Of a DNA stretch of 64,000 bases, positions 1-64,000 are shown one piece after another. A model generated the notes under the pieces. It made no database searches. It saw only the letters and a program-made list of their open reading frames with translations, and had not been told where the DNA came from. Origin of the DNA: a virus; the IMG/VR virus record IMGVR_UViG_3300013126_000010, positions 32,001 to 96,000 of that record. One strand, written 5' to 3'. Each line of letters opens with the position of its first letter. Position 1 is the stretch's first letter. The position numbers were made by a program, and so were the translations under genes.

Positions 1-1
1 T

Positions 2-121
2 GTACCAGTAAAAAGCACTATCAGTGTAACGTTACAGCCAGTTTATAGTAGGGAAGCAGTGAAGCAGTTTAGTTTACAAGCATTTGTTAATGGGCAATAT
101 ATTATGGGAGGATTTATTTAA
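2..121 (+). CDS. 3' end of a baseplate/tail-tube initiator-like protein (partial, truncated by window start)
   Basis: Open frame from base 2 reads VPVKSTISVTLQPVYSREAVKQFSLQAFVNGQYIMGGFI*. Its TAA overlaps the next ATG (TAATG). Product is inferred from position before the gp53-like gene. Confidence 0.55.
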   Translation, partial: VPVKSTISVTLQPVYSREAVKQFSLQAFVNGQYIMGGFI

Positions 122-414
122 TGTACGCGCAGACAAGTCCATGGTATACAACACCAATAAACAATCAATATTTGGATGTTCTTAATATTAGACCAGTGAG
201 TAAGCAATCAGATGATTCATTGTTTGAGATCCAGTCAGTATATACATATAGACCAGATTTGTTGGCATATGATTTGTACGGAACAACCAAATTATGGTGG
301 GTTTTCATGCAGAGAAATATGGATGTAATAAAAGATCCAATTTATGATTTTGTGGCTGGAACAAAAATTTATTTACCACAGAAAGAAGGGTTATTTAAAG
401 TATTAGGATTATAA
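121..414 (+). CDS. baseplate wedge protein, T4 gp53-like (LysM-like fold)
   Basis: Motif YRPDLLAYDLYGTTKLWWVF...N is typical of gp53/LysM-like baseplate proteins; lies at the head of the baseplate operon. Confidence 0.75.
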   Translation: MYAQTSPWYTTPINNQYLDVLNIRPVSKQSDDSLFEIQSVYTYRPDLLAYDLYGTTKLWWVFMQRNMDVIKDPIYDFVAGTKIYLPQKEGLFKVLGL

Positions 415-2531
415 TGAGTATTTTTTCAGACATTCAAGACGCTATATCTAAATTAGAAGTACCTGCTAAACCTCCATTTAGTAATGTACTACATAGTTAT
501 GCAACCTATAATTATATATTCACGATGAGTATTTTAGATAAAACTAGAATTGGAGTACCAGCGAGAACGTATAAAAAAGGTGATATTGGGCAAATAATAT
601 TCAAAAGTGCAAGTGGTGATCCTAAAAATAGAGTACCAATAGGAAAATATGGCTCATTTGACTTTTTTATCGATGATGTAAATATTACCAGCCAAATGGG
701 ATTAGATTTAGTATCTGGGAATACTAACTCATCTATAATAACATTTAAAATAACAGAACCATACAGTATGGGGATGTTTCTTCATGCACTTGAAGTTGGG
801 GCAAAACAAATGGGTTATGAAAATTACGCATCAGCTCCGATCTTATTAACTATTGAATTTATTGGAAATTTAAATCCAAGTGAATATGGGGTAAGTAGTG
901 AACAGTTAACAAAAATAGAAAAAACCACTAGACATATCCCTATAAAAATAATGAAAGCAGAAATGTCAGTGACACATGCAGGTAGTATATATGATGTTAC
1001 TGCATGTGCATGGAATGATGCAGCACAATCTACCACCTACATGACTGCTCAATCAGACTTGTCAATTACTGGTTCAACAGTACAAGAATTATTACAATCA
1101 GGTGAGAATAGTTTAGAAGCAGTGTTAAATAAAAGATGGATGGATGAAGCAGTCAAAGCAAAAAAAGATCCAGACCAATTATTGATATTGTTTCCAAAAG
1201 ACCCTAAAACCGATAGTGGAGTAACAAGTGTATTTAAATCATTTAGTGCAACAATAGATCCTAATTCAATGAATAATATTGTGACGTTAAGAGATGTATT
1301 AAATGTCAAACCGGTGACATTGGCAGACGTTGAAGTATTAGTACAAGACACCAATAATGTTAATGCATTCGGAACAGCATCAATGAATTTTAACGTGTAT
1401 GACGGGGTTTCAACCCCATTTGCTGAAAATAGTGTAGTGTATGATGATAAAACTAAAACATATACTCGCGGAAATTTAACTATCAAAGCCAATAAAGGGA
1501 ACACGGTTGGTGATATGAAATTCTCACAAGGTGCTGATATAAGGGCAATTATTAATGAAGTTATCTTAATGAGTGATTATGGTCAAAAAGTTTTAAAAAA
1601 AGAAGAAGTTGAAAAACAAAAAGGAAAGATAAGTTGGTGGAGATTGGATTTTCAGTCATATCCAATTGACTCGGATAAAAACAAATATGCTACTGGTGAT
1701 GCACCTAAACTTGTGGTTGTTAGAGTTGTCCCATACACGGTAAGTTCGGCAGTATTTCTTCCATCTAACAAAGCAGATCCATATATAAAAGATAGACTAA
1801 AAGAAGCAATAAAATCATATGATTACATATATACTGGCAAAAATTATGATATTATATCATTTGATATAAATTTTAAATATGCTGTGTATCAAGGGCTGTT
1901 TGATGTAAAAAATACTGGTGACCAAAAATTAAAAGAACAACAGGCACCATTAGCAGAACCTGAAAAACCAAAATCACAAGAAAGTGGATATCTATCATCG
2001 TTGCTCTATAATATTGAGGAATTGGTTGATGATGTGAATCCATTTAAAAAACGGGTAAAGACTGATGTTACCTCAACAAGTTCATCATTAAAAGGTGGTT
2101 CTTTGGCAGACACTGAAGCAACAAAAATTGCAAAGCATGCACATGATTTAATATTATCAGGGGTGCATTTAATGACTGCTACTGTAAAAATAATAGGTGA
2201 TCCATATTTTTTAGGTGATAGTGGTCTTGGTAATTATACTGCACCTGAAACACAATATAGTAATTTAAATGCAGACGGATGCATAAATTATCAAAATGGT
2301 GAGGTTGATATTGCACTAAATTTTAAGACACCGATTGACATAGATCCTGCTATTGGAACTTATGAATTTGGTGGTCTGGAATTAGTCAGTTCATTCAGTG
2401 GATTATACCGAGTATTAAAGTGTGAGAATAATTTTTCTAAAGGTAAGTTTACTCAAGAATTAACATTATCTAGATGCATTGGGCAAGATCCAGTAACGGG
2501 TCAGCTGGCGGGATTAAAACCAACTAATTGA
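414..2531 (+). CDS. baseplate hub protein (gp27/gpD-like)
   Basis: 705 aa. C-terminal ATVKIIGDPYFL...FSGLYRVLKCENNFSKGKFTQELTLSR is typical of hub proteins; directly precedes the gp5-like gene. Confidence 0.65.
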   Translation: MSIFSDIQDAISKLEVPAKPPFSNVLHSYATYNYIFTMSILDKTRIGVPARTYKKGDIGQIIFKSASGDPKNRVPIGKYGSFDFFIDDVNITSQMGLDLVSGNTNSSIITFKITEPYSMGMFLHALEVGAKQMGYENYASAPILLTIEFIGNLNPSEYGVSSEQLTKIEKTTRHIPIKIMKAEMSVTHAGSIYDVTACAWNDAAQSTTYMTAQSDLSITGSTVQELLQSGENSLEAVLNKRWMDEAVKAKKDPDQLLILFPKDPKTDSGVTSVFKSFSATIDPNSMNNIVTLRDVLNVKPVTLADVEVLVQDTNNVNAFGTASMNFNVYDGVSTPFAENSVVYDDKTKTYTRGNLTIKANKGNTVGDMKFSQGADIRAIINEVILMSDYGQKVLKKEEVEKQKGKISWWRLDFQSYPIDSDKNKYATGDAPKLVVVRVVPYTVSSAVFLPSNKADPYIKDRLKEAIKSYDYIYTGKNYDIISFDINFKYAVYQGLFDVKNTGDQKLKEQQAPLAEPEKPKSQESGYLSSLLYNIEELVDDVNPFKKRVKTDVTSTSSSLKGGSLADTEATKIAKHAHDLILSGVHLMTATVKIIGDPYFLGDSGLGNYTAPETQYSNLNADGCINYQNGEVDIALNFKTPIDIDPAIGTYEFGGLELVSSFSGLYRVLKCENNFSKGKFTQELTLSRCIGQDPVTGQLAGLKPTN

Positions 2532-2539
2532 GAGTTATA

Positions 2540-3940
2540 ATGGCAGAAGAAACAAAAAAACCCATATTTTCTACAACAAATAATGCAGGACCATTTATTG
2601 CTAAAGTAATAAGCCACTTAGATCCAACCAGTATGGGTGGATTGGAGGTCGAGATCATGCGAGAAGTTGGAAATGACACATCAACAGCTGGGCAGGTTCA
2701 TCAAGTTAGATATATGAGTCCATTTTATGGAGTAACCAGTATAGACTTTGTTGGCTCAGATCCAAATGATTATAACAACACCCAAAAAAGTTATGGGATG
2801 TGGTTTATTCCGCCTGATGTTGGTACAATGGTGATGATCATATTCATTGAAGGCGACCCTAGAAAAGGTTATTGGATAGGGTGTATCCCAGACGAACGAA
2901 TGAATTTCATGATACCTGGGATAGCGGCTACGAAATTTGCTCAAGGTGGTGACGGTAAAAGCCGAGTACCAACAGCTGAATATAACAAGAAAACACAAAA
3001 AAGCACTAATGATGCAAACCACTATCAAAAACCCCCGCATCCATTTAAATCAGTACTAGAATCACAGGGATTATTAAATGATGATATTAGAGGAATAACG
3101 ACGAGTTCTGCAAGGCGTGAAGTGCCATCAGCGGTATTTGGTATATCTACTCCTGGACCACTTGATAAAGCAAAAAATGCAAAAAAAGGTAATGTCGGGA
3201 AGAGAGGATCAACTGCGAACGTATTTGTAAGCAGACTTGGTGGGTCATCTTTTGTAATGGATGATGGTGATGATAAATTTTTAAGAAAAGGTCCAGCATC
3301 AACTACCGGACCAGATTATGCTGCAGTGGAACAAGGTGAAGCTGGTGGTGATGTTGGTATACCACATAATGAATTATTAAGATTAAGAACGAGAACAGGC
3401 CACCAGATATTATTGCATAATTCAGAAGATTTAATATATATTGGTAATGCAAGAGGGACTACTTGGATTGAATTAACTAGTAATGGTAAAATTGACATTT
3501 ATGCAAATGATAGTATTAGTATTCATACAGAAAATGATTTAAATGTTACAGCAGACAGAGATATTAATTTCAAAGCTGGTAATGCAATCAATCTAAAATC
3601 TAATAGTGTTAATATTGACGGTAGTTCAAATATAAATTTAAAGTCTAATGCAATTAAATCATCATTAATCACTGGTGAAATAACCAATGCATATCAAGCA
3701 AAAACAGCAGTTAATAATGGAGGGTATTCAACTCCGTCTGGACCATCAAGTGCAAAAACTCCACAAAGAGTTCCACAACACGAGCCATGGAGTGGGCATG
3801 AAAATTTAGATCCTGTAAATTGTACACCAACAAAAACGGATTCATCAAATGCTGGAACTGACAGCACTCCATCTATGTATAATAAATATACAACAAAGGT
3901 TGATACTTTTGAAAAAATATCACCACCTGAAAAGAAGTAA
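2540..3940 (+). CDS. baseplate central spike, gp5/VgrG-like (OB fold plus beta-helix)
   Basis: N-terminal OB-fold signature (YGMWFIPPDVGTMVMIIFIEGDPRKGYWIGC) and beta-helix repeats (LRTRTGHQILLHNSEDLIYIGNARGTTWIELTSNGKIDIY). ATG at 2540 preferred over the TTG at 2528. Confidence 0.8.
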   Translation: MAEETKKPIFSTTNNAGPFIAKVISHLDPTSMGGLEVEIMREVGNDTSTAGQVHQVRYMSPFYGVTSIDFVGSDPNDYNNTQKSYGMWFIPPDVGTMVMIIFIEGDPRKGYWIGCIPDERMNFMIPGIAATKFAQGGDGKSRVPTAEYNKKTQKSTNDANHYQKPPHPFKSVLESQGLLNDDIRGITTSSARREVPSAVFGISTPGPLDKAKNAKKGNVGKRGSTANVFVSRLGGSSFVMDDGDDKFLRKGPASTTGPDYAAVEQGEAGGDVGIPHNELLRLRTRTGHQILLHNSEDLIYIGNARGTTWIELTSNGKIDIYANDSISIHTENDLNVTADRDINFKAGNAINLKSNSVNIDGSSNINLKSNAIKSSLITGEITNAYQAKTAVNNGGYSTPSGPSSAKTPQRVPQHEPWSGHENLDPVNCTPTKTDSSNAGTDSTPSMYNKYTTKVDTFEKISPPEKK

Positions 3941-3952
3941 TAAGGAAATTAT

Positions 3953-4399
3953 ATGACATCAAATCCAAAATTATATGATAAAGTTGTTTTGCGTGAAAAA
4001 AAATCAACCACTGAATTACCAGGAACAAAAACGTATAAAGGATTTAGTACAATAACTCCATCTACAAACAATTTTTCAGTATATGATTATGCATTAATAA
4101 AACAAGATTTGATAAATCATTTTCATATTAGACAAGGTGAAAGATTAGAAAATCCAACGTTTGGTACTATAATTTGGGATGTATTATTTGAACCATTGAC
4201 TGATCAATTAATATCATTGATTACACAGGATGTACAAAATATTATAAATTATGATCCACGGTTGGTAGCTGAACAGGTGATAGTAACTACATATGATCAA
4301 GGATTGCAAATTGATTGTAGTTTAAGATATCTCCCGTATAATATAACAGAATCCTTACAATTAAAATTTGACAGAGAGAGTGGAATATTCTCTCAATGA
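3953..4399 (+). CDS. gp25: baseplate wedge subunit gp25-like
   Basis: IKQDLINHFHIRQGERLENPTFGTIIWDVLFEP...YDPR is the gp25/GPW family signature. Confidence 0.9.
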   Translation: MTSNPKLYDKVVLREKKSTTELPGTKTYKGFSTITPSTNNFSVYDYALIKQDLINHFHIRQGERLENPTFGTIIWDVLFEPLTDQLISLITQDVQNIINYDPRLVAEQVIVTTYDQGLQIDCSLRYLPYNITESLQLKFDRESGIFSQ

Positions 4400-4414
4400 T
4401 ACTTCAAAAATAGT

Positions 4415-4459
4415 CTATTTTTTCCTGCATAAATACAGTATTATATGCGGGAAAAATAG
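4415..4459 (+). promoter_or_regulatory. RBS-sequestering hairpin with late promoter-like ATAAATA (4429-4435)
   Basis: CTATTTTTTCCTGCATA (4415-4431) pairs with TATGCGGGAAAAATAG (4444-4459), with one G-U pair and one bulge. The stem ends immediately before the ATG at 4460. Confidence 0.65.
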
Positions 4460-7400
4460 ATGTCAGCAACCGATAGACAAAACAGATTATTAGTCGCAGA
4501 AGACTGGAAACGAATCTACCAAAGTTACAAAAACGCAGATTTTCAAAGTTATGATTTTGATAATCTTCGCAGGATAATGATCACTTATATCCGCGAAAAT
4601 TATCCAGAAGATTTTAATGACTATATTGAATCATCTGAATATTTGGCATTGATCGACTTAATTGCGTTTCTAGGACAAAGTATATCATTTAGAACTGATC
4701 TGAATGCACGTGAAAACTTCTTGGAATTGGCTGACAGACGAGAGAGTGTCTTGCGTCTTGCCAAACTATTGAGTTATAACCCAAAAAGAAACGTTGCAGC
4801 AACTGGGTTGCTAAAGTTCGTTTCAGTCCAAACTTCTCAAAATGTATACGATGCCAATGGTAGAAATATTGCAGGTCACACGATCCTATGGAATGACACC
4901 TCCAATCAAAACTGGTTTGATCAATTCATTAGAGTAATAAATGCCTCGTTAAGTTTAAGTAGCCAATTTGGTAATCCAGCAGGTAGTGCCACGATTTATG
5001 GTATACCAACTGAACAATATCGTTTTCAAACAAAAAGCACAGATGTACCAGTCTATTCATTCAGTAGAACTATTGAAGGGAAAAGTATGAATTTTGAAGT
5101 AGTATCAACTGGTATAAGAAATGCAGCTGATATTTACGAAGAACCACCATTGAAAGGTAACAAATTAGCATTTTTGTATAGAAATGACGGCAAAGGTTAC
5201 GGTTCCAATAATACTGGTTTTTTTGTACAATTTAAACAAGGGTCATTGGGTAGCGGGTCATTTACGTTAACACAACCATCAACAAATGAGTCTGTTGATA
5301 TTGATACTCCTAACATTAATAATAATGACGTGTGGTTGTATCAATTAGATCACGATGGAAATGAATCTACATTATGGACTGAAATTCCCGCATTGGAAGG
5401 TAATAATGTAATTTACAACAGTTTAAGTAAAGCTATTAAAAAAATATTTGCAGTATCTACTAGAACTAATGACAGAGTTAGTTTATTATTTTCAGATGGC
5501 ACATTTGGTGATCTACCAACAGGTGCATTTAGAACTTATTATAGATCAAGTAATGGATTAAATTATACTATTAATACCAAGGATATGAGAAATGTGATAT
5601 TAACATTACCTTATATTTCAAATACTAATCAATTAGAAACTATTACTATTAACATGAATTTGGTTACATCTGTTGCTAATTCAGTTGAATCAGAAACTAA
5701 TGATAGTATAAAAGTTAATGCACCGGCAACCTACTATACACAAAATAGAATGATTACTGGTGAAGATTATAATATTTCGCCATTATCTGCCACTCAAGAT
5801 GTATTAAAAATAAAATCTATTAATAGATCATCAAGTGGTATAAGTAGATATTTTGATTTGGTAGATCCTACTGGAAAATACAGTAAAACTAATTTGTTTT
5901 CAGATGATGGTGCCATTTATATTGAAAATTATACTGATAGTTTTCGATTCTCATACATGACCAAAACTGAAATAGAATATGTAATTAATAATAAAGTACT
6001 TGGTGCATTAAAATCAATAGAGTTAAGAGATTTCTATTATAATAATTTTAAAAAATATTTGACTACAACTGATATATCATGGGTGACAAGCACATTTGAT
6101 ACTAATTCATACACTGGATTATTGTATTACAACAGTGCCCCTGTTGCAGTTGGTAGCGGAGCACAATCCGGGTCATTATTGAGATTTATTACACCAGGGG
6201 CACTTTTAAAATTCAAATATTGGGATAGTGTGTATAATGGATATCGTTATAAATGGACAACAGTTTCATATGTAAGTGGTAATGGTACTACCGTTGAAAA
6301 CGGTATTGGACCAATGTATATAACAGATGATGTTCCTGCTGGAGCTGTATTAATTCAAATCATTCCAGCATTATCTACATCATTATCAACTAATTTAGTA
6401 TCTTCGTTAGTTGATTTAATATATGAAAATAAACCATTTGGTCTTAGGTATGATATTGAAACCACCTCATGGAAAATAATTTATGATGTTGATTTGAATA
6501 AATCTGGTGATTTTAGTTTATTAGAGACAGGAAACACTAGTAGACGACACAAAGATAGCAGCTGGTTGTTATTATTTACTACCGACACCGAATACTATAC
6601 TGTAAAACAGCGATTGCTTCGATACGTATTTGAAAGTGAGAATCAAGTAAGATTCTATTTTAATAAAGGCAGTAAAATATACGATAGTAGAAGTAATATT
6701 GTTGTAAAAGATCAGATTAAAATTTTAGGAATTAATATCCAAAACCAAGGAGAGGAACCAAATGATAGAATATGGGAAATAAGTAATCAATTTTATGGTG
6801 CTGATGGATATGTAGATAATAAGAAAATACAATTAAGTTTTTCTGACACTGACGATGATGGTATAGTTGATAATCCTTCTATATTTGATGAGTATGTTAC
6901 TAATAACGAATACATAGTTCAAAAAGGTTATGATACTGACATTGGCTATGAATATAAACTTTCAACTGATGTATACAGATATACTAAACTTGGTGGTGTA
7001 TTAGTTGGTGGCATTACTGAAGATGGTTTTGCAGTAGTACATGACGTTATTATAGTTGACAATGATACCGTTGATTTAACAGAATATTTTATAGGCACCG
7101 ATGATACTCATGCAGTTGAGTTATATTTTTATATAGTGAGTAGTAAAGTTGTAAAAAAATTAGTTTGGGATACTAGTACTACTAAAAAGTTGATTCTGTC
7201 AACCGAACGTAAAGTTTATAATGGAAAAGAAAAGGTAAAATTTCAATATATCCATAATGCAACAAATGATGCTAGGATTGATCCAGGTTTGACAAATATA
7301 ATGGATGTATATGTTTTAACAAAGCAATACGATACTGCGTATAGACAATGGGTTGCCGGGGCAATATTAGATAAACCATTGCCGCCAAGTTCTGATTCAT

Positions 7401-7909
7401 TATATGCATTGATGTCTACTAAATTGAATAAAATAAAATCAATTAGTGATGAAATTGTTTATCATCCAGTCAAATTCAAAATATTATTTGGACAAAAATC
7501 TAATCCAGATGTTCGTGCAACATTTAAAGTTGTCAAAAATTCAGAAATAGTAATTAGTGATAATGATGTAAAATCACAAGTTTTGACTGCTATAAATACA
7601 TTTTTTAATTTAGAGAATTGGGATTTTGGTGATAAATTTCATTTTAGTGAATTACAAACATATGTAATGAATCAAGTATCACCATATGTAGTGAACTTTA
7701 TTATAGTACCAACAATGACAGAATTAACATTTGGTAGTTTGTATGAAATAAATGCAGAAAAAGATGAAATATTTATCAATGGTGCGACAATAGATGATAT
7801 TGAAATAATTAATTCAATAACTGCATCAAAAATAAAAAGTGCAGGACAAATAGCACTTGAAACTACAGGTGTTACAAATATAACAATAACAAGCTCAAGG
7901 AATAACTAA
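4460..7909 (+). CDS. gp6: baseplate wedge subunit gp6-like
   Basis: N-terminus DFQSYDFDNLRRIMITYIRENYPEDFNDYIESSE...LIDLIAF...ENFLELADRRESV; also APATYYTQNRMITGEDY. Confidence 0.9.
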   Translation: MSATDRQNRLLVAEDWKRIYQSYKNADFQSYDFDNLRRIMITYIRENYPEDFNDYIESSEYLALIDLIAFLGQSISFRTDLNARENFLELADRRESVLRLAKLLSYNPKRNVAATGLLKFVSVQTSQNVYDANGRNIAGHTILWNDTSNQNWFDQFIRVINASLSLSSQFGNPAGSATIYGIPTEQYRFQTKSTDVPVYSFSRTIEGKSMNFEVVSTGIRNAADIYEEPPLKGNKLAFLYRNDGKGYGSNNTGFFVQFKQGSLGSGSFTLTQPSTNESVDIDTPNINNNDVWLYQLDHDGNESTLWTEIPALEGNNVIYNSLSKAIKKIFAVSTRTNDRVSLLFSDGTFGDLPTGAFRTYYRSSNGLNYTINTKDMRNVILTLPYISNTNQLETITINMNLVTSVANSVESETNDSIKVNAPATYYTQNRMITGEDYNISPLSATQDVLKIKSINRSSSGISRYFDLVDPTGKYSKTNLFSDDGAIYIENYTDSFRFSYMTKTEIEYVINNKVLGALKSIELRDFYYNNFKKYLTTTDISWVTSTFDTNSYTGLLYYNSAPVAVGSGAQSGSLLRFITPGALLKFKYWDSVYNGYRYKWTTVSYVSGNGTTVENGIGPMYITDDVPAGAVLIQIIPALSTSLSTNLVSSLVDLIYENKPFGLRYDIETTSWKIIYDVDLNKSGDFSLLETGNTSRRHKDSSWLLLFTTDTEYYTVKQRLLRYVFESENQVRFYFNKGSKIYDSRSNIVVKDQIKILGINIQNQGEEPNDRIWEISNQFYGADGYVDNKKIQLSFSDTDDDGIVDNPSIFDEYVTNNEYIVQKGYDTDIGYEYKLSTDVYRYTKLGGVLVGGITEDGFAVVHDVIIVDNDTVDLTEYFIGTDDTHAVELYFYIVSSKVVKKLVWDTSTTKKLILSTERKVYNGKEKVKFQYIHNATNDARIDPGLTNIMDVYVLTKQYDTAYRQWVAGAILDKPLPPSSDSLYALMSTKLNKIKSISDEIVYHPVKFKILFGQKSNPDVRATFKVVKNSEIVISDNDVKSQVLTAINTFFNLENWDFGDKFHFSELQTYVMNQVSPYVVNFIIVPTMTELTFGSLYEINAEKDEIFINGATIDDIEIINSITASKIKSAGQIALETTGVTNITITSSRNN

Positions 7910-10900
7910 TGTCATATAATGATCAAAATGAACAAGGATTGCCAGCGGGTTCTTCACAAAAACGCCGCACTGCTTCTCTATTACCACAAGTATATAGAAC
8001 AGATAGTAATAGGAAATTTTTGCAATCTACGTTGGATCAATTAACACAACCGGGAACAGTTAAAAAAATCAATGGTTACATTGGAAGACAATATTCAAAA
8101 TCCACCACTAGTTCTGATATATTCTTAACAACTACAGATGCTGAACGTAGTTCATATCAATTGGAACCCGCAGCTGTAATCAAAGATGAGCTTGGAAATG
8201 TTAAATTCTACAAAGATTATATAGATCATATTAACCATATAGAACTGTTTAATGGTAATACTAAAAATCATGCACGTATTAATGATGAACAAGTCTACTC
8301 ATGGAATCCACATATAGATTTTGATAAATTTACTAATTATCAAAATTATTACTGGATGCCGTATGGACCAAAGCCTATAAATGTATATGGTGCATTAGGT
8401 GATATTGAAACAACAATGCCAGTATCGATAGTCGATGATGGTGATAATTTTTCATATGTATTTGACAAAGAAATCCAGACACGTAACCCAGAATTGGTAT
8501 TATACAGAGGTCAGACTTATATATTTGACATCATTAGTAAAAACAATCCATTTTATATTAAAACATCAAGATTGACGGGTATAGATGATATCTATGCCGG
8601 TAATATTTTGAATAATGGAATAGAATCAGGTAAATTGACAATTACCATTGACAGAAATACACCAAATATATTGTATTATGTTAGTAAAAATGATGAAAAT
8701 TTGAGCGGTGTTATCCGAATACTAGATTTAGATGAGAATAGTTCGTTAAATGTTGAAACTGATATTTTATATAAATCATCATATAAAATGCAAAATGGAT
8801 ATTATTTGTCCAATGGGATGAAATTAAAATTCCATGGAAACATCACCCCAACAAAATATTCTACTGGATATTGGTATGTGGAAGGTGTTGGTTCAAATAT
8901 ACAATTAATATCAGAAAATGATATTGCTCTTCCTAGCACAATCAGAAACTCTAAATTTGATTATGATCCGTTTGATTCTACTGCATTTGATATGCAGAAA
9001 TCTTTTCCACATGGTAAGGATTATATTGTTATCAACAGAGCATCCATGGATAGGAACGCATGGTCTAGATCGAATAGATGGTTTCACCAAGATGTTATTA
9101 TACAATCTGCTGAATTAAATAATGTATCTCCAGATTTAGATCAGTCATTTAGAGCTATTAGACCTATTATTGAATTCGAACCAAATATAAAGCTTGTTAA
9201 TTTTGGGCATAAGTGTAAATCAGATATTGATTTAATTGATTTTGAAACAAAAGATGTATTTTCTACGATAGAAGGTTCGTTAACACATTACGTAGATGGT
9301 GTGAAACTAGCAAATGGTATGAGAGTTATATTTGCAGCTGATACTGATAGCATGGTTAATGGAAAAATATACAAAGTAGAATATGTAACTATTAATGTTC
9401 CTGGTAGAACAGTAGGTTTTTCTATAGCAGGCGTAAATATTGGTGATAATACTATTTCATTTACTGAATCACATGGGTTCCAAGATGGTATCCAAATAAC
9501 ATATGTGAATAATGGCTTTCCAGATTTGGGAGGATTAATTAATAGAAACATTTATTTTGTTAAAGTAATATCAGAAAAAGTAATTAAGCTATTTAAAGAT
9601 GTTGGGTTACAGATTCCAGTATATATTTCATCGTTGGGCACAAATAGTTCATTAGTCCAACAAAGTTTTGAAATCTACTTAGGAAGACGTAGACAAATAA
9701 TGTTAATTGAGGAAGAAGATACAAACCCACTAACAAATGAGATTGTATTAGTAAAGAATGGTAAATCTAATATTGGTAAAATATTTTGGTATAATGGTAC
9801 CAATTGGACTCAAGGACAAGAAAAAAATAGTACAAATCAATCTCCGCTATTCGACGTATTTGATTCAAATAAACAAAGTTATATGGATGCAACAGTATAT
9901 CCATCATCTACATTTATTGGTACAAAACTATTTTCTTATAAAAGTGGAACAGGTCTCATTGATACAGAATTAGGGTTTCCATTAACATATAGAAGCATTA
10001 ATAACATTGGTGATATTTCATTTGATTTTAATTTATTGAGTGATTCATTTAATTACACTACTGGTAGTAAATTGATATCTCATAATATTTCAGATGGGTA
10101 CTTACAACGAATAAAAACTCTTGAAGACGTGGACTATATTAATGGATGGGATTTATGTTCGGTATCTGATATACAAGGTATTATTAGAATATACAAAAAC
10201 ACCACTATAACCAGCGATTTTTTAATTGATGTTTTTGACACTATACCTGCAGATAATGATTTAAGGGTGAAAGTTTACAAAAATGGAGTTAAGTTATCAA
10301 ATTCTGAATATTCTGTTGAAAGTAAAAATTATAAAAAATATGTTGTATTATCTACTCCTGCATTAGCGTCTGATATTATAACATTGAAATTGTATTCTAC
10401 ACGATATAAGAATGAAAATGGTTTTTATGAAATACCAATTAGTTTACAAAATAATCCATTGAATAATGACATTACTCAGTTTACTTTGGGACAAGTTGTT
10501 GATCATGTTAATGGTATAACAGAAAATATACCTGGGTTTGATGGGATTTTTCCAGGTTCTAGTAACTTGCGTGATCTAGCCGCTGTTCATCAATATGGTA
10601 CTAGATTTGTTCAGCATTTATGCCCAATGAATTTTAGTTTGTACCACCTTGGGTCAAAATCAGCTAATTTGGTAGAGGCTATTGTTGCTGCGGGGGATGA
10701 TTATGGAAAATTCAAACGTGCATTCTTGACAGTTGCAAATCAATTAGGAATACATACCGAACCTAAAGAACATGTTGATGCCATATTAGCAGAAATTACG
10801 AAAAATAAAGCTACATCATCGTCTTATTATTTGTCAGATATGATTGCATATACTGGCACTGTTAAAAATGAGTACATAGTGCTAGATGCTAGGACTACTG

Positions 10901-13900
10901 CATACCCATTATCAAGAACATTTTCAATGAATGTGTTGTCGAATAATGCTGTATTAGTATACTTGAATGGTGTTCAACTATTGCATGGTACTGATTATGT
11001 ATTTTATGATGATTTTGTTGATATTTCCACACAACTTGCTGAAGATGATGTAATTACAGTATTTGAGTATGACTCTACGGACGGTTCATGTTGTCCACCA
11101 ACACCAACTAAATTAGGGTTATATCCAAAATTTGAACCTAAAATTTATATTGATAATACTTATTTAGAACCAACAAAAGTAATTCAAGGGCACGATGGAA
11201 GTATCACAGTGGCATTTAATGACTACAGGGATGATTTAATATTAGAATTAGAAAAACGCATTTATAATAATATTAAAATTAGTTACAATGCGTCGATGTT
11301 TGATATTAATGATTATATCCCAGGATATAATAGAACAACTGATTATACTCGTGAAGAAGTGAATGAAATAATTAGCCAGTCATTCTATCAATGGACCGGT
11401 TTGGTAATTGTAGATTTCACAAAAAATCAAGCATTTGATAGAGAAAATCCATTTACATATAACTATTTTGAAAATTATGCACCGAATGGAACAAATATAC
11501 CATCATATTGGAGAGGTATATTTAACTGGATGTATGATACAGATAGACCACATCTGTGCCCATGGGAAATGCTAGGGTTTTCAGAAATACCAGTATGGTG
11601 GGAGTCAACGTATGGTCCTGCTCCGTATACTAGTAATAATGAAATATTATGGGATGATATTAAACAGGGGATAATTAGAGAACCTGGACGACCTGTAGTG
11701 GTTAATGAAAAGTATATTAGATCCGTATTAGAATTTGGGTTACCTGTTGATGAAAATGGGTCGTTGGTCGATCCTATTCAATCAGGGATTGCATTAGGTG
11801 TGGTAAACATGTCTGGTAATTCTCATTTTATAATTGGTGATGGTAGCCCCGTAGAAACAACATGGAAAAAGTCTAGTTATTTTCCCTTTGCATTATTACG
11901 TGCTATATTGGTAATGAAACCAAATGATGTAATAGGTAAATGTTTTGATAGAAGTAGAATCCATAAAAATATTGTTGGACAATATGTATATACTACTGGT
12001 AAAAGAATTATATTGCAGGATTTGGTTATACCATCTACTTATACAAGTGATAATCGTGTACAAACATCCGGTTTGGTAAATTATTTGGTTGAATTTATTA
12101 ATAGTGAAGTCCAAGTAAGATTAACAGATTATATTTCTGATTTACAATTATTAACTAATAATATCAGTTCAAAGATGGGAGGATTTAGTTCAAAAGAAAA
12201 ATATAGATTATTGATGGACTCTAAATCACCAACAACTCCAAGTGGAAATTTTGTACCAGAGGAAAATTATCAGATATTTCTGAATACATCATCAGTGGTG
12301 AGAAAAGCAGTATATAGTGGTGTAGTTATAACCAAGACTTCGGAAGGATTTGAAGTAAAAGGATATAGTATTGATACTCCGTATTTTAATGTGAACCCAT
12401 TTTTGGATTCTGGTAGAACTATCCGAATCGGTGGGATATCAGAAAGCTTCGTTGAATGGACACCAAGTACATATTATGTGGCAGGTAAAGTAATTGACAA
12501 TAATGGAAGGTATTATAGAGTTAATACTACCCATCGTTCAGGTGATGCATTCGAACCAAGTTATTTTAACGTCATGGCTGAATTACCAGTATATGGTGGC
12601 GCAGAAGTTACTCTACGTAAATCGTGGGACACCAGAATATCTACTGTGGTGAATTATGGTACATTGTTAGATACTGTTCAAGATGTTGCTGACTTTTTAC
12701 AAGGATATGGATCATATTTGGAAAATCAAGGATTTATATTTGATAGTTATTCATCAGATATTCAAAATGTTTACAACTGGCAGATGATGGTCAAGGAATT
12801 TCTATTTTGGACAACACAAAATTGGCCAGAAAATTCTGTTATATCATTAAGCCCATCTGCTGAAAAATTAAAATTAAAAATACCATATACTGTTGTAAAT
12901 GATATAAATGATCCATTCTTTAAGTACGAAGTTATGGATGTTAGTGGTAAGCCAATTGATTATACAAAATTGTCCACTTACCGAGATGGGTCCGAGTTTA
13001 CATTAACTAGTACAGATGCGAACATCGGTGTCTATGGTGCTACGTTATATGCGGTTCAAAAAGAGCATGTGTTAATATTAGATAACAAAACCATATTTAA
13101 TGATGTTATATATGATTTAGAGCCTGGATACCGTCAAGAACGAATCAAAGTATTAGGCTATATCTCTCGTAATTGGGATGGTGGTTTTGATATACCAGGA
13201 TTTATCTTTGATCAGGCAAACGTGTATGATTGGGAGCCATGGACAGATTATCATTTTGGTGACACTGTAAAACATAAAGAGTTTTATTATAGTGCAAAGT
13301 ATTTTATACCAGGGACAGTAGAGTTCAATGTATATGATTGGGTAAAACAATCAGACAAACCAGTTTCTAGGATGCTACCTAATTGGGATTATAAAGCTGA
13401 ACAGTTTACTGATTTTTATGATTTAGATACTGATAATTTTGATTCTCAGCAACAAAAAATGGCACAACATTTAATTGGGTATCAGAAACGTCAGTATTTG
13501 GAAAATATTATCAAAGATGACGTGAGCCAATATAAATTTTATCAAGGAATGATTATTGAGAAAGGTACTGCAAATGTGTTCAGTAAACTGTTTGACGTAT
13601 TAAGTGCTACTGATAAAAACAGTGTTGATTTTGATGAAGAATGGGCAATTAGAGTTGGTGAGTATGGTGCAGTAGATGTATTCGATACGGTTGAAATACA
13701 ACTAGATGAGACTAAATTTGTAATGAACCCACAAGGTATTGAGTTTGTACCAGCGATTATTCCTGACATTCAAGATCATATCTACAGGTTTACCAAGGAT
13801 TCTATCTACATAAATCCTAAAGACGTAGATGATAATACAGTTGTTAAATGGAAAGAAAAAATACAATCTGGTACATTACGTACTCCTGGATATGTTAGAT

Positions 13901-16900
13901 ATGATGATGTTGATTATAGTATTGATAAATTAGAAGATTTATTAGACACTGATGTTAATTTATATTCAGAGCATCAGATATTCTGGTGTGCGTTTAATGA
14001 TAAATTACATGATTCTAATTTTAGATATTGGGATGTATATAGTTTTGAAAAGTATATAGGAACATGGACCTCGATTTGTGAAGAATCACAGGTTATGAAA
14101 ATATCATTAGATCCGCTGTCACTTATTAATATATCAGCTGGCGATGTTATTGGTATTAAATCAGGCAATTTTACTAAATTCGTTATAGCTGATATTAATA
14201 CTACTAGTGATACATTAACTATCGTTGATAATAATTTTTCTATTAATGATACATTATCAAACATTGAAATATATGTTTTTAATTCATTGAGATATGGTAA
14301 CCAGTTATCTCAGAGTGACTTTGTATCACAAATGAGCCAATGGAATCCATCAGTAAAATATATATGGGGTGATTGGGTACAAAATGGTGTGACACAAGGT
14401 TGGGAAGTATACAAAAATAATGGATCATTATTTGATAATACTATTTTGTATTCTGTTGATGATATTGTAGTTTACAATAATTCATATTATATTGTTATTG
14501 CAGAAAGTATAGGACATTTACCAACTGATACATCTTATTTTGAATTATATGTTGGTGATAAATGGTCCATTCATCATTCAAGTGAATGGACCATAGACTC
14601 ATCTATTATCAAAAAGGCGTATTTGTATAATAAAGATACGAGTGAGTTAGTCAGATATATTGATTTAGTAGATGTTGTCAATGGTAAGATACCTGGGATA
14701 GCTGATCAAGAAATAAAATATAAAATGTATAATGACCCAGCGGTATATTCCGTTGGAACAGCAAACGTTAAAGTATTACCAGAAGCTAATTGGGGGGCAA
14801 CTCAAGTAGGACAGCTGTGGTGGGATTTGACACGTGCCAAATTCATTGTAAGCAACGACAATGAAATTGAATATAGAACTAATACATGGAATCAATTGTA
14901 TAAATCTGCTAGTATTGATATATTTGAATGGGTTGAATCATCTATCCTCCCAGCAGATTGGGATGATTTAGATGGTACAGAAGAAGGATTGGCGCTTGGA
15001 ATAAGTGGAAGATCAAAATATGGAAATTCTTCTTACTCAGTTGTCACAAAGTTTGATAATGTAACAGGGATCTATTACAACACCTATTATTTTTGGGTTA
15101 AGGGAAAACAAATTACACCAAACGTGGGATTTAGAAATATAGATGCATACAATGTTGCAGCTATCATTGGTAGCCCAGAAAATACTGGATATCCTTGTAT
15201 ATCAGTAACCAGTACGTCATCATTTATATTAACAAATATAGAACAATACCTGGACCAAACTAACATCATATTAGTTATTGAATACTGGAATGTAGATAAA
15301 GTAGACGCTAATTATCATACAGAATGGAAATTGGTGAGTGAAAACATTAATACGGAGTTACCAACGCACATTGAGCAAAAGTGGATTGATAGTTTAATTG
15401 GTTATGATTATAATGAGAATCGTATACCGGATTACTCACTAAAACCAAAACAACGGTATGGTATTGAAAATAAACCACGTCAGTCAATGTTTATTAATAG
15501 GTTGGAAGCACTTAAACAGGTTATTGAACGAACTAATAATGTATTAAAGACTAATTTAATAGCAGATGATTTTGATTTGTCGCCGTTAATGAAATATGAT
15601 TTGCCACCATCATCGGTGTCTGGTAAATGGGATGTAACGGTTGATTACGACACAGAACTTCAGTATATTGGAACGGCATTATTAAAACAAGCAGAAATAT
15701 CCTTATATATTGTTGATGGTAGAATAGAGGCTGTTAATATAACAGATCCTGGATATGGCTATGTAAACCCACCAGAAGTTGTTATTGCTGGTAATAATGG
15801 ATGTAATAATCAAGCGAAAATTATTTTAACATTGGATAACAACGGGTCGGTATCAACTGCTGAAATCATTGATCATGGTGAAAATTACACTGACGAAACT
15901 GTTGCGACTATTAGACGATTTGCAGTATTGGTTCTAAGTGATAGCCAGAATGAAGACAGATGGGTTATTAGACATTGGTATGAAAATTATAAAAGCTGGT
16001 TGGTACGTCAGGTACGAAAATATGACGTAAGAAAGTGTTGGTATTATATTGACTGGTACGCTACTGGTTATAATCAATTTACTAGTATAAACCATGTAGT
16101 TGATAATACTTCACAATTATATACCAGTTCACATAATATTGGTGATATTGTTAAAGTAAAAAACATTGGAACTGGTGGATGGTTATTATTACAAAAGTAT
16201 AATGAGTTAGTTACTACAGATTATACTAAAATATATAATGTTATTGGTAGGGAAAATGGAACTATCCAATTCTCTGATATATTGTATGATTATGATACTA
16301 ATATATTTCCAGGAACTATCCAAAATCCAGACCCATATGCATTCAATTTACGAAATGAATTGAGAGTTATATTGTCGGCAATAAAAGATAATTTATTAGT
16401 TGATAATTTACGTATTGAATATTTGAAATTATTTTTTGCATCAGTTCGTTATATACTATCTGAACAAATATACACTGACTGGATATTTAAATCATCATTT
16501 ATTAAAGTTACGCATAATGTTGGAGAATTAAAACAAAAAGTAACGTATAATAGTGACAACTTGGAAAGTTTTGAAGATTATATAAATGAAATTAAACCAT
16601 ATAGAACCAAAATTCGTGAATATGTAAGCGTGTATGATGGTTATGATAACTCTAATTCTAATATAACTGATTTTGATTTTCCATCGGTGGTTACATCAGA
16701 CAATATTTACGCCACGATCAATAATTATGTAAGTGAAGATGGAACATTAGTAGTAGATGATAACTATTATACTAATATTAGTCCATGGAAATCATGGTAT
16801 GATAATATAGGATTTAAAGTATCATCGATTAATATCATAGATGGCGGGTCAGGCTATACCAAAGCACCAATAGTAAGATTTATTGGTGGTTATGGAAAGA

Positions 16901-19900
16901 ACGCAGAAGCGACTGCATTTATTTCAAGAGGAAAAGTTAACCGAATAGTATTGGACAATCCTGGGACTGGGTATTTAAGTGCACCAATTATTGTATTGGA
17001 TGGTGGTGTATCATCAGCCGGTGTTACCGCACGTGCAAGTGTAACAATAGAATCAGAAGCTGCTAGGTCAACCAAGATCACCATGAAGTATGATAGGGTT
17101 GCTAAAGGCTATTCTATAACTGATTTATTATATAACGAAACCTTTACTGGAACAGGTACACGACAACAGTTCAAATTAATATTCGCGCCAGATTTGAGAG
17201 TTAATACAGCATCAGTATATGTTGATGGTGTAGAACAATTGCATAATAGCTATTATGTTGCAGTAAAAACTGACACATCAATGGGATATACAAGGTATTA
17301 TGGTACCTTAACATTGGTGACAGCACCTAGAAAAAATAGTGTTATTGAAATAACTTATTTAAAAAATATTGAATACTTGAATGCCAATGATAGAATACAG
17401 TTTAATTACAACCCATCATATGGTAATCCAGGGAAAGATTTATCATTATTAATGAAAGGTATTGATTATGGTGGTGTAATAGTAACTGGTGGTGGTTTTC
17501 AATTTGCGAATGGATGGGACAGTATACCATGGGATAGTGATGAATGGGATGCATTTGACCCAGGATATGATAATTGGTCAATATCTGTACCAAGGGATAC
17601 CGGTATAATTCAATTGCCATATACTCCAGATGTTGGCGAAAAAGTTAATGTATATGTTAATAATATCAGAGTTGATGAACCAACTTTTGTAGCACCACAT
17701 GAAAACATCATTATGGGAACAATTGTTGGTGATGGATTAAAAAATTCTTTCACTATTCCTGGAGATATTCCATCAACAATATATGACATTGGTCAACAAT
17801 ATAATAATAATTTGGTAGTATCAGATTACACTGATAGAAATATAATTATTATTGGTGGTGGTTCGGTCCAAATACCAGCTGGTCAAACAGTAATGGTTGA
17901 CACTTTTTCAAAATATAGTACTACATCAATTCGTTATGATATTGCATATTCTAATGCAGGGGTGTACGGGTATATTGAATTAATATTGATTAATAATCCA
18001 TATACTGCATCAAGTGTCAATGGTAACACAATAGTGTATGGTGGTGGCGGTGCAACCCCTGAGATCGATCTTGGTTTCATGAGATTAACAGTTGAGCAAG
18101 ATCCTTTATCATCGAGTGATATATTATTAAATGTTCATGCAACCAATACAGTTATCGTAACTTACACAAAGTGGGATTTTTCCAAAGGTGGTATTTATAA
18201 TGAAGTGACGAGTAGAATAAATGACCCATTGTTTGAAATTTCAAGTGACAGTTTAACCATCTATGAAATGGAGGAAACAGTTATTGACGAATTTGATAAA
18301 AATGAATTTTATAGTGGATGTTATTATATTCAATTAGTAAGCGACTCGTTTGTCCAATTATTAGAAGTTGAGTTGGTGCACAATGGTGTGGATATTAATA
18401 TCGATATTATATCCACAGATGGTGATATTATTTTAGATACTATGCAAAATGGTGATTCATGGATATCAAGTTATATTGAAAACGATAATATATTATTGTC
18501 ATTAAAAACCATATATGATAAAGTTACCGTAGTTTATTCTAGAGTAATGTTACCATCACTGACAATTAGAGAAGTTGATATAACCGATGTAAGAAGATTA
18601 TCGTCAGATGGTGAATATGCAATAATACCATTTCAATATCAATCGACTAGTACAACACGTGTATTAGTCGATTCATTTGATTTTGGTCATTATGCATACT
18701 GTGATTTTCAAATACAGTTAATTGGATCAGTGGCTACCCAAGTATATGATATTGATGTATTTATTGATCCAAATATAATAGGTACATTTGAGTTTGTGGT
18801 AAAAAACAATACATATGTTGGTAGGGAATGTGGGTACTTTACTGGATCATTGAATGGAGATTCTTTTGAATTATATTTTACACCATATGAGGCGAATGTT
18901 CAGATTACTGGAGTAAAACGGTTATTGGGTAGACCTGGGGTACCTAACATTAATCAACAAGATGAACTTGGATTAGACAATCTATTTAATATAATGTTTA
19001 TAAAACAAACATCTGATGGTGGTGTATCAACTAACCCATATATTGATGAATATGAATTGGGGTTATATGATTATGATGTGCGATTAATTGGTGGAATATT
19101 CGAGGATAGTACGGTTATTGGATATAAACCAGATGATGTTATCACAGATGGGGATGGTTTTATTACACCATCAACCAGTTATGCACCTGAAGAATTATTA
19201 CCTGGGCATATGGCTGATTCTGTTGCTATTAAGGTTTATCAATTACCAACTAGTGGCTCACCAAAAGTAATTAATAATAGATACATACCAGATGGTACAA
19301 CTACTGTATATAGCTACGGACAGGATGTACCAACTGGTAATCATGTGATAGTAACACAGCGCCGTAGTGTGTCTGGAAAAATTAAGAATGTTACTATACC
19401 GTCATCTGATTATGTGCTTGATACGTCGAATCATACAGTAGTATTTAATGTTGCACCAACTGGTGATGCTATAACCGTATCTAGTTTTGGATTTAATTCA
19501 TATATGTTACTGGATACAGACATTATAACTATCAACAAGGCCACTGATGTTATTGTAACCAATGCTCCGTGGATGTTAGGAAATGTGAAAGCAACAGTAC
19601 TTGTCAATGGCAACACATACCAATATGAATTGTTTAGAACGACTGAAAAAGAGCAAAAAATAGAAGTGACTGGGATTAGATTTGGAGCTAAATTACCAAA
19701 GAATACTATTGTTCAGTATATGATTGAACAAAGTGATACTGGTAATATTAATACCAGTACTACTAGTGTAATGGATATCGATACCACTCAATCATATACC
19801 GGACCTGCGGATTATGTTATGAGTGTATCAGCAATATCACCAAACGTGTTGGTGTTGATAGATGATGTACTGTTAAGTCCTGGCAAAGTAGTCACCAAAG

Positions 19901-21489
19901 AAGTAACTCAGAATGATATGTCGGTTAGAATACCAGAATATATGGTCTCAGCATATGAATTAAATTATTCAAATGTTGAAGTATATAGTCATACAAAACA
20001 ACTGCGTTATATTACAGATTATAATATCGAATCAGCATCTGGTGTAATAATATTGACTGAAACGGTATCACCAGGATTAATAACGGTATTGGTCAAAGAT
20101 GCTACTTGTGAATATACAATAAGTGATATGACACTAACTATAACCAAGAATCTACCAGCAGGTAACATGAAAATAATAAGTTTTTATGATTATGGATTAT
20201 TGGAATTAGATAGACGAGTTGATTCAATTTCATCAGCAACTAATATAATAACAAACCCAGTGGATCAAGCAATCTTCACCGGAATGCAACATGGTATATT
20301 TGTGTTGAAAAAACCAGTATTATCATTAGATTATATTTGGGTATCGAAAAACGGGAATATTTTAACCAGAAATATCGATTATACAATAAATGTAGATCTT
20401 ATAAAAATCACATTAACAGATGCATTACTTCCAACGGATGTTGTTCAAATTATCACATTTAGTAATAATATTATTAAAGCATCGTTAGGATTTATGCAAT
20501 TTAAAGATATTTTGAATAGGGACCACTATAAAAGACTAGATGGAACGATGGTAACATCTTTGGCAATGGATTTGGCACAATTTGATACAACAATCTATGT
20601 GGAAGATGGTAGTAAATTAGATGACCCAACCCCTGCAGTGACCGAGAATCAGGTTACTATAATAAATGGTCAACCATTTACACATGCTGTTTCTACTTCT
20701 CCAATTCCAGGAATTATTGAAATTAATGGCGAACGAATTGAATATTTTACAAAGAATGGCAATGAATTGTCTGATTTACGAAGAGGAACATTGGGGACTA
20801 GCTCACCGACTATCCATAAAATACAAACTAATGTGTTGAATATGGGTAGATCAGAAACTATTCCGTATAATGATTTAAATAACATTGAATCGTTTGTTAC
20901 TAAACGTAAAACTAGAATAGTTCCAGTCTCATTTATTCCACGTAGAAGATGTGATAATCCACGAAATGTAGTGAATGTAAGCCACTTATCAGAAATTTTA
21001 GAACCATCCGCCTATACATATTATTTTGTTGATGGTGGTACTGAGTTGTGGTTCTATCATAATGGTCAATGGGATGTAGTAAATCAATATTCAGTAACCG
21101 ATGATGTTGAAGTATTTGTTGGTGGTGTTAGGTTGAAAAAAGATTGGTATACTACATACGGTAATACCAATTACCCATATAGTCCAGAAGGTGATATCGA
21201 ACATACACCAGAGTTTATGGTAAATGGTACTGGATATTATATAAAATTAACAAAGAGTGTTCCCAAAGGAGTAGGAATAACAGTAGTCAGAAAAACAGGT
21301 AAAGAATGGTATGATATGAATAATGAAGATTTGTCTACTGCTAATAATAATATTGCTAGATTTATTAGATCGGTGGAGTCATCATGGCCACAATATTTAG
21401 TTGATAAATACCAATATATAGTAGCAATGGATTCTAATATATCTTTAGAATCTGATGGTACAACATCTGACATTATTGAACTGGATTAA
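7909..21489 (+). CDS. giant (4526 aa) baseplate wedge/structural protein, gp7-like position
   Basis: Uninterrupted ORF translationally coupled to gp6 (TAATG). N-terminus RRTASLLPQVYRTDSNRKFLQSTLDQL; contains DGGSGY-type repeats and Ig-like repeats. Confidence 0.75.
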   Translation: MSYNDQNEQGLPAGSSQKRRTASLLPQVYRTDSNRKFLQSTLDQLTQPGTVKKINGYIGRQYSKSTTSSDIFLTTTDAERSSYQLEPAAVIKDELGNVKFYKDYIDHINHIELFNGNTKNHARINDEQVYSWNPHIDFDKFTNYQNYYWMPYGPKPINVYGALGDIETTMPVSIVDDGDNFSYVFDKEIQTRNPELVLYRGQTYIFDIISKNNPFYIKTSRLTGIDDIYAGNILNNGIESGKLTITIDRNTPNILYYVSKNDENLSGVIRILDLDENSSLNVETDILYKSSYKMQNGYYLSNGMKLKFHGNITPTKYSTGYWYVEGVGSNIQLISENDIALPSTIRNSKFDYDPFDSTAFDMQKSFPHGKDYIVINRASMDRNAWSRSNRWFHQDVIIQSAELNNVSPDLDQSFRAIRPIIEFEPNIKLVNFGHKCKSDIDLIDFETKDVFSTIEGSLTHYVDGVKLANGMRVIFAADTDSMVNGKIYKVEYVTINVPGRTVGFSIAGVNIGDNTISFTESHGFQDGIQITYVNNGFPDLGGLINRNIYFVKVISEKVIKLFKDVGLQIPVYISSLGTNSSLVQQSFEIYLGRRRQIMLIEEEDTNPLTNEIVLVKNGKSNIGKIFWYNGTNWTQGQEKNSTNQSPLFDVFDSNKQSYMDATVYPSSTFIGTKLFSYKSGTGLIDTELGFPLTYRSINNIGDISFDFNLLSDSFNYTTGSKLISHNISDGYLQRIKTLEDVDYINGWDLCSVSDIQGIIRIYKNTTITSDFLIDVFDTIPADNDLRVKVYKNGVKLSNSEYSVESKNYKKYVVLSTPALASDIITLKLYSTRYKNENGFYEIPISLQNNPLNNDITQFTLGQVVDHVNGITENIPGFDGIFPGSSNLRDLAAVHQYGTRFVQHLCPMNFSLYHLGSKSANLVEAIVAAGDDYGKFKRAFLTVANQLGIHTEPKEHVDAILAEITKNKATSSSYYLSDMIAYTGTVKNEYIVLDARTTAYPLSRTFSMNVLSNNAVLVYLNGVQLLHGTDYVFYDDFVDISTQLAEDDVITVFEYDSTDGSCCPPTPTKLGLYPKFEPKIYIDNTYLEPTKVIQGHDGSITVAFNDYRDDLILELEKRIYNNIKISYNASMFDINDYIPGYNRTTDYTREEVNEIISQSFYQWTGLVIVDFTKNQAFDRENPFTYNYFENYAPNGTNIPSYWRGIFNWMYDTDRPHLCPWEMLGFSEIPVWWESTYGPAPYTSNNEILWDDIKQGIIREPGRPVVVNEKYIRSVLEFGLPVDENGSLVDPIQSGIALGVVNMSGNSHFIIGDGSPVETTWKKSSYFPFALLRAILVMKPNDVIGKCFDRSRIHKNIVGQYVYTTGKRIILQDLVIPSTYTSDNRVQTSGLVNYLVEFINSEVQVRLTDYISDLQLLTNNISSKMGGFSSKEKYRLLMDSKSPTTPSGNFVPEENYQIFLNTSSVVRKAVYSGVVITKTSEGFEVKGYSIDTPYFNVNPFLDSGRTIRIGGISESFVEWTPSTYYVAGKVIDNNGRYYRVNTTHRSGDAFEPSYFNVMAELPVYGGAEVTLRKSWDTRISTVVNYGTLLDTVQDVADFLQGYGSYLENQGFIFDSYSSDIQNVYNWQMMVKEFLFWTTQNWPENSVISLSPSAEKLKLKIPYTVVNDINDPFFKYEVMDVSGKPIDYTKLSTYRDGSEFTLTSTDANIGVYGATLYAVQKEHVLILDNKTIFNDVIYDLEPGYRQERIKVLGYISRNWDGGFDIPGFIFDQANVYDWEPWTDYHFGDTVKHKEFYYSAKYFIPGTVEFNVYDWVKQSDKPVSRMLPNWDYKAEQFTDFYDLDTDNFDSQQQKMAQHLIGYQKRQYLENIIKDDVSQYKFYQGMIIEKGTANVFSKLFDVLSATDKNSVDFDEEWAIRVGEYGAVDVFDTVEIQLDETKFVMNPQGIEFVPAIIPDIQDHIYRFTKDSIYINPKDVDDNTVVKWKEKIQSGTLRTPGYVRYDDVDYSIDKLEDLLDTDVNLYSEHQIFWCAFNDKLHDSNFRYWDVYSFEKYIGTWTSICEESQVMKISLDPLSLINISAGDVIGIKSGNFTKFVIADINTTSDTLTIVDNNFSINDTLSNIEIYVFNSLRYGNQLSQSDFVSQMSQWNPSVKYIWGDWVQNGVTQGWEVYKNNGSLFDNTILYSVDDIVVYNNSYYIVIAESIGHLPTDTSYFELYVGDKWSIHHSSEWTIDSSIIKKAYLYNKDTSELVRYIDLVDVVNGKIPGIADQEIKYKMYNDPAVYSVGTANVKVLPEANWGATQVGQLWWDLTRAKFIVSNDNEIEYRTNTWNQLYKSASIDIFEWVESSILPADWDDLDGTEEGLALGISGRSKYGNSSYSVVTKFDNVTGIYYNTYYFWVKGKQITPNVGFRNIDAYNVAAIIGSPENTGYPCISVTSTSSFILTNIEQYLDQTNIILVIEYWNVDKVDANYHTEWKLVSENINTELPTHIEQKWIDSLIGYDYNENRIPDYSLKPKQRYGIENKPRQSMFINRLEALKQVIERTNNVLKTNLIADDFDLSPLMKYDLPPSSVSGKWDVTVDYDTELQYIGTALLKQAEISLYIVDGRIEAVNITDPGYGYVNPPEVVIAGNNGCNNQAKIILTLDNNGSVSTAEIIDHGENYTDETVATIRRFAVLVLSDSQNEDRWVIRHWYENYKSWLVRQVRKYDVRKCWYYIDWYATGYNQFTSINHVVDNTSQLYTSSHNIGDIVKVKNIGTGGWLLLQKYNELVTTDYTKIYNVIGRENGTIQFSDILYDYDTNIFPGTIQNPDPYAFNLRNELRVILSAIKDNLLVDNLRIEYLKLFFASVRYILSEQIYTDWIFKSSFIKVTHNVGELKQKVTYNSDNLESFEDYINEIKPYRTKIREYVSVYDGYDNSNSNITDFDFPSVVTSDNIYATINNYVSEDGTLVVDDNYYTNISPWKSWYDNIGFKVSSINIIDGGSGYTKAPIVRFIGGYGKNAEATAFISRGKVNRIVLDNPGTGYLSAPIIVLDGGVSSAGVTARASVTIESEAARSTKITMKYDRVAKGYSITDLLYNETFTGTGTRQQFKLIFAPDLRVNTASVYVDGVEQLHNSYYVAVKTDTSMGYTRYYGTLTLVTAPRKNSVIEITYLKNIEYLNANDRIQFNYNPSYGNPGKDLSLLMKGIDYGGVIVTGGGFQFANGWDSIPWDSDEWDAFDPGYDNWSISVPRDTGIIQLPYTPDVGEKVNVYVNNIRVDEPTFVAPHENIIMGTIVGDGLKNSFTIPGDIPSTIYDIGQQYNNNLVVSDYTDRNIIIIGGGSVQIPAGQTVMVDTFSKYSTTSIRYDIAYSNAGVYGYIELILINNPYTASSVNGNTIVYGGGGATPEIDLGFMRLTVEQDPLSSSDILLNVHATNTVIVTYTKWDFSKGGIYNEVTSRINDPLFEISSDSLTIYEMEETVIDEFDKNEFYSGCYYIQLVSDSFVQLLEVELVHNGVDINIDIISTDGDIILDTMQNGDSWISSYIENDNILLSLKTIYDKVTVVYSRVMLPSLTIREVDITDVRRLSSDGEYAIIPFQYQSTSTTRVLVDSFDFGHYAYCDFQIQLIGSVATQVYDIDVFIDPNIIGTFEFVVKNNTYVGRECGYFTGSLNGDSFELYFTPYEANVQITGVKRLLGRPGVPNINQQDELGLDNLFNIMFIKQTSDGGVSTNPYIDEYELGLYDYDVRLIGGIFEDSTVIGYKPDDVITDGDGFITPSTSYAPEELLPGHMADSVAIKVYQLPTSGSPKVINNRYIPDGTTTVYSYGQDVPTGNHVIVTQRRSVSGKIKNVTIPSSDYVLDTSNHTVVFNVAPTGDAITVSSFGFNSYMLLDTDIITINKATDVIVTNAPWMLGNVKATVLVNGNTYQYELFRTTEKEQKIEVTGIRFGAKLPKNTIVQYMIEQSDTGNINTSTTSVMDIDTTQSYTGPADYVMSVSAISPNVLVLIDDVLLSPGKVVTKEVTQNDMSVRIPEYMVSAYELNYSNVEVYSHTKQLRYITDYNIESASGVIILTETVSPGLITVLVKDATCEYTISDMTLTITKNLPAGNMKIISFYDYGLLELDRRVDSISSATNIITNPVDQAIFTGMQHGIFVLKKPVLSLDYIWVSKNGNILTRNIDYTINVDLIKITLTDALLPTDVVQIITFSNNIIKASLGFMQFKDILNRDHYKRLDGTMVTSLAMDLAQFDTTIYVEDGSKLDDPTPAVTENQVTIINGQPFTHAVSTSPIPGIIEINGERIEYFTKNGNELSDLRRGTLGTSSPTIHKIQTNVLNMGRSETIPYNDLNNIESFVTKRKTRIVPVSFIPRRRCDNPRNVVNVSHLSEILEPSAYTYYFVDGGTELWFYHNGQWDVVNQYSVTDDVEVFVGGVRLKKDWYTTYGNTNYPYSPEGDIEHTPEFMVNGTGYYIKLTKSVPKGVGITVVRKTGKEWYDMNNEDLSTANNNIARFIRSVESSWPQYLVDKYQYIVAMDSNISLESDGTTSDIIELD

Positions 21490-21494
21490 TTAAT

Positions 21495-22997
21495 ATGACA
21501 CGAATTTGGGATTTAGAAGCAGTCGCAGATGATGAGATTCCGTCATCTGCTGCTGTATCAATTATAAGTGATGGTACTCTTACCAAAAAAATATCAGTAG
21601 CTAATATGAAACGCATATTAGTACCGACTGCATCGTCTACCGAGTTAGGAAAGATTAGGGTTGGTCCTGGATTAGAAATAGATGCCAATGGTACTTTATC
21701 TGTTATTCAGGTTGGTGGATATTCATTACCTATGGCAACATCCACCCATCTTGGTGGTATAAAAGTTGGAGCGAATTTAACAATAGACTCAAATGGTGTA
21801 TTAGATACTTTATATCCATTAACACTTGCATCAACTAATTCATATGGTGTAATTAAAGTTGGTAATAACATAAATGTTGATATTGATGGTGTTATTTCAG
21901 TTACATGGCCTGATTTTTCAATTTATCCAGACACTGGTATAAAAATAGGTTCCAGTACTGATATTAAAATTAGAGTTGATGCTGGAACAAAACCAGTAAT
22001 TGAATCATTGGTGAATGGTAAACTTAATATTGCCATCAATGATTCAAGTGATAATGTAGAGATTGGTTTCATAAATAGTTTGTTATCATCTTCTATTGGT
22101 GGTGATAATTTACCAGCATTTGTACCAGACCAATCAGGAAAATTAGTTAATCTAGGAACAAGTATATTAAAATGGAATTCAGTTCATGCTACCAGTCTAT
22201 ACGGTAATTTGGTAGGCAACGCATCACAAGCTGATTCGTTACTGGTTGGCACTAATTATAGAAATGCAAGTGTTACTGCGGTTCCTGATACCATTGTTGC
22301 AAGAGATAGTAATGCTGATGTATTTGCAACAACATTTCACGGTGATGTAGATGGTAACTCGTCAAGTTCTGATTCACTTAAAGTTGGTACGTTATATCAG
22401 GTTGCCGACATATCTTCTACACCTGATACCATAGTGTCACGTGATTTTGATGGTAACATTAATGCCAATAGATTAAATGGTATTGCAACAGATGCTGATA
22501 ATTTATTATTTAATGGTGTTTATAGGTCAGCAGCGGTTGATGCAACCAATAATACTGTTGCGGTCAGAGATAATAACGGTGATTTACATGCAACATACTT
22601 TCATGGAATAGCAGTACAGGCACAGTTTGCTGATTTAGCCGAAAAATATCAATCAGACAATAATTATGATATTGGAACAGTGGTTGTATTTGGTGGTGAT
22701 GAAGAGATAACAGTTACTAATAAAAAAGGTGATCATCGAGTTGCTGGAGTTATCTCCGGTGAACCAGCATATTTAATGAATGTTGACTCAACCGGACAAG
22801 CAGTTGCATTGCGTGGTAAAGTCCCGGTGAAAGTTTTAGGAAAAGTCTCCAAAGGAGATTTATTAATCACTAGTGCAATACCAGGATATGCAATGAGTGT
22901 TGGTGGGGATATGTCATTTGGACATGCTATTTTTGCAAAAAGCATTGCAAATAAAACAGATTATGATAATGGTATGGTTATAGCCGTAATTTTATAA
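21495..22997 (+). CDS. tail fibre/structural protein with head-fibre-like GGIKVG repeats and C-terminal ADLAEKY domain
   Basis: Repeats ASSTELGKIRVG / ATSTHLGGIKVG / ASTNSYGVIKVG; three repeats of the T(I/V)(V/A)xRDxxG/A type; C-terminal AQFADLAEKY...GTVVVFGG. Confidence 0.65.
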   Translation: MTRIWDLEAVADDEIPSSAAVSIISDGTLTKKISVANMKRILVPTASSTELGKIRVGPGLEIDANGTLSVIQVGGYSLPMATSTHLGGIKVGANLTIDSNGVLDTLYPLTLASTNSYGVIKVGNNINVDIDGVISVTWPDFSIYPDTGIKIGSSTDIKIRVDAGTKPVIESLVNGKLNIAINDSSDNVEIGFINSLLSSSIGGDNLPAFVPDQSGKLVNLGTSILKWNSVHATSLYGNLVGNASQADSLLVGTNYRNASVTAVPDTIVARDSNADVFATTFHGDVDGNSSSSDSLKVGTLYQVADISSTPDTIVSRDFDGNINANRLNGIATDADNLLFNGVYRSAAVDATNNTVAVRDNNGDLHATYFHGIAVQAQFADLAEKYQSDNNYDIGTVVVFGGDEEITVTNKKGDHRVAGVISGEPAYLMNVDSTGQAVALRGKVPVKVLGKVSKGDLLITSAIPGYAMSVGGDMSFGHAIFAKSIANKTDYDNGMVIAVIL

Positions 22998-23007
22998 GGG
23001 TAATTTC

Positions 23008-23613
23008 ATGGAATTTAAAGATTTATCAGGGTTGTCAGTGGAAGGACATATTAAAATATATGATCCAATCACATTAGAAGTATATGAAGACAAACGTAAC
23101 GCGATTCATTATGAATCATTTAGTATTGCATTAGCAGAATGCATAGGAAATACTGGGCAGGGATGGATATATCAAATGGCATTCGGTAATGGTGGAACAT
23201 ATGTAGATCCTACCGGGATTATTACATATTTAACACCAAACTCTACTGGTACAAATGCTGGATTATATAACCAAACATATTCAAAAATAGTAGATGACAG
23301 ATCTGTTTTAAATATAGATCCTATAAGAAATAAAGTTGAAACTAGACATGTCACCGGTAAAAATTATACTGACGTGTTTATTTCATGTTTGTTAGATTTT
23401 GGTGAACCAAATGGGCAACTTGCATTCGACAATACATCAAATAATAATTCAGATTTTGTATTTGATGAGTTGGGATTAATATCATATAACCCTAACGGCA
23501 ATGGAAGACTATTAACACATGTTATATTCCATCCAGTTCAAAAAGCATTGAACAGAGCAATTCAGGTGGATTACACTATTCGTGTACAATCTCTGTCAGG
23601 AGAAATAGTATAA
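23008..23613 (+). CDS. conserved virion structural protein
   Basis: VEGHIKIYD...KRNAIH and DELGL...LLTHVIFHPVQKALNRAIQVDYTIRVQ; located within the tail operon. Confidence 0.55.
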   Translation: MEFKDLSGLSVEGHIKIYDPITLEVYEDKRNAIHYESFSIALAECIGNTGQGWIYQMAFGNGGTYVDPTGIITYLTPNSTGTNAGLYNQTYSKIVDDRSVLNIDPIRNKVETRHVTGKNYTDVFISCLLDFGEPNGQLAFDNTSNNNSDFVFDELGLISYNPNGNGRLLTHVIFHPVQKALNRAIQVDYTIRVQSLSGEIV

Positions 23614-25238
23614 TGGCATATAATGTAAAACATTCAGACTCGGCAAACTATGGTGGATTGATAGTAGAAGATAAAACTATTAATGATGACACTAGTTTGT
23701 CATTAGTTGGTAGATATTATCCTGGATATTCCAAACCAATTTCAGAAAATTTTTTACACTTGTTAGAGAATTTTGCAAGTAATATTGCACCATTAAATCC
23801 TATTCGTGGGCAATTATGGTATGATACTGATTCTACTAGTGCAAGCCCAACACCAAAATTAATGATGTGGGATGGTGGTAAATGGGTCCCATCTGGTTCC
23901 ATAAATAGAGCATTTGATAGACCAACATCACCATCTTCTGGTGATTTATGGGTTAATCCAACAACCCATACCTTAGAAATGTATATTGGTAATAACATAT
24001 GGACTACATTTTTGACGGATATCACTGGTGGAACCGGAATAAAAATCATAACAGTGAATGATGGTTCTGCTGATCATGAATTATTAGTAGCTTATATTAA
24101 TGATATTGCAGTTGCAATTTTTAATGCAGATGATGAGTTTACACCAACCAACTGGAACAATATAGAATCATTTGTCGATATGCCTATCAAAAAAGGCATA
24201 AACATCCCTGATACATATCAATATAATGGCATTGCTGAACAAGCGGTTGCTCTTAAATATGGTACTAGTACAAAAACAATAAATGATTTGTTTATAAAAA
24301 ATGAACCAAATACTACATCAGGTACTATTACGGTAAATTCAGATAGTGGTATTACTGTAAATGATACAAACATATCTAAAACTATAAAAATTAAGATTGA
24401 TGATAGTTTAAATTATAATATTTTATCATCATCTTCTGATTTGTTGATATCATCAAATGATGCATCATCGTCTATAACAACGGTTTCATTATTGGCAAAT
24501 AGTGTTGATATCAATAAACCGGTTAATATAAATGGTTTACTAACTCCAACTTCTATTACAACTGGTGATATTAGTAGCACTACCGGTATTACATCAGCTG
24601 CATTCGTTGATGTTGGTTCTACAGTGTTTACCTCGGCTACTGGTATATTCCCAAAAACAACTGCTACGGCAATCGATTTAGGTGATCCAGCACGTAATTG
24701 GACAAACATTTATACTAAATCATTGTATGCTAATACGGTTGGTACACAGAATGTCACCGTGTACTATGGAAGTTTACATAATACGGTAACTTATAATAAC
24801 AATGAAATATTAAGTTCAGGGACTACCTTTACATTATCAACAGATTTAACTGGCACTTCAAGTGGAACTGGATCTAATATAACAATAGCTGCAATTTTAT
24901 CAGGCAATGTTATTTCAAATAAACCAGCAATCACTGCTATTGAAGCAACAGATAAAATGTTAGTTGAGTCAAGTGGATCATTGAAGTCAGTGACATTTGA
25001 AAATGTTATCAAATCTGCCAGCATAGTCGGTGAAGTGGTTGCATATGCTGGCAATACTGTCCCAGATAAATTTAAAGAATGTAATGGACTAGAACTTAGT
25101 AAAACAGCTTATCCAGAATTGTTTGCAGTCATTGGGACAACTTTTGGTGTACCATCAATATCTACTAATTTTAAGTTACCTAATATAACACAATTAACAA
25201 CTAATGTTAAGTATTACATTTATGCAGGGAAAAATTAA
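23613..25238 (+). CDS. tail fibre protein with C-terminal tail-collar domain
   Basis: N-terminal ENFLHLLENFAS...P..GQLWYD module. C-terminal VGEVVAYAGNTVPDKFKECNGLELSKTAYPELFAVIGTTFG is the phage tail collar motif. Confidence 0.8.
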   Translation: MAYNVKHSDSANYGGLIVEDKTINDDTSLSLVGRYYPGYSKPISENFLHLLENFASNIAPLNPIRGQLWYDTDSTSASPTPKLMMWDGGKWVPSGSINRAFDRPTSPSSGDLWVNPTTHTLEMYIGNNIWTTFLTDITGGTGIKIITVNDGSADHELLVAYINDIAVAIFNADDEFTPTNWNNIESFVDMPIKKGINIPDTYQYNGIAEQAVALKYGTSTKTINDLFIKNEPNTTSGTITVNSDSGITVNDTNISKTIKIKIDDSLNYNILSSSSDLLISSNDASSSITTVSLLANSVDINKPVNINGLLTPTSITTGDISSTTGITSAAFVDVGSTVFTSATGIFPKTTATAIDLGDPARNWTNIYTKSLYANTVGTQNVTVYYGSLHNTVTYNNNEILSSGTTFTLSTDLTGTSSGTGSNITIAAILSGNVISNKPAITAIEATDKMLVESSGSLKSVTFENVIKSASIVGEVVAYAGNTVPDKFKECNGLELSKTAYPELFAVIGTTFGVPSISTNFKLPNITQLTTNVKYYIYAGKN

Positions 25239-26188
25239 TGACTTATAGAATTAATAAATTTGATGGAACAGTATTAACCGATGTTGTTGACGGTACAATA
25301 GATCAGATTTCAACTGATTTGACTCTTGTTGGAAGCGATGTTTCTGGTTATGGTGAAATACTAAATGAAAATTTTATTCATCTATTGGAAAATTTCGCAA
25401 GCACAAAAGTACCACCAAATCCAATCGCTGGACAAATATGGTATGATTTAGCTGAATCTGTTTTAAAAGTATATAATGGAACTGAATTTATAAAAATATC
25501 TGGAACACTATTTGAGTCTGATAGCCCAACTGTTTATACAAATCCAGGAGATTTATGGATTAAATCAGATAAAGGACAATTATACTTCAATGATGGGGCA
25601 GGTATTAAATTGGCTGGACCAATATATGACAAAACTCAGGGGATGTCTGGCTTTCAAGTTGTAACTGTTGACAGTTATACAGTAGTATGTTTATGGATAT
25701 CGAACGTGTTGGTCGGTATATTAAGCAATGTTGAGTTTACACCAACTACTCCCATCTTTACTTATTCTGGTATTGTAAATGCAGGTATTACATTATTATA
25801 CCCTAATATTAGTAATACTACTGCAAACTTAACATTGAATGCAATAAATTTATATGAAGGTCAGCAACCAACTACGAATGTTACAATTTATAGTCACAAC
25901 AATAATTTTAAAGTTAGTGCACCAAGTGGTAATATAGATGCAGATGGTGCCAGAGTAATGAATGTAGGAGTACCTACTGAATTACATGATACAGTAACAG
26001 TTGAGTATAGTAAAATATATTATGCTACCACTCAGACAGTTGATTCTAATATTATATCAGAATTAGAAATTTTGGCACCACATGCGGAATACATTGCTGG
26101 AGTGCAAGCTCATGTATTATGTACGGCTATTCCAGAACGAAGAAAATATATAATTTCTAGCACTGGCTGGACTGGTCCAATTGTATAA
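25238..26188 (+). CDS. tail fibre/baseplate-attachment paralog
   Basis: Shares the N-terminal module (DLTLVG..SGYGEILNENFIHLLENFAS..P..GQIWYD) with its neighbours. Confidence 0.65.
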   Translation: MTYRINKFDGTVLTDVVDGTIDQISTDLTLVGSDVSGYGEILNENFIHLLENFASTKVPPNPIAGQIWYDLAESVLKVYNGTEFIKISGTLFESDSPTVYTNPGDLWIKSDKGQLYFNDGAGIKLAGPIYDKTQGMSGFQVVTVDSYTVVCLWISNVLVGILSNVEFTPTTPIFTYSGIVNAGITLLYPNISNTTANLTLNAINLYEGQQPTTNVTIYSHNNNFKVSAPSGNIDADGARVMNVGVPTELHDTVTVEYSKIYYATTQTVDSNIISELEILAPHAEYIAGVQAHVLCTAIPERRKYIISSTGWTGPIV

Positions 26189-26191
26189 ATA
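26184..26191 (+). promoter_or_regulatory. T4-type late promoter TATAAATA
   Basis: Exact T4 late consensus, 21 nt upstream of the ATG at 26213, with AGGA SD between. Confidence 0.55.
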
Positions 26192-26212
26192 CATTAATTA
26201 AAGGAATAAAAG

Positions 26213-27700
26213 ATGCCATACAGTATTAATAAATTTGATGGTACCACGGTAACAGTAGTAGAAGATGGTACATTAAATTCAACATTAGATATTAAATTAT
26301 TTGGTAGAGATTATCCAGGATATGGTGAAATTCAAAATGAAAATTTTGTATTCATGCTGGAAAATTTTGCTGGAACCACTCCACCACCACGTCCATTAAA
26401 CGGGCAGATATGGTACGATACATCAGCCAAGAGAATCAAATATTATGAGCAGGTAAGCCAAACCTGGAGGTCGTCAGGGGGCACCGAGGTTTCTGCTACA
26501 CCACCAGTCGGGTTGGCACTAGGTGACCTGTGGTGGGACTCTACTGAGCTTAAATTATATGTTAAAGGTGCATATGGGTTTACCTTAATTGGTCCACAAA
26601 GTGTTTATAATTTTGGACAAACACAATTGAAATCTCGTGGTGTTATCGACGAGTTCAACACAACTCATGCAGTCATTGAAACATGGACAGATGGTCAGAT
26701 TGTTAATGTTATCGCAAGTGATGCTTTCACATTACATTCATCAATAATTACTGAATATTCTGGAAGATTGACTTATATCAAAAAAGGATTGAATTTAGCA
26801 TTCACTGATGATAATGGAGTATCAACTGTATCAGATACAAGATATTGGGGGACAAGCAGTGATGCCGATAGACTTGGTGGACATTTGGCTAGTGATTATT
26901 TATTAGCATCTGGTGCACATTTTCAAGATGCAGGGTATTTTCTTGGCAATGACAATGATTTACACGTATACATGTCTGGAACAAATGCAGACATTTCGAC
27001 GCATTATCCAATAATTGAAAATACAGTATCAAATAAAATTGGATTCACTGTTCGTGATAATGCAACTGCAGTTACTCCATTATTAATCAATGGTTCAGAA
27101 GTTATCCCAGGAATCACTAATTCTGTAAACTTAGGATCATCGACTTATACATTTAACACGGTCTATGCAAATAACGTAATTGGAACTGCATCTGCAGCTG
27201 ATTCATTAAAAGTTTTAACATCTACTACATCAATCTATTCAGTTGCTACCACTGGTCCTACTATAAATTCAATAGCAGCTAGAGATTCCGATGGTAATCT
27301 ATCTGCTAATATATTTAATGGTGTCGCAACATCTGCTAGATTTGCAGACTTGGCAGAAAAATATATTCCTGATGCAGACTATGAAGTTGGTACCGTTGTT
27401 GTAATTGGTGGCGAAAAAGAGATCACTGCATCCAATTGGGTAGGACAACGTGCGATTGGTGTAATTTCTGGTAATCCTGCTTTTATGATGAATAGTGAAT
27501 TAGAAGATGGTGTTTATGTTGCTCTTAAAGGTAGAGTACCAGTGCGAGTTCATGGTCCGATAGGAAAAGGTGATCGGTTGATGGCATCTACTATTGGCGC
27601 AGCATCGAGATGCAATGAATTTTATGAAAATACATTTGCTATAGCATTAGAAAGTTCTGATGTAAGTGGTATTGTAACAATAGAAGCAGTGATATTATAA
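26213..27700 (+). CDS. tail fibre paralog (shared N-module plus ADLAEKY C-module)
   Basis: N-terminus resembles ORFs 23613 and 25238; C-terminus SARFADLAEKYIPDADYEVGTVVVIGG resembles ORF 21495. Confidence 0.65.
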   Translation: MPYSINKFDGTTVTVVEDGTLNSTLDIKLFGRDYPGYGEIQNENFVFMLENFAGTTPPPRPLNGQIWYDTSAKRIKYYEQVSQTWRSSGGTEVSATPPVGLALGDLWWDSTELKLYVKGAYGFTLIGPQSVYNFGQTQLKSRGVIDEFNTTHAVIETWTDGQIVNVIASDAFTLHSSIITEYSGRLTYIKKGLNLAFTDDNGVSTVSDTRYWGTSSDADRLGGHLASDYLLASGAHFQDAGYFLGNDNDLHVYMSGTNADISTHYPIIENTVSNKIGFTVRDNATAVTPLLINGSEVIPGITNSVNLGSSTYTFNTVYANNVIGTASAADSLKVLTSTTSIYSVATTGPTINSIAARDSDGNLSANIFNGVATSARFADLAEKYIPDADYEVGTVVVIGGEKEITASNWVGQRAIGVISGNPAFMMNSELEDGVYVALKGRVPVRVHGPIGKGDRLMASTIGAASRCNEFYENTFAIALESSDVSGIVTIEAVIL

Positions 27701-27710
27701 GGATAAATGA

Positions 27711-30278
27711 ATGGCATCTGGTCAAGGTCAAATAGTTCAAACCACAGATTTTAATACCTTTAGGCAGGATTTTTACAATGTTTTTGGTACCGGATCAAAT
27801 AATTCTGGATATGGTCAACCGGTGACTGCAATAAGTGGTGCGATTGGTGGATTAATATCATCGACAGTGTGGTCATCATTGCGGTTAGACATGATTAAAG
27901 CAAGGCAGCATCAAACTGGACTGACAATAGGTGCATTGGGATTACAAGATGGAAATAATTTGGTCCCCATTACACAATCAACTATTATCACAGATGACAT
28001 AAGAGCACAGTATAGTAATTTTTCAAATCTAGTAGTATCCAACAAAGATCAAGTACATGTAGGTCAGTTAACCAGAACATCTCTTTTGTCTGCATCAAGA
28101 ACAACTGCATGGAATTTAATACTTAATCAAACAATTACATTTTCTGCGCCAGCAACTGGGGACGGTACTAGAAATAATTTTAGATATTTTTTTAATACTG
28201 GTGGTAAATTATCGTTTGATTTTTCAAGAACTGGTGGCACATCTTCTGCTAAAAATACTTTTTGGTCCAATTTATTAACATCTATTGGAACATTATCATT
28301 TGGTAGCAATGGTTTTGAACGTGGAGCACCAAGCTTTGGAACTATTGGGGCTGGTGGTACTATTTCATCAATTAGTTTTTATGATTTATCATTGAACAAC
28401 ACACAATTATTTTCAATCACTGGTTCTGGTGCAGATACTGGATCGTATTTTAAAATATATGGAAGATATCAATCTGATAAATTAATTATTACGTTAGTAT
28501 GGAACGAGCCTAGTACAGCAACCACTGTTACCGGATCATTGAATTCAGTTGTGTCTATGCACACGGCATCTGGGGTTAATGTATCAGTATTACCGTTGAC
28601 TGCTGCTGATAGTGGAATATTAGGTGGAGTTGCAACACCACCTGCAGCAGTACTAACAACATCAAGTATACCTGCATCAATCAATGAAGGTGACAGCTTG
28701 AGTATTACTATTAGTTATAATGATTCTACCACCTCATCTATAAACTGGTTGTTAGTTGGTAGCGGAACAAAGCCAGCAGATTCTTCTGATATGACATCAG
28801 TAGTAAATTCCGGGACACTGACTCTTGATTCTTCTAAAAAAACAATACTAACATTACAACCATATAACGACATGATAACAGAGGGTGTTGAGAAATTTTA
28901 CATTAAATTCACTAATCCTGCCGGAGATGTATTAGGGAATACATCTGTTATAACGATCAATGATACTTCACCATATTTAATTACCACTGATAAAACAGAT
29001 TATAGAAATAATGATGTTATAAATTATACAATATCAACATCTGATAGAGGAATTGGGAATACAGTATATATTGGGGTTACTGGTGACGGAGTAGTGAATG
29101 GTATTGTTCCAACAACTGATATTACTGGATATATACCATCACCATTAGATTCTAAAACATTTACTACTACATCAGTGACTGGTTCATTCACTATTTCTCC
29201 TAACGCAGTAATGGATGGATGGTCAGTACCAGGAACATCGTTAACATATAAAGTTGGTTATATTTATATCACCGATGTTAGTGTTTCTGGTACAGTATTA
29301 ACAAAATCACCCGAATTTAATATAATCTCACCAGCAGCATCACCCGTTGTTGTTAATGCAACTCTATCTGAAAATTTAACTACGATGGTTACTGCTGTTA
29401 ATTTTTCTGGTAGTACCGTGAATACCAACAATGGTGTGGTATTATATGCAGTAATTACTGGTAAAGTAACTGAGAGTATTACTGGTTCGTTGACTCAACC
29501 AGTCACTGTAAATAATAATATGATATCTGGTCATTACGATGTTAATATAACAGCAATTGATAAACCGGGTGTAATTAGTATCAGGATAGTTCCTGATAAT
29601 CCAGCAACTGAAGTAGGCAGAACTGAATTATTCACTGTTAAAGGACATGGCACTGTTCTGTATAATAATACTGGAACATTTTCATTTGTTTCTCAGAGCA
29701 CGAGTGTTGAATTAACCTATCCGAATGAGATTGGCGAGTTGATAACTAAAACAGTACCAGTAGTATTTGGAAAATCATATAATGTTGGGATTGGGGATTT
29801 TGGTGTCCCTTCTAAATTCGATAATACGTTATTACAGAATACCGGGGTTGATAAATTAATATTCTCATATTACGGTAAAATTGATAGAACTGATTATTTT
29901 ACATTTAATATTCATAGCGTCACTGGTCAGTCATTTACCTCTACATCAGGTAAACAAGATGATCATGTGTTGGCTGCTAGTAATGTTGGCTTAACATTAC
30001 TAGAAGATAGAGAAAAGTCATCTGGGGATCTTAAATCCACAATTTCAATATACCCGTTTAAATCAGAAGTGATGCAATATACTCCTGCTGTTTCAGTATA
30101 TTTGTCTGAGTTTAAGGGAAGAGATGGAAAATCTAGATTTCATTTTTCAGTTAAGCCTGCTTCCTCAAATAATTATCAATTATCATGCTCTGCAGATGAT
30201 GACCCAAGTAGCGGCAATGATAATTATAGGTATAGTGTATCAGTGAAAATGGTGCAATTTATTAAAATTAGTTGGTAA
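27711..30278 (+). CDS. virion structural/fibre protein with Ig/Calx-beta-like domains
   Basis: Thr/Ser/Gly-rich; SINEGDSLSITI...ADSSD...DMITEGVEKFYI resembles Calx-beta-like repeats. Confidence 0.5.
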   Translation: MASGQGQIVQTTDFNTFRQDFYNVFGTGSNNSGYGQPVTAISGAIGGLISSTVWSSLRLDMIKARQHQTGLTIGALGLQDGNNLVPITQSTIITDDIRAQYSNFSNLVVSNKDQVHVGQLTRTSLLSASRTTAWNLILNQTITFSAPATGDGTRNNFRYFFNTGGKLSFDFSRTGGTSSAKNTFWSNLLTSIGTLSFGSNGFERGAPSFGTIGAGGTISSISFYDLSLNNTQLFSITGSGADTGSYFKIYGRYQSDKLIITLVWNEPSTATTVTGSLNSVVSMHTASGVNVSVLPLTAADSGILGGVATPPAAVLTTSSIPASINEGDSLSITISYNDSTTSSINWLLVGSGTKPADSSDMTSVVNSGTLTLDSSKKTILTLQPYNDMITEGVEKFYIKFTNPAGDVLGNTSVITINDTSPYLITTDKTDYRNNDVINYTISTSDRGIGNTVYIGVTGDGVVNGIVPTTDITGYIPSPLDSKTFTTTSVTGSFTISPNAVMDGWSVPGTSLTYKVGYIYITDVSVSGTVLTKSPEFNIISPAASPVVVNATLSENLTTMVTAVNFSGSTVNTNNGVVLYAVITGKVTESITGSLTQPVTVNNNMISGHYDVNITAIDKPGVISIRIVPDNPATEVGRTELFTVKGHGTVLYNNTGTFSFVSQSTSVELTYPNEIGELITKTVPVVFGKSYNVGIGDFGVPSKFDNTLLQNTGVDKLIFSYYGKIDRTDYFTFNIHSVTGQSFTSTSGKQDDHVLAASNVGLTLLEDREKSSGDLKSTISIYPFKSEVMQYTPAVSVYLSEFKGRDGKSRFHFSVKPASSNNYQLSCSADDDPSSGNDNYRYSVSVKMVQFIKISW

Positions 30279-30301
30279 AAAAGGGGCTGTACGCCCCTTT
30301 T
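30279..30301. terminator. bidirectional intrinsic terminator
   Basis: AAAAGGGGC-TGTAC-GCCCCTTTT between the convergent tail gene and thyA. Confidence 0.85.
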
Positions 30302-30302
30302 G

Positions 30303-31148
30303 TTATACAGCCATTGGTGCTTTAATAAATGGATGGTGTTGATAATTAATTAATTTAATATCGTCCATTGTAAAGTCAAATATATTTTTTATATCAGGGT
30401 TTAACCACAACGTTGGTAGCTCATATGGATCTCTTGATAATTGGGTAATACAATGTGACATATGATTATTGTATATATGCAAATCACCGAATGTATGAAT
30501 AAATTCACCAACTTGTAAATCACATACTTGTGCAATCATATGTGTCAATAATGCATATGATGCGATATTGTATGTAACACCAAGAAATAAATCAGCACTG
30601 CGTTGATATAATTGACATGATAATTTGCCATCTCCTACATAGAATTGAAATAATGCATGACATGGATTCAATGACATTTGATCCACTTCTCCTGGATTAT
30701 AGTTAACAACAATATGTCTTCTACTATCAGGATCTTTTTTAATACCATCCACTAATTCTTGTAGTTGATCTAATGTTGTACCATCTGGTCTAATCCATGA
30801 ACGCATCTGTGCACCATAAATTCTACCACAATCCCCATCAAATGTTGCTTTGCTAACCCAATTGGGGGCATAGGCATTGTTAGTCCATATAGTCGTGTAA
30901 CTTAGATCACGAGAACCATGTAAAATTTCACATAATTCTCGTTCATCGACTGATCCACGTAAAAACCATAACAATTCTGATTTTACATTGTCAAATAATA
31001 ATTTTTTGGTAGTAACTGCTGGAAATCCATCTGATAAATTAAATCTACATTGATACCCGAACACACTGCGTGTTCCAGTATTAGTTCTATCAGATTTATC
31101 TAACCCATTATTCATCACATGGGTTATCATATTTAAATATTGGTGCAT
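30303..31148 (-). CDS. thyA: thymidylate synthase
   Basis: DRTNTGTRSVFG, ELLWFLRG, catalytic LNPCH, YQRSADLFLGVTYNIASY (dUMP-specifying Asn retained). Confidence 0.97.
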   Translation of the reverse strand: MHQYLNMITHVMNNGLDKSDRTNTGTRSVFGYQCRFNLSDGFPAVTTKKLLFDNVKSELLWFLRGSVDERELCEILHGSRDLSYTTIWTNNAYAPNWVSKATFDGDCGRIYGAQMRSWIRPDGTTLDQLQELVDGIKKDPDSRRHIVVNYNPGEVDQMSLNPCHALFQFYVGDGKLSCQLYQRSADLFLGVTYNIASYALLTHMIAQVCDLQVGEFIHTFGDLHIYNNHMSHCITQLSRDPYELPTLWLNPDIKNIFDFTMDDIKLINYQHHPFIKAPMAV

Positions 31149-31624
31149 CGTTTATACTCCTCTATTACACATGTTTCCATATCATGAGATTGTTGTAATT
31201 CAAATTCTTCTAAGAACTCAGATAGATTGATGAAGGTATCATTAACATACTCACCTGGAATTCTGGTTAGATATATACAATCTATGACCGGTAATGCTTG
31301 CATTAATATATTTGGACCACCAATAACATAAATTTGCTCATGATTATGATAGTTTTGTAAATGGAGTAATAGATCACAAACATCCCCATGTGCTTGGAGA
31401 ATATCTTCATTATCTACAAATTTATTTGTAATTAATACATTTGTTCTATTTGGTAATGGGACTGGCATATCGGTACACTCCCATGTTTTTTTACCCATCA
31501 CTACAGTATTATTCTGTGTTTTGTTTTTAAACCACATTAAATCTTGTTTATTTCGTGGCCATGGCATACTACCTTGAAAACCCATTCCACCAGTTTCATC
31601 GACTGCGAATATAGCATAAATCAT
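31133..31624 (-). CDS. folA: dihydrofolate reductase
   Basis: IFAVDETGGMGFQGSMPWP..KQDLMWFK, VVMGKKTW, LPNRTNVLIT, YVIGG. Confidence 0.95.
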   Translation of the reverse strand: MIYAIFAVDETGGMGFQGSMPWPRNKQDLMWFKNKTQNNTVVMGKKTWECTDMPVPLPNRTNVLITNKFVDNEDILQAHGDVCDLLLHLQNYHNHEQIYVIGGPNILMQALPVIDCIYLTRIPGEYVNDTFINLSEFLEEFELQQSHDMETCVIEEYKRCTNI

Positions 31625-31923
31625 AGATTATAGTGTGTTAAAAATTTGTTGGTTGAGTTTGATATATCATCTTTTATTTGTTCTAGATCAATATTGTATG
31701 AGACAGTTTTGACTTTATCCTTGTATTTTAATAAAAATTCATGTAAAGTTTCTTCCCAATAATTATCTTGTTTATCAATGGGGACTTCAAAGTTTTTATT
31801 ATTTTTAAATATTACAGACACTGATGCAATGTATTTTGATGGAAGCATGGGTTTTGAAGTTACCATGATCCCATCAAATATTTCATACCAGTATTCTTCA
31901 TTCAATACTGGATAATTTATCAT
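31621..31923 (-). CDS. hypothetical protein
   Basis: 100-aa ORF with 4-nt overlaps to both neighbours (operon coupling). Confidence 0.6.
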   Translation of the reverse strand: MINYPVLNEEYWYEIFDGIMVTSKPMLPSKYIASVSVIFKNNKNFEVPIDKQDNYWEETLHEFLLKYKDKVKTVSYNIDLEQIKDDISNSTNKFLTHYNL

Positions 31924-32609
31924 ACTTTAGTTGATTTTTTACGATTAGAACGAGCAACGGATGGTTTTAACACAGCTTTGGGTGCATCTATGATAAGATC
32001 GGTGTGTGGCTGTTCTATCGCAGTTTCCACTTTAGATGGAACCAATTGTTCAGCCATTTCTAATAATCTTGATACTTCGTCTGTTAAACGAGCAGCATCT
32101 TTACGATATTTTTCCGCTAGTTGTTCATCAGTTATTACATTGTTTAATTGTTGTACCGGTTCAGGTACTTTTTCAGGGAGTGGTTTGGTTATTTCTTCAA
32201 TATTAGCAGACTGTTGTTCATCTGATTTTATTGCTAAATCTTGTACGCTAACCCCTTTATTTTGTGCAATAATTTGATTTAATTCAGCTAAATTGATAGA
32301 AGTCAACTGATTGGGGATCATTTCAATTTTATCTGTCGGAATTTTAACTAAATGACCTTTTGCATGGAGAGAAACAAGCATATTGCTTCCGTCAGGAAAA
32401 GTTGATCTATATAGTACATCAGCTAGTTCAAATGATGATTGAGCAGCATTGGATTCCACCAGTTTCATTAATGAATCATGGTAGGAATCCTGCAAGGATT
32501 CGGTGGGGATGATTAGACAACTAAATGCATCCCCTGGTAAAGTCCTGTATGCCACTAAACAACGTCTGCCGTTTGAAATAACTTTGCCTACGTGATTTAG
32601 GTTTGACAT
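31920..32609 (-). CDS. hypothetical protein (structured N-terminal domain, low-complexity basic tail)
   Basis: 229-aa ORF with a GGAG SD, co-oriented in the operon. Confidence 0.7.
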   Translation of the reverse strand: MSNLNHVGKVISNGRRCLVAYRTLPGDAFSCLIIPTESLQDSYHDSLMKLVESNAAQSSFELADVLYRSTFPDGSNMLVSLHAKGHLVKIPTDKIEMIPNQLTSINLAELNQIIAQNKGVSVQDLAIKSDEQQSANIEEITKPLPEKVPEPVQQLNNVITDEQLAEKYRKDAARLTDEVSRLLEMAEQLVPSKVETAIEQPHTDLIIDAPKAVLKPSVARSNRKKSTKV

Positions 32610-32612
32610 ATA

Positions 32613-32873
32613 TTATTCTCCGGTTTGATCGCCACTGTCACCAGTGGTTTGTTCACTTTGGGTTTTTGCTGCTTGATTAACGAATGCAGCTAATTTTTTC
32701 CAAACACGACCAACATCTTCAGATTCTGGTGCTTTGATTGCGCCACGTTCAATTGCTGCACCGATGATACGGGTAGCTAATTCCAAATCTTGCAGCGTGA
32801 TAACCACATCTTGTGGTGCTTGTTCTTGTTGTACTTGATCGGTTGGTTCAGTTGTTGTTACTTCTTCAGTCAT
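32613..32873 (-). CDS. hypothetical protein
   Basis: 86 aa; core ITLQDLELATRIIGAAIERGAIKAPE; AGGA SD. Confidence 0.7.
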   Translation of the reverse strand: MTEEVTTTEPTDQVQQEQAPQDVVITLQDLELATRIIGAAIERGAIKAPESEDVGRVWKKLAAFVNQAAKTQSEQTTGDSGDQTGE

Positions 32874-32889
32874 GTTAAATTTCCTATGG

Positions 32890-33315
32890 TTAAATATTGG
32901 TTTTTGGTAAGGCTTTCTGAGCCTTTATTGCTTTTGTCAACCCATATCGTTTAATATCACCAGAAAATAGGTATAATTCTATACTCTTACGTTCTGAAAA
33001 TACTATTATTGAATGATACCTAAGTAAATAGGGACATTCCATATGTTTTGACAAAAATACTATCACACTTGGATTAATTTCCATGTGTTCGGCAAATGGT
33101 ACTTCATATGCCTGAATCTTTAAATCATTTATGAGAAATGAATACCCTTCTTCACTTAATCTTAGTCCTGATGTTTTTGCAGTAGAATTCCACCATTTAT
33201 ACATATGGTATTTTATATTTGCATCATCACAACTTAATCCAGCTTTTTTTAAGAATATTTCTGTATATATCTCTTTAGAAAGAATAACATTTCTCCTACG
33301 TTTTAAAATCACCAC
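32890..33315 (-). CDS. hypothetical protein
   Basis: 141-aa co-oriented ORF. Confidence 0.65.
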   Translation of the reverse strand: MVILKRRRNVILSKEIYTEIFLKKAGLSCDDANIKYHMYKWWNSTAKTSGLRLSEEGYSFLINDLKIQAYEVPFAEHMEINPSVIVFLSKHMECPYLLRYHSIIVFSERKSIELYLFSGDIKRYGLTKAIKAQKALPKTNI

Positions 33316-33535
33316 CGTCCATTTTAATTGATATTGTATCAGTTGATGGAGTGGTTGAAATTTTATCTATTATAGCAGAAAAATCACCAACTAGCACACT
33401 ATTTACTTCAGATAAACAATATACAAGTGATTTAGCTGTTTTGATATCCATTTTTACTTCTTTTTGAGAACTTAGCTCTGCCGATTTAACTAAATTGATA
33501 AATTGTTGAATAGGAATTGTATTTATCTTACTCAT
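33296..33535 (-). CDS. hypothetical protein
   Basis: 79 aa, ends in MDGGDFKT; overlaps both neighbours. Confidence 0.65.
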   Translation of the reverse strand: MSKINTIPIQQFINLVKSAELSSQKEVKMDIKTAKSLVYCLSEVNSVLVGDFSAIIDKISTTPSTDTISIKMDGGDFKT

Positions 33536-34517
33536 ATGGGTACCCTGTCTGGAATGCTACCGCATAATGCGAGGCATATTCTCCTATAGTAGTTAAATCA
33601 TATAAGCCACAAAATTTCATAAGTTTTATTCCTACCTGTGAATTTTTCTTTGGATATGATTGGTTTAATATGGTTTCATATATTTTTATTTTAATATCAT
33701 CTGGTTGGGCATTTAAATCAATTAACATTTTGTTACGGTTGTAATCTTGTTCAACAATATGTTCTAATCCATTATGATCTTTCCACGTGGCATTCATTAT
33801 ATTATTCCATGCCCACCCTTTATCATGCCTGTCATTATATGCATCCAACATTCCGACTTTACTTTTTGATCCTTTTTTACGAACACCTGGGTATGCACTG
33901 AAAATATTGTCAGATGTATCGCCTCTAATGCATTTTTCAAATAATAACCATTCTGGGTCTGGTGCAGGAACTGGAGTTTGGGATACTTTATCTAATTCTG
34001 GTAAACCATCTTTATCAAATATACCAGAAGTAGTCATCAACTTTTCAGAAATACCATTATATTGAACTACATTATCAGCTAATAACTGATAAAAATCAGA
34101 ATCAGATGAAATGATAATATGCATATCATCTGGATGTGAATTGATGAACCCAGCAATTAAATCATCTGCTTCTAGCTCTGGATGTTGCAATACAGTGCAA
34201 TTCGTGCTGTTTGTGATAAATGATTGTAATTCGTTAAATGTTTCCCAAAAAAGCTTATCTTCTTCTAATTCTTTGGGTGATAATTGCGCTTTTTTATCTG
34301 ATCGGTTGGCTTTGTATGGTTGATAAACGGATTTCCGCCATGATTTACCTTCAAATGCAAATATAATATGATCACAATTAAATTTGTTCCACATTTTTTT
34401 GATACTGTTGAACATGATATGAAGTGACATACCAAGTTTAGTGTCAATCGTACCATGGGTCACATGGCGACTGCGATGAAACATGTTGCTGGAGTCAATT
34501 ATCAAAAAACTTTTCAT
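33528..34517 (-). CDS. rnh: RNase H / 5'-3' exonuclease (T4 rnh-like, FEN family)
   Basis: LIIDSSNMFHR, FAFEGKSWRK, LEADDLIA, IISSDSDFYQL, IRGDTSDNIFSAYPGV. Confidence 0.9.
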   Translation of the reverse strand: MKSFLIIDSSNMFHRSRHVTHGTIDTKLGMSLHIMFNSIKKMWNKFNCDHIIFAFEGKSWRKSVYQPYKANRSDKKAQLSPKELEEDKLFWETFNELQSFITNSTNCTVLQHPELEADDLIAGFINSHPDDMHIIISSDSDFYQLLADNVVQYNGISEKLMTTSGIFDKDGLPELDKVSQTPVPAPDPEWLLFEKCIRGDTSDNIFSAYPGVRKKGSKSKVGMLDAYNDRHDKGWAWNNIMNATWKDHNGLEHIVEQDYNRNKMLIDLNAQPDDIKIKIYETILNQSYPKKNSQVGIKLMKFCGLYDLTTIGEYASHYAVAFQTGYPYE

Positions 34518-34981
34518 TAACTAGCCTCAGAATGTTCATCAGAAATTCGTTTCAGGTTTATAAAACCGGCAGTAGTATGTTCGGTGATTGGTGCTTCTGC
34601 TTCTACTAACATGTTATATGCTAGTGTTCGAAACCACCTATCAACTATTTCTTCTTCAGGATCATTTTCAAATCCAAACCCATTGGTAATTAAATAATCA
34701 ATGAATTGTTTGTTCCAGTCTAATTCAAAAAACCCATGACCAGCATTTTTATCACTTAATTGTGTATCTAATACAGATACCCACGGTTCATCACGCTCAG
34801 TTGCTAATTCCTTTGGTGTTTTTGATATTTTATTCTTTTCTTCGATAGCTTTTTCAGTTTCTTTTTTTATATATTCTAATTCTAATTTTTGCTTATCGAT
34901 GTCCTCTTGGATGGATTTTTTAAGATCACTGAACCCTAAATAATCTTCTATGATAGATTTTAATGTTTTTTTACTAGTCAT
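34517..34981 (-). CDS. hypothetical protein
   Basis: 154 aa: coiled-coil N-terminus, then EPWVSVL...GFFELDWN...EEIVDRWF. Confidence 0.7.
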   Translation of the reverse strand: MTSKKTLKSIIEDYLGFSDLKKSIQEDIDKQKLELEYIKKETEKAIEEKNKISKTPKELATERDEPWVSVLDTQLSDKNAGHGFFELDWNKQFIDYLITNGFGFENDPEEEIVDRWFRTLAYNMLVEAEAPITEHTTAGFINLKRISDEHSEAS

Positions 34982-35213
34982 TTGCCAAAATTTCCTTAAA
35001 TGTTGTTAATACATAGTTCACGATTGTTATAAAAAATGCGCCAGTGATTATGGTGTTTAATATAGGTATCACTGAGTTTCTTACCATTTCATCAAAGGAT
35101 AATCCAGTTTCTGGTTCAACAAAACCGATTCTATAGAATGTTTTATGTACGATCCAGTAATTAAATAATGATACTATGCAACTAACTAAGTATATATAAG
35201 CTAATACTTCCAT
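34974..35213 (-). CDS. small membrane protein
   Basis: Two hydrophobic segments (VLAYIYLVSCIVSLFNYWI; VIPILNTIITGAFFITIVNYVL). Confidence 0.6.
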   Translation of the reverse strand: MEVLAYIYLVSCIVSLFNYWIVHKTFYRIGFVEPETGLSFDEMVRNSVIPILNTIITGAFFITIVNYVLTTFKEILAND

Positions 35214-35215
35214 TA

Positions 35216-35443
35216 CTATTCTTTATTTACTAGAATGGATTCTGTTCTAATTTGACCGGGACGAGTTTCATCCATTACTGCCACCATAATTAATCCAGTA
35301 CCAGTTGAAAGGTTTGAAATTTGTTTCTCAATTCCTTCCACAGTAGTCATTAAATTGGTATTTAAATTATCTTTTAAATGTTCAGGAATTGGGTTTTTCT
35401 CCCATTGTTCCATTATTAAGTTCATTTTGTCTTGAAAGTTCAT
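35216..35443 (-). CDS. hypothetical protein
   Basis: 75-aa co-oriented ORF. Confidence 0.5.
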   Translation of the reverse strand: MNFQDKMNLIMEQWEKNPIPEHLKDNLNTNLMTTVEGIEKQISNLSTGTGLIMVAVMDETRPGQIRTESILVNKE

Positions 35444-35870
35444 CTTTTAATTCCTTGTAACGTTGTACATCTATTATAGCTTGTTTTATAGTTTCTGCAT
35501 AATTGCATGCTTGCTGTTTGTTCATTATAATGGTATGGTTATACTGAACATAACCATTAACCCATACATTGTATGTTATATTTAGTCTATGATATAAACC
35601 ATTAATGATATATCTAAACCAATTATCAATGTTATACAATATTGGATTAGAACATGAAGAATAGGTATTGACTATATTCTTCCAGTATGCAGATTTTGGT
35701 TTGACATCAGTTGATATAGTGATCTCGCCACCATCATCTATTTCAATCATCATGTCTACCTCATCATCAGCATTCATACATGAACATGGTATGTTATATG
35801 AAACTAAATCTCCATAATCGTAGGATTTTAAAATCCCCATTGCCGGTTTTTGATATTGATAATCAATCAT
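35382..35870 (-). CDS. hypothetical protein
   Basis: 162-aa co-oriented ORF with a CSC motif. Confidence 0.6.
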   Translation of the reverse strand: MIDYQYQKPAMGILKSYDYGDLVSYNIPCSCMNADDEVDMMIEIDDGGEITISTDVKPKSAYWKNIVNTYSSCSNPILYNIDNWFRYIINGLYHRLNITYNVWVNGYVQYNHTIIMNKQQACNYAETIKQAIIDVQRYKELKDELSRQNELNNGTMGEKPNS

Positions 35871-35871
35871 A

Positions 35872-36054
35872 TTATTGAGTTTTTGTTAATTTACTTGTTG
35901 GTGATATAACAATTTTACAATCATATATCATTACATTATTAATGGCTATATCTAGTTCATTACTTATACCAGGGGATAGTTTGATGACGACTTCCAAATC
36001 GTCGTCATCAGTATCTACTGTATTAAGCAGTTTCTTTAATTCAGATACCTTCAT
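35872..36054 (-). CDS. hypothetical protein
   Basis: MKVSELKKLLNTVDTDDDDLEVVI, a typical small-phage-protein opening; second ATG (36054) preferred. Confidence 0.55.
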   Translation of the reverse strand: MKVSELKKLLNTVDTDDDDLEVVIKLSPGISNELDIAINNVMIYDCKIVISPTSKLTKTQ

Positions 36055-36610
36055 CTTCAACAACAATCATATCTGGTGTTGTATATAAATGTGCCAATAA
36101 ATTGATTGCAATAAAATCGGTGTCAATGTTAGGCAAATTATGGATATAATTTGATGCAATTAATAATTGTTCTTTTGCTTCTTCAGAATTAACTACTACT
36201 TTAACACCGTAATAGGTGTCTTTAGTTTTTTTATTGTAGCGTTTTAATCCAACCGGATACATTGCATTTTCAACCAGCAATTGTTCAGCCCAATCAGGGT
36301 AGGTACCTTTATCAAAGATATCATCAATAATATCTAATATAACAATATTATGTTGTAGAACTGATAATGGGATAAAAATACCATTTTTACGATTGTCAGT
36401 TAATCGTTCAGATGCCAATTGGATTCCATATGGCTTATCATATTGCACGAATGGTAGTTGTTTACCATTTTCGTCATACGTGGCAACAGTCAATTCGTGT
36501 GGGGAATAATAAGACACCCCATAAAAAATTTTATTATCTTCAATGTGTGATGCGACAGTGATCACGCCAGTCTTTGGAGTCCGATGCCCCATCCGAAATA
36601 CTTTAAACAT
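36041..36610 (-). CDS. hypothetical protein
   Basis: 189-aa co-oriented ORF with an AGG SD. Confidence 0.6.
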   Translation of the reverse strand: MFKVFRMGHRTPKTGVITVASHIEDNKIFYGVSYYSPHELTVATYDENGKQLPFVQYDKPYGIQLASERLTDNRKNGIFIPLSVLQHNIVILDIIDDIFDKGTYPDWAEQLLVENAMYPVGLKRYNKKTKDTYYGVKVVVNSEEAKEQLLIASNYIHNLPNIDTDFIAINLLAHLYTTPDMIVVEDEGI

Positions 36611-36624
36611 GTTATTACCTTATA

Positions 36625-36909
36625 TTAATATTTGAGATTTTCCATTGTTATAATTTTGGATAATTTATCCGCAAAATCATCACCGTCCTTAATAATGTAT
36701 CTGGAAATATGGCTCTTATCTTTCATTCTGTCATATTTCCTAAATTCTATTACTTTCCCACCAGTTGCAGGAAATATATATAAATGTGTTGCATCTTCAG
36801 TATGCAATTCTTCATCAGTTGTGCATCGAACGAGTTCCGGGGTACTACGCACGTTGTTAACGTAACCATGGTCCGCAAATAACCACTCTCTTAATAATTT
36901 TTTTAACAT
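36625..36909 (-). CDS. hypothetical protein
   Basis: 94 aa; YIFPATGGKVIEFRKYD core. Confidence 0.65.
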   Translation of the reverse strand: MLKKLLREWLFADHGYVNNVRSTPELVRCTTDEELHTEDATHLYIFPATGGKVIEFRKYDRMKDKSHISRYIIKDGDDFADKLSKIITMENLKY

Positions 36910-36910
36910 T

Positions 36911-37252
36911 TTAGCCTACTGGTATCAATTCGACAAATGGATAGTCGATGTTATTGTCTTTTCCAACCGTTTGGTGCAAATGAAATGTTGCCCATTTTTC
37001 TTGTTGGATTCCTATAACTCCAAAACTATATGCTGCTTTGTAGCATGCAACCATATCATGGATATTGTTTGTCACTGGAGTAAAAATTGATGATTTACCA
37101 TCATTATCAAACATCCAATAATCGGTGGTGCGATATTCGATTGTTTTCCATGGTATTATATTTGAATCTAATGCTTTTATTATATCGCTCATGATTATGA
37201 ATGATGAGTTAATTGTTGCCCACGAATGAGCAACAATTATGTTATATGTCAA
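36911..37252 (-). CDS. hypothetical protein
   Basis: 113-aa co-oriented ORF abutting its neighbours. Confidence 0.55.
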   Translation of the reverse strand: MTYNIIVAHSWATINSSFIIMSDIIKALDSNIIPWKTIEYRTTDYWMFDNDGKSSIFTPVTNNIHDMVACYKAAYSFGVIGIQQEKWATFHLHQTVGKDNNIDYPFVELIPVG

Positions 37253-37462
37253 TTATTTTTTATTTTCGATTCTAAGTTTCTTTTGAGTATGGTTGTAATA
37301 TCTGTTCCATACTGGGCTAGATCTGTTGTACAGGTCAGCTTCGTCAAAAGGTAACATTTTATCTCTACAAAAATCACGTAATTTATCTAAATCATCAAAA
37401 ATTTGATTAATATCTTGACGAGTTTGTGATGAAACATATGATCCTTTGTTTATTTTTGCCAT
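37253..37462 (-). CDS. hypothetical protein
   Basis: 69 aa with an AGGA SD. Confidence 0.65.
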   Translation of the reverse strand: MAKINKGSYVSSQTRQDINQIFDDLDKLRDFCRDKMLPFDEADLYNRSSPVWNRYYNHTQKKLRIENKK

Positions 37463-37487
37463 ATTGAATATCCTATAAAGGTTGTTA

Positions 37488-37523
37488 ATAAATACATTGT
37501 CCGAATGTGGACAATGTATTTAT
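37488..37523. repeat. perfect 15-bp inverted repeat (6-nt loop)
   Basis: ATAAATACATTGTCC-GAATGT-GGACAATGTATTTAT. Confidence 0.9.
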
Positions 37524-37539
37524 GTTTTAACAAACTAAA

Positions 37540-37959
37540 TCAAAATGGGTTTAAACCCTCACCATTATCTCTGTGCCATTGTACATGGTGCATTTGGCAC
37601 ATCCACCTTATGTCGTGGGGTTTGTTATAATCATCATGATGAGCCACTGTTTTGTAATTCCCACATATAATACATGGCTCTTTTGATATTTTACCATCAC
37701 GCAATGCATTATTAATAATGTTATGTGCTTTATATTTCTTGGGGAATTTTAGACGATACTGTTTTATATCATCAGCTGTTTGTCTACTTCCTCTACGTTT
37801 ATCATATTCTCTACACGCATCAATAGTATTGTTGCGATGATTGGTTGAATCAATTTTAGTACAAGATTTGCATTTACCCAAATGACCATCACTCATCATT
37901 TTGTGTATGTAAAAATCTGACAACGGTTTTTCAATATTACATTTAAAACATTTTTTCAT
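37540..37959 (-). CDS. HNH endonuclease with N-terminal CxxC zinc finger
   Basis: KKCFKC...KCKSC and PCIICG...AHHDDYNKPHDIRWMCQMHHVQWH. Confidence 0.85.
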   Translation of the reverse strand: MKKCFKCNIEKPLSDFYIHKMMSDGHLGKCKSCTKIDSTNHRNNTIDACREYDKRRGSRQTADDIKQYRLKFPKKYKAHNIINNALRDGKISKEPCIICGNYKTVAHHDDYNKPHDIRWMCQMHHVQWHRDNGEGLNPF

Positions 37960-37976
37960 TATGTTTCTTAATCAGT

Positions 37977-37983
37977 TATTTAT
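37977..37983 (-). promoter_or_regulatory. late promoter-like ATAAATA upstream of the HNH gene
   Basis: Intergenic, 18 nt before the ATG. The motif is common by chance in AT-rich DNA, so support is positional only. Confidence 0.4.
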
Positions 37984-37999
37984 GGTTAAATATAATGAC

Positions 38000-38404
38000 T
38001 TAATTAACAGGCACATCATGTTGTTCCTCATCAAATTCATACATGACACATTTACTTACTGTTGGTAAACTATCAGATATTTTTGGTTTTTCCAATACTC
38101 TAAATTCTTCTGCAATAATATCCACATATTTGTGGGTAACATCATTTGTATCTTTCCATTTTGTTGTCTTAATACGTCCTTTTACGTATACTAATGAACC
38201 AACTGTTAGTTTGTCCATAACATAAGATCCTAATTTACCGTATAAAACAACATTGTGCCATTCTGTTTCAGAATGTCTCTCATTATTCCTATCTTTCCAT
38301 TCCCGTTTTGTTGCAACATTCACGTTGGTTACAGAACCAGTTGGAATATCTTTTCTTTCTGGTTCTGTGCCTACTCTACCAATTAACGTAACTTCATTTA
38401 TCAT
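38000..38404 (-). CDS. ssb: single-stranded DNA-binding protein (bacterial-type OB fold)
   Basis: MINEVTLIGRVGTEPE...TEWHNVVLYGK...GSLVYVKGRIKTTKW. Confidence 0.92.
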   Translation of the reverse strand: MINEVTLIGRVGTEPERKDIPTGSVTNVNVATKREWKDRNNERHSETEWHNVVLYGKLGSYVMDKLTVGSLVYVKGRIKTTKWKDTNDVTHKYVDIIAEEFRVLEKPKISDSLPTVSKCVMYEFDEEQHDVPVN

Positions 38405-38413
38405 TTTTCTTTC

Positions 38414-39151
38414 CTATTGTGCAGCTGGGATAATATAATCATAAACCACCATACCACTATCAACTGAGATTTTTAATCCTCCGTTGTCTGATATAAACAT
38501 GGTCTTTTCGCCGTCCAGATTTAGTACACTTAATACAGGATCAACTAGCCATTCCCATTTATGTTTTAATATTCCATCAACATCTGAATGGAATACAAAT
38601 GAACCAGCATGGGATGCAGCATTCCCGAATGAAATAACTAAGTTGGAACGTTCTGTTTTCGCCTGAAACTTCTTCTCTTCTTTATTTGCAGTAGATTGTA
38701 GTTTCAAACGTTTTATGGATTCTATGGTTGGTTTAAACTCTATAACCCATTTTGGTTCACTGAAAATAACACCATTCATTTTTTGATCGATTAACATGGT
38801 GTGCATGAACCTATATTCATTTCTGAAATCACCAGATTCATTTTCAAAGTGAATATGATCTGGTGATGTTATGTCATTTTTAGTGACGTTTACTACTTTG
38901 ATGGTGGCATTTTCTTTATATTCTGGATTTTTTAGATGATGGTCTAATTTTTCCATGTTTGAAAAACCAAAAGAACCCGAAAATTCAGGAATAACTTCAT
39001 GGGTTTTTGCATATAAAATTATAGATCTGTCTGGTGCAACTGATTCCAATCCAGTTGAAGTGTTGTCTGATGTAATTTTTACCATAGGTAAATAGCCAAG
39101 ACCATATGTATGGTCTACAATATCGCGTAAAATTTCTTGTAAAGTACTCAT
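38414..39151 (-). CDS. probable sliding clamp (gp45-like)
   Basis: 246 aa immediately downstream of the polymerase (TAATATG coupling puts the true start at 39151). Size, position and C-terminal DSGMVVYDYIIPA fit T4-type clamps. Confidence 0.55.
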   Translation of the reverse strand: MSTLQEILRDIVDHTYGLGYLPMVKITSDNTSTGLESVAPDRSIILYAKTHEVIPEFSGSFGFSNMEKLDHHLKNPEYKENATIKVVNVTKNDITSPDHIHFENESGDFRNEYRFMHTMLIDQKMNGVIFSEPKWVIEFKPTIESIKRLKLQSTANKEEKKFQAKTERSNLVISFGNAASHAGSFVFHSDVDGILKHKWEWLVDPVLSVLNLDGEKTMFISDNGGLKISVDSGMVVYDYIIPAAQ

Positions 39152-39152
39152 A

Positions 39153-42026
39153 TTATTTGAATGTAAATAAAGTGTCGAAAGTATTTTTCTTTGTTGTTGA
39201 TGCAATGTCGAAATCTAATACACCGATCAGGTTTTCTAATTTCTTGTCTACTATTGTTTCCTCCATTAAATCGTCATCGAACGGCATATCCTTAAACCAT
39301 TCTGGTAATCGCATTTCATCAATTGGGTATGCAACACTAGTAAAACCAAGAGGATTATTAGTTAATTTACATACTATCACTTTAAAACCATCAACAATAT
39401 TCATTGAATATTTGTCATTATGAATTTTTTTAAGCATATTCCAATTAATAGCAGCTCTAACATGCCCTGGCATATTAGCTTTACCTTTATCATCCTCTAT
39501 TTTCATGAATTTTCCGATATTATTAACTCGTTTCGGTGTCCCTTTTTCCCATCCTGGTCGTTTTCTAAATTCATCTCTGAATTCTCGAATACGATTTAAG
39601 ATAGTTTCATGATCAACATCCAGCAAAACATTTTCAAGTATTTCGGATAGAAAGTCTTGCATGTACTCAGGGGTATCTGCGCGTTTTAAATCTAATCCCA
39701 TTGCCTTGATTTCGCCTTCTTTTCCGTTTTTATCATAGCGTTTCCCTTCTTTGTCATAGTATAGCACTGCATAACGTTTTTTGGTAATGAAAAGAGCATT
39801 CGTACCAACAATTTCTCTACCAGCCCTTATAACATCACCTCTATTTTTTGGACAATTGAATGCATTGAACATAAAATCAGGGAATGTTTCATTTACCATT
39901 TCACCTATGTTATCGTATAATTCAACAACAAGGTTTTTATCCCATGGAATAGTTCCATTATCTATTTCTGGTTTAAACGTATCATACGCAGAAAAATATA
40001 CACTATCTGTATCATTATAGATGATAGATTTCCCCAAATAATCATAATTACCAGTTATAATTTGATTTACTTCTGCAGTCATATGTTTAACAATCTGTCT
40101 ACCAGTTAGTGTAGTTGATTGCCCAATTCGTTTATCAAAAAATCTACATCCACTATTAAGTATTGCACCATACAGTGAATTCAAGTTAATCTTTCTAATA
40201 TGCTGCGATTTATCCCAATATTCAATTAATCTGGTGACTTCAGCTTTATCATTGGCTAATATTTTTCCATTATCGATAGTTAAATCATATTTAACTATCA
40301 TATTTTGAAATTCTTCGGTTGAACCATTTTCTAATGTACTATAAAAAGTATCCCAATCAATATCTTTTACTGACATTTTTGTAGATGTGGTAGATAATGG
40401 TAAGATTATTTTATCTTTAAATCGTTCTGGTATTGAAATACCACCATCGAGATTAATGTAATTTTTAGTAATCTTTTGTTGAGATTTTCGTTCTGCATAC
40501 CATTTTTTCAATAATCCAGGAATTATACCTTCACGTTCATATGAAAACAATGTTCCATTGGCAGATAACATTAATTTATTTGACTTTGTATTAAAGATCA
40601 AATTATAAATTTCAGCGGCACTATGTTGGGTAGATTTACCATCTGTCCAATCAATGTATAACATAGTGCCTTTATCTTGTTTCATTACAAAGTCATATTC
40701 CAATGAGGCAAATATACCTTCCCATGCAGCAGCAAATGAATGACCGTCTTTTAATTTAGAATTAATATAATTATCAGTATATTCTTGTCGTATTTGACCA
40801 ATGATGGACTCTGGTCCCATGTTTAATGCACGAATGGTACTTGGGTACAGTGAGTTGATGTCAAGAGAACCGATCCATTTATGCAATCCTTTTCGTGGGT
40901 ATGCAACATATGCCCCTGCAGCTTGCGTAGATTCGCTCTCAGGGATTCTTTTACGGGATGGCACCCGTAGCCCTAGTTCATGTGCTTCGTTGATTATAGC
41001 CTGTTCTGTGACGGCTACAGCCCCCATTGTGGTTTGTAATAAAACAGTATTGGTGTGTGCAAGTGCATTGGCAGTATTAATGAATTTCAGTTTTACATCC
41101 AATTTATTCAATAATGCAACGTCTTGTCGATTGTATATAACAAATGTTCTAAAGTCATTGTTATATAATTGATCTAATGTTCCTTCATATACAGTTTTAC
41201 TTTCATTAACTTCTAATTGTCCAATGAAATCTAATCGATATGATGATTGTTCTTCATAAGTGTATTTTTGATACAATTCCAAATAGTCTAAATGAACCCT
41301 ACCAAATAGGTCATAAGTAACTGATGTTTTTCCAAATTTTTCATATTCACGTGCTCTGGGCAATAAATCCCATAAACAAAATCTCCTTGATTCATCATTC
41401 GATAATGTCATTTTGACTCTGTTTACAGTATATGGAATATCATAGCCAGTACTGTTCCAGCCAGATAATACATCAGCATCCTCAATCAGATCAAGAAAAT
41501 TTAATAATAATTCTCTTTCATTTCTACAAATGATAGTATTTGGTAAATCTTTTACTAACTCTTCTGCTTGTTCAAATGTTATTGTTTTTGGTGGGACTGC
41601 TAGAGTAACTAATGTATCCAACCATTGTAAATGCAGAGAAACAGCTGTAATAGGCATGAAGGCATCGGCAGTACTTGAATAACCAAGCTCTGGATCAAAA
41701 TCCACCTCGATGTCGAAAAAGCAGACATTTAATATTGGTGGTTCTGCATGCATATAATTTTCACTCAAACATACAAATGTTTGGTTTAAATCTGATTCAT
41801 ATACTTTTTTATTTTGGTGGAGTTTCAGGTTTTTTTGAAACTCCTTATATGACTTTGACCTTATAGGTATAAGGGGTTCGTTATATATTGATCGGTGTGT
41901 TCCTGATGGGCTAGGAACAAAGAATTGGTACGTTGCAGGGTAATCAATAAACTTACGTCTACCATTTTTACGTTCTACAACATGCACCATATTCCCATCT
42001 TTATTAAAATGAGCGTCTACGTACAT
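39153..42026 (-). CDS. gp43: family B DNA polymerase (T4 gp43-like)
   Basis: ExoI FFDIEVD, ExoII GWNSTGYDIPY, ExoIII YNRQD; motifs A SLDINSLYPS, B KINLNSLYG, C YNDTDS. ATG at 42026 has an AGGAG SD. Confidence 0.97.
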   Translation of the reverse strand: MYVDAHFNKDGNMVHVVERKNGRRKFIDYPATYQFFVPSPSGTHRSIYNEPLIPIRSKSYKEFQKNLKLHQNKKVYESDLNQTFVCLSENYMHAEPPILNVCFFDIEVDFDPELGYSSTADAFMPITAVSLHLQWLDTLVTLAVPPKTITFEQAEELVKDLPNTIICRNERELLLNFLDLIEDADVLSGWNSTGYDIPYTVNRVKMTLSNDESRRFCLWDLLPRAREYEKFGKTSVTYDLFGRVHLDYLELYQKYTYEEQSSYRLDFIGQLEVNESKTVYEGTLDQLYNNDFRTFVIYNRQDVALLNKLDVKLKFINTANALAHTNTVLLQTTMGAVAVTEQAIINEAHELGLRVPSRKRIPESESTQAAGAYVAYPRKGLHKWIGSLDINSLYPSTIRALNMGPESIIGQIRQEYTDNYINSKLKDGHSFAAAWEGIFASLEYDFVMKQDKGTMLYIDWTDGKSTQHSAAEIYNLIFNTKSNKLMLSANGTLFSYEREGIIPGLLKKWYAERKSQQKITKNYINLDGGISIPERFKDKIILPLSTTSTKMSVKDIDWDTFYSTLENGSTEEFQNMIVKYDLTIDNGKILANDKAEVTRLIEYWDKSQHIRKINLNSLYGAILNSGCRFFDKRIGQSTTLTGRQIVKHMTAEVNQIITGNYDYLGKSIIYNDTDSVYFSAYDTFKPEIDNGTIPWDKNLVVELYDNIGEMVNETFPDFMFNAFNCPKNRGDVIRAGREIVGTNALFITKKRYAVLYYDKEGKRYDKNGKEGEIKAMGLDLKRADTPEYMQDFLSEILENVLLDVDHETILNRIREFRDEFRKRPGWEKGTPKRVNNIGKFMKIEDDKGKANMPGHVRAAINWNMLKKIHNDKYSMNIVDGFKVIVCKLTNNPLGFTSVAYPIDEMRLPEWFKDMPFDDDLMEETIVDKKLENLIGVLDFDIASTTKKNTFDTLFTFK

Positions 42027-42076
42027 ATTTCTCCTACAGTTCTTCGGGCGACTGTTAACCAAATTACATAGATTAA

Positions 42077-42331
42077 TTAAATATTATTAATTAATCCAAT
42101 GACCACTAAAGACATTATAACTGAGTATATTAGTAAGAATATACTAATATATTTCCACATACTTATAATACTATTTTTGTGGTCGATAAGATATTTGTTG
42201 ACATTAATCTGATTATTTAAGATTTGAATCTCTAATAATAATTGTTTATTCTCAAATTCAAGATCTTGTTGGGTATTATCAGATGTTTTTAGTAATGTCC
42301 AGAATTGCTTCAACTTCTTGGAAATCTTCAT
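42077..42331 (-). CDS. putative coiled-coil protein with C-terminal transmembrane anchor
   Basis: Fills the gap before the polymerase; ends in hydrophobic WKYISIFLLIYSVIMSLVVIGLI; overlaps the upstream gene by 53 nt. Confidence 0.4.
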   Translation of the reverse strand: MKISKKLKQFWTLLKTSDNTQQDLEFENKQLLLEIQILNNQINVNKYLIDHKNSIISMWKYISIFLLIYSVIMSLVVIGLINNI

Positions 42332-42539
42332 TGTATTGTTCCCATTGACCTTTGTGTGCAATTTTTATTGCTTTATTGATAATAGCTGGTTTAATTTGTA
42401 GTTCTTCAGCCATTGCTTTTACTGTTTCTGATAATCCTTCTTTTAGATCATCGATTTCTCGCATAACTACTGAACCTTCACTGATAAGTTTTTCTAGTTT
42501 AGCTTTTTCTTCTGGACCGTAAATTCTTGATGATGACAT
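42279..42539 (-). CDS. small dsDNA-binding protein (T4 DsbA / GapR-like)
   Basis: Helical ..VMREIDDLKEGLSETVKAMAEELQIKPAIINKAIKIAHK pattern; AGGAG SD. Confidence 0.6.
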   Translation of the reverse strand: MSSSRIYGPEEKAKLEKLISEGSVVMREIDDLKEGLSETVKAMAEELQIKPAIINKAIKIAHKGQWEQYNEDFQEVEAILDITKNI

Positions 42540-42568
42540 ATTTTCTCCTATTAAAGATATATTTACTG

Positions 42569-42597
42569 TTTACAAAAATGTAGTAATGTGTTATTAT
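42569..42597 (+). promoter_or_regulatory. sigma70-type early promoter
   Basis: TTTACA-17 nt-TATTAT with a TGn extended -10, upstream of ORF 42627. Confidence 0.6.
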
Positions 42598-42626
42598 AGT
42601 GTTAACCTTAATAATTTACCACTACT

Positions 42627-42965
42627 ATGAAATCACTACTCTTTGTGTTGATAATTTTAGCAAGTTTTTCTGTGAATGCAAATGAAGCATATGGAACCTA
42701 TGTTGATGACCCAACGAAACCATTTGATGCTACTAATGTTAGGCATGAAACGGTTTCTATAACATGGGTTCGAGTCGCACCTTCGAATATTAATTCTGCA
42801 TGCGCAGTGGAATCAAAAAAACGTGGTTATACCCCTATTAAATATAATAAAGATGCATGTTCGTTTTGGGATGGGACAGAATGTACTATTATTACTGGAA
42901 ACAATACAACGATGCATACAACTGGGCATGAATTTCGCCATTGTTTCCAGGGTTCATGGCATTAA
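42627..42965 (+). CDS. secreted small protein with HEXXH zinc-binding motif
   Basis: Signal peptide MKSLLFVLIILASFSVNA; 4 Cys; C-terminal GHEFRHCF. Confidence 0.75.
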   Translation: MKSLLFVLIILASFSVNANEAYGTYVDDPTKPFDATNVRHETVSITWVRVAPSNINSACAVESKKRGYTPIKYNKDACSFWDGTECTIITGNNTTMHTTGHEFRHCFQGSWH

Positions 42966-43864
42966 TCTTTGCCGTACATTGCGTAATATGGTTCTAGTAG
43001 TTTAGCCAATTCTGGTTGATATTCTATATTTTTTTCCAGATCAAACGCTAATGCGTTTAATTCCATTTCTTCTGCTCTAGTGAAATTAGATGTAGCTGGG
43101 TTAGTAACCTTTTTGATAGCTGATCCAGTGGCTGCGGTATTAGAATTAGTAGCCTGTTTGGTAGTTGAGCCTGCTCCTGTAGTATTATTTTGGGATGGTT
43201 TATTACCACCGCTTGCCATTGCACTACTGCCATTATCAGTTGATGCGTTACTTAAATATTTTTTCCCAGCAGCAACCAATGCAATTGCTGACCCACCAAT
43301 TGCGGCTGATCCTAATATAGAAGAAATCCCAGGAATTTTCTTTAATTCGGCTGCAGCAACTTCTGGATTTGCATTTTGTAATGCTTTTTGGATAGGAACT
43401 AATGCTGTTGATTTTGATACTAATTCCCCAGGAATATCAGCCAATGGTGGCGCTGATGATCCAATTGGGTTGTTTTTAGGGATATATTCTCCTTCAATGG
43501 GTTTTGGAGATATACTTGACCCAGTTTTCGGTACACCAGCTGGATTGTTATGCAATTGTTTTACCAGTGCGGTTCCTTTACTCAAATCACCAATATTATT
43601 AGCTACTGATCCAATTGAGGATTTTGGATTTGCGGTTTTTGACGCATATGCGGCATTTTTTGGTAATAATTCAATTTGCTTTGGTGATAATTGCTGTCCT
43701 ATAGAAGAAAAATAACTTTTAACATCATTGATTATTTCTTCTGCAGACTTGCCATTACGTGCCGCAGCAGTAATTGCTTTTTGCAATTGTATAGCATTAA
43801 CCTCAGTGATGTATTGTTCCGAGACAATGGTTTGATATTTTTTCATTTCTTGTATCATATTCAT
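42962..43864 (-). CDS. putative internal head/ejected protein
   Basis: Propeptide-like N-terminus (MKKYQTIVSEQYITE); Ala/Gly/Ser/Pro-rich; hydrophobic ILGSAAIGGSAIALVAAG helix. Confidence 0.55.
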   Translation of the reverse strand: MNMIQEMKKYQTIVSEQYITEVNAIQLQKAITAAARNGKSAEEIINDVKSYFSSIGQQLSPKQIELLPKNAAYASKTANPKSSIGSVANNIGDLSKGTALVKQLHNNPAGVPKTGSSISPKPIEGEYIPKNNPIGSSAPPLADIPGELVSKSTALVPIQKALQNANPEVAAAELKKIPGISSILGSAAIGGSAIALVAAGKKYLSNASTDNGSSAMASGGNKPSQNNTTGAGSTTKQATNSNTAATGSAIKKVTNPATSNFTRAEEMELNALAFDLEKNIEYQPELAKLLEPYYAMYGKD

Positions 43865-43866
43865 AA

Positions 43867-44454
43867 TTATTCTTGCCCTATTAATTCATACTGTACCATT
43901 AAGTTATACAGATCTTCGGTATAAATTCCATCCACTTCAATGTCTGCGCCCATGTTATTTAATTCGGATTGAACTGCCGCGATATCAGCATTATATTCTT
44001 GTGAATTATACTCAGGTGACTGTTCTGGCGCATCTTGTTTATTATTAAAAAAACGGGTGATAGCTTGCATAACCTCTTCTCTATTTTCATATAATAAACT
44101 GAATAGGTCATACAATCCAGCAATAGCAGCAGTCTGTGGGATCACATATCCTATCGCAGTTAATGCATGTATAATTGCTGATTTATATTCGCCATTTTGA
44201 TAATCGGTAAATGCATCTTTTCCTAATTCTCCTGCGCGAATGAATGAAAATATCTTAGAAAAAAATTTAGCCGCGCCATCACCGATCATTGCCATCATGG
44301 GTGATGATATTTTATTTCCTATCGCAGCAGTAGCACTTCCAATTATTGCGGTGTTACCAGACGTTGATTTTACATCATCAACAGATAATTCATACAATGG
44401 AATGCCGGATTCTAACAATCTTATTGTGTCGAGTGTGTGTTTTATATGATTCAT
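43867..44454 (-). CDS. putative virion protein with C-terminal peptidoglycan-binding-like domain
   Basis: IAAVQSELNNMGADIEVDGIYTEDL resembles PG_binding_1 (VxxLQxxL..G..l.vDG.yG); central amphipathic/hydrophobic helices. Confidence 0.55.
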   Translation of the reverse strand: MNHIKHTLDTIRLLESGIPLYELSVDDVKSTSGNTAIIGSATAAIGNKISSPMMAMIGDGAAKFFSKIFSFIRAGELGKDAFTDYQNGEYKSAIIHALTAIGYVIPQTAAIAGLYDLFSLLYENREEVMQAITRFFNNKQDAPEQSPEYNSQEYNADIAAVQSELNNMGADIEVDGIYTEDLYNLMVQYELIGQE

Positions 44455-45182
44455 GACGGCTTATTCAAAAAACCAATAATTTCACGCTTTGTTTGCATAT
44501 CAGTAGTATTAAACATTTTTTTAGTTTCCGCGTCCAACATATCATCTACACCCATATCCATTCCACCTAATTTACCAAGTATTGATGTATTTTTATCTTT
44601 TAAAAATTGTTTCAACTTTATTTTTTTATCTTGTGGCAGTGCATTAAATGCCGCTGCTAATTTATCTGGTGTTGAGTTTAGCGACAATGCTGCTTTTTGT
44701 GTGGTAACGGCTGGAGTAATATTATTAGGTTTAGCTGCTTGTCCACTCTGCCCATTATTTGCTGGCACTGCTTGAGGTTGCATAGCAGGAGTTGTTCCTT
44801 TATTAGCTATGTCAGGTACATCATCTGCTGGTACAACGCGAGGTTGGGTGGCTGGAGTTTGTGTAGAAGGAGCAGTTGCAGGAGTAGCTGCTTTTGCACT
44901 TTGTCCTTTATTTTGAGTAGGAGCAGGCGATGTTGTTTTATTAGGAGCAGATGAAGTTTTTCCATGTGCTGCTTGCGCTTTTGACATAAGCTGTTTAAAT
45001 CTAGCTATTTTTTGTGGAGTAGCAGTAAAAATAGGATGACCAGTTTGAACTGATGGTGATCCTGATGCAACAGGAGCTGCGGCAGATTTGTTGATTTCAT
45101 CCTGTGATGGTATATAATCTCCATGATCATCTTCAAATAATCCAAAAGATTCCAATAACTGTTGAGCAATGCCTTTTTTCAT
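44451..45182 (-). CDS. low-complexity (Pro/Ala/Thr/Gln) putative internal head protein
   Basis: N-terminus MKKGIAQQLLESFGLFE, long disordered linker, helical C-terminal domain. Confidence 0.55.
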   Translation of the reverse strand: MKKGIAQQLLESFGLFEDDHGDYIPSQDEINKSAAAPVASGSPSVQTGHPIFTATPQKIARFKQLMSKAQAAHGKTSSAPNKTTSPAPTQNKGQSAKAATPATAPSTQTPATQPRVVPADDVPDIANKGTTPAMQPQAVPANNGQSGQAAKPNNITPAVTTQKAALSLNSTPDKLAAAFNALPQDKKIKLKQFLKDKNTSILGKLGGMDMGVDDMLDAETKKMFNTTDMQTKREIIGFLNKPS

Positions 45183-45203
45183 GATATATCCTATTTAATT
45201 TGT

Positions 45204-45289
45204 GCTACATTTTATATAATGAGGGTAGCGGGTCATTATATCGGCTGTAGCTACCGTGCGCCCTAACGTAACAGTCCCAGGCTAAATGT
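45204..45289. ncRNA. candidate structured RNA/DNA element with pseudoknot topology (class unknown)
   Basis: 34 of 60 nt are G/C at 45221-45280 in an AT-rich genome. Helices: ATATAATGA/TCATTATAT, loop GGTAGC with GCTACC, and GGCTGT/ACAGTC. Confidence 0.5.
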
Positions 45290-45755
45290 GTTCAGGTGGT
45301 GGTAATTGTTCTTGTTCACCTACAATAGCATCATATTGATCCATTGTTAAAGTTTCACCATCTTTGCTGAATTCTATTAATTTTTCTGCAACATTATGAA
45401 GATCCATATCTGTTTGTGCATCTTCTTTTGCGTATTCTAATAATCTGATTAATAACGGAACATCCATTGATACAATATCAACTGGATTAGATTCATCTTT
45501 CAAAAAGTGTTTTGCACCATGTCTAGAAGTTCGTCTTACACTTTTTTTCAAACCATGGGTACGTTTTAAATCTCTGGATAATGAAGAACTACGACCAGTA
45601 TGATGAAAACCAATTTTTTCATTCATCGAGTTTTCTTCCAAAATGATTGACATATATTTTGACAATTCATTGGAAGTTGATTCTGATAATATTTCAGTAG
45701 ATTTAATCTCTGAATCTAAATTATCAATCACTGACAATAATTTCTTCATTTCCAT
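45282..45755 (-). CDS. putative internal head protein
   Basis: Several LxE/ILE motifs in the N-terminus; C-terminal DIVSMDVPLLIRLLEYAKEDAQTDMDLH core. Confidence 0.6.
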   Translation of the reverse strand: MEMKKLLSVIDNLDSEIKSTEILSESTSNELSKYMSIILEENSMNEKIGFHHTGRSSSLSRDLKRTHGLKKSVRRTSRHGAKHFLKDESNPVDIVSMDVPLLIRLLEYAKEDAQTDMDLHNVAEKLIEFSKDGETLTMDQYDAIVGEQEQLPPPEHI

Positions 45756-45758
45756 TAT

Positions 45759-46619
45759 TTATCCTTTTTTAGCTTGCTGTTTCCACATTGCGGAAGCGGC
45801 GATAGCAGTTGGATTTGATGCTCCAGATTTTTTAGCAGCTTTTTCTACCTTTGAAAATCCTTTTCCTTTCTTACCGATGTCTTCACCAGCTTTTGCTTTT
45901 TTCACCACAGTTGATTTTTCTTTTTTTGTCATTCCTGCACTTGGTTTCGCTTTTTCAGCCAAAGATTCAGTTGCACGTTTTAATGGACCTAATCCCATTG
46001 TCTCAAAACCACCTGCACGAGCTTTTTCCATTTTTGCATCATGAATTAATGCTTTCCATTTATCTCTTACAGATTTTGGGTCGCCTTTTATATCTTTGAA
46101 TCCACTATTTGGTTCACCGATAATCATCATGAATGACCCTAAATTCAATAACTCTAATTTACCAAATTTTGGATGGTGGACATCAACATACTTGGTACCA
46201 AGATATGGACCTTCATCTAATCGTGTATCACATGATTCATTACATTGTGAGCAGTCTTCGGTGCATGCATTTTTTACTTCTTTTTTAACAGCTTTCTTTT
46301 TAGCATGTTTTAAATTAGCTTTAGCTTCCATTAGTTTTTGTTGATATTTTGTTTGCAAATGTTCTGCATAAATATCAGCATTATCTAAATGATCACCAAA
46401 TTCTGATTTTTTGATATCAAATTCCATAAAATGATATACACTTGCAATATAATCAGCTGCTTTAGTAATTTTTGCTTGAACCCATGCTGGTAATTCTTGA
46501 CCATCATGAATCATTTTTATTAATTTTAAACTATACTTGCCGGTTTTATATAAATCAGCACGTGCCATAGGTGCATCATCACTAAAATCTTCCATAGGTT
46601 GGTTATTATCTAAATTCAT
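45759..46619 (-). CDS. putative head core/internal protein
   Basis: MARADLYKTGKYSLKL...LPAWVQAKITKAADYIASVYHFME; Lys-rich segments separated by LxE motifs. Confidence 0.6.
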   Translation of the reverse strand: MNLDNNQPMEDFSDDAPMARADLYKTGKYSLKLIKMIHDGQELPAWVQAKITKAADYIASVYHFMEFDIKKSEFGDHLDNADIYAEHLQTKYQQKLMEAKANLKHAKKKAVKKEVKNACTEDCSQCNESCDTRLDEGPYLGTKYVDVHHPKFGKLELLNLGSFMMIIGEPNSGFKDIKGDPKSVRDKWKALIHDAKMEKARAGGFETMGLGPLKRATESLAEKAKPSAGMTKKEKSTVVKKAKAGEDIGKKGKGFSKVEKAAKKSGASNPTAIAASAMWKQQAKKG

Positions 46620-46636
46620 TATTATCTCCGTTTTAT

Positions 46637-46643
46637 TATTTAT
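46637..46643 (-). promoter_or_regulatory. late promoter-like ATAAATA
   Basis: Intergenic, directly upstream of the GGAG SD of ORF 45759-46619. Confidence 0.5.
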
Positions 46644-46644
46644 G

Positions 46645-46989
46645 CTAAAAGCCCAAAGATTTTTTTATGCGCTGCGACAATGATGGTTGCGCAATAACTT
46701 TCACTGGTTTTAATAGTGCTTGTTTTTTTACTATCTTTTGTGAACGATCAATACCTTTTTCACGTTTATCTCTTTTTGCAAAATCAGCATCACCTTGAGA
46801 TTCATCACCTTCATTGTCAAAATCGCCATTCCATGTATTATGAATTTTTCTATTACCTTCATCATCATGTTCTTTAGCATCTTTAGCTGCTTTTGATCTA
46901 TATCTTACATGGGTATTATTACTTAATTCGGTTAACCCATCTTTATCCATCCATTCATGTAATAATTGTGTTAAATGTTTTTTGCTCAT
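46645..46989 (-). CDS. putative internal head protein
   Basis: QLLHE...GLTELSNNTHVRYRSKAA; highly charged. Confidence 0.6.
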   Translation of the reverse strand: MSKKHLTQLLHEWMDKDGLTELSNNTHVRYRSKAAKDAKEHDDEGNRKIHNTWNGDFDNEGDESQGDADFAKRDKREKGIDRSQKIVKKQALLKPVKVIAQPSLSQRIKKSLGF

Positions 46990-46990
46990 A

Positions 46991-47236
46991 TTATGCTCTC
47001 TTAACTACTGATCCAAATAGATTATTTGAATCTAATCCATTATCCGTTGGTTTTTGTTTTTTTGGTTTAGGCTGTGCCGGTGATTTGGTACCAGACCCAG
47101 TTGCAATTGAACCGGTGTATGATTTGTTACCACGAGCAGATCCAGGAGATATATGTGGATTTGGACTAACCGCTATACTGCCTGCACTAGTAGAACCAAC
47201 TGTCGCTGTCTCTGAAATTATTTCCCATGTTTTCAT
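46991..47236 (-). CDS. putative internal head protein with capsid-targeting-sequence-like N-terminus
   Basis: MKTWEIISE resembles the T4 IP targeting sequence MKTYQEFIAE; the rest is Gly/Ser/Pro/Lys-rich. Confidence 0.6.
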   Translation of the reverse strand: MKTWEIISETATVGSTSAGSIAVSPNPHISPGSARGNKSYTGSIATGSGTKSPAQPKPKKQKPTDNGLDSNNLFGSVVKRA

Positions 47237-47240
47237 TATA

Positions 47241-47807
47241 TTACCACTCTATTGGATTTAAAAAACCTAGTAAATGAAGACCGGATGACTTGGTAAAATC
47301 AAAACTTCGTATTTTTCTATATATACCATCACCATTGCGATCTGCTTCTGCTGATATAGCTTTACCAGGAGAAGTATTTGCTTCTAATGTCGCCATTGAT
47401 TTACCATCACATGCGACGACAATTCCAGCATGACCGTTAGATGTTGACCCTTTTTGCATAAAAAATATAGATCCTGGAATTGGATCTTTTGTAATTAATC
47501 CTTTACATGCATTATAACTGGTCATTACACTTGGGTTTAGTTTTTTACCAAAATTAGATAATACTTCAGATGGTGCATTTAAATTAGAATATGCCAATCT
47601 CCAAATAGTCTCGGAAAATGCCATACAATATGGCCATCCTGGTTGCCATCCTGATTTTTTCATTTCAGCTTCCAATAATGCACTTTCTTCTTTTCCACTA
47701 TTTGGGTCCAGTATTGACCTCCATGCAGCATTGTCTTTTATTTCAAATAAATTGACAAAATGTGAACCAACTTTAATTATTTCATTCCCTATTTCTTGTT
47801 TATTCAT
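47241..47807 (-). CDS. CHAP/NlpC-P60-like peptidoglycan hydrolase
   Basis: WPYCMAF (catalytic Cys), PGSIFFM, GHAGIV (His), TLEANT. Confidence 0.8.
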   Translation of the reverse strand: MNKQEIGNEIIKVGSHFVNLFEIKDNAAWRSILDPNSGKEESALLEAEMKKSGWQPGWPYCMAFSETIWRLAYSNLNAPSEVLSNFGKKLNPSVMTSYNACKGLITKDPIPGSIFFMQKGSTSNGHAGIVVACDGKSMATLEANTSPGKAISAEADRNGDGIYRKIRSFDFTKSSGLHLLGFLNPIEW

Positions 47808-48358
47808 TATTTTCTACCTCTGAATCCAGTAGGAAATCTAGAAGTATCTAATGGAAACCAAGTATCAAACCATTCTTTTGTACCGGGTTTGATGTTATTC
47901 TCTTTCACATACTCAGCATTGGCAGCAGCTTTATTATTTATATGTTCCAATGTTACCGGAGTAAATGTATTAGAACCATTACCAATACCTGCTAGTTTGG
48001 CTATGTGATTAATTTCTTCTGAAACAGAATCAGTAAGTGGGCTAGATGGGGAATCCGGTGAATTATCTTTTTCCAATTTGTCGGATTCTTGTTGATATAG
48101 TTGGTTACATATATCACTTAAATCTTCTGGAGACAATTTTTCTGGCAGTTGGTCAAGATCGTATACATCTTTGTATACATCATAGGCACGTTTAACTACT
48201 GGTACTAATAATGCCTTATTAATAGGCAAATTGTACTTGTGATGGTTTTCTATTTTTTGAACTATCGGATAGAAAACTTCTTTATAGAATGTTGTATCAT
48301 TATTGATAAACTGTAGCAAGTCATCAACAATATCAAAATCAATGTCATTTTTATGCAT
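47807..48358 (-). CDS. hypothetical late protein
   Basis: 183 aa, GAGGA SD, first gene after a late-promoter hairpin. Confidence 0.65.
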   Translation of the reverse strand: MHKNDIDFDIVDDLLQFINNDTTFYKEVFYPIVQKIENHHKYNLPINKALLVPVVKRAYDVYKDVYDLDQLPEKLSPEDLSDICNQLYQQESDKLEKDNSPDSPSSPLTDSVSEEINHIAKLAGIGNGSNTFTPVTLEHINNKAAANAEYVKENNIKPGTKEWFDTWFPLDTSRFPTGFRGRK

Positions 48359-48362
48359 AAAA

Positions 48363-48397
48363 AATCCTCATATTATATTTATCATAATATGAGGATT
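48363..48397 (-). promoter_or_regulatory. RBS-sequestering hairpin with late promoter-like ATAAATA in the loop
   Basis: Perfect 14-bp stem AATCCTCATATTAT/ATAATATGAGGATT. On the minus strand the 3' arm contains the GAGGA SD, and ATAAATA lies at 48382-48376. Confidence 0.7.
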
Positions 48398-48433
48398 GTA
48401 GTTATATACTCAATACTTAGTATTTCATGAGTA

Positions 48434-50731
48434 TCATTTTGATAAGTCTTCTTTGGTAGTGTCTGAATCTACCGTTGTCACTGCACGTTGTTGTTTAGCT
48501 TTGGCATCCAATATTAACCCATCATTACCGACTTTAATAGTCAATGTCCCACCATTTTTTAAATTACCAAATAATAGTAGTTTTGCTAATGGGCGTTTGA
48601 TATGTTTATCGATGATTCTGTTTAATGGTCTAGCACCCATTTTTGGATCAAACCCATTTTCTACCAACCAATCAATTGCATCATCACTGATTTTGAATTT
48701 AACTGATTTTGCTGTTAGTTGTGTTTTAACATCGACCAAGAATTTACCAACAACTTTGATCATTGTTTCTTTGGACAATTTATTAAAGGTGATAATACCA
48801 TCCAATCTGTTTCTGAACTCAGGTGATAGGAACTTATTGATTTCCTTGTTGTCTAATGTTTTTTCAAGAGAACCAAATCCTATGCTATTGCGTTCAGAGT
48901 CAGCTGCACCAGCATTGGTAGTCATAATAATTACCGAATTTCGGCAATCAGCAACTTTGCCATTTGAACCAGTAATAGTACCGTAATCCAGCATCTGCAG
49001 GCAAATTTGCATAACATCAGGGTGTGCTTTTTCAATTTCGTCTAATAATAGTACACAATTGGGGTTTTCTTGTACACTAGTGATTAGTTGACCAGCATTA
49101 TCATCGAAACCAACATATCCTGGTGGGCTACCAATCAACTTTGCAACAGAATGTTTCTCTTGATATTCACTCATATCAAATCGAATAAGTTTAACTCCCA
49201 GCAGTGTTGCTAATTGTTTTGATAATTCCGTTTTACCACACCCGGTTGGACCAATAAACACAAATGAACCAATGGGTTTTGATTCATCTTTTAGACCTGC
49301 TCTACTAACCATAATCTTATCAGCAACTTCAGTAATTGCTTCATCTTGACCATATATGGTTGATCTAAGATTACTTTCCAAGTTTTCCATTACGGTACTT
49401 TCCTGTTCAGCAATTTGATCTACTGGCATATTGATCATTTTTGCCAATTCAAATTGTACGGAATGTTCATTTACGATTTTTTTACTGTCAACCATAAGGT
49501 TAAATCGTGAACATGCACAATCAATCAAGTCAATGGCTTTATCTGGTAGTTTTTTATCAGTCTGATATTTTACCGACAGTTGTACTGCTGCTTTGATAGC
49601 TTCATCACGGATTTTTACTTTATGATGTTGTTCATAATATTTTTTCAATCCCTTTAAAATATCAATTGAGTCAGAAATTGATGGTTCGTCAACAGTAATA
49701 CGTTGAAAACGGCGCATTAATGCCCGATCTTTTTCGAAATGTTTTCGATATTCTTCCCAGGTGGTTGATGCAACAACTTTTACATTCCCCCTGCTTAATG
49801 CAGGTTTCATCATGTTTGCTAAATCATTTGCACTATTATTACCTGAACCTGCCCCATTCATCATATGTGCTTCATCGATAAACATGATAGCTTTTGGTTT
49901 ATTTGATAATGCTTTTAATACCAGTTTGAACCGTTCTTCGAAGTCACCACGATATTTGCTACCTGCAAGCATTGCTGTGATATCTAAACTATAAACAACA
50001 TAGTCTTTTAAAAATTCTGGTACATCACCGTTGACGATCTTAAATGCAAGACCTTCGATAACTGCAGTTTTGCCTACACCCGGTGCACCAACTAAAATGG
50101 CATTAGATTTAGACCGTCTGCCCAAAGTTAGTGCCAGTTGTTCCAATTCATCTGATCGACCAATTACTGGATCAATCTTGCCAGTTTTTACCTCATCATT
50201 CAGGTTTACAGTGAATGCTTTCAATGCACGGGATGCTTGCGAATCTCTTGATTTACCAGATGAGCTGTTATCAGCTGTATCTGATTCATCATCATCTGCA
50301 GTAGATGCTGATGTATAATCGATAAATTTATCTTTATCAACACCGGCTTTTTGGATGAAATACAATGCATGTGAATGTTTTTCACTAAAAATGGCAATGA
50401 ATGCATCACGCACCTCAATCAATTGTCTACCATTAAACAAAACTTGAGTGAATGCTCGATTTAATACTCGTTCAATTGCTTGGGTTTTTTTGGGCTTCAC
50501 TACACTGCTATTGGTTTTGATATCATTCATTGCTGTATTAATATGTGTTTCCACGTCATTTTGCAATGATTTGACATTGGTTCCGAAACCTTTTAGTTGT
50601 TCAGCCAATTCGTCATGTTGCAGCATTATGAATAACAAATGCTCAACCGTTAGATATTCATGTTTTAGTTGGATTGCAAGATTGATCGAATCTTCAAAAA
50701 TTGATTGAAGACTTTTACTAGGTTCTACCAT
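48434..50731 (-). CDS. clpA: ClpA-like AAA+ unfoldase
   Basis: Clp N-domain (HEYLTVEHLL), two Walker A motifs (GAPGVGKT, GPTGCGKT), DMSEYQEKHSVAKLIGSPPGYVG, IGF loop, no ClpB M-domain. Confidence 0.95.
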   Translation of the reverse strand: MVEPSKSLQSIFEDSINLAIQLKHEYLTVEHLLFIMLQHDELAEQLKGFGTNVKSLQNDVETHINTAMNDIKTNSSVVKPKKTQAIERVLNRAFTQVLFNGRQLIEVRDAFIAIFSEKHSHALYFIQKAGVDKDKFIDYTSASTADDDESDTADNSSSGKSRDSQASRALKAFTVNLNDEVKTGKIDPVIGRSDELEQLALTLGRRSKSNAILVGAPGVGKTAVIEGLAFKIVNGDVPEFLKDYVVYSLDITAMLAGSKYRGDFEERFKLVLKALSNKPKAIMFIDEAHMMNGAGSGNNSANDLANMMKPALSRGNVKVVASTTWEEYRKHFEKDRALMRRFQRITVDEPSISDSIDILKGLKKYYEQHHKVKIRDEAIKAAVQLSVKYQTDKKLPDKAIDLIDCACSRFNLMVDSKKIVNEHSVQFELAKMINMPVDQIAEQESTVMENLESNLRSTIYGQDEAITEVADKIMVSRAGLKDESKPIGSFVFIGPTGCGKTELSKQLATLLGVKLIRFDMSEYQEKHSVAKLIGSPPGYVGFDDNAGQLITSVQENPNCVLLLDEIEKAHPDVMQICLQMLDYGTITGSNGKVADCRNSVIIMTTNAGAADSERNSIGFGSLEKTLDNKEINKFLSPEFRNRLDGIITFNKLSKETMIKVVGKFLVDVKTQLTAKSVKFKISDDAIDWLVENGFDPKMGARPLNRIIDKHIKRPLAKLLLFGNLKNGGTLTIKVGNDGLILDAKAKQQRAVTTVDSDTTKEDLSK

Positions 50732-50760
50732 TTTGTTACCTCGTTGTTGATAATAATCTT

Positions 50761-50789
50761 ATTGTAGCACACTATGATGATAATGTAAA
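50761..50789 (-). promoter_or_regulatory. sigma70-type promoter for clpA
   Basis: TTTACA-17 nt-TACAAT with a TGn extension. Confidence 0.65.
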
Positions 50790-50810
50790 GGGGCATTTTG
50801 CCCCTTTTTT
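50787..50810. terminator. intrinsic terminator
   Basis: AAAGGGGCA-TTT-TGCCCCTTTTTT directly after the stop of the A1-like gene. Confidence 0.75.
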
Positions 50811-52326
50811 ATCTACGCCATTTACCTTCTTTTATAAGGATCATTTGTCGTTTTCCATTAGGGTGAATAATGCAGTGTCCATGATGCCAAGATGATGGAC
50901 TCTTTTTATTGTATTCCATTTTACTTATACAGCTATGACCTACACTATATGCACCTTCAATAATCGCTGGTACATGAGTGTGCCCAGTTATAACCTTTAA
51001 GCCAAGTCTTGCAAATTGCGCAGTAGAACCCTTGGAACCATTTAATCCATGATCCCCATGCATTGATAATTCTATATCATGAAGTTTAAATGATTCTGCA
51101 TTTTTTAAGAATCTAATATTGTCATAATCGTAATATTCTCTACTCCATAATTCAAATAGGGACATTGATTCTTTTTTTTGTTTTATATGATACCCAATCA
51201 ATCTACTTAGATCGTGATATATACAATAATTAGTTAAATCTTTATTAATTGCATCAGCAGATGAAATCCATTTGTCTAAATGCCCATTATGATTTGATTC
51301 AACGATAATACTGGTACAATCACTTGGTGTAGTATCTATTAAATATTCTATAGTTGTCTTTAATTCTTTTTCAACATCATTGTCACCATTAACTAGTTTT
51401 GCAAATTGAAGAACAATATCAGTTTTATGATGATGTGATGCTGAATAAAAATCCAGAACATCATGTCTAATTAAATATTCTGGTCTTAATGTATTTACCA
51501 TACTATCAGTATTATAATATGTGGCTGCTGCAACAGATTGGTCAATAAATTTAACGTGTTCATCCCCAATAACAATACCAGATACTTTATTACATGAAGA
51601 AATTGATTTCATGAAGTAATACTTATCGACATCATAAAAACCACCATCATTATCACAATTTAGAACTCTAACATGAAATGATTCTATTGATGGATCTTCC
51701 TCTACTACCAATGCTGCAAATGAATGATTAAAGGTAGCACGTTCTCCTTGTTTTGATTTTGTATATACAGGATAAGATACACACCCAGTAGTATATAATG
51801 CACATGGTGTATCTATTTGATTTCTTGCCACCATTGCCATTCTAATTTGTGGTGATGGTATTATATGTGATATACCTTTAGTTGAGTCGTTCCATCCAGC
51901 AAAAGGGTTAGTAACTGTTGGTGATATTTTCATACCAGCTAACAGTTTTAATGCTTGCAGCAAGTGTACTGTGTTTGAATAAAAATATGGTTCTAGATTT
52001 GAATCCCATGCTACATTTTTTATATTTAATTCAGGGACAGTATATTTTAATGGTATTATTAATAAATCAGCATCATTATGCTCACAATACGTATGCAATG
52101 ATTCCACGAATTGTGTATTAGTATCAGCATTATTAATACATGTAGTAATAACCCATGTATTAACTTTCTTTTTACTTACATATTGCGGGATAATACCTTC
52201 TTCGATAAATTCATAGAAATTACTATGGCAATTTTTACATTTATAACGCTGACGATTTCTCCCACCTATTGGTGTTGGACCTTTTTTTATTACATGTTTA
52301 CTGCCGCAGTTTCCACATCTAGCCAT
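50809..52326 (-). CDS. T5 A1-like metallophosphoesterase/nuclease with N-terminal zinc ribbon
   Basis: Motifs GDEH, HDVLDF, SNH, HGD, GHTH; N-terminal CGNCGS...QRYKCKNC. Confidence 0.7.
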   Translation of the reverse strand: MARCGNCGSKHVIKKGPTPIGGRNRQRYKCKNCHSNFYEFIEEGIIPQYVSKKKVNTWVITTCINNADTNTQFVESLHTYCEHNDADLLIIPLKYTVPELNIKNVAWDSNLEPYFYSNTVHLLQALKLLAGMKISPTVTNPFAGWNDSTKGISHIIPSPQIRMAMVARNQIDTPCALYTTGCVSYPVYTKSKQGERATFNHSFAALVVEEDPSIESFHVRVLNCDNDGGFYDVDKYYFMKSISSCNKVSGIVIGDEHVKFIDQSVAAATYYNTDSMVNTLRPEYLIRHDVLDFYSASHHHKTDIVLQFAKLVNGDNDVEKELKTTIEYLIDTTPSDCTSIIVESNHNGHLDKWISSADAINKDLTNYCIYHDLSRLIGYHIKQKKESMSLFELWSREYYDYDNIRFLKNAESFKLHDIELSMHGDHGLNGSKGSTAQFARLGLKVITGHTHVPAIIEGAYSVGHSCISKMEYNKKSPSSWHHGHCIIHPNGKRQMILIKEGKWRR

Positions 52327-53095
52327 ATATTTGCTCGTGTATGTTGGTTAATGTTCTGACAATTTCTTGATCAGTTATTTTTGGGATATCAACATTGATT
52401 GTTATTATTAAATTTCCAGCTGTGTTCTTATTAATATTAATAAATCCGATTCCAGTGAACGTTATTTCATTCTTTTCTGGTAATCCTGGTGGGATAGCAA
52501 CCGTTAATACATTACCATCTATATTTTTTATTGCTTTGGTAGCTCCAATCATAGCTTCAAATACAGAAATGTCAATAGTGGTATGCAGGTCATCCCCGGA
52601 TCTCCAGAATGATTCATGCTCTTCCAGTATAAATGTAACATGCAAATCACCTCTATCAATATTGCTGATTGAATTATCACCTAAACCATGATAACAAATT
52701 AATTGATTATTTCTAACCCCGGCAGGAACAAATAGTTCCACCAATTGAATAGTACCATTTAACAATTCATAACGTGTATCAATGTTACCACCATTATAGC
52801 TAATTTCAAGTGAAAGTGGTACTAAAATTGCCAAATCTTTATTGGTTTCGGTTGAATCATATCCCAAATCATCAAAATAATCGTCCGATATCGTCCAATT
52901 AAATTCAATTTCGTCTTCGGTATCTGGAGTGGTTAAATTATAAATTATGTTTGTGTATGCGCGTTTTATTTTGGAAAAGTGTTCAGCATTACCACCACGA
53001 TCAGGATGATGCTTCATTGCCATTTTTCTATAAGCTCGTTTTACATCATCAATCGAGGTGGTATACTGTATCCCAAGTACTGAATAGTTATCCAT
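52319..53095 (-). CDS. dnaJ: DnaJ/CbpA-like co-chaperone (no zinc finger)
   Basis: J-domain YSVLGI...KRAYRKMAMKHHPDRGG; C-terminal GDDLHTTIDISVFEAMIG. Confidence 0.9.
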   Translation of the reverse strand: MDNYSVLGIQYTTSIDDVKRAYRKMAMKHHPDRGGNAEHFSKIKRAYTNIIYNLTTPDTEDEIEFNWTISDDYFDDLGYDSTETNKDLAILVPLSLEISYNGGNIDTRYELLNGTIQLVELFVPAGVRNNQLICYHGLGDNSISNIDRGDLHVTFILEEHESFWRSGDDLHTTIDISVFEAMIGATKAIKNIDGNVLTVAIPPGLPEKNEITFTGIGFININKNTAGNLIITINVDIPKITDQEIVRTLTNIHEQIYG

Positions 53096-53133
53096 GTTTA
53101 TGATATGATTGTGTGCTTATTGCACAGTTATGG

Positions 53134-53871
53134 TTATTTGGTGGTTCTTAATACTAATGCTTTATTGCTGTTTTCAAATATAAAGTTTTCACCAATCTTT
53201 GATATATTGAATTCTCCAATATATTTAGAAAGGAACATAATCTCACCTATATCTTTTGACTCGAACATTGGTTTTTCTGTTTGATTGGAATACACATCTA
53301 TTTTATTACCAAATTCTATTATTTTCATTTTTAGTGGTTCTGCGAATCTTTTTTTGAATATTAGATTATCATCATCTATATGAATACTTTCTAGATAACT
53401 TCTATGAAAAAAGTTAGAAAAGTTGTTCAAATGCTCAGAATTCTTACGTGACTCATATTCTTCTTTTGAAACAGGGACATTTTCTGTTAATGATTCATCA
53501 GATGCCGGTATGCTGTGAAATGATTTATAATATCTAAATTTAAACTCTTTTAAGTTAGTTAATAGTTTAATACCATTTAACAATTCCATTATTTGAGATG
53601 GTATTCTTCTAGTACGTTGTATTTCTACGAATACTTTATATTTACCGTCATTTAGTTCCCCTGGTGTAAAGTCAGAATCCAGTACGAAATCATATCCACG
53701 TTCTATAAAGTTAACTAAATCTTTTGATGCTTCTAAACTATCGATAGTAAATGATAACACGCAAATATCTGCATCTGTTCCCATTTTAGATGTATAACTA
53801 TCTATTTCAAAAATATTGTCAACAAGATCTTCCAGATCATTTGCAAGTAATTCTTCATTAAGCTGGGACAT
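53134..53871 (-). CDS. hypothetical protein
   Basis: 245 aa with a GGAGGA SD; IDSYTSKMG...FIERGYDFVLD core. Confidence 0.75.
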   Translation of the reverse strand: MSQLNEELLANDLEDLVDNIFEIDSYTSKMGTDADICVLSFTIDSLEASKDLVNFIERGYDFVLDSDFTPGELNDGKYKVFVEIQRTRRIPSQIMELLNGIKLLTNLKEFKFRYYKSFHSIPASDESLTENVPVSKEEYESRKNSEHLNNFSNFFHRSYLESIHIDDDNLIFKKRFAEPLKMKIIEFGNKIDVYSNQTEKPMFESKDIGEIMFLSKYIGEFNISKIGENFIFENSNKALVLRTTK

Positions 53872-54439
53872 TTGATCCTCCAGTTAAATCAGCTGGCATT
53901 CCTACTCCTGGTGCAGGTGTTCCTGGCATTGGTTGCATTTGTGTTTGCATTGCATCTGCCTGTTGAGCTGCTGATGCGTCCACCCGTGAGTTTCTACCAA
54001 CCCCCATTTTATGTTTCATCATTGCCATGTAACCTTCATACATATCTGATATTAATTCTTTTGGTAATATGAAATGAACTACCCATACTTCTTTTCTATC
54101 TAACCTGGGTTTTTTTGTTCCTGGTCTAAAATCTTCTTCTGATTTTACCTTTCTAGGTTCAATCATATGAGTTTTTTCATATTTTATTTTGCATCCATAA
54201 TCTAGTAATCTTTTTGCACCCATTGGGTCAGGCATTTTGTTACGTGGCCACATAAAGGCTACTTTAATCCAATGCCTTTTCACTTCAGGTCCATAAACAA
54301 GTTCGCCATCAATCCAATTTTCGTACACGTATAAATCCATTTCATCTAATACTCGTTCAATATCCTTGAGAACAGACAAACTAGAGTTTGATGAATATAT
54401 TGTGTTAATATTTTGTATGATATCCAATTGATCGATCAT
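53858..54439 (-). CDS. hypothetical protein
   Basis: 193 aa; LKDIERVLDEMDLYVYENWIDGELVYGP...MPDPMGAKRLL core; ATAAATA upstream. Confidence 0.75.
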   Translation of the reverse strand: MIDQLDIIQNINTIYSSNSSLSVLKDIERVLDEMDLYVYENWIDGELVYGPEVKRHWIKVAFMWPRNKMPDPMGAKRLLDYGCKIKYEKTHMIEPRKVKSEEDFRPGTKKPRLDRKEVWVVHFILPKELISDMYEGYMAMMKHKMGVGRNSRVDASAAQQADAMQTQMQPMPGTPAPGVGMPADLTGGSNVPA

Positions 54440-54469
54440 TGATAAAATCCATGTTTTTAAATGTATAAG

Positions 54470-54487
54470 TATTTATCTTAATAAATA
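54470..54487. promoter_or_regulatory. back-to-back late promoter-like ATAAATA motifs
   Basis: TATTTAT (54470-54476, minus) and ATAAATA (54481-54487, plus) between divergent genes. Confidence 0.5.
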
Positions 54488-54514
54488 AATTATATATACA
54501 TCGGAGAATATATA

Positions 54515-55240
54515 ATGGCAAGACAACGAACAGAAAAAAAGTTAACAACAGAAAAAGTGATAAAACCTAAATTTATGGAGGAACGCACACAAAACATAAC
54601 ACCGTTAGTCCCATTAAACCCATTACAGGCACAATATATTAAATTCGTGCAAGAAAAAAGGCTGGTGATTGCGACTGGTTATCCAGGTACCAGTAAAACG
54701 TATATTCCTACTGTTATTGCATGTGATTTATGGCGCAAAGGTGAAATAGATCAGATATTTTTAACTAGACCAAATATATCACAATCAAAAAGTCTAGGTT
54801 TTTTTAGTGGTTCACTAGTTGAAAAAATGATGAACTGGTTGTTACCTGTTTTAGATATTATGTATAAACGATTAGGACGAAATGTAGTAGAAATAGCTAT
54901 AAAGAATGGTGATATAGCATTCATACCATTGGAGACCATAAAAGGTATGTCATTTGGACAGAGAACTTTTGTTATATGTGATGAGGCCGAGGATTTAACA
55001 GTTGCCGAAGCGAAAGCGGTAGTCACCAGACAAGGGGGTGGTACCATGATATTGGCTGGTGACTTGGAACAATCTGCACTGGATGAAAAATCTGGGTTAT
55101 TATTTTTGAAAAATATAGTTGAAAAAACCCCAGAATTGGAGAAATTCACAGGGTTTGTAGATTTTAATAGACCATCTGATATCGTTCGTTCAGCAGAATG
55201 TAAAGCATGGATATTGGCACTTAAAAATCATAAATGCTAG
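54515..55240 (+). CDS. phoH: PhoH-like ATPase
   Basis: ATGYPGTSKT, IFLTRP, LGFFSGSLVEKM, GMSF, ICDEAEDLT, GDLEQS, IVRS. Confidence 0.9.
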   Translation: MARQRTEKKLTTEKVIKPKFMEERTQNITPLVPLNPLQAQYIKFVQEKRLVIATGYPGTSKTYIPTVIACDLWRKGEIDQIFLTRPNISQSKSLGFFSGSLVEKMMNWLLPVLDIMYKRLGRNVVEIAIKNGDIAFIPLETIKGMSFGQRTFVICDEAEDLTVAEAKAVVTRQGGGTMILAGDLEQSALDEKSGLLFLKNIVEKTPELEKFTGFVDFNRPSDIVRSAECKAWILALKNHKC

Positions 55241-55245
55241 TTAAC

Positions 55246-55267
55246 TAGCCCTTGTAATAGAGGGCTA
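55246..55267. terminator. hairpin between convergent phoH and clamp loader genes
   Basis: TAGCCCT-TGTAATAG-AGGGCTA. Confidence 0.55.
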
Positions 55268-56197
55268 TTACTTTAACGCTGCTGCAATCCTAATCAATGT
55301 AGCAGATAAGTTTATTTCTGGGTCAGAAATCATAGTATGTTCAACTAATCCACGTTTTACTTCTAGTATAATCTTTTCTTGGATATCTATATTATCAGTA
55401 AGTATATCCAAGTTGGTATAAATCCATTTAAATATGTCTTCCATATCTTCTGGTCTAGCTTTTTCACACAGTAATAATCTTGCTTCTCGAATTTTACCTT
55501 CTTTGAATAATTCAACCATTTCTATTTTATAGTCTGCAGTTGTGCTATCACCAGTATCAGGGATTAATAGTTGATTATTTACTGTATTATACTGTAATAA
55601 ATTAATACATTTTCTAAGATCTGGATATGTTGCCTTTACATAGGTATCTAACGTATCTAATTCAAACTCAATTCCTTCGGTAGCTAGAATGGTTGCTGCT
55701 CTAATTGAATATTCAACTTTATCAAGTTTTTCAATATGAAATCCCTGACATCTTGAGTGAATTGCTGGTATTATTCTATTAGGATAGTTAGCAGTTAGTA
55801 TAAACCTAGAAGTTATATGATATTCTTCTAATAATCCTCGTAATGCAGCCTGTGCGTTAACACTTAAATAATCGGCCTCATCCAAAAATACCACTCTCTT
55901 TTCACCAAATGGCATTAATTCTACAAATTTTACTATAGTATCCCTGATATCATCGATAGAATTAGTTCTAGATGCATTAATTTCCAACACATCATATTCA
56001 TGAATACCAATTTCATTAATTAACAATTTCGCAAGCGTGGTTTTTCCGACGCCAGGGCTACCACTGAACAAACAATGTGGTATTTCTTTATCATTAATCC
56101 ATCGTTGAACTTTTAATTTTTGTTCAGTGTCTTTAAATACATAATCATCTACTGAAGCTGGTCGGTATTTTTCAACCCAGAGTGTTTTTTCAATCAT
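55268..56197 (-). CDS. gp44: clamp loader subunit (RFC/gp44-like)
   Basis: WVEKYRP, GSPGVGKTT, INAS, FLDEADYLS..AQAALRG, FILTANY...AIHSRC. Confidence 0.93.
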   Translation of the reverse strand: MIEKTLWVEKYRPASVDDYVFKDTEQKLKVQRWINDKEIPHCLFSGSPGVGKTTLAKLLINEIGIHEYDVLEINASRTNSIDDIRDTIVKFVELMPFGEKRVVFLDEADYLSVNAQAALRGLLEEYHITSRFILTANYPNRIIPAIHSRCQGFHIEKLDKVEYSIRAATILATEGIEFELDTLDTYVKATYPDLRKCINLLQYNTVNNQLLIPDTGDSTTADYKIEMVELFKEGKIREARLLLCEKARPEDMEDIFKWIYTNLDILTDNIDIQEKIILEVKRGLVEHTMISDPEINLSATLIRIAAALK

Positions 56198-56223
56198 TGT
56201 TTTGTTAAACTTGTAAATTAAAC

Positions 56224-56252
56224 ATTATAGGACTATACTGGACAATTTGCAA
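56224..56252 (-). promoter_or_regulatory. sigma70-type promoter for the clamp loader
   Basis: TTGCAA-17 nt-TATAAT. Confidence 0.6.
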
Positions 56253-56255
56253 CAT

Positions 56256-56277
56256 AAAAAAGGGGCCAATGCCCCTT
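56256..56277 (-). terminator. intrinsic terminator after mazG
   Basis: Minus strand AAGGGGC-ATTG-GCCCCTTTTTT. Confidence 0.8.
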
Positions 56278-56280
56278 AAA

Positions 56281-56691
56281 TTATAGATCACCTTCTTGTC
56301 GATGTTCACTATAGTATGGATCAAATGTTCCACCTGGATATCGTTTTTCTAGCTTTACCACATTTTCTGCTAAAACATCGTTAGGATCTAGGTTTAATGC
56401 ACGACACGCATTAATCCAGTACCAACCAATATCACCTAATTCTCGTTTCATGTGAAATATAGTGTCACTATTTAATTCCTTTCCCTGGAACAAAATTTTC
56501 TTTGGCAATTCACAAAATTCGCCTGATTCTGCTGCTAATCCAATCGCGCCAGTTAATAATAATGGGATATTCACCCCAGTATCTGCTAGTTCTCTAACTC
56601 TATTAATAAATAATTCAACATCATTAGATTCATTTGATGTAACTTCAGATACGAATGCTTTATATTTGTTTAAATCGATTTGTTTTGTCAT
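56281..56691 (-). CDS. mazG: MazG-like nucleotide pyrophosphohydrolase
   Basis: AIGLAAESGEFCELPKK...MKRELGDIGWY...ENVVKLEKRYP. Confidence 0.85.
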   Translation of the reverse strand: MTKQIDLNKYKAFVSEVTSNESNDVELFINRVRELADTGVNIPLLLTGAIGLAAESGEFCELPKKILFQGKELNSDTIFHMKRELGDIGWYWINACRALNLDPNDVLAENVVKLEKRYPGGTFDPYYSEHRQEGDL

Positions 56692-57023
56692 TTTGCTATA
56701 TTATAGTCTAAAGGTTTTTCATCACTGACTAGTAAAATATCATTATTATCCACTTTACGGATATCAAATTTTGAACCATCAGCCTCTTCTATTGTCACAC
56801 CACGAGTCCATCGACCATGGTCTACATAGATCCATTGTCCAACTGAAACATCTTTTTGTTCTGGACCCACCGCATATACTTTACCCCAGCGTGGTTTAAT
56901 CCCCTCAACTTTACCATCTTGATTAGGAATGATAATACCAGTGGTGGTAAATTCTTCTTTAAATTCCATGTCAACGACAATAACATCATCGTGTATAGCT
57001 CTTAGTTTACCTTTGATTGCCAT
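56688..57023 (-). CDS. groES: GroES-like co-chaperonin
   Basis: LRAIHDDVIV, mobile loop TTGIIIP, GKVYAVGP, VSVGQWIYV. Confidence 0.85.
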   Translation of the reverse strand: MAIKGKLRAIHDDVIVVDMEFKEEFTTTGIIIPNQDGKVEGIKPRWGKVYAVGPEQKDVSVGQWIYVDHGRWTRGVTIEEADGSKFDIRKVDNNDILLVSDEKPLDYNIAK

Positions 57024-57361
57024 TATGCCTCCGGCACATCTGATTGTTCAACTGACCGAGTTGATTTTGTTTTTTGTTGAGTAGTTTGCTGGACAACCGG
57101 TGTAGGTTGTGTTGGTTGGGACATTGCTTTAACTCTAGCTGGTTGTGACACTACATTATCGCTAGTTGGGTAGTTTTCTGCAACCGGATCTTCGATTTTT
57201 TTAATTATTTTCCCACCTGGACCAATTGTATCACCTCGTGCATTTACTTTAGCATTACCAACTGCTAGTGTTGTTTCATTTCTCATGATTAATTTGTCTA
57301 GCTCAATGGCAACGCCATTCATAGATCTATATATTTTTCTACCACGGTCATTAAATGACAT
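57023..57361 (-). CDS. hypothetical protein
   Basis: 112 aa; AVGNAKVNARGDTIGPGGKII core. Confidence 0.7.
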   Translation of the reverse strand: MSFNDRGRKIYRSMNGVAIELDKLIMRNETTLAVGNAKVNARGDTIGPGGKIIKKIEDPVAENYPTSDNVVSQPARVKAMSQPTQPTPVVQQTTQQKTKSTRSVEQSDVPEA

Positions 57362-57873
57362 TAATTTTCTCCTGTTCTTAAAAATTCGGTATAGTCAAGG
57401 TTATATTTCAATGAATCTATTTTATGCACTCCTAATATATACAGTACATAACTAGCCACGGAACTACCCCGACCAACACCCCATACGATGTTACATTCTC
57501 GCAACGTATCAACAATATATTTAAGTACCGTTAATACTGGTATCATATTTAGTTTTTCAAATAACATCAATTCTTCCATACATCGTATTTTCTGAGAATC
57601 AGATTGACAATTCTCTAAACAAAATACATATATATCAAAATCATTATATTCTGGTGGTATCATCCATTCAGATTGTTTGATTTTGTCATATTCTTCTATA
57701 TCAAAAGATTGATTAGCATTTGTATCGATATTTAGCATACTATTACTGATGAATTTTTTTATTTCTTCAGTATTTTCAGCTTTTATACCATCAAATTTAA
57801 ATTTACCCTTATAAATCAGGTCAAATAGATCATTTGATTGAAATATTGGGCTTCCATAATTGTCATATTTCAT
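57361..57873 (-). CDS. stand-alone DnaE (Pol III alpha) palm fragment
   Basis: RCMEEL...IVWGVGRGSSVASYVLYILGVHKIDSLKYNLDYTEFLR aligns by eye with the DnaE GRGS region; it ends before the PDxD motif. Confidence 0.8.
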   Translation of the reverse strand: MKYDNYGSPIFQSNDLFDLIYKGKFKFDGIKAENTEEIKKFISNSMLNIDTNANQSFDIEEYDKIKQSEWMIPPEYNDFDIYVFCLENCQSDSQKIRCMEELMLFEKLNMIPVLTVLKYIVDTLRECNIVWGVGRGSSVASYVLYILGVHKIDSLKYNLDYTEFLRTGEN

Positions 57874-58052
57874 TTAGCCTGCACACATGTTATGGTAGTA
57901 TCTACTTCTTTTTCATACTTCTTCAAATCAGTAACGGTTTGCTCACCGATAATCTTACAAGAAGTCTCTGATGGTAAGTTTGTAATTATCTTAGTATCCA
58001 AATCGTGATGGAATTGACCAAGCAGTGATGTAGTTAGTATTAAAGTCCACAT
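57870..58052 (-). CDS. small putatively exported protein
   Basis: Hydrophobic N-terminus MWTLILTTSLLG; two Cys; extended -10 TGCTATAAT at 58090-58082. Confidence 0.5.
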   Translation of the reverse strand: MWTLILTTSLLGQFHHDLDTKIITNLPSETSCKIIGEQTVTDLKKYEKEVDTTITCVQAK

Positions 58053-58106
58053 AAAGGTTATATTGGAATAATGTGAACTCTATTATAGCATAAAACCTTT
58101 GATGTG

Positions 58107-58337
58107 CTACTCGACTCGAATCAATGAAGCCAAATCAACATCCATTTCATCCTGTTGTTTCTTCCACACCTTGAGTCTACGTTGCTGGAGTTCATTTTGA
58201 TAGTCTTCTATGATCATTGCCAATTGAAATCGCATATCCTGGTTAGTGGCTAACCAATATTTTCTGTTCAGGTCTGACAGTTTAGTTTCAAGTTGAGTAT
58301 CGTTAAGATCTGATAAATTATTAATTAATGGATGCAT
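58107..58337 (-). CDS. hypothetical protein
   Basis: 76-aa helical protein coupled to the upstream operon. Confidence 0.7.
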   Translation of the reverse strand: MHPLINNLSDLNDTQLETKLSDLNRKYWLATNQDMRFQLAMIIEDYQNELQQRRLKVWKKQQDEMDVDLASLIRVE

Positions 58338-58339
58338 AG

Positions 58340-59353
58340 TTATATAGAGTAAAATAAAAGATTTGTTCCGCCAGATTGAGAAGTTGTTATTAAAATTTTA
58401 TTATTTACTGGATCATACGTCATTTTATTAAGAGTTTGGCCAGAAGCTAATGTCACCGGGAGGATATTTGAATACCAGCTAACTAAATCAGCAGAATAAA
58501 GATAAGTTGATGAACCAGAAGTTAATATATAAAATCCATTCAAATAAGAAATGTTTGTCCATGTTGTAGTTGAATAAGCGCTAGGTAACGTAATTGCTGT
58601 CCACGTTAACCCGTCAGAAGATGAATATAAAGAATTTGCAATCGATTGTCTTCTACAAAATAGTAAATTATTTGCCATCCCTATAGGATTGACATAATTC
58701 GTTGACGAAAATGGGGTTGTCTCCGCAACAGTAGTCCACACCATAGATGTTGGATTAACAGAAGATAATGAACAATAATTAACATTTCCTCCACTATTAT
58801 ACACAAATAATGTATTATTTAAAATCCACGCAGAAAGTGGACTTAATCCCGTTACTCCAGAACTTACAGGAGTAGACCAAGTTGATCCATTTGTTGTATA
58901 AGATATAATACTTGCCGTAAAAACTCTTATTAAATAAAAAGTTCCATTGTCTGAAACTCCAGAAAAAATTCCAGTTGAACTAGATGTTGGGAATAAACCA
59001 GCTGTTAATGACCAAGTATTACCTCCATTAGTTGTTATTAACCCAGCGCTAGTATTTGTTCTAGTGCATATTAAAGTGGTTGAATTAACAACAAATGGTG
59101 TTTTATAAGACAAATTACTAACAGGATCATTCGGGATTGTTTGATCAACCCAATTTACACCATCAGAAGAATATTGTCCTATTGTAGCTTTAGATATTGT
59201 TGGTATAATAAAATTTTTACCATTCATTGTCATCACCTGTGACCAAAATGAAGTTGTTGGTAAGGTGACTGCTGCAAATGTTGGTCCTATTGGGTTAGAG
59301 ATACCAACTACTTCATTCCCAGCAGCAGCCATAATTAAATTTAATACACTCAT
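58340..59353 (-). CDS. tail-fibre-associated protein with BNR/Asp-box-like repeats (beta-propeller-like)
   Basis: Repeats YSSDGVNW, TTNGGNTW, YTTNGSTW, SSSDGLTW, YSADLVSW; N-terminus MSVLNLIMAAAG. Confidence 0.65.
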   Translation of the reverse strand: MSVLNLIMAAAGNEVVGISNPIGPTFAAVTLPTTSFWSQVMTMNGKNFIIPTISKATIGQYSSDGVNWVDQTIPNDPVSNLSYKTPFVVNSTTLICTRTNTSAGLITTNGGNTWSLTAGLFPTSSSTGIFSGVSDNGTFYLIRVFTASIISYTTNGSTWSTPVSSGVTGLSPLSAWILNNTLFVYNSGGNVNYCSLSSVNPTSMVWTTVAETTPFSSTNYVNPIGMANNLLFCRRQSIANSLYSSSDGLTWTAITLPSAYSTTTWTNISYLNGFYILTSGSSTYLYSADLVSWYSNILPVTLASGQTLNKMTYDPVNNKILITTSQSGGTNLLFYSI

Positions 59354-59354
59354 A

Positions 59355-61808
59355 TTAGTTGCTATCCTTTGCTAATACTAAACCTCTCCACGTAACACCA
59401 GCATCATAAGTATAAAATCCAAGTATATCAACACCAGTAGTGGTTAATGTTGGGGCAACACCACCAGCCCATTTTACTGATGATGGCCATGTTATATTTG
59501 TTCCAGGATTTGTGACTTCTAAAATAAATGAATACACGTTTCCAGACGTTGACGCATTAATAAATGTAAAAGAAGTGGCACCAGAAATAGTCTTATAGAA
59601 TACCGATCCAGATGAAACATCTATTGAAGTACTTGCAATAGATAACGCTTTTTCTATAGTTCTATTAACTGTTAAATTACCGGAAATAGTTGAACTTGAT
59701 GTAGTAGAAACTGCATTAGTAATCCCATATCCAGCTAGTGTTGTAGGTTTTCCGGTTACAATTTTAGACCAATCTAAATCAGGTATATCATTTGAAGTTA
59801 ATGCCACTGTACCAGAAGTAACTCGACCAAAACTATCAACACCAACACTATAATACGCCCCACTAACTCCAACAGGTTTTAATGCTAAACCAGTAGTCGT
59901 CATAATAATAGTGTTATTATCAGTCATTACATCTTGATAATTAGTTCTCCATGATGGAACTAATCCCGGACCATTAGATGTTAATACTTGTCCAACTTCG
60001 CCGACACCATTTTCCAAAACCAAAGAACTACTTAAATTTAATTGATATATATTTGTGTTCGTAAACGGTATAACTGAAAAATTGTTTTCATATTTTGAGA
60101 TTTCACTTATGTTACAAGATGGAATTGATAATACTGGGTTTGTTAATAAATCAATTCGGCCTGTTATCCCATTAGTACTAATAAAAGTATCATCGTTAGT
60201 AACTAAATCAAAATTATTAAGTGTCAAACCAACAGAAGATATTAATCCAGATATAGAATTATTATTTGGATATTTAACTAAATTAGGACTTGATGATATT
60301 AATAGAAATGAATCTGTTGCATTTAATTCATCGGCTGGCATCCCATATGATGTTAATCCGTCAATTTTATTTTGCCAATTAATTACTCCATTTTCAGTTA
60401 TTTGTAACACAATAACAGTATTAATATATACAGCTTTTATAAAAATATTATTTCCATTATTAGCTATTGCAATTGGTTCAATACTATCAAAATTTGTATT
60501 TGAAATACTTGATAATCTTTTTTGCCAAATAATGGAACCATCAGTGCCTGAAAATTTAATTATAGCAAATGATATATTATCATCAAGGATTAATCCGTAA
60601 ATATCATTATTGTTATCAATGCAAAAATCTATTAATGTGGAAATAGTAGAATTTATATAAATCGAAAATATTTCTGTTGCCAATCCATTATTATATTTTA
60701 TGAATCCAGGTCCTAATACATCTGTTAATGTGTGGAATTCAACAAGTGCTATTAAATTTTGATTAGAATCATATTTTACTTTTCTAAAATTACATTCAGA
60801 AAAACTAGCATAATTTTGGTATATTAATCCATCTAAATTGAATGAAAATTCATAGATGAATTGAATTTCTTGATAATGGTAGCTAATAATGAAAACTGGG
60901 TCAGTTAGATTATTAGTTGAAGGTTTTAACGCAATATCTGCATATTGATTATTATCATAAGATGGTATTAAGTATTCATTTATTAGCATACCGGATTCAG
61001 GATCAATACTTAACAAATATAGATTTGTTTGTTGATCGGAAGCTAAAACAACTAATACTTTATATTTTGATTCATATAAAACTTTAATCGGTGATAAATA
61101 TGTTTGATTTTTTAATTCTTTAGACCATATTAACCCACCATCTGCAGAAAATTTTACAAGAACTCCACCATCCATTCCTTCACTAGGAATACCATATAAT
61201 CTATAGATAAATCCATCTGGATCAATTTCTGTATTAAAATTAATTAGCGAAGTTCTAAATGAATACCAATTCATCCAATAATCATAATGCTTAGTAGTTC
61301 CTATTTCAGTATTACCGGCACTACTCATCATTACTAATGTATTATCAACTGTAGTTAATACCTGACCTAAACCAGCATCCGCCACTTGCACAGAAGAATT
61401 ACCCTGATATATTTTACTAACGATTACGTCCCCAATATCCCCATTGACAGAGGTGACTAAATTAGTGAAATTATCAATATCTTGTATCCATTGATATGTG
61501 GTGCCGTCCCATGATAAAATAGTATTTGCTATCGTTGGTGATGGTAACGGATTCCATGCATCAGTCAAACGTCCTTTACCATCAACGGTAAATCCAAAAT
61601 AATTACCAGGAGTAACTCCTGTATCTGGTAATGTTATTAAATCAATGTTAGAAACTGTCAATTTTAAATCTTCGATTTCAGAATCTATTAATAATAAACT
61701 ATTTTTGATGTATGAATAGTTATCTCTAAATCCTTGTGATGAATTATCTACCCCTAATACGGGAAAGTTTATAACGATATCGTTGATTGCGTTTAGTAAG
61801 TTGCTCAT
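59355..61808 (-). CDS. mosaic tail fibre protein
   Basis: Fibre repeats GVTPGNYFGFTVDGKGRLT and GAYYSVGVDSFGRVTSG; KPTTLAGYGITNA; C-terminal ITWPSSVKWAGGVAPTLT...DILGFYT domain. Confidence 0.75.
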   Translation of the reverse strand: MSNLLNAINDIVINFPVLGVDNSSQGFRDNYSYIKNSLLLIDSEIEDLKLTVSNIDLITLPDTGVTPGNYFGFTVDGKGRLTDAWNPLPSPTIANTILSWDGTTYQWIQDIDNFTNLVTSVNGDIGDVIVSKIYQGNSSVQVADAGLGQVLTTVDNTLVMMSSAGNTEIGTTKHYDYWMNWYSFRTSLINFNTEIDPDGFIYRLYGIPSEGMDGGVLVKFSADGGLIWSKELKNQTYLSPIKVLYESKYKVLVVLASDQQTNLYLLSIDPESGMLINEYLIPSYDNNQYADIALKPSTNNLTDPVFIISYHYQEIQFIYEFSFNLDGLIYQNYASFSECNFRKVKYDSNQNLIALVEFHTLTDVLGPGFIKYNNGLATEIFSIYINSTISTLIDFCIDNNNDIYGLILDDNISFAIIKFSGTDGSIIWQKRLSSISNTNFDSIEPIAIANNGNNIFIKAVYINTVIVLQITENGVINWQNKIDGLTSYGMPADELNATDSFLLISSSPNLVKYPNNNSISGLISSVGLTLNNFDLVTNDDTFISTNGITGRIDLLTNPVLSIPSCNISEISKYENNFSVIPFTNTNIYQLNLSSSLVLENGVGEVGQVLTSNGPGLVPSWRTNYQDVMTDNNTIIMTTTGLALKPVGVSGAYYSVGVDSFGRVTSGTVALTSNDIPDLDWSKIVTGKPTTLAGYGITNAVSTTSSSTISGNLTVNRTIEKALSIASTSIDVSSGSVFYKTISGATSFTFINASTSGNVYSFILEVTNPGTNITWPSSVKWAGGVAPTLTTTGVDILGFYTYDAGVTWRGLVLAKDSN

Positions 61809-64000
61809 GCTATTTGTGTCCTGTCCGTGGGGAAGTAGATATATTTATCTGTGGTATTATATGAATACTGAATAGAGTAAGCTGAATCTACCACTGGAGT
61901 AAATGATAATGGTGAATTTAATACTGCTTGTTTTGTTGCACCATTATATGATAATATTGTTTTAGTTTCGTTATTAATGATAAAATTCATACCTACATAA
62001 CTATTATCATTAGTAGACGCTGACAAATCCAGCACTACTGTAGAATTTGTGCTATTTGCTTGTAATTTATCATCAATGTTAGAGGCTACTACTATGTTAT
62101 TTTTCGTAGAAGATATGATATATCTATCAATGTCAAAATCGATATCATTGAAATTAAAACCAGTAGTTGAAATATAATTTTGAATATTTAACAATATACT
62201 ATCAGCCATTCCAATTTTGCAATAACATAGAACTATTGCAGGGGTATAATCTAATTCTACCATAGAACCATCTTGAATAGTTCTCATCCATAATGGTAAT
62301 CTATGTCGTTCATGATGTCCCATATCATTAATACGCTTTCTCCATAATGATATACTTGATGGTTGTTTATACTGAGTATATTGATCATTAAATACCATAT
62401 TGGTTCTATCAATAGTTACACTAAATGGGCTATTATCAATTGTTATAGGAACATTGTCTTTCGATGTGAATATATTAAGTGGTAAGTGTTTTTTCCCTAT
62501 TTCTAATGGATCTAATATTTCAACATATATTACTTCATATATTTTAGTATGCGTTCCGGGTATTTTTGCTACAGCCTTTTTTACATCACCGAATTGAAAC
62601 TTTTTTCGTAAATGATTTTGACCAACCGTGCTTAGAATATCAATCATAGATTTAGTTTCTATACCTGCATAAACTAACATGGTCATATCTGATTGTATTC
62701 CGAAATATTGATCACCGTGTCTATATATTGCATCATTTTCGAATACTTCATTATTGTATATAAATGAAGTAAATGCATCTCGTTGTTTTGGTTTCAATAA
62801 TGGTTTTACATAAACGTCACTATACTGAATATCATTTGGTACGTACACCTCTATGGTAAACTTTTTCGATATTTGTGCCAATCCGAACAGGTCACTTGCT
62901 AATACTTCGAATGTATACGATCTATCTATTGTGGTGGTATCATTATCAAGGATAAAATCATAATTAGTAATTCTAGGATATTCGAATTGATTTATTTTTC
63001 CAGTGATTTCCCCTAGACTATTCATATATAATCCAGGAGGCAATGTTCCAGATATTATAGAATAGGTAACACGAATTGTGTTAGTGCATTTTGCTTCAAC
63101 ATATAATGTACTAGGTGTTTCAACTTCTAATACTCCTAGATTTGATTCAGTGATCCATTTAATATTATTATCTATTTCCCCAATAACTTTTAATGTGAAT
63201 GTCCTCGAAGATGACGCAGTATCATAGTTACTTTTATATGTACCAATGTTTGTTGGTAATACAGTTAATGTGGGACCAGTAGCAGATATTGTATGATTAA
63301 TATCTGCATACCATTGATATATTTCCCATGGATATAAAACTGATTGTTCAGAATAATATGTTTCACCAGATGTAAAATTTCTATATATCCAAACAGAATT
63401 TAATGTTGGTCTATACAACTTTACCCCGGATTCACCACTTATATAATCTAAACTGGTGTATATTCTATATGCATCATATGATTCGAGTGCATAATTTCTA
63501 TAAACAATTGTGTTATTTAATTTTATAGGGAAAGTATCTATCGTACTTTCAATTGGTTCTGGTCTAACTTTCCCAATTCTAGTAGCAGTAACTGTGAAAT
63601 TAAATGTTTTGGTAACTGCCGGTTGATATGGTATGATTCCAAATATTTCTGCAGTAGTAGTATCGAATTGCATTCCGTGCGGTAACTGACATATAGTTCC
63701 ATCTGGATTGAAAGTATCTATTGAATATAATACTGGATTTTTTGCTTCTGTTTCATATATATCTAGTTTAAATGTTTGATAATTGCTTGCACGTACAGAT
63801 CCTAAATCACTTGGGGTAAACCATAATGGATTTCTTAAACTGCTCACGTCTGCTGTATAATCAGTATCACCTAAGTGTAAACTATCATTGTCACTAAAAA
63901 ATGAATCATCACCAACAACAAATATTTTAAATTTTCGTTGGGTTATTGTATTTCCGTCAGAAATAGATACTACAAATTCATAATTTCTATTAAGTTTTTT
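61805..64000 (-). CDS. Ig-like (putative Ig/He_PIG) repeat baseplate/structural protein, 5' truncated by window
   Basis: QLPHGMQFDTTTAEIFG and SGTLPPGLYMNSLGEITG repeats. The frame stays open from 63847 to 64000, so the true start lies outside the window. Confidence 0.7.
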   Translation of the reverse strand, partial: KKLNRNYEFVVSISDGNTITQRKFKIFVVGDDSFFSDNDSLHLGDTDYTADVSSLRNPLWFTPSDLGSVRASNYQTFKLDIYETEAKNPVLYSIDTFNPDGTICQLPHGMQFDTTTAEIFGIIPYQPAVTKTFNFTVTATRIGKVRPEPIESTIDTFPIKLNNTIVYRNYALESYDAYRIYTSLDYISGESGVKLYRPTLNSVWIYRNFTSGETYYSEQSVLYPWEIYQWYADINHTISATGPTLTVLPTNIGTYKSNYDTASSSRTFTLKVIGEIDNNIKWITESNLGVLEVETPSTLYVEAKCTNTIRVTYSIISGTLPPGLYMNSLGEITGKINQFEYPRITNYDFILDNDTTTIDRSYTFEVLASDLFGLAQISKKFTIEVYVPNDIQYSDVYVKPLLKPKQRDAFTSFIYNNEVFENDAIYRHGDQYFGIQSDMTMLVYAGIETKSMIDILSTVGQNHLRKKFQFGDVKKAVAKIPGTHTKIYEVIYVEILDPLEIGKKHLPLNIFTSKDNVPITIDNSPFSVTIDRTNMVFNDQYTQYKQPSSISLWRKRINDMGHHERHRLPLWMRTIQDGSMVELDYTPAIVLCYCKIGMADSILLNIQNYISTTGFNFNDIDFDIDRYIISSTKNNIVVASNIDDKLQANSTNSTVVLDLSASTNDNSYVGMNFIINNETKTILSYNGATKQAVLNSPLSFTPVVDSAYSIQYSYNTTDKYIYFPTDRTQIA

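Follow-up and report, generated by a model that had tools for sequence, protein, structure and literature searches.

Why does a phage whose genes are packed tightly keep a 99-nt, GC-rich gap between two genes of the same strand, and what is kept in it? The question arises in a 64,000-nt stretch of viral DNA (the window), which spans bases 32001-96000 of an IMG/VR virus record that is 184.7 kb long and was judged to be about 52% complete. A first-pass annotation had proposed that this gap holds interlocked helices acting as a switch, and that they could constitute a new regulatory RNA or a ribozyme. Here we examine that proposal by comparing the locus with its relatives.

The gap and its genomic setting

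The window has a GC content of 33%, and all three stop codons are in use in it. In a search of sequencing runs, the only strong match to the 64-kb stretch was a DNA run labelled lake water, and no RNA run was listed for it. The family-B DNA polymerase encoded at 39153-42062(-) shares 41-47% identity with its counterparts in Sinorhizobium phage Phosso, Agrobacterium phage Atu_ph07, Vibrio phage 2.275.O and ~350-kb E. coli jumbo phages. From these identities we take the phage to be a jumbo phage of the T4 superfamily.

The gap (45183-45281, 57% GC) separates an upstream gene for a 157-aa protein (45282-45755(-), with its TAG stop codon at 45284-45282) from a downstream gene for a 243-aa, low-complexity protein (44451-45182(-)), the latter belonging to a family with LLESF and KIARFKQL motifs. 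As had been claimed, it is the largest gap between genes of the minus-strand cluster 42962-48358. The GC content given for 45221-45280 was also accurate: we measured 0.567 against a window mean of 0.329±0.066, a value that 0.11% of 60-nt windows reach.

The cluster had been called late, and this is supported by the distribution of the heptamer ATAAATA. Across the genome its exact form is 20-fold enriched at positions -42 to -11 relative to gene starts; 36 of 220 genes have it, usually 17-31 nt ahead of the ATG. One-mismatch variants show no enrichment there, and the exact heptamer looks like the T4-type late-promoter box of this phage. The nearest exact box upstream of the gap is found at 46637-46643(-), where gene 45759-46619 starts 17 nt further on; other exact boxes lie at 48375-48381(-) and, at a distance of 24 nt, ahead of gene 4460-7909(+). 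Host-type promoters seem to be used by the phage beside these boxes. The same-strand gaps 50732-50808(-), 56198-56280(-) and 48359-48433(-) contain textbook intrinsic terminators, and near-consensus sigma70 promoters (TTTACA-17-TACAAT and TTGCAA-17-TATAAT) come after two of them.

The window copy of the 243-aa protein has no Pfam match and is not a known RNA binder. Its relatives often carry a PG_binding_1 domain, significant at locus L092 and weaker at L029 and L091. The C-terminal domain of the 157-aa protein (residues 85-150, …VPLLIRLLEYAKEDA.TDMDLHNV…) corresponds to no Pfam or PHROG family; over 300 metagenomic proteins, 86-275 aa in length, contain it, and at IMG/VR loci it is part of open frames that reach ~740 codons. 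A short part of gene 45282-45755 has 75% DNA identity to the 735-kb uncultured phages LR756501 and LR756503. This gene, its neighbour 45759-46619(-) and their homologues (L003-L007, L029-L031) start with a common leader, M-D/E-x-K-K-I/L-L-x-x-I/L-D, which would fit a shared targeting signal or a propeptide. At L029, L030 and L031 the leader is also present on the gene downstream of the gap, as part of a ~130-aa N-terminal extension that is absent from the window copy.

From the window sequence alone, a 9-bp stem is the sole feature of the gap above chance. All of the complementary strings from which the interlocked fold had been drawn are present (45214-45222/45233-45241, 45224-45229, 45250-45255, 45243-45248/45271-45276 and 45207-45212/45284-45289), and 6-bp complementarities within 100 nt occur at chance expectation. 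Fold energies compared with dinucleotide shuffles were ordinary, both for the window sequence (z of -0.96 on the minus strand and +1.23 on the plus strand) and across the members of the family described below (z from -0.2 to -1.6).

The statement that the gap matches no known riboswitch was borne out. Rfam 15 gave no matches over the whole window at gathering thresholds and, when 45000-45500 was searched at E≤10, none on the element; the five matches listed there fall on flanking genes or clip the edges of the element, and all score far below threshold. No riboswitch or ribozyme model matches the element region even at E≤10, and the small self-cleaving ribozymes (hammerhead, twister, pistol, hatchet and HDV-like) were rejected on this ground. 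The order of helices, as we understand these classes, also includes neither the P3/L3 segment of HDV nor the enclosing P2 of pistol. A tRNA or tmRNA was rejected as well, ARAGORN finding 0 such genes in the window. We found no description of the motif in the literature; a large screen for structured RNAs in viruses (Fremin et al. 2023, PMC10690425) has 10,006 candidates, which may or may not include it.

Relatives of the element and its covarying helices

Homologues of the 157-aa protein with 58-75% identity were retrieved from a large protein collection, on contigs from lake and other metagenomes. In close relatives the gap is kept at the equivalent place, with a length of 99-119 nt. Eight further copies of the element were collected, seven of them full-length (L029, L030, L036, L092, L031, L033 and L049) and one with the 3' half only (L091). 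The IMG/VR locus L037 is identical to L031, and L034 holds just the last 27 nt of the element. L049, which is GC-richer and more divergent, was the sole new member to come from a DNA-pattern scan of JGI metagenomes, among 40 mostly chance matches. The same kind of scan returned only L037 from IMG/VR and no element from 185,579 prokaryotic species genomes (GTDB), and a pattern of the L033 type gave no new copies. Protein-pattern scans of IMG/VR for the downstream gene had no matches. The C-terminal domain of the 157-aa protein occurs at 26 IMG/VR loci (at most 48% identity, full length), which have neither the gap nor the element.

A covariance model (R1) built from seven of the sequences scores 58-116 bits over all members and 110 bits for the window (45180-45294(-)). 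Run over the 184.7-kb genome it finds one element, and its matches in the complete records of four distant relatives all had E>0.1. The half-sites and motifs of the element are not repeated in the genome either; with a single copy, a repeat family or a phage promoter was rejected. The known set comprises nine sequences, window included, from one narrow clade.

The conserved RNA element is ~80 nt long (45203-45283(-)) and runs from just past the upstream stop codon to the end of a GUAGCA box. It is followed by a poorly conserved, A/U-rich spacer (45183-45202(-)) that carries the Shine-Dalgarno sequence AGGA (45192-45189) of the downstream gene. Identity to close relatives, counted over alignment columns, is 78-91% from the first helix (P1) to the 3' strand of the last (S2), compared with 44-72% in the spacer. 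The 3' strand of S2 is a sharp 3' boundary of conservation.

The 9-bp stem proposed for the window is kept and covaries across the relatives. It forms the hairpin P3 (45214-45241(-)), in which 45241-45233 pairs with 45222-45214 around a loop (45232-45223) with the octamer CGCUACCC. Two-sided changes are found at 7 of its 9 pairs, AUAAUGA/UCAUUAU being replaced by ACAAUGA/UCAUUGU, AUAACGA/UCGUUAU, ACAAUAA/UUAUUGU or UAUAUCAG/CUGAUAUA; L049 has an unrelated stem with a shifted register. The loop measures 10, 11 or 12 nt depending on the member, and its octamer is identical in eight of the nine members, L033 having CGCUGCCC.

The hairpin P1 (45262-45281(-)) begins 0-11 nt 3' of the upstream stop codon and pairs CCUGG (45281-45277) with UUAGG (45266-45262). 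Its fourth pair is G·U, G-C, A-U or U-A depending on the member, and 12 G·U pairs were counted in it on the minus strand. The apical part varies in length, and the inserts of L031 and L033 fold into hairpins of their own. A 5' hairpin appears in the minimum free energy (MFE) fold of seven of eight members, the exception being L092.

The hairpin P2 (45242-45256(-)) pairs CGGU (45256-45253) with GCCG (45245-45242) below a 7-nt loop, AGCUACA. It is paired in 96.9% of cells, its top pair is U·G or U-A, and its support is one two-sided change, from C-G to U-A, in two sequences (L030 and L031). The helix S2 joins the GCUACA of this loop (45246-45251(-)) to UGUAGC (45204-45209(-)), the 3' end of which lies ~22 nt before the AUG. 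S2 is paired in 93.8% of cells, with two-sided changes from C-G to U-A in L033 (GUUAC with GUAAC) and from A-U to U-A at the end pair in L036, and was recovered independently by RNAalifold. In the MFE fold of seven of eight members it is the base of a long hairpin made of S2, a 4x4 internal loop and P3; in L033 an extended P2 is preferred.

Looking for covariation in homologous intergenic regions, as had been suggested, was productive. With the eight further copies, the helices together are paired in 90.9% of cells and have 10 pairs with a two-sided change, compared with 4.6±1.4 after column shuffling (0 of 500 shuffles reach 10). In a second control, where the 3' partners were slid by 1-3 columns, 29-50% of cells were paired and 1-3 pairs had two-sided changes. 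A seven-sequence MAFFT alignment left the covariation picture unchanged. Given nine sequences from one narrow clade, P1, P2 and S2 each rest on few changes. The minus strand has G·U pairs and A·C oppositions in a ratio of 18 to 1, P3 being free of any G·U, and this asymmetry fixes the gene-sense strand and the RNA nature of P1 and P2.

If P2 and S2 form at the same time, they make a classical H-type pseudoknot in which loop 1 is 1 nt long, loop 2 is absent and a long loop 3 accommodates P3 and then conserved adenines. If P2 is left out, S2 and P3 form one long, nested, interrupted hairpin. Since P2 rests on few changes, we regard the three-stem pseudoknot as probable, not as proven. The interlocked helices of the first-pass annotation are therefore recovered in part: P2 and S2 interlock and covary, but the partners differ from those proposed, the downstream GUAGC pairing with the GCUAC of the P2 loop. 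A pairing of the P3 loop with the downstream GUAGC is broken in L033, whose changes compensate within S2. Two other proposed helices did not hold up across the relatives, namely the closing ACATTT/AAATGT, paired in only 52% of cells, and GGCTGT/ACAGTC, paired in 56%, in which a G·T of the plus strand is an A·C mismatch on the mRNA strand.

Three-stem pseudoknots, that is, H-type pseudoknots with an embedded hairpin, are a class described in PMC11262651. The element resembles them in having a stem 1 (P2), a stem 2 (S2), a hairpin (P3) in the long connecting loop and an A-rich stretch before stem 2. Examples of such folds are the preQ1-II riboswitch and the coronavirus frameshift signals. Unlike these, the element has no Rfam match, no slippery site and no overlapping frame, and the Shine-Dalgarno sequence lies outside stem 2. 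On comparative grounds it appears to be a new motif within a familiar general type of RNA, with a well-supported structure and a narrow distribution.

Coding, promoter and terminator readings of the gap

Several simpler reasons for the conservation of the gap were considered. Read-through or recoding of the upstream stop codon was rejected: in the window the frame stays open for 28 codons past the TAG, but all three stop codons serve as ends of tightly packed genes, and the relatives end in TAA or TGA, with another stop a few codons further on. Nor does the gap represent a lost C-terminus of the 157-aa protein, because the homologue at L003 ends at the same residue. Small open reading frames on both strands are broken in relatives by 1-2-nt indels in the loops.

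A late promoter in the gap was rejected, since no exact ATAAATA box is found 12-35 nt upstream of the start codon; the exact heptamer is absent from the gap of the window and of the relatives. Variants of the box are present (ATAAAAT and TTAAATA in the window; ATAAATT, ATAAAGT, ATAAAAA and ATGAATA in relatives). A sigma70 promoter was likewise rejected. The one match, ATGACC-16-TAAAAT, agrees at 9 of 12 positions, which is background level (37 such matches found and 32.9 expected), and its '-35' bases covary with their partners in P3, something that a promoter would not need. In the relatives compared, no conserved promoter precedes the element. As to an intrinsic terminator, 45183-45281 has no terminator-like site, P3 being followed by AUAAAAUG; sites of this type were found in other gaps (48363-48397 and 50787-50807). 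As the gap has neither a promoter nor a terminator of its own, the element is expected to lie inside a late polycistronic mRNA. This transcript of the minus strand would likely start from the ATAAATA box at 46637-46643.

These data also bear on whether the conserved feature is a site in DNA, such as a nested palindromic operator or a promoter of the downstream gene. P3 forms an inverted repeat nested within that of S2, with a symmetric 4-nt spacer on each side, P3 is Watson-Crick only, and besides the weak sigma70-like match a TATAAA-like box is located 26-27 nt before the AUG. This symmetric interrupted palindrome is a point against reading the element as an RNA operator, as it would also fit a DNA site. 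However, the promoter-like match does not exceed background, and gene starts show enrichment of exact ATAAATA but not of the late-box variants present in the gap. The spacing of the half-sites shifts by 1-2 bp among members. Moreover, the strand-specific G·U pairs, the inserts of P1 and the covariation of P2 have no explanation at the level of DNA. We consider such a site highly improbable. The element is instead very probably a cis-acting structured RNA of the sense strand. The suggestion of a new regulatory RNA or ribozyme survives as a conserved, covarying, non-coding RNA with no Rfam or tRNA match; its ribozyme part found no counterpart among Rfam ribozyme models at E≤10.

Linkage to the downstream gene and possible function

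What lies upstream of the element differs between members: mostly the 157-aa homologue, but an additional 252-aa gene in L031 (L031:3189-3947) and a 42-aa ORF in L033 (L033:1176-1304), these two frames lying between the 157-aa homologue and the element. In both L031 and L033 the element stays beside the downstream gene and not beside the upstream one. The downstream gene is homologous in seven of the eight copies with downstream sequence (window, L029, L030, L031, L033, L036 and L092) and looks unrelated in L049; the loci with a partial element (L091 and L034/L035) begin with the same downstream gene family. The distance from the end of the element at S2 to the next AUG is a constant 16-24 nt. 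This spacing, the stop of conservation at S2 and the gene linkage indicate that the element belongs with the downstream gene, as its leader.

The same observations bear on a trans-acting role, in which a small RNA would be processed from the operon mRNA and its invariant loop would serve as a seed for a phage or host RNA. An invariant 8-nt loop on a variable stem is indeed seed-like. In addition, AAUGACCCGCUACCC (45237-45223) has a 15-nt perfect complement on the opposite strand at 5248-5262(+), in the sense strand of the baseplate-wedge gene 4460-7909 (PHROG 10646), which may be a chance match or a trans target. However, this complement has an E value of 0.066 within this genome alone and includes bases of the P3 stem that vary in relatives. 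The element also has no promoter or terminator for itself, and its constant distance to the AUG and its association with a single gene family suggest action in cis. A trans-acting RNA is in our judgement very unlikely.

How could a leader of this kind act on the gene that follows it? The ribosome binding site (RBS) falls in the A/U-rich spacer, which is not conserved. Partition-function calculations leave the RBS mostly unpaired, and its accessibility shows no consistent change when S2 is forced or blocked. A self-contained switch that sequesters the Shine-Dalgarno sequence is therefore unsupported. No conserved pairing sequesters the RBS, and a mechanism of translational control is not visible in the sequence. 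The proposal of a switch thus stands as far as alternative pairings of the three GCUAC/GUAGC boxes are possible, but not in a consistent change of RBS accessibility.

In a wider form of the proposal, the element would represent a new class of ligand-sensing riboswitch or self-cleaving ribozyme, with P2 and S2 as exclusive folds. As in a riboswitch, a conserved aptamer-like part with covarying stems is found, and it is mainly in the loops and junctions of these stems that the invariant nucleotides lie. A pseudoknot with an embedded hairpin is the topology of some riboswitches, as described in PMC11262651. Alternative pairings are possible in all members: the P3 loop with GGUAGC (GGURGC in the family), as first proposed, is paired in 100% of cells and ACYGU with ACGGU in 95%, and the MFE fold of L033 favours the extended P2 over S2. 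Nevertheless, these alternatives are without two-sided changes, the P3-loop pairing having one-sided wobble changes only. A riboswitch expression platform was rejected, as there is no terminator, no sequestration of the Shine-Dalgarno sequence and no dependence of the RBS on S2. No Rfam model fits even at the permissive threshold, and the downstream gene offers no metabolic hint of a ligand. We therefore judge this reading improbable, and markedly so. It is also decidedly unlikely that the element is the aptamer or operator of a new class of RNA switch specific to T4-superfamily jumbo phages and timing the synthesis of a peptidoglycan-binding protein encoded in a late operon. Such a switch would toggle the three GCUAC/GUAGC boxes between the P2 fold and the S2 fold when a ligand or phage protein binds the CGCUACCC loop; a new self-processing RNA would be an alternative form of the same idea.

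An invariant octamer in the loop of a stem that covaries freely typically marks a site that a protein or another RNA reads. Our best explanation, which we hold with a little less than even confidence, is a cis-acting intercistronic leader RNA of the late operon, probably a factor-binding operator. What is established is that the element is conserved, covaries, belongs to the sense strand, occurs once and is linked to the downstream gene family. On this basis we hypothesize that the RNA folds into P1, P2 and P3 once it is transcribed, with S2 joining the P2 loop to UGUAGC ~22 nt before the start codon. It would act in cis on the following gene, whose family often has a peptidoglycan-binding domain. 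A protein or RNA factor would recognise the CGCUACCC loop on the P3 stem, beside the free RBS, and its binding may set the translation, and possibly the stability, of the distal part of the operon.

Known phage operators offer a model for such a leader. The translational operator of T4 gene 32, to which a protein binds, consists of a pseudoknot and, after it, an A/U-rich RBS region without structure (PMC535899, citing Shamoo 1993 and McPheeters 1988). The element shares with the gene 32 operators of T4 and RB69 a T4-related phage, a polycistronic message and an H-type pseudoknot, probable here, 5' of an unstructured A/U-rich stretch with the RBS, and in both cases the upstream ORF ends next to or within the pseudoknot. 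In this layout P2 and S2 would form the pseudoknot, both covarying, with the RBS largely unpaired; P2 shows few changes, and a nested fold is possible. Unlike the gene 32 operator, to which it has no sequence similarity, the element precedes a gene of the LLESF/PG-binding family and not one for a single-stranded DNA-binding protein. It also has an embedded 9-bp hairpin with an invariant loop and an extra 5' hairpin, and factor binding is putative here. A translational operator of the gene 32 kind may serve as the closest working model, although we hold this specific version to be less likely than not.

The operator of T4 gene 43 is a 5-bp hairpin adjoining the Shine-Dalgarno sequence of the DNA polymerase gene, with a loop recognised by a phage protein. 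The element is similar to it in having a hairpin with a specific ~8-nt loop, a few tens of nt upstream of the AUG, and a free Shine-Dalgarno sequence. It differs in being much larger, and the DNA polymerase gene is 3 kb away.

A factor-binding operator has to be weighed against an intercistronic processing or stability signal, that is, a site cut by a host or phage endoribonuclease of the RNase III or RNase E type, or a block to exonucleases, which would give the proximal and distal parts of the message different lifetimes. The element stands between cistrons of one transcript without a promoter or terminator of its own. S2, the 4x4 internal loop and P3 amount to about 19 stacked positions with P1 beside them, and this long hairpin with its symmetric internal loop is the MFE fold of seven of eight members. 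The RBS is left free, unlike in a repressor hairpin. The RNase III sites of T7 early mRNA are intercistronic irregular hairpins with longer stems and with no invariant apical loop or pseudoknot. The element resembles them in its intercistronic place, its internal loop, its phage polycistronic RNA and the free downstream RBS, cleavage being hypothetical here. However, an RNase III site does not require an unchanging apical loop, whereas eight of the nine members share the same CGCUACCC. The covariation of P2 and the conservation of P1 would be unneeded, and a paired length of 6 + 9 bp is short for RNase III. By analogy with T7, a processing signal is conceivable, but we regard it as rather unlikely.

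To our knowledge, almost no regulatory RNAs have been characterised in uncultured jumbo phages. The gap described here holds a compact, covarying RNA motif with a probable pseudoknot and an invariant loop, tied to one gene family in a late operon. If it proved to be a processing site or a switch, a new class would be added to those already described. If it is an operator, as we tentatively favour, T4-style post-transcriptional control of individual cistrons would extend to this jumbo-phage clade, and the loop would be a handle for finding the factor that binds it.
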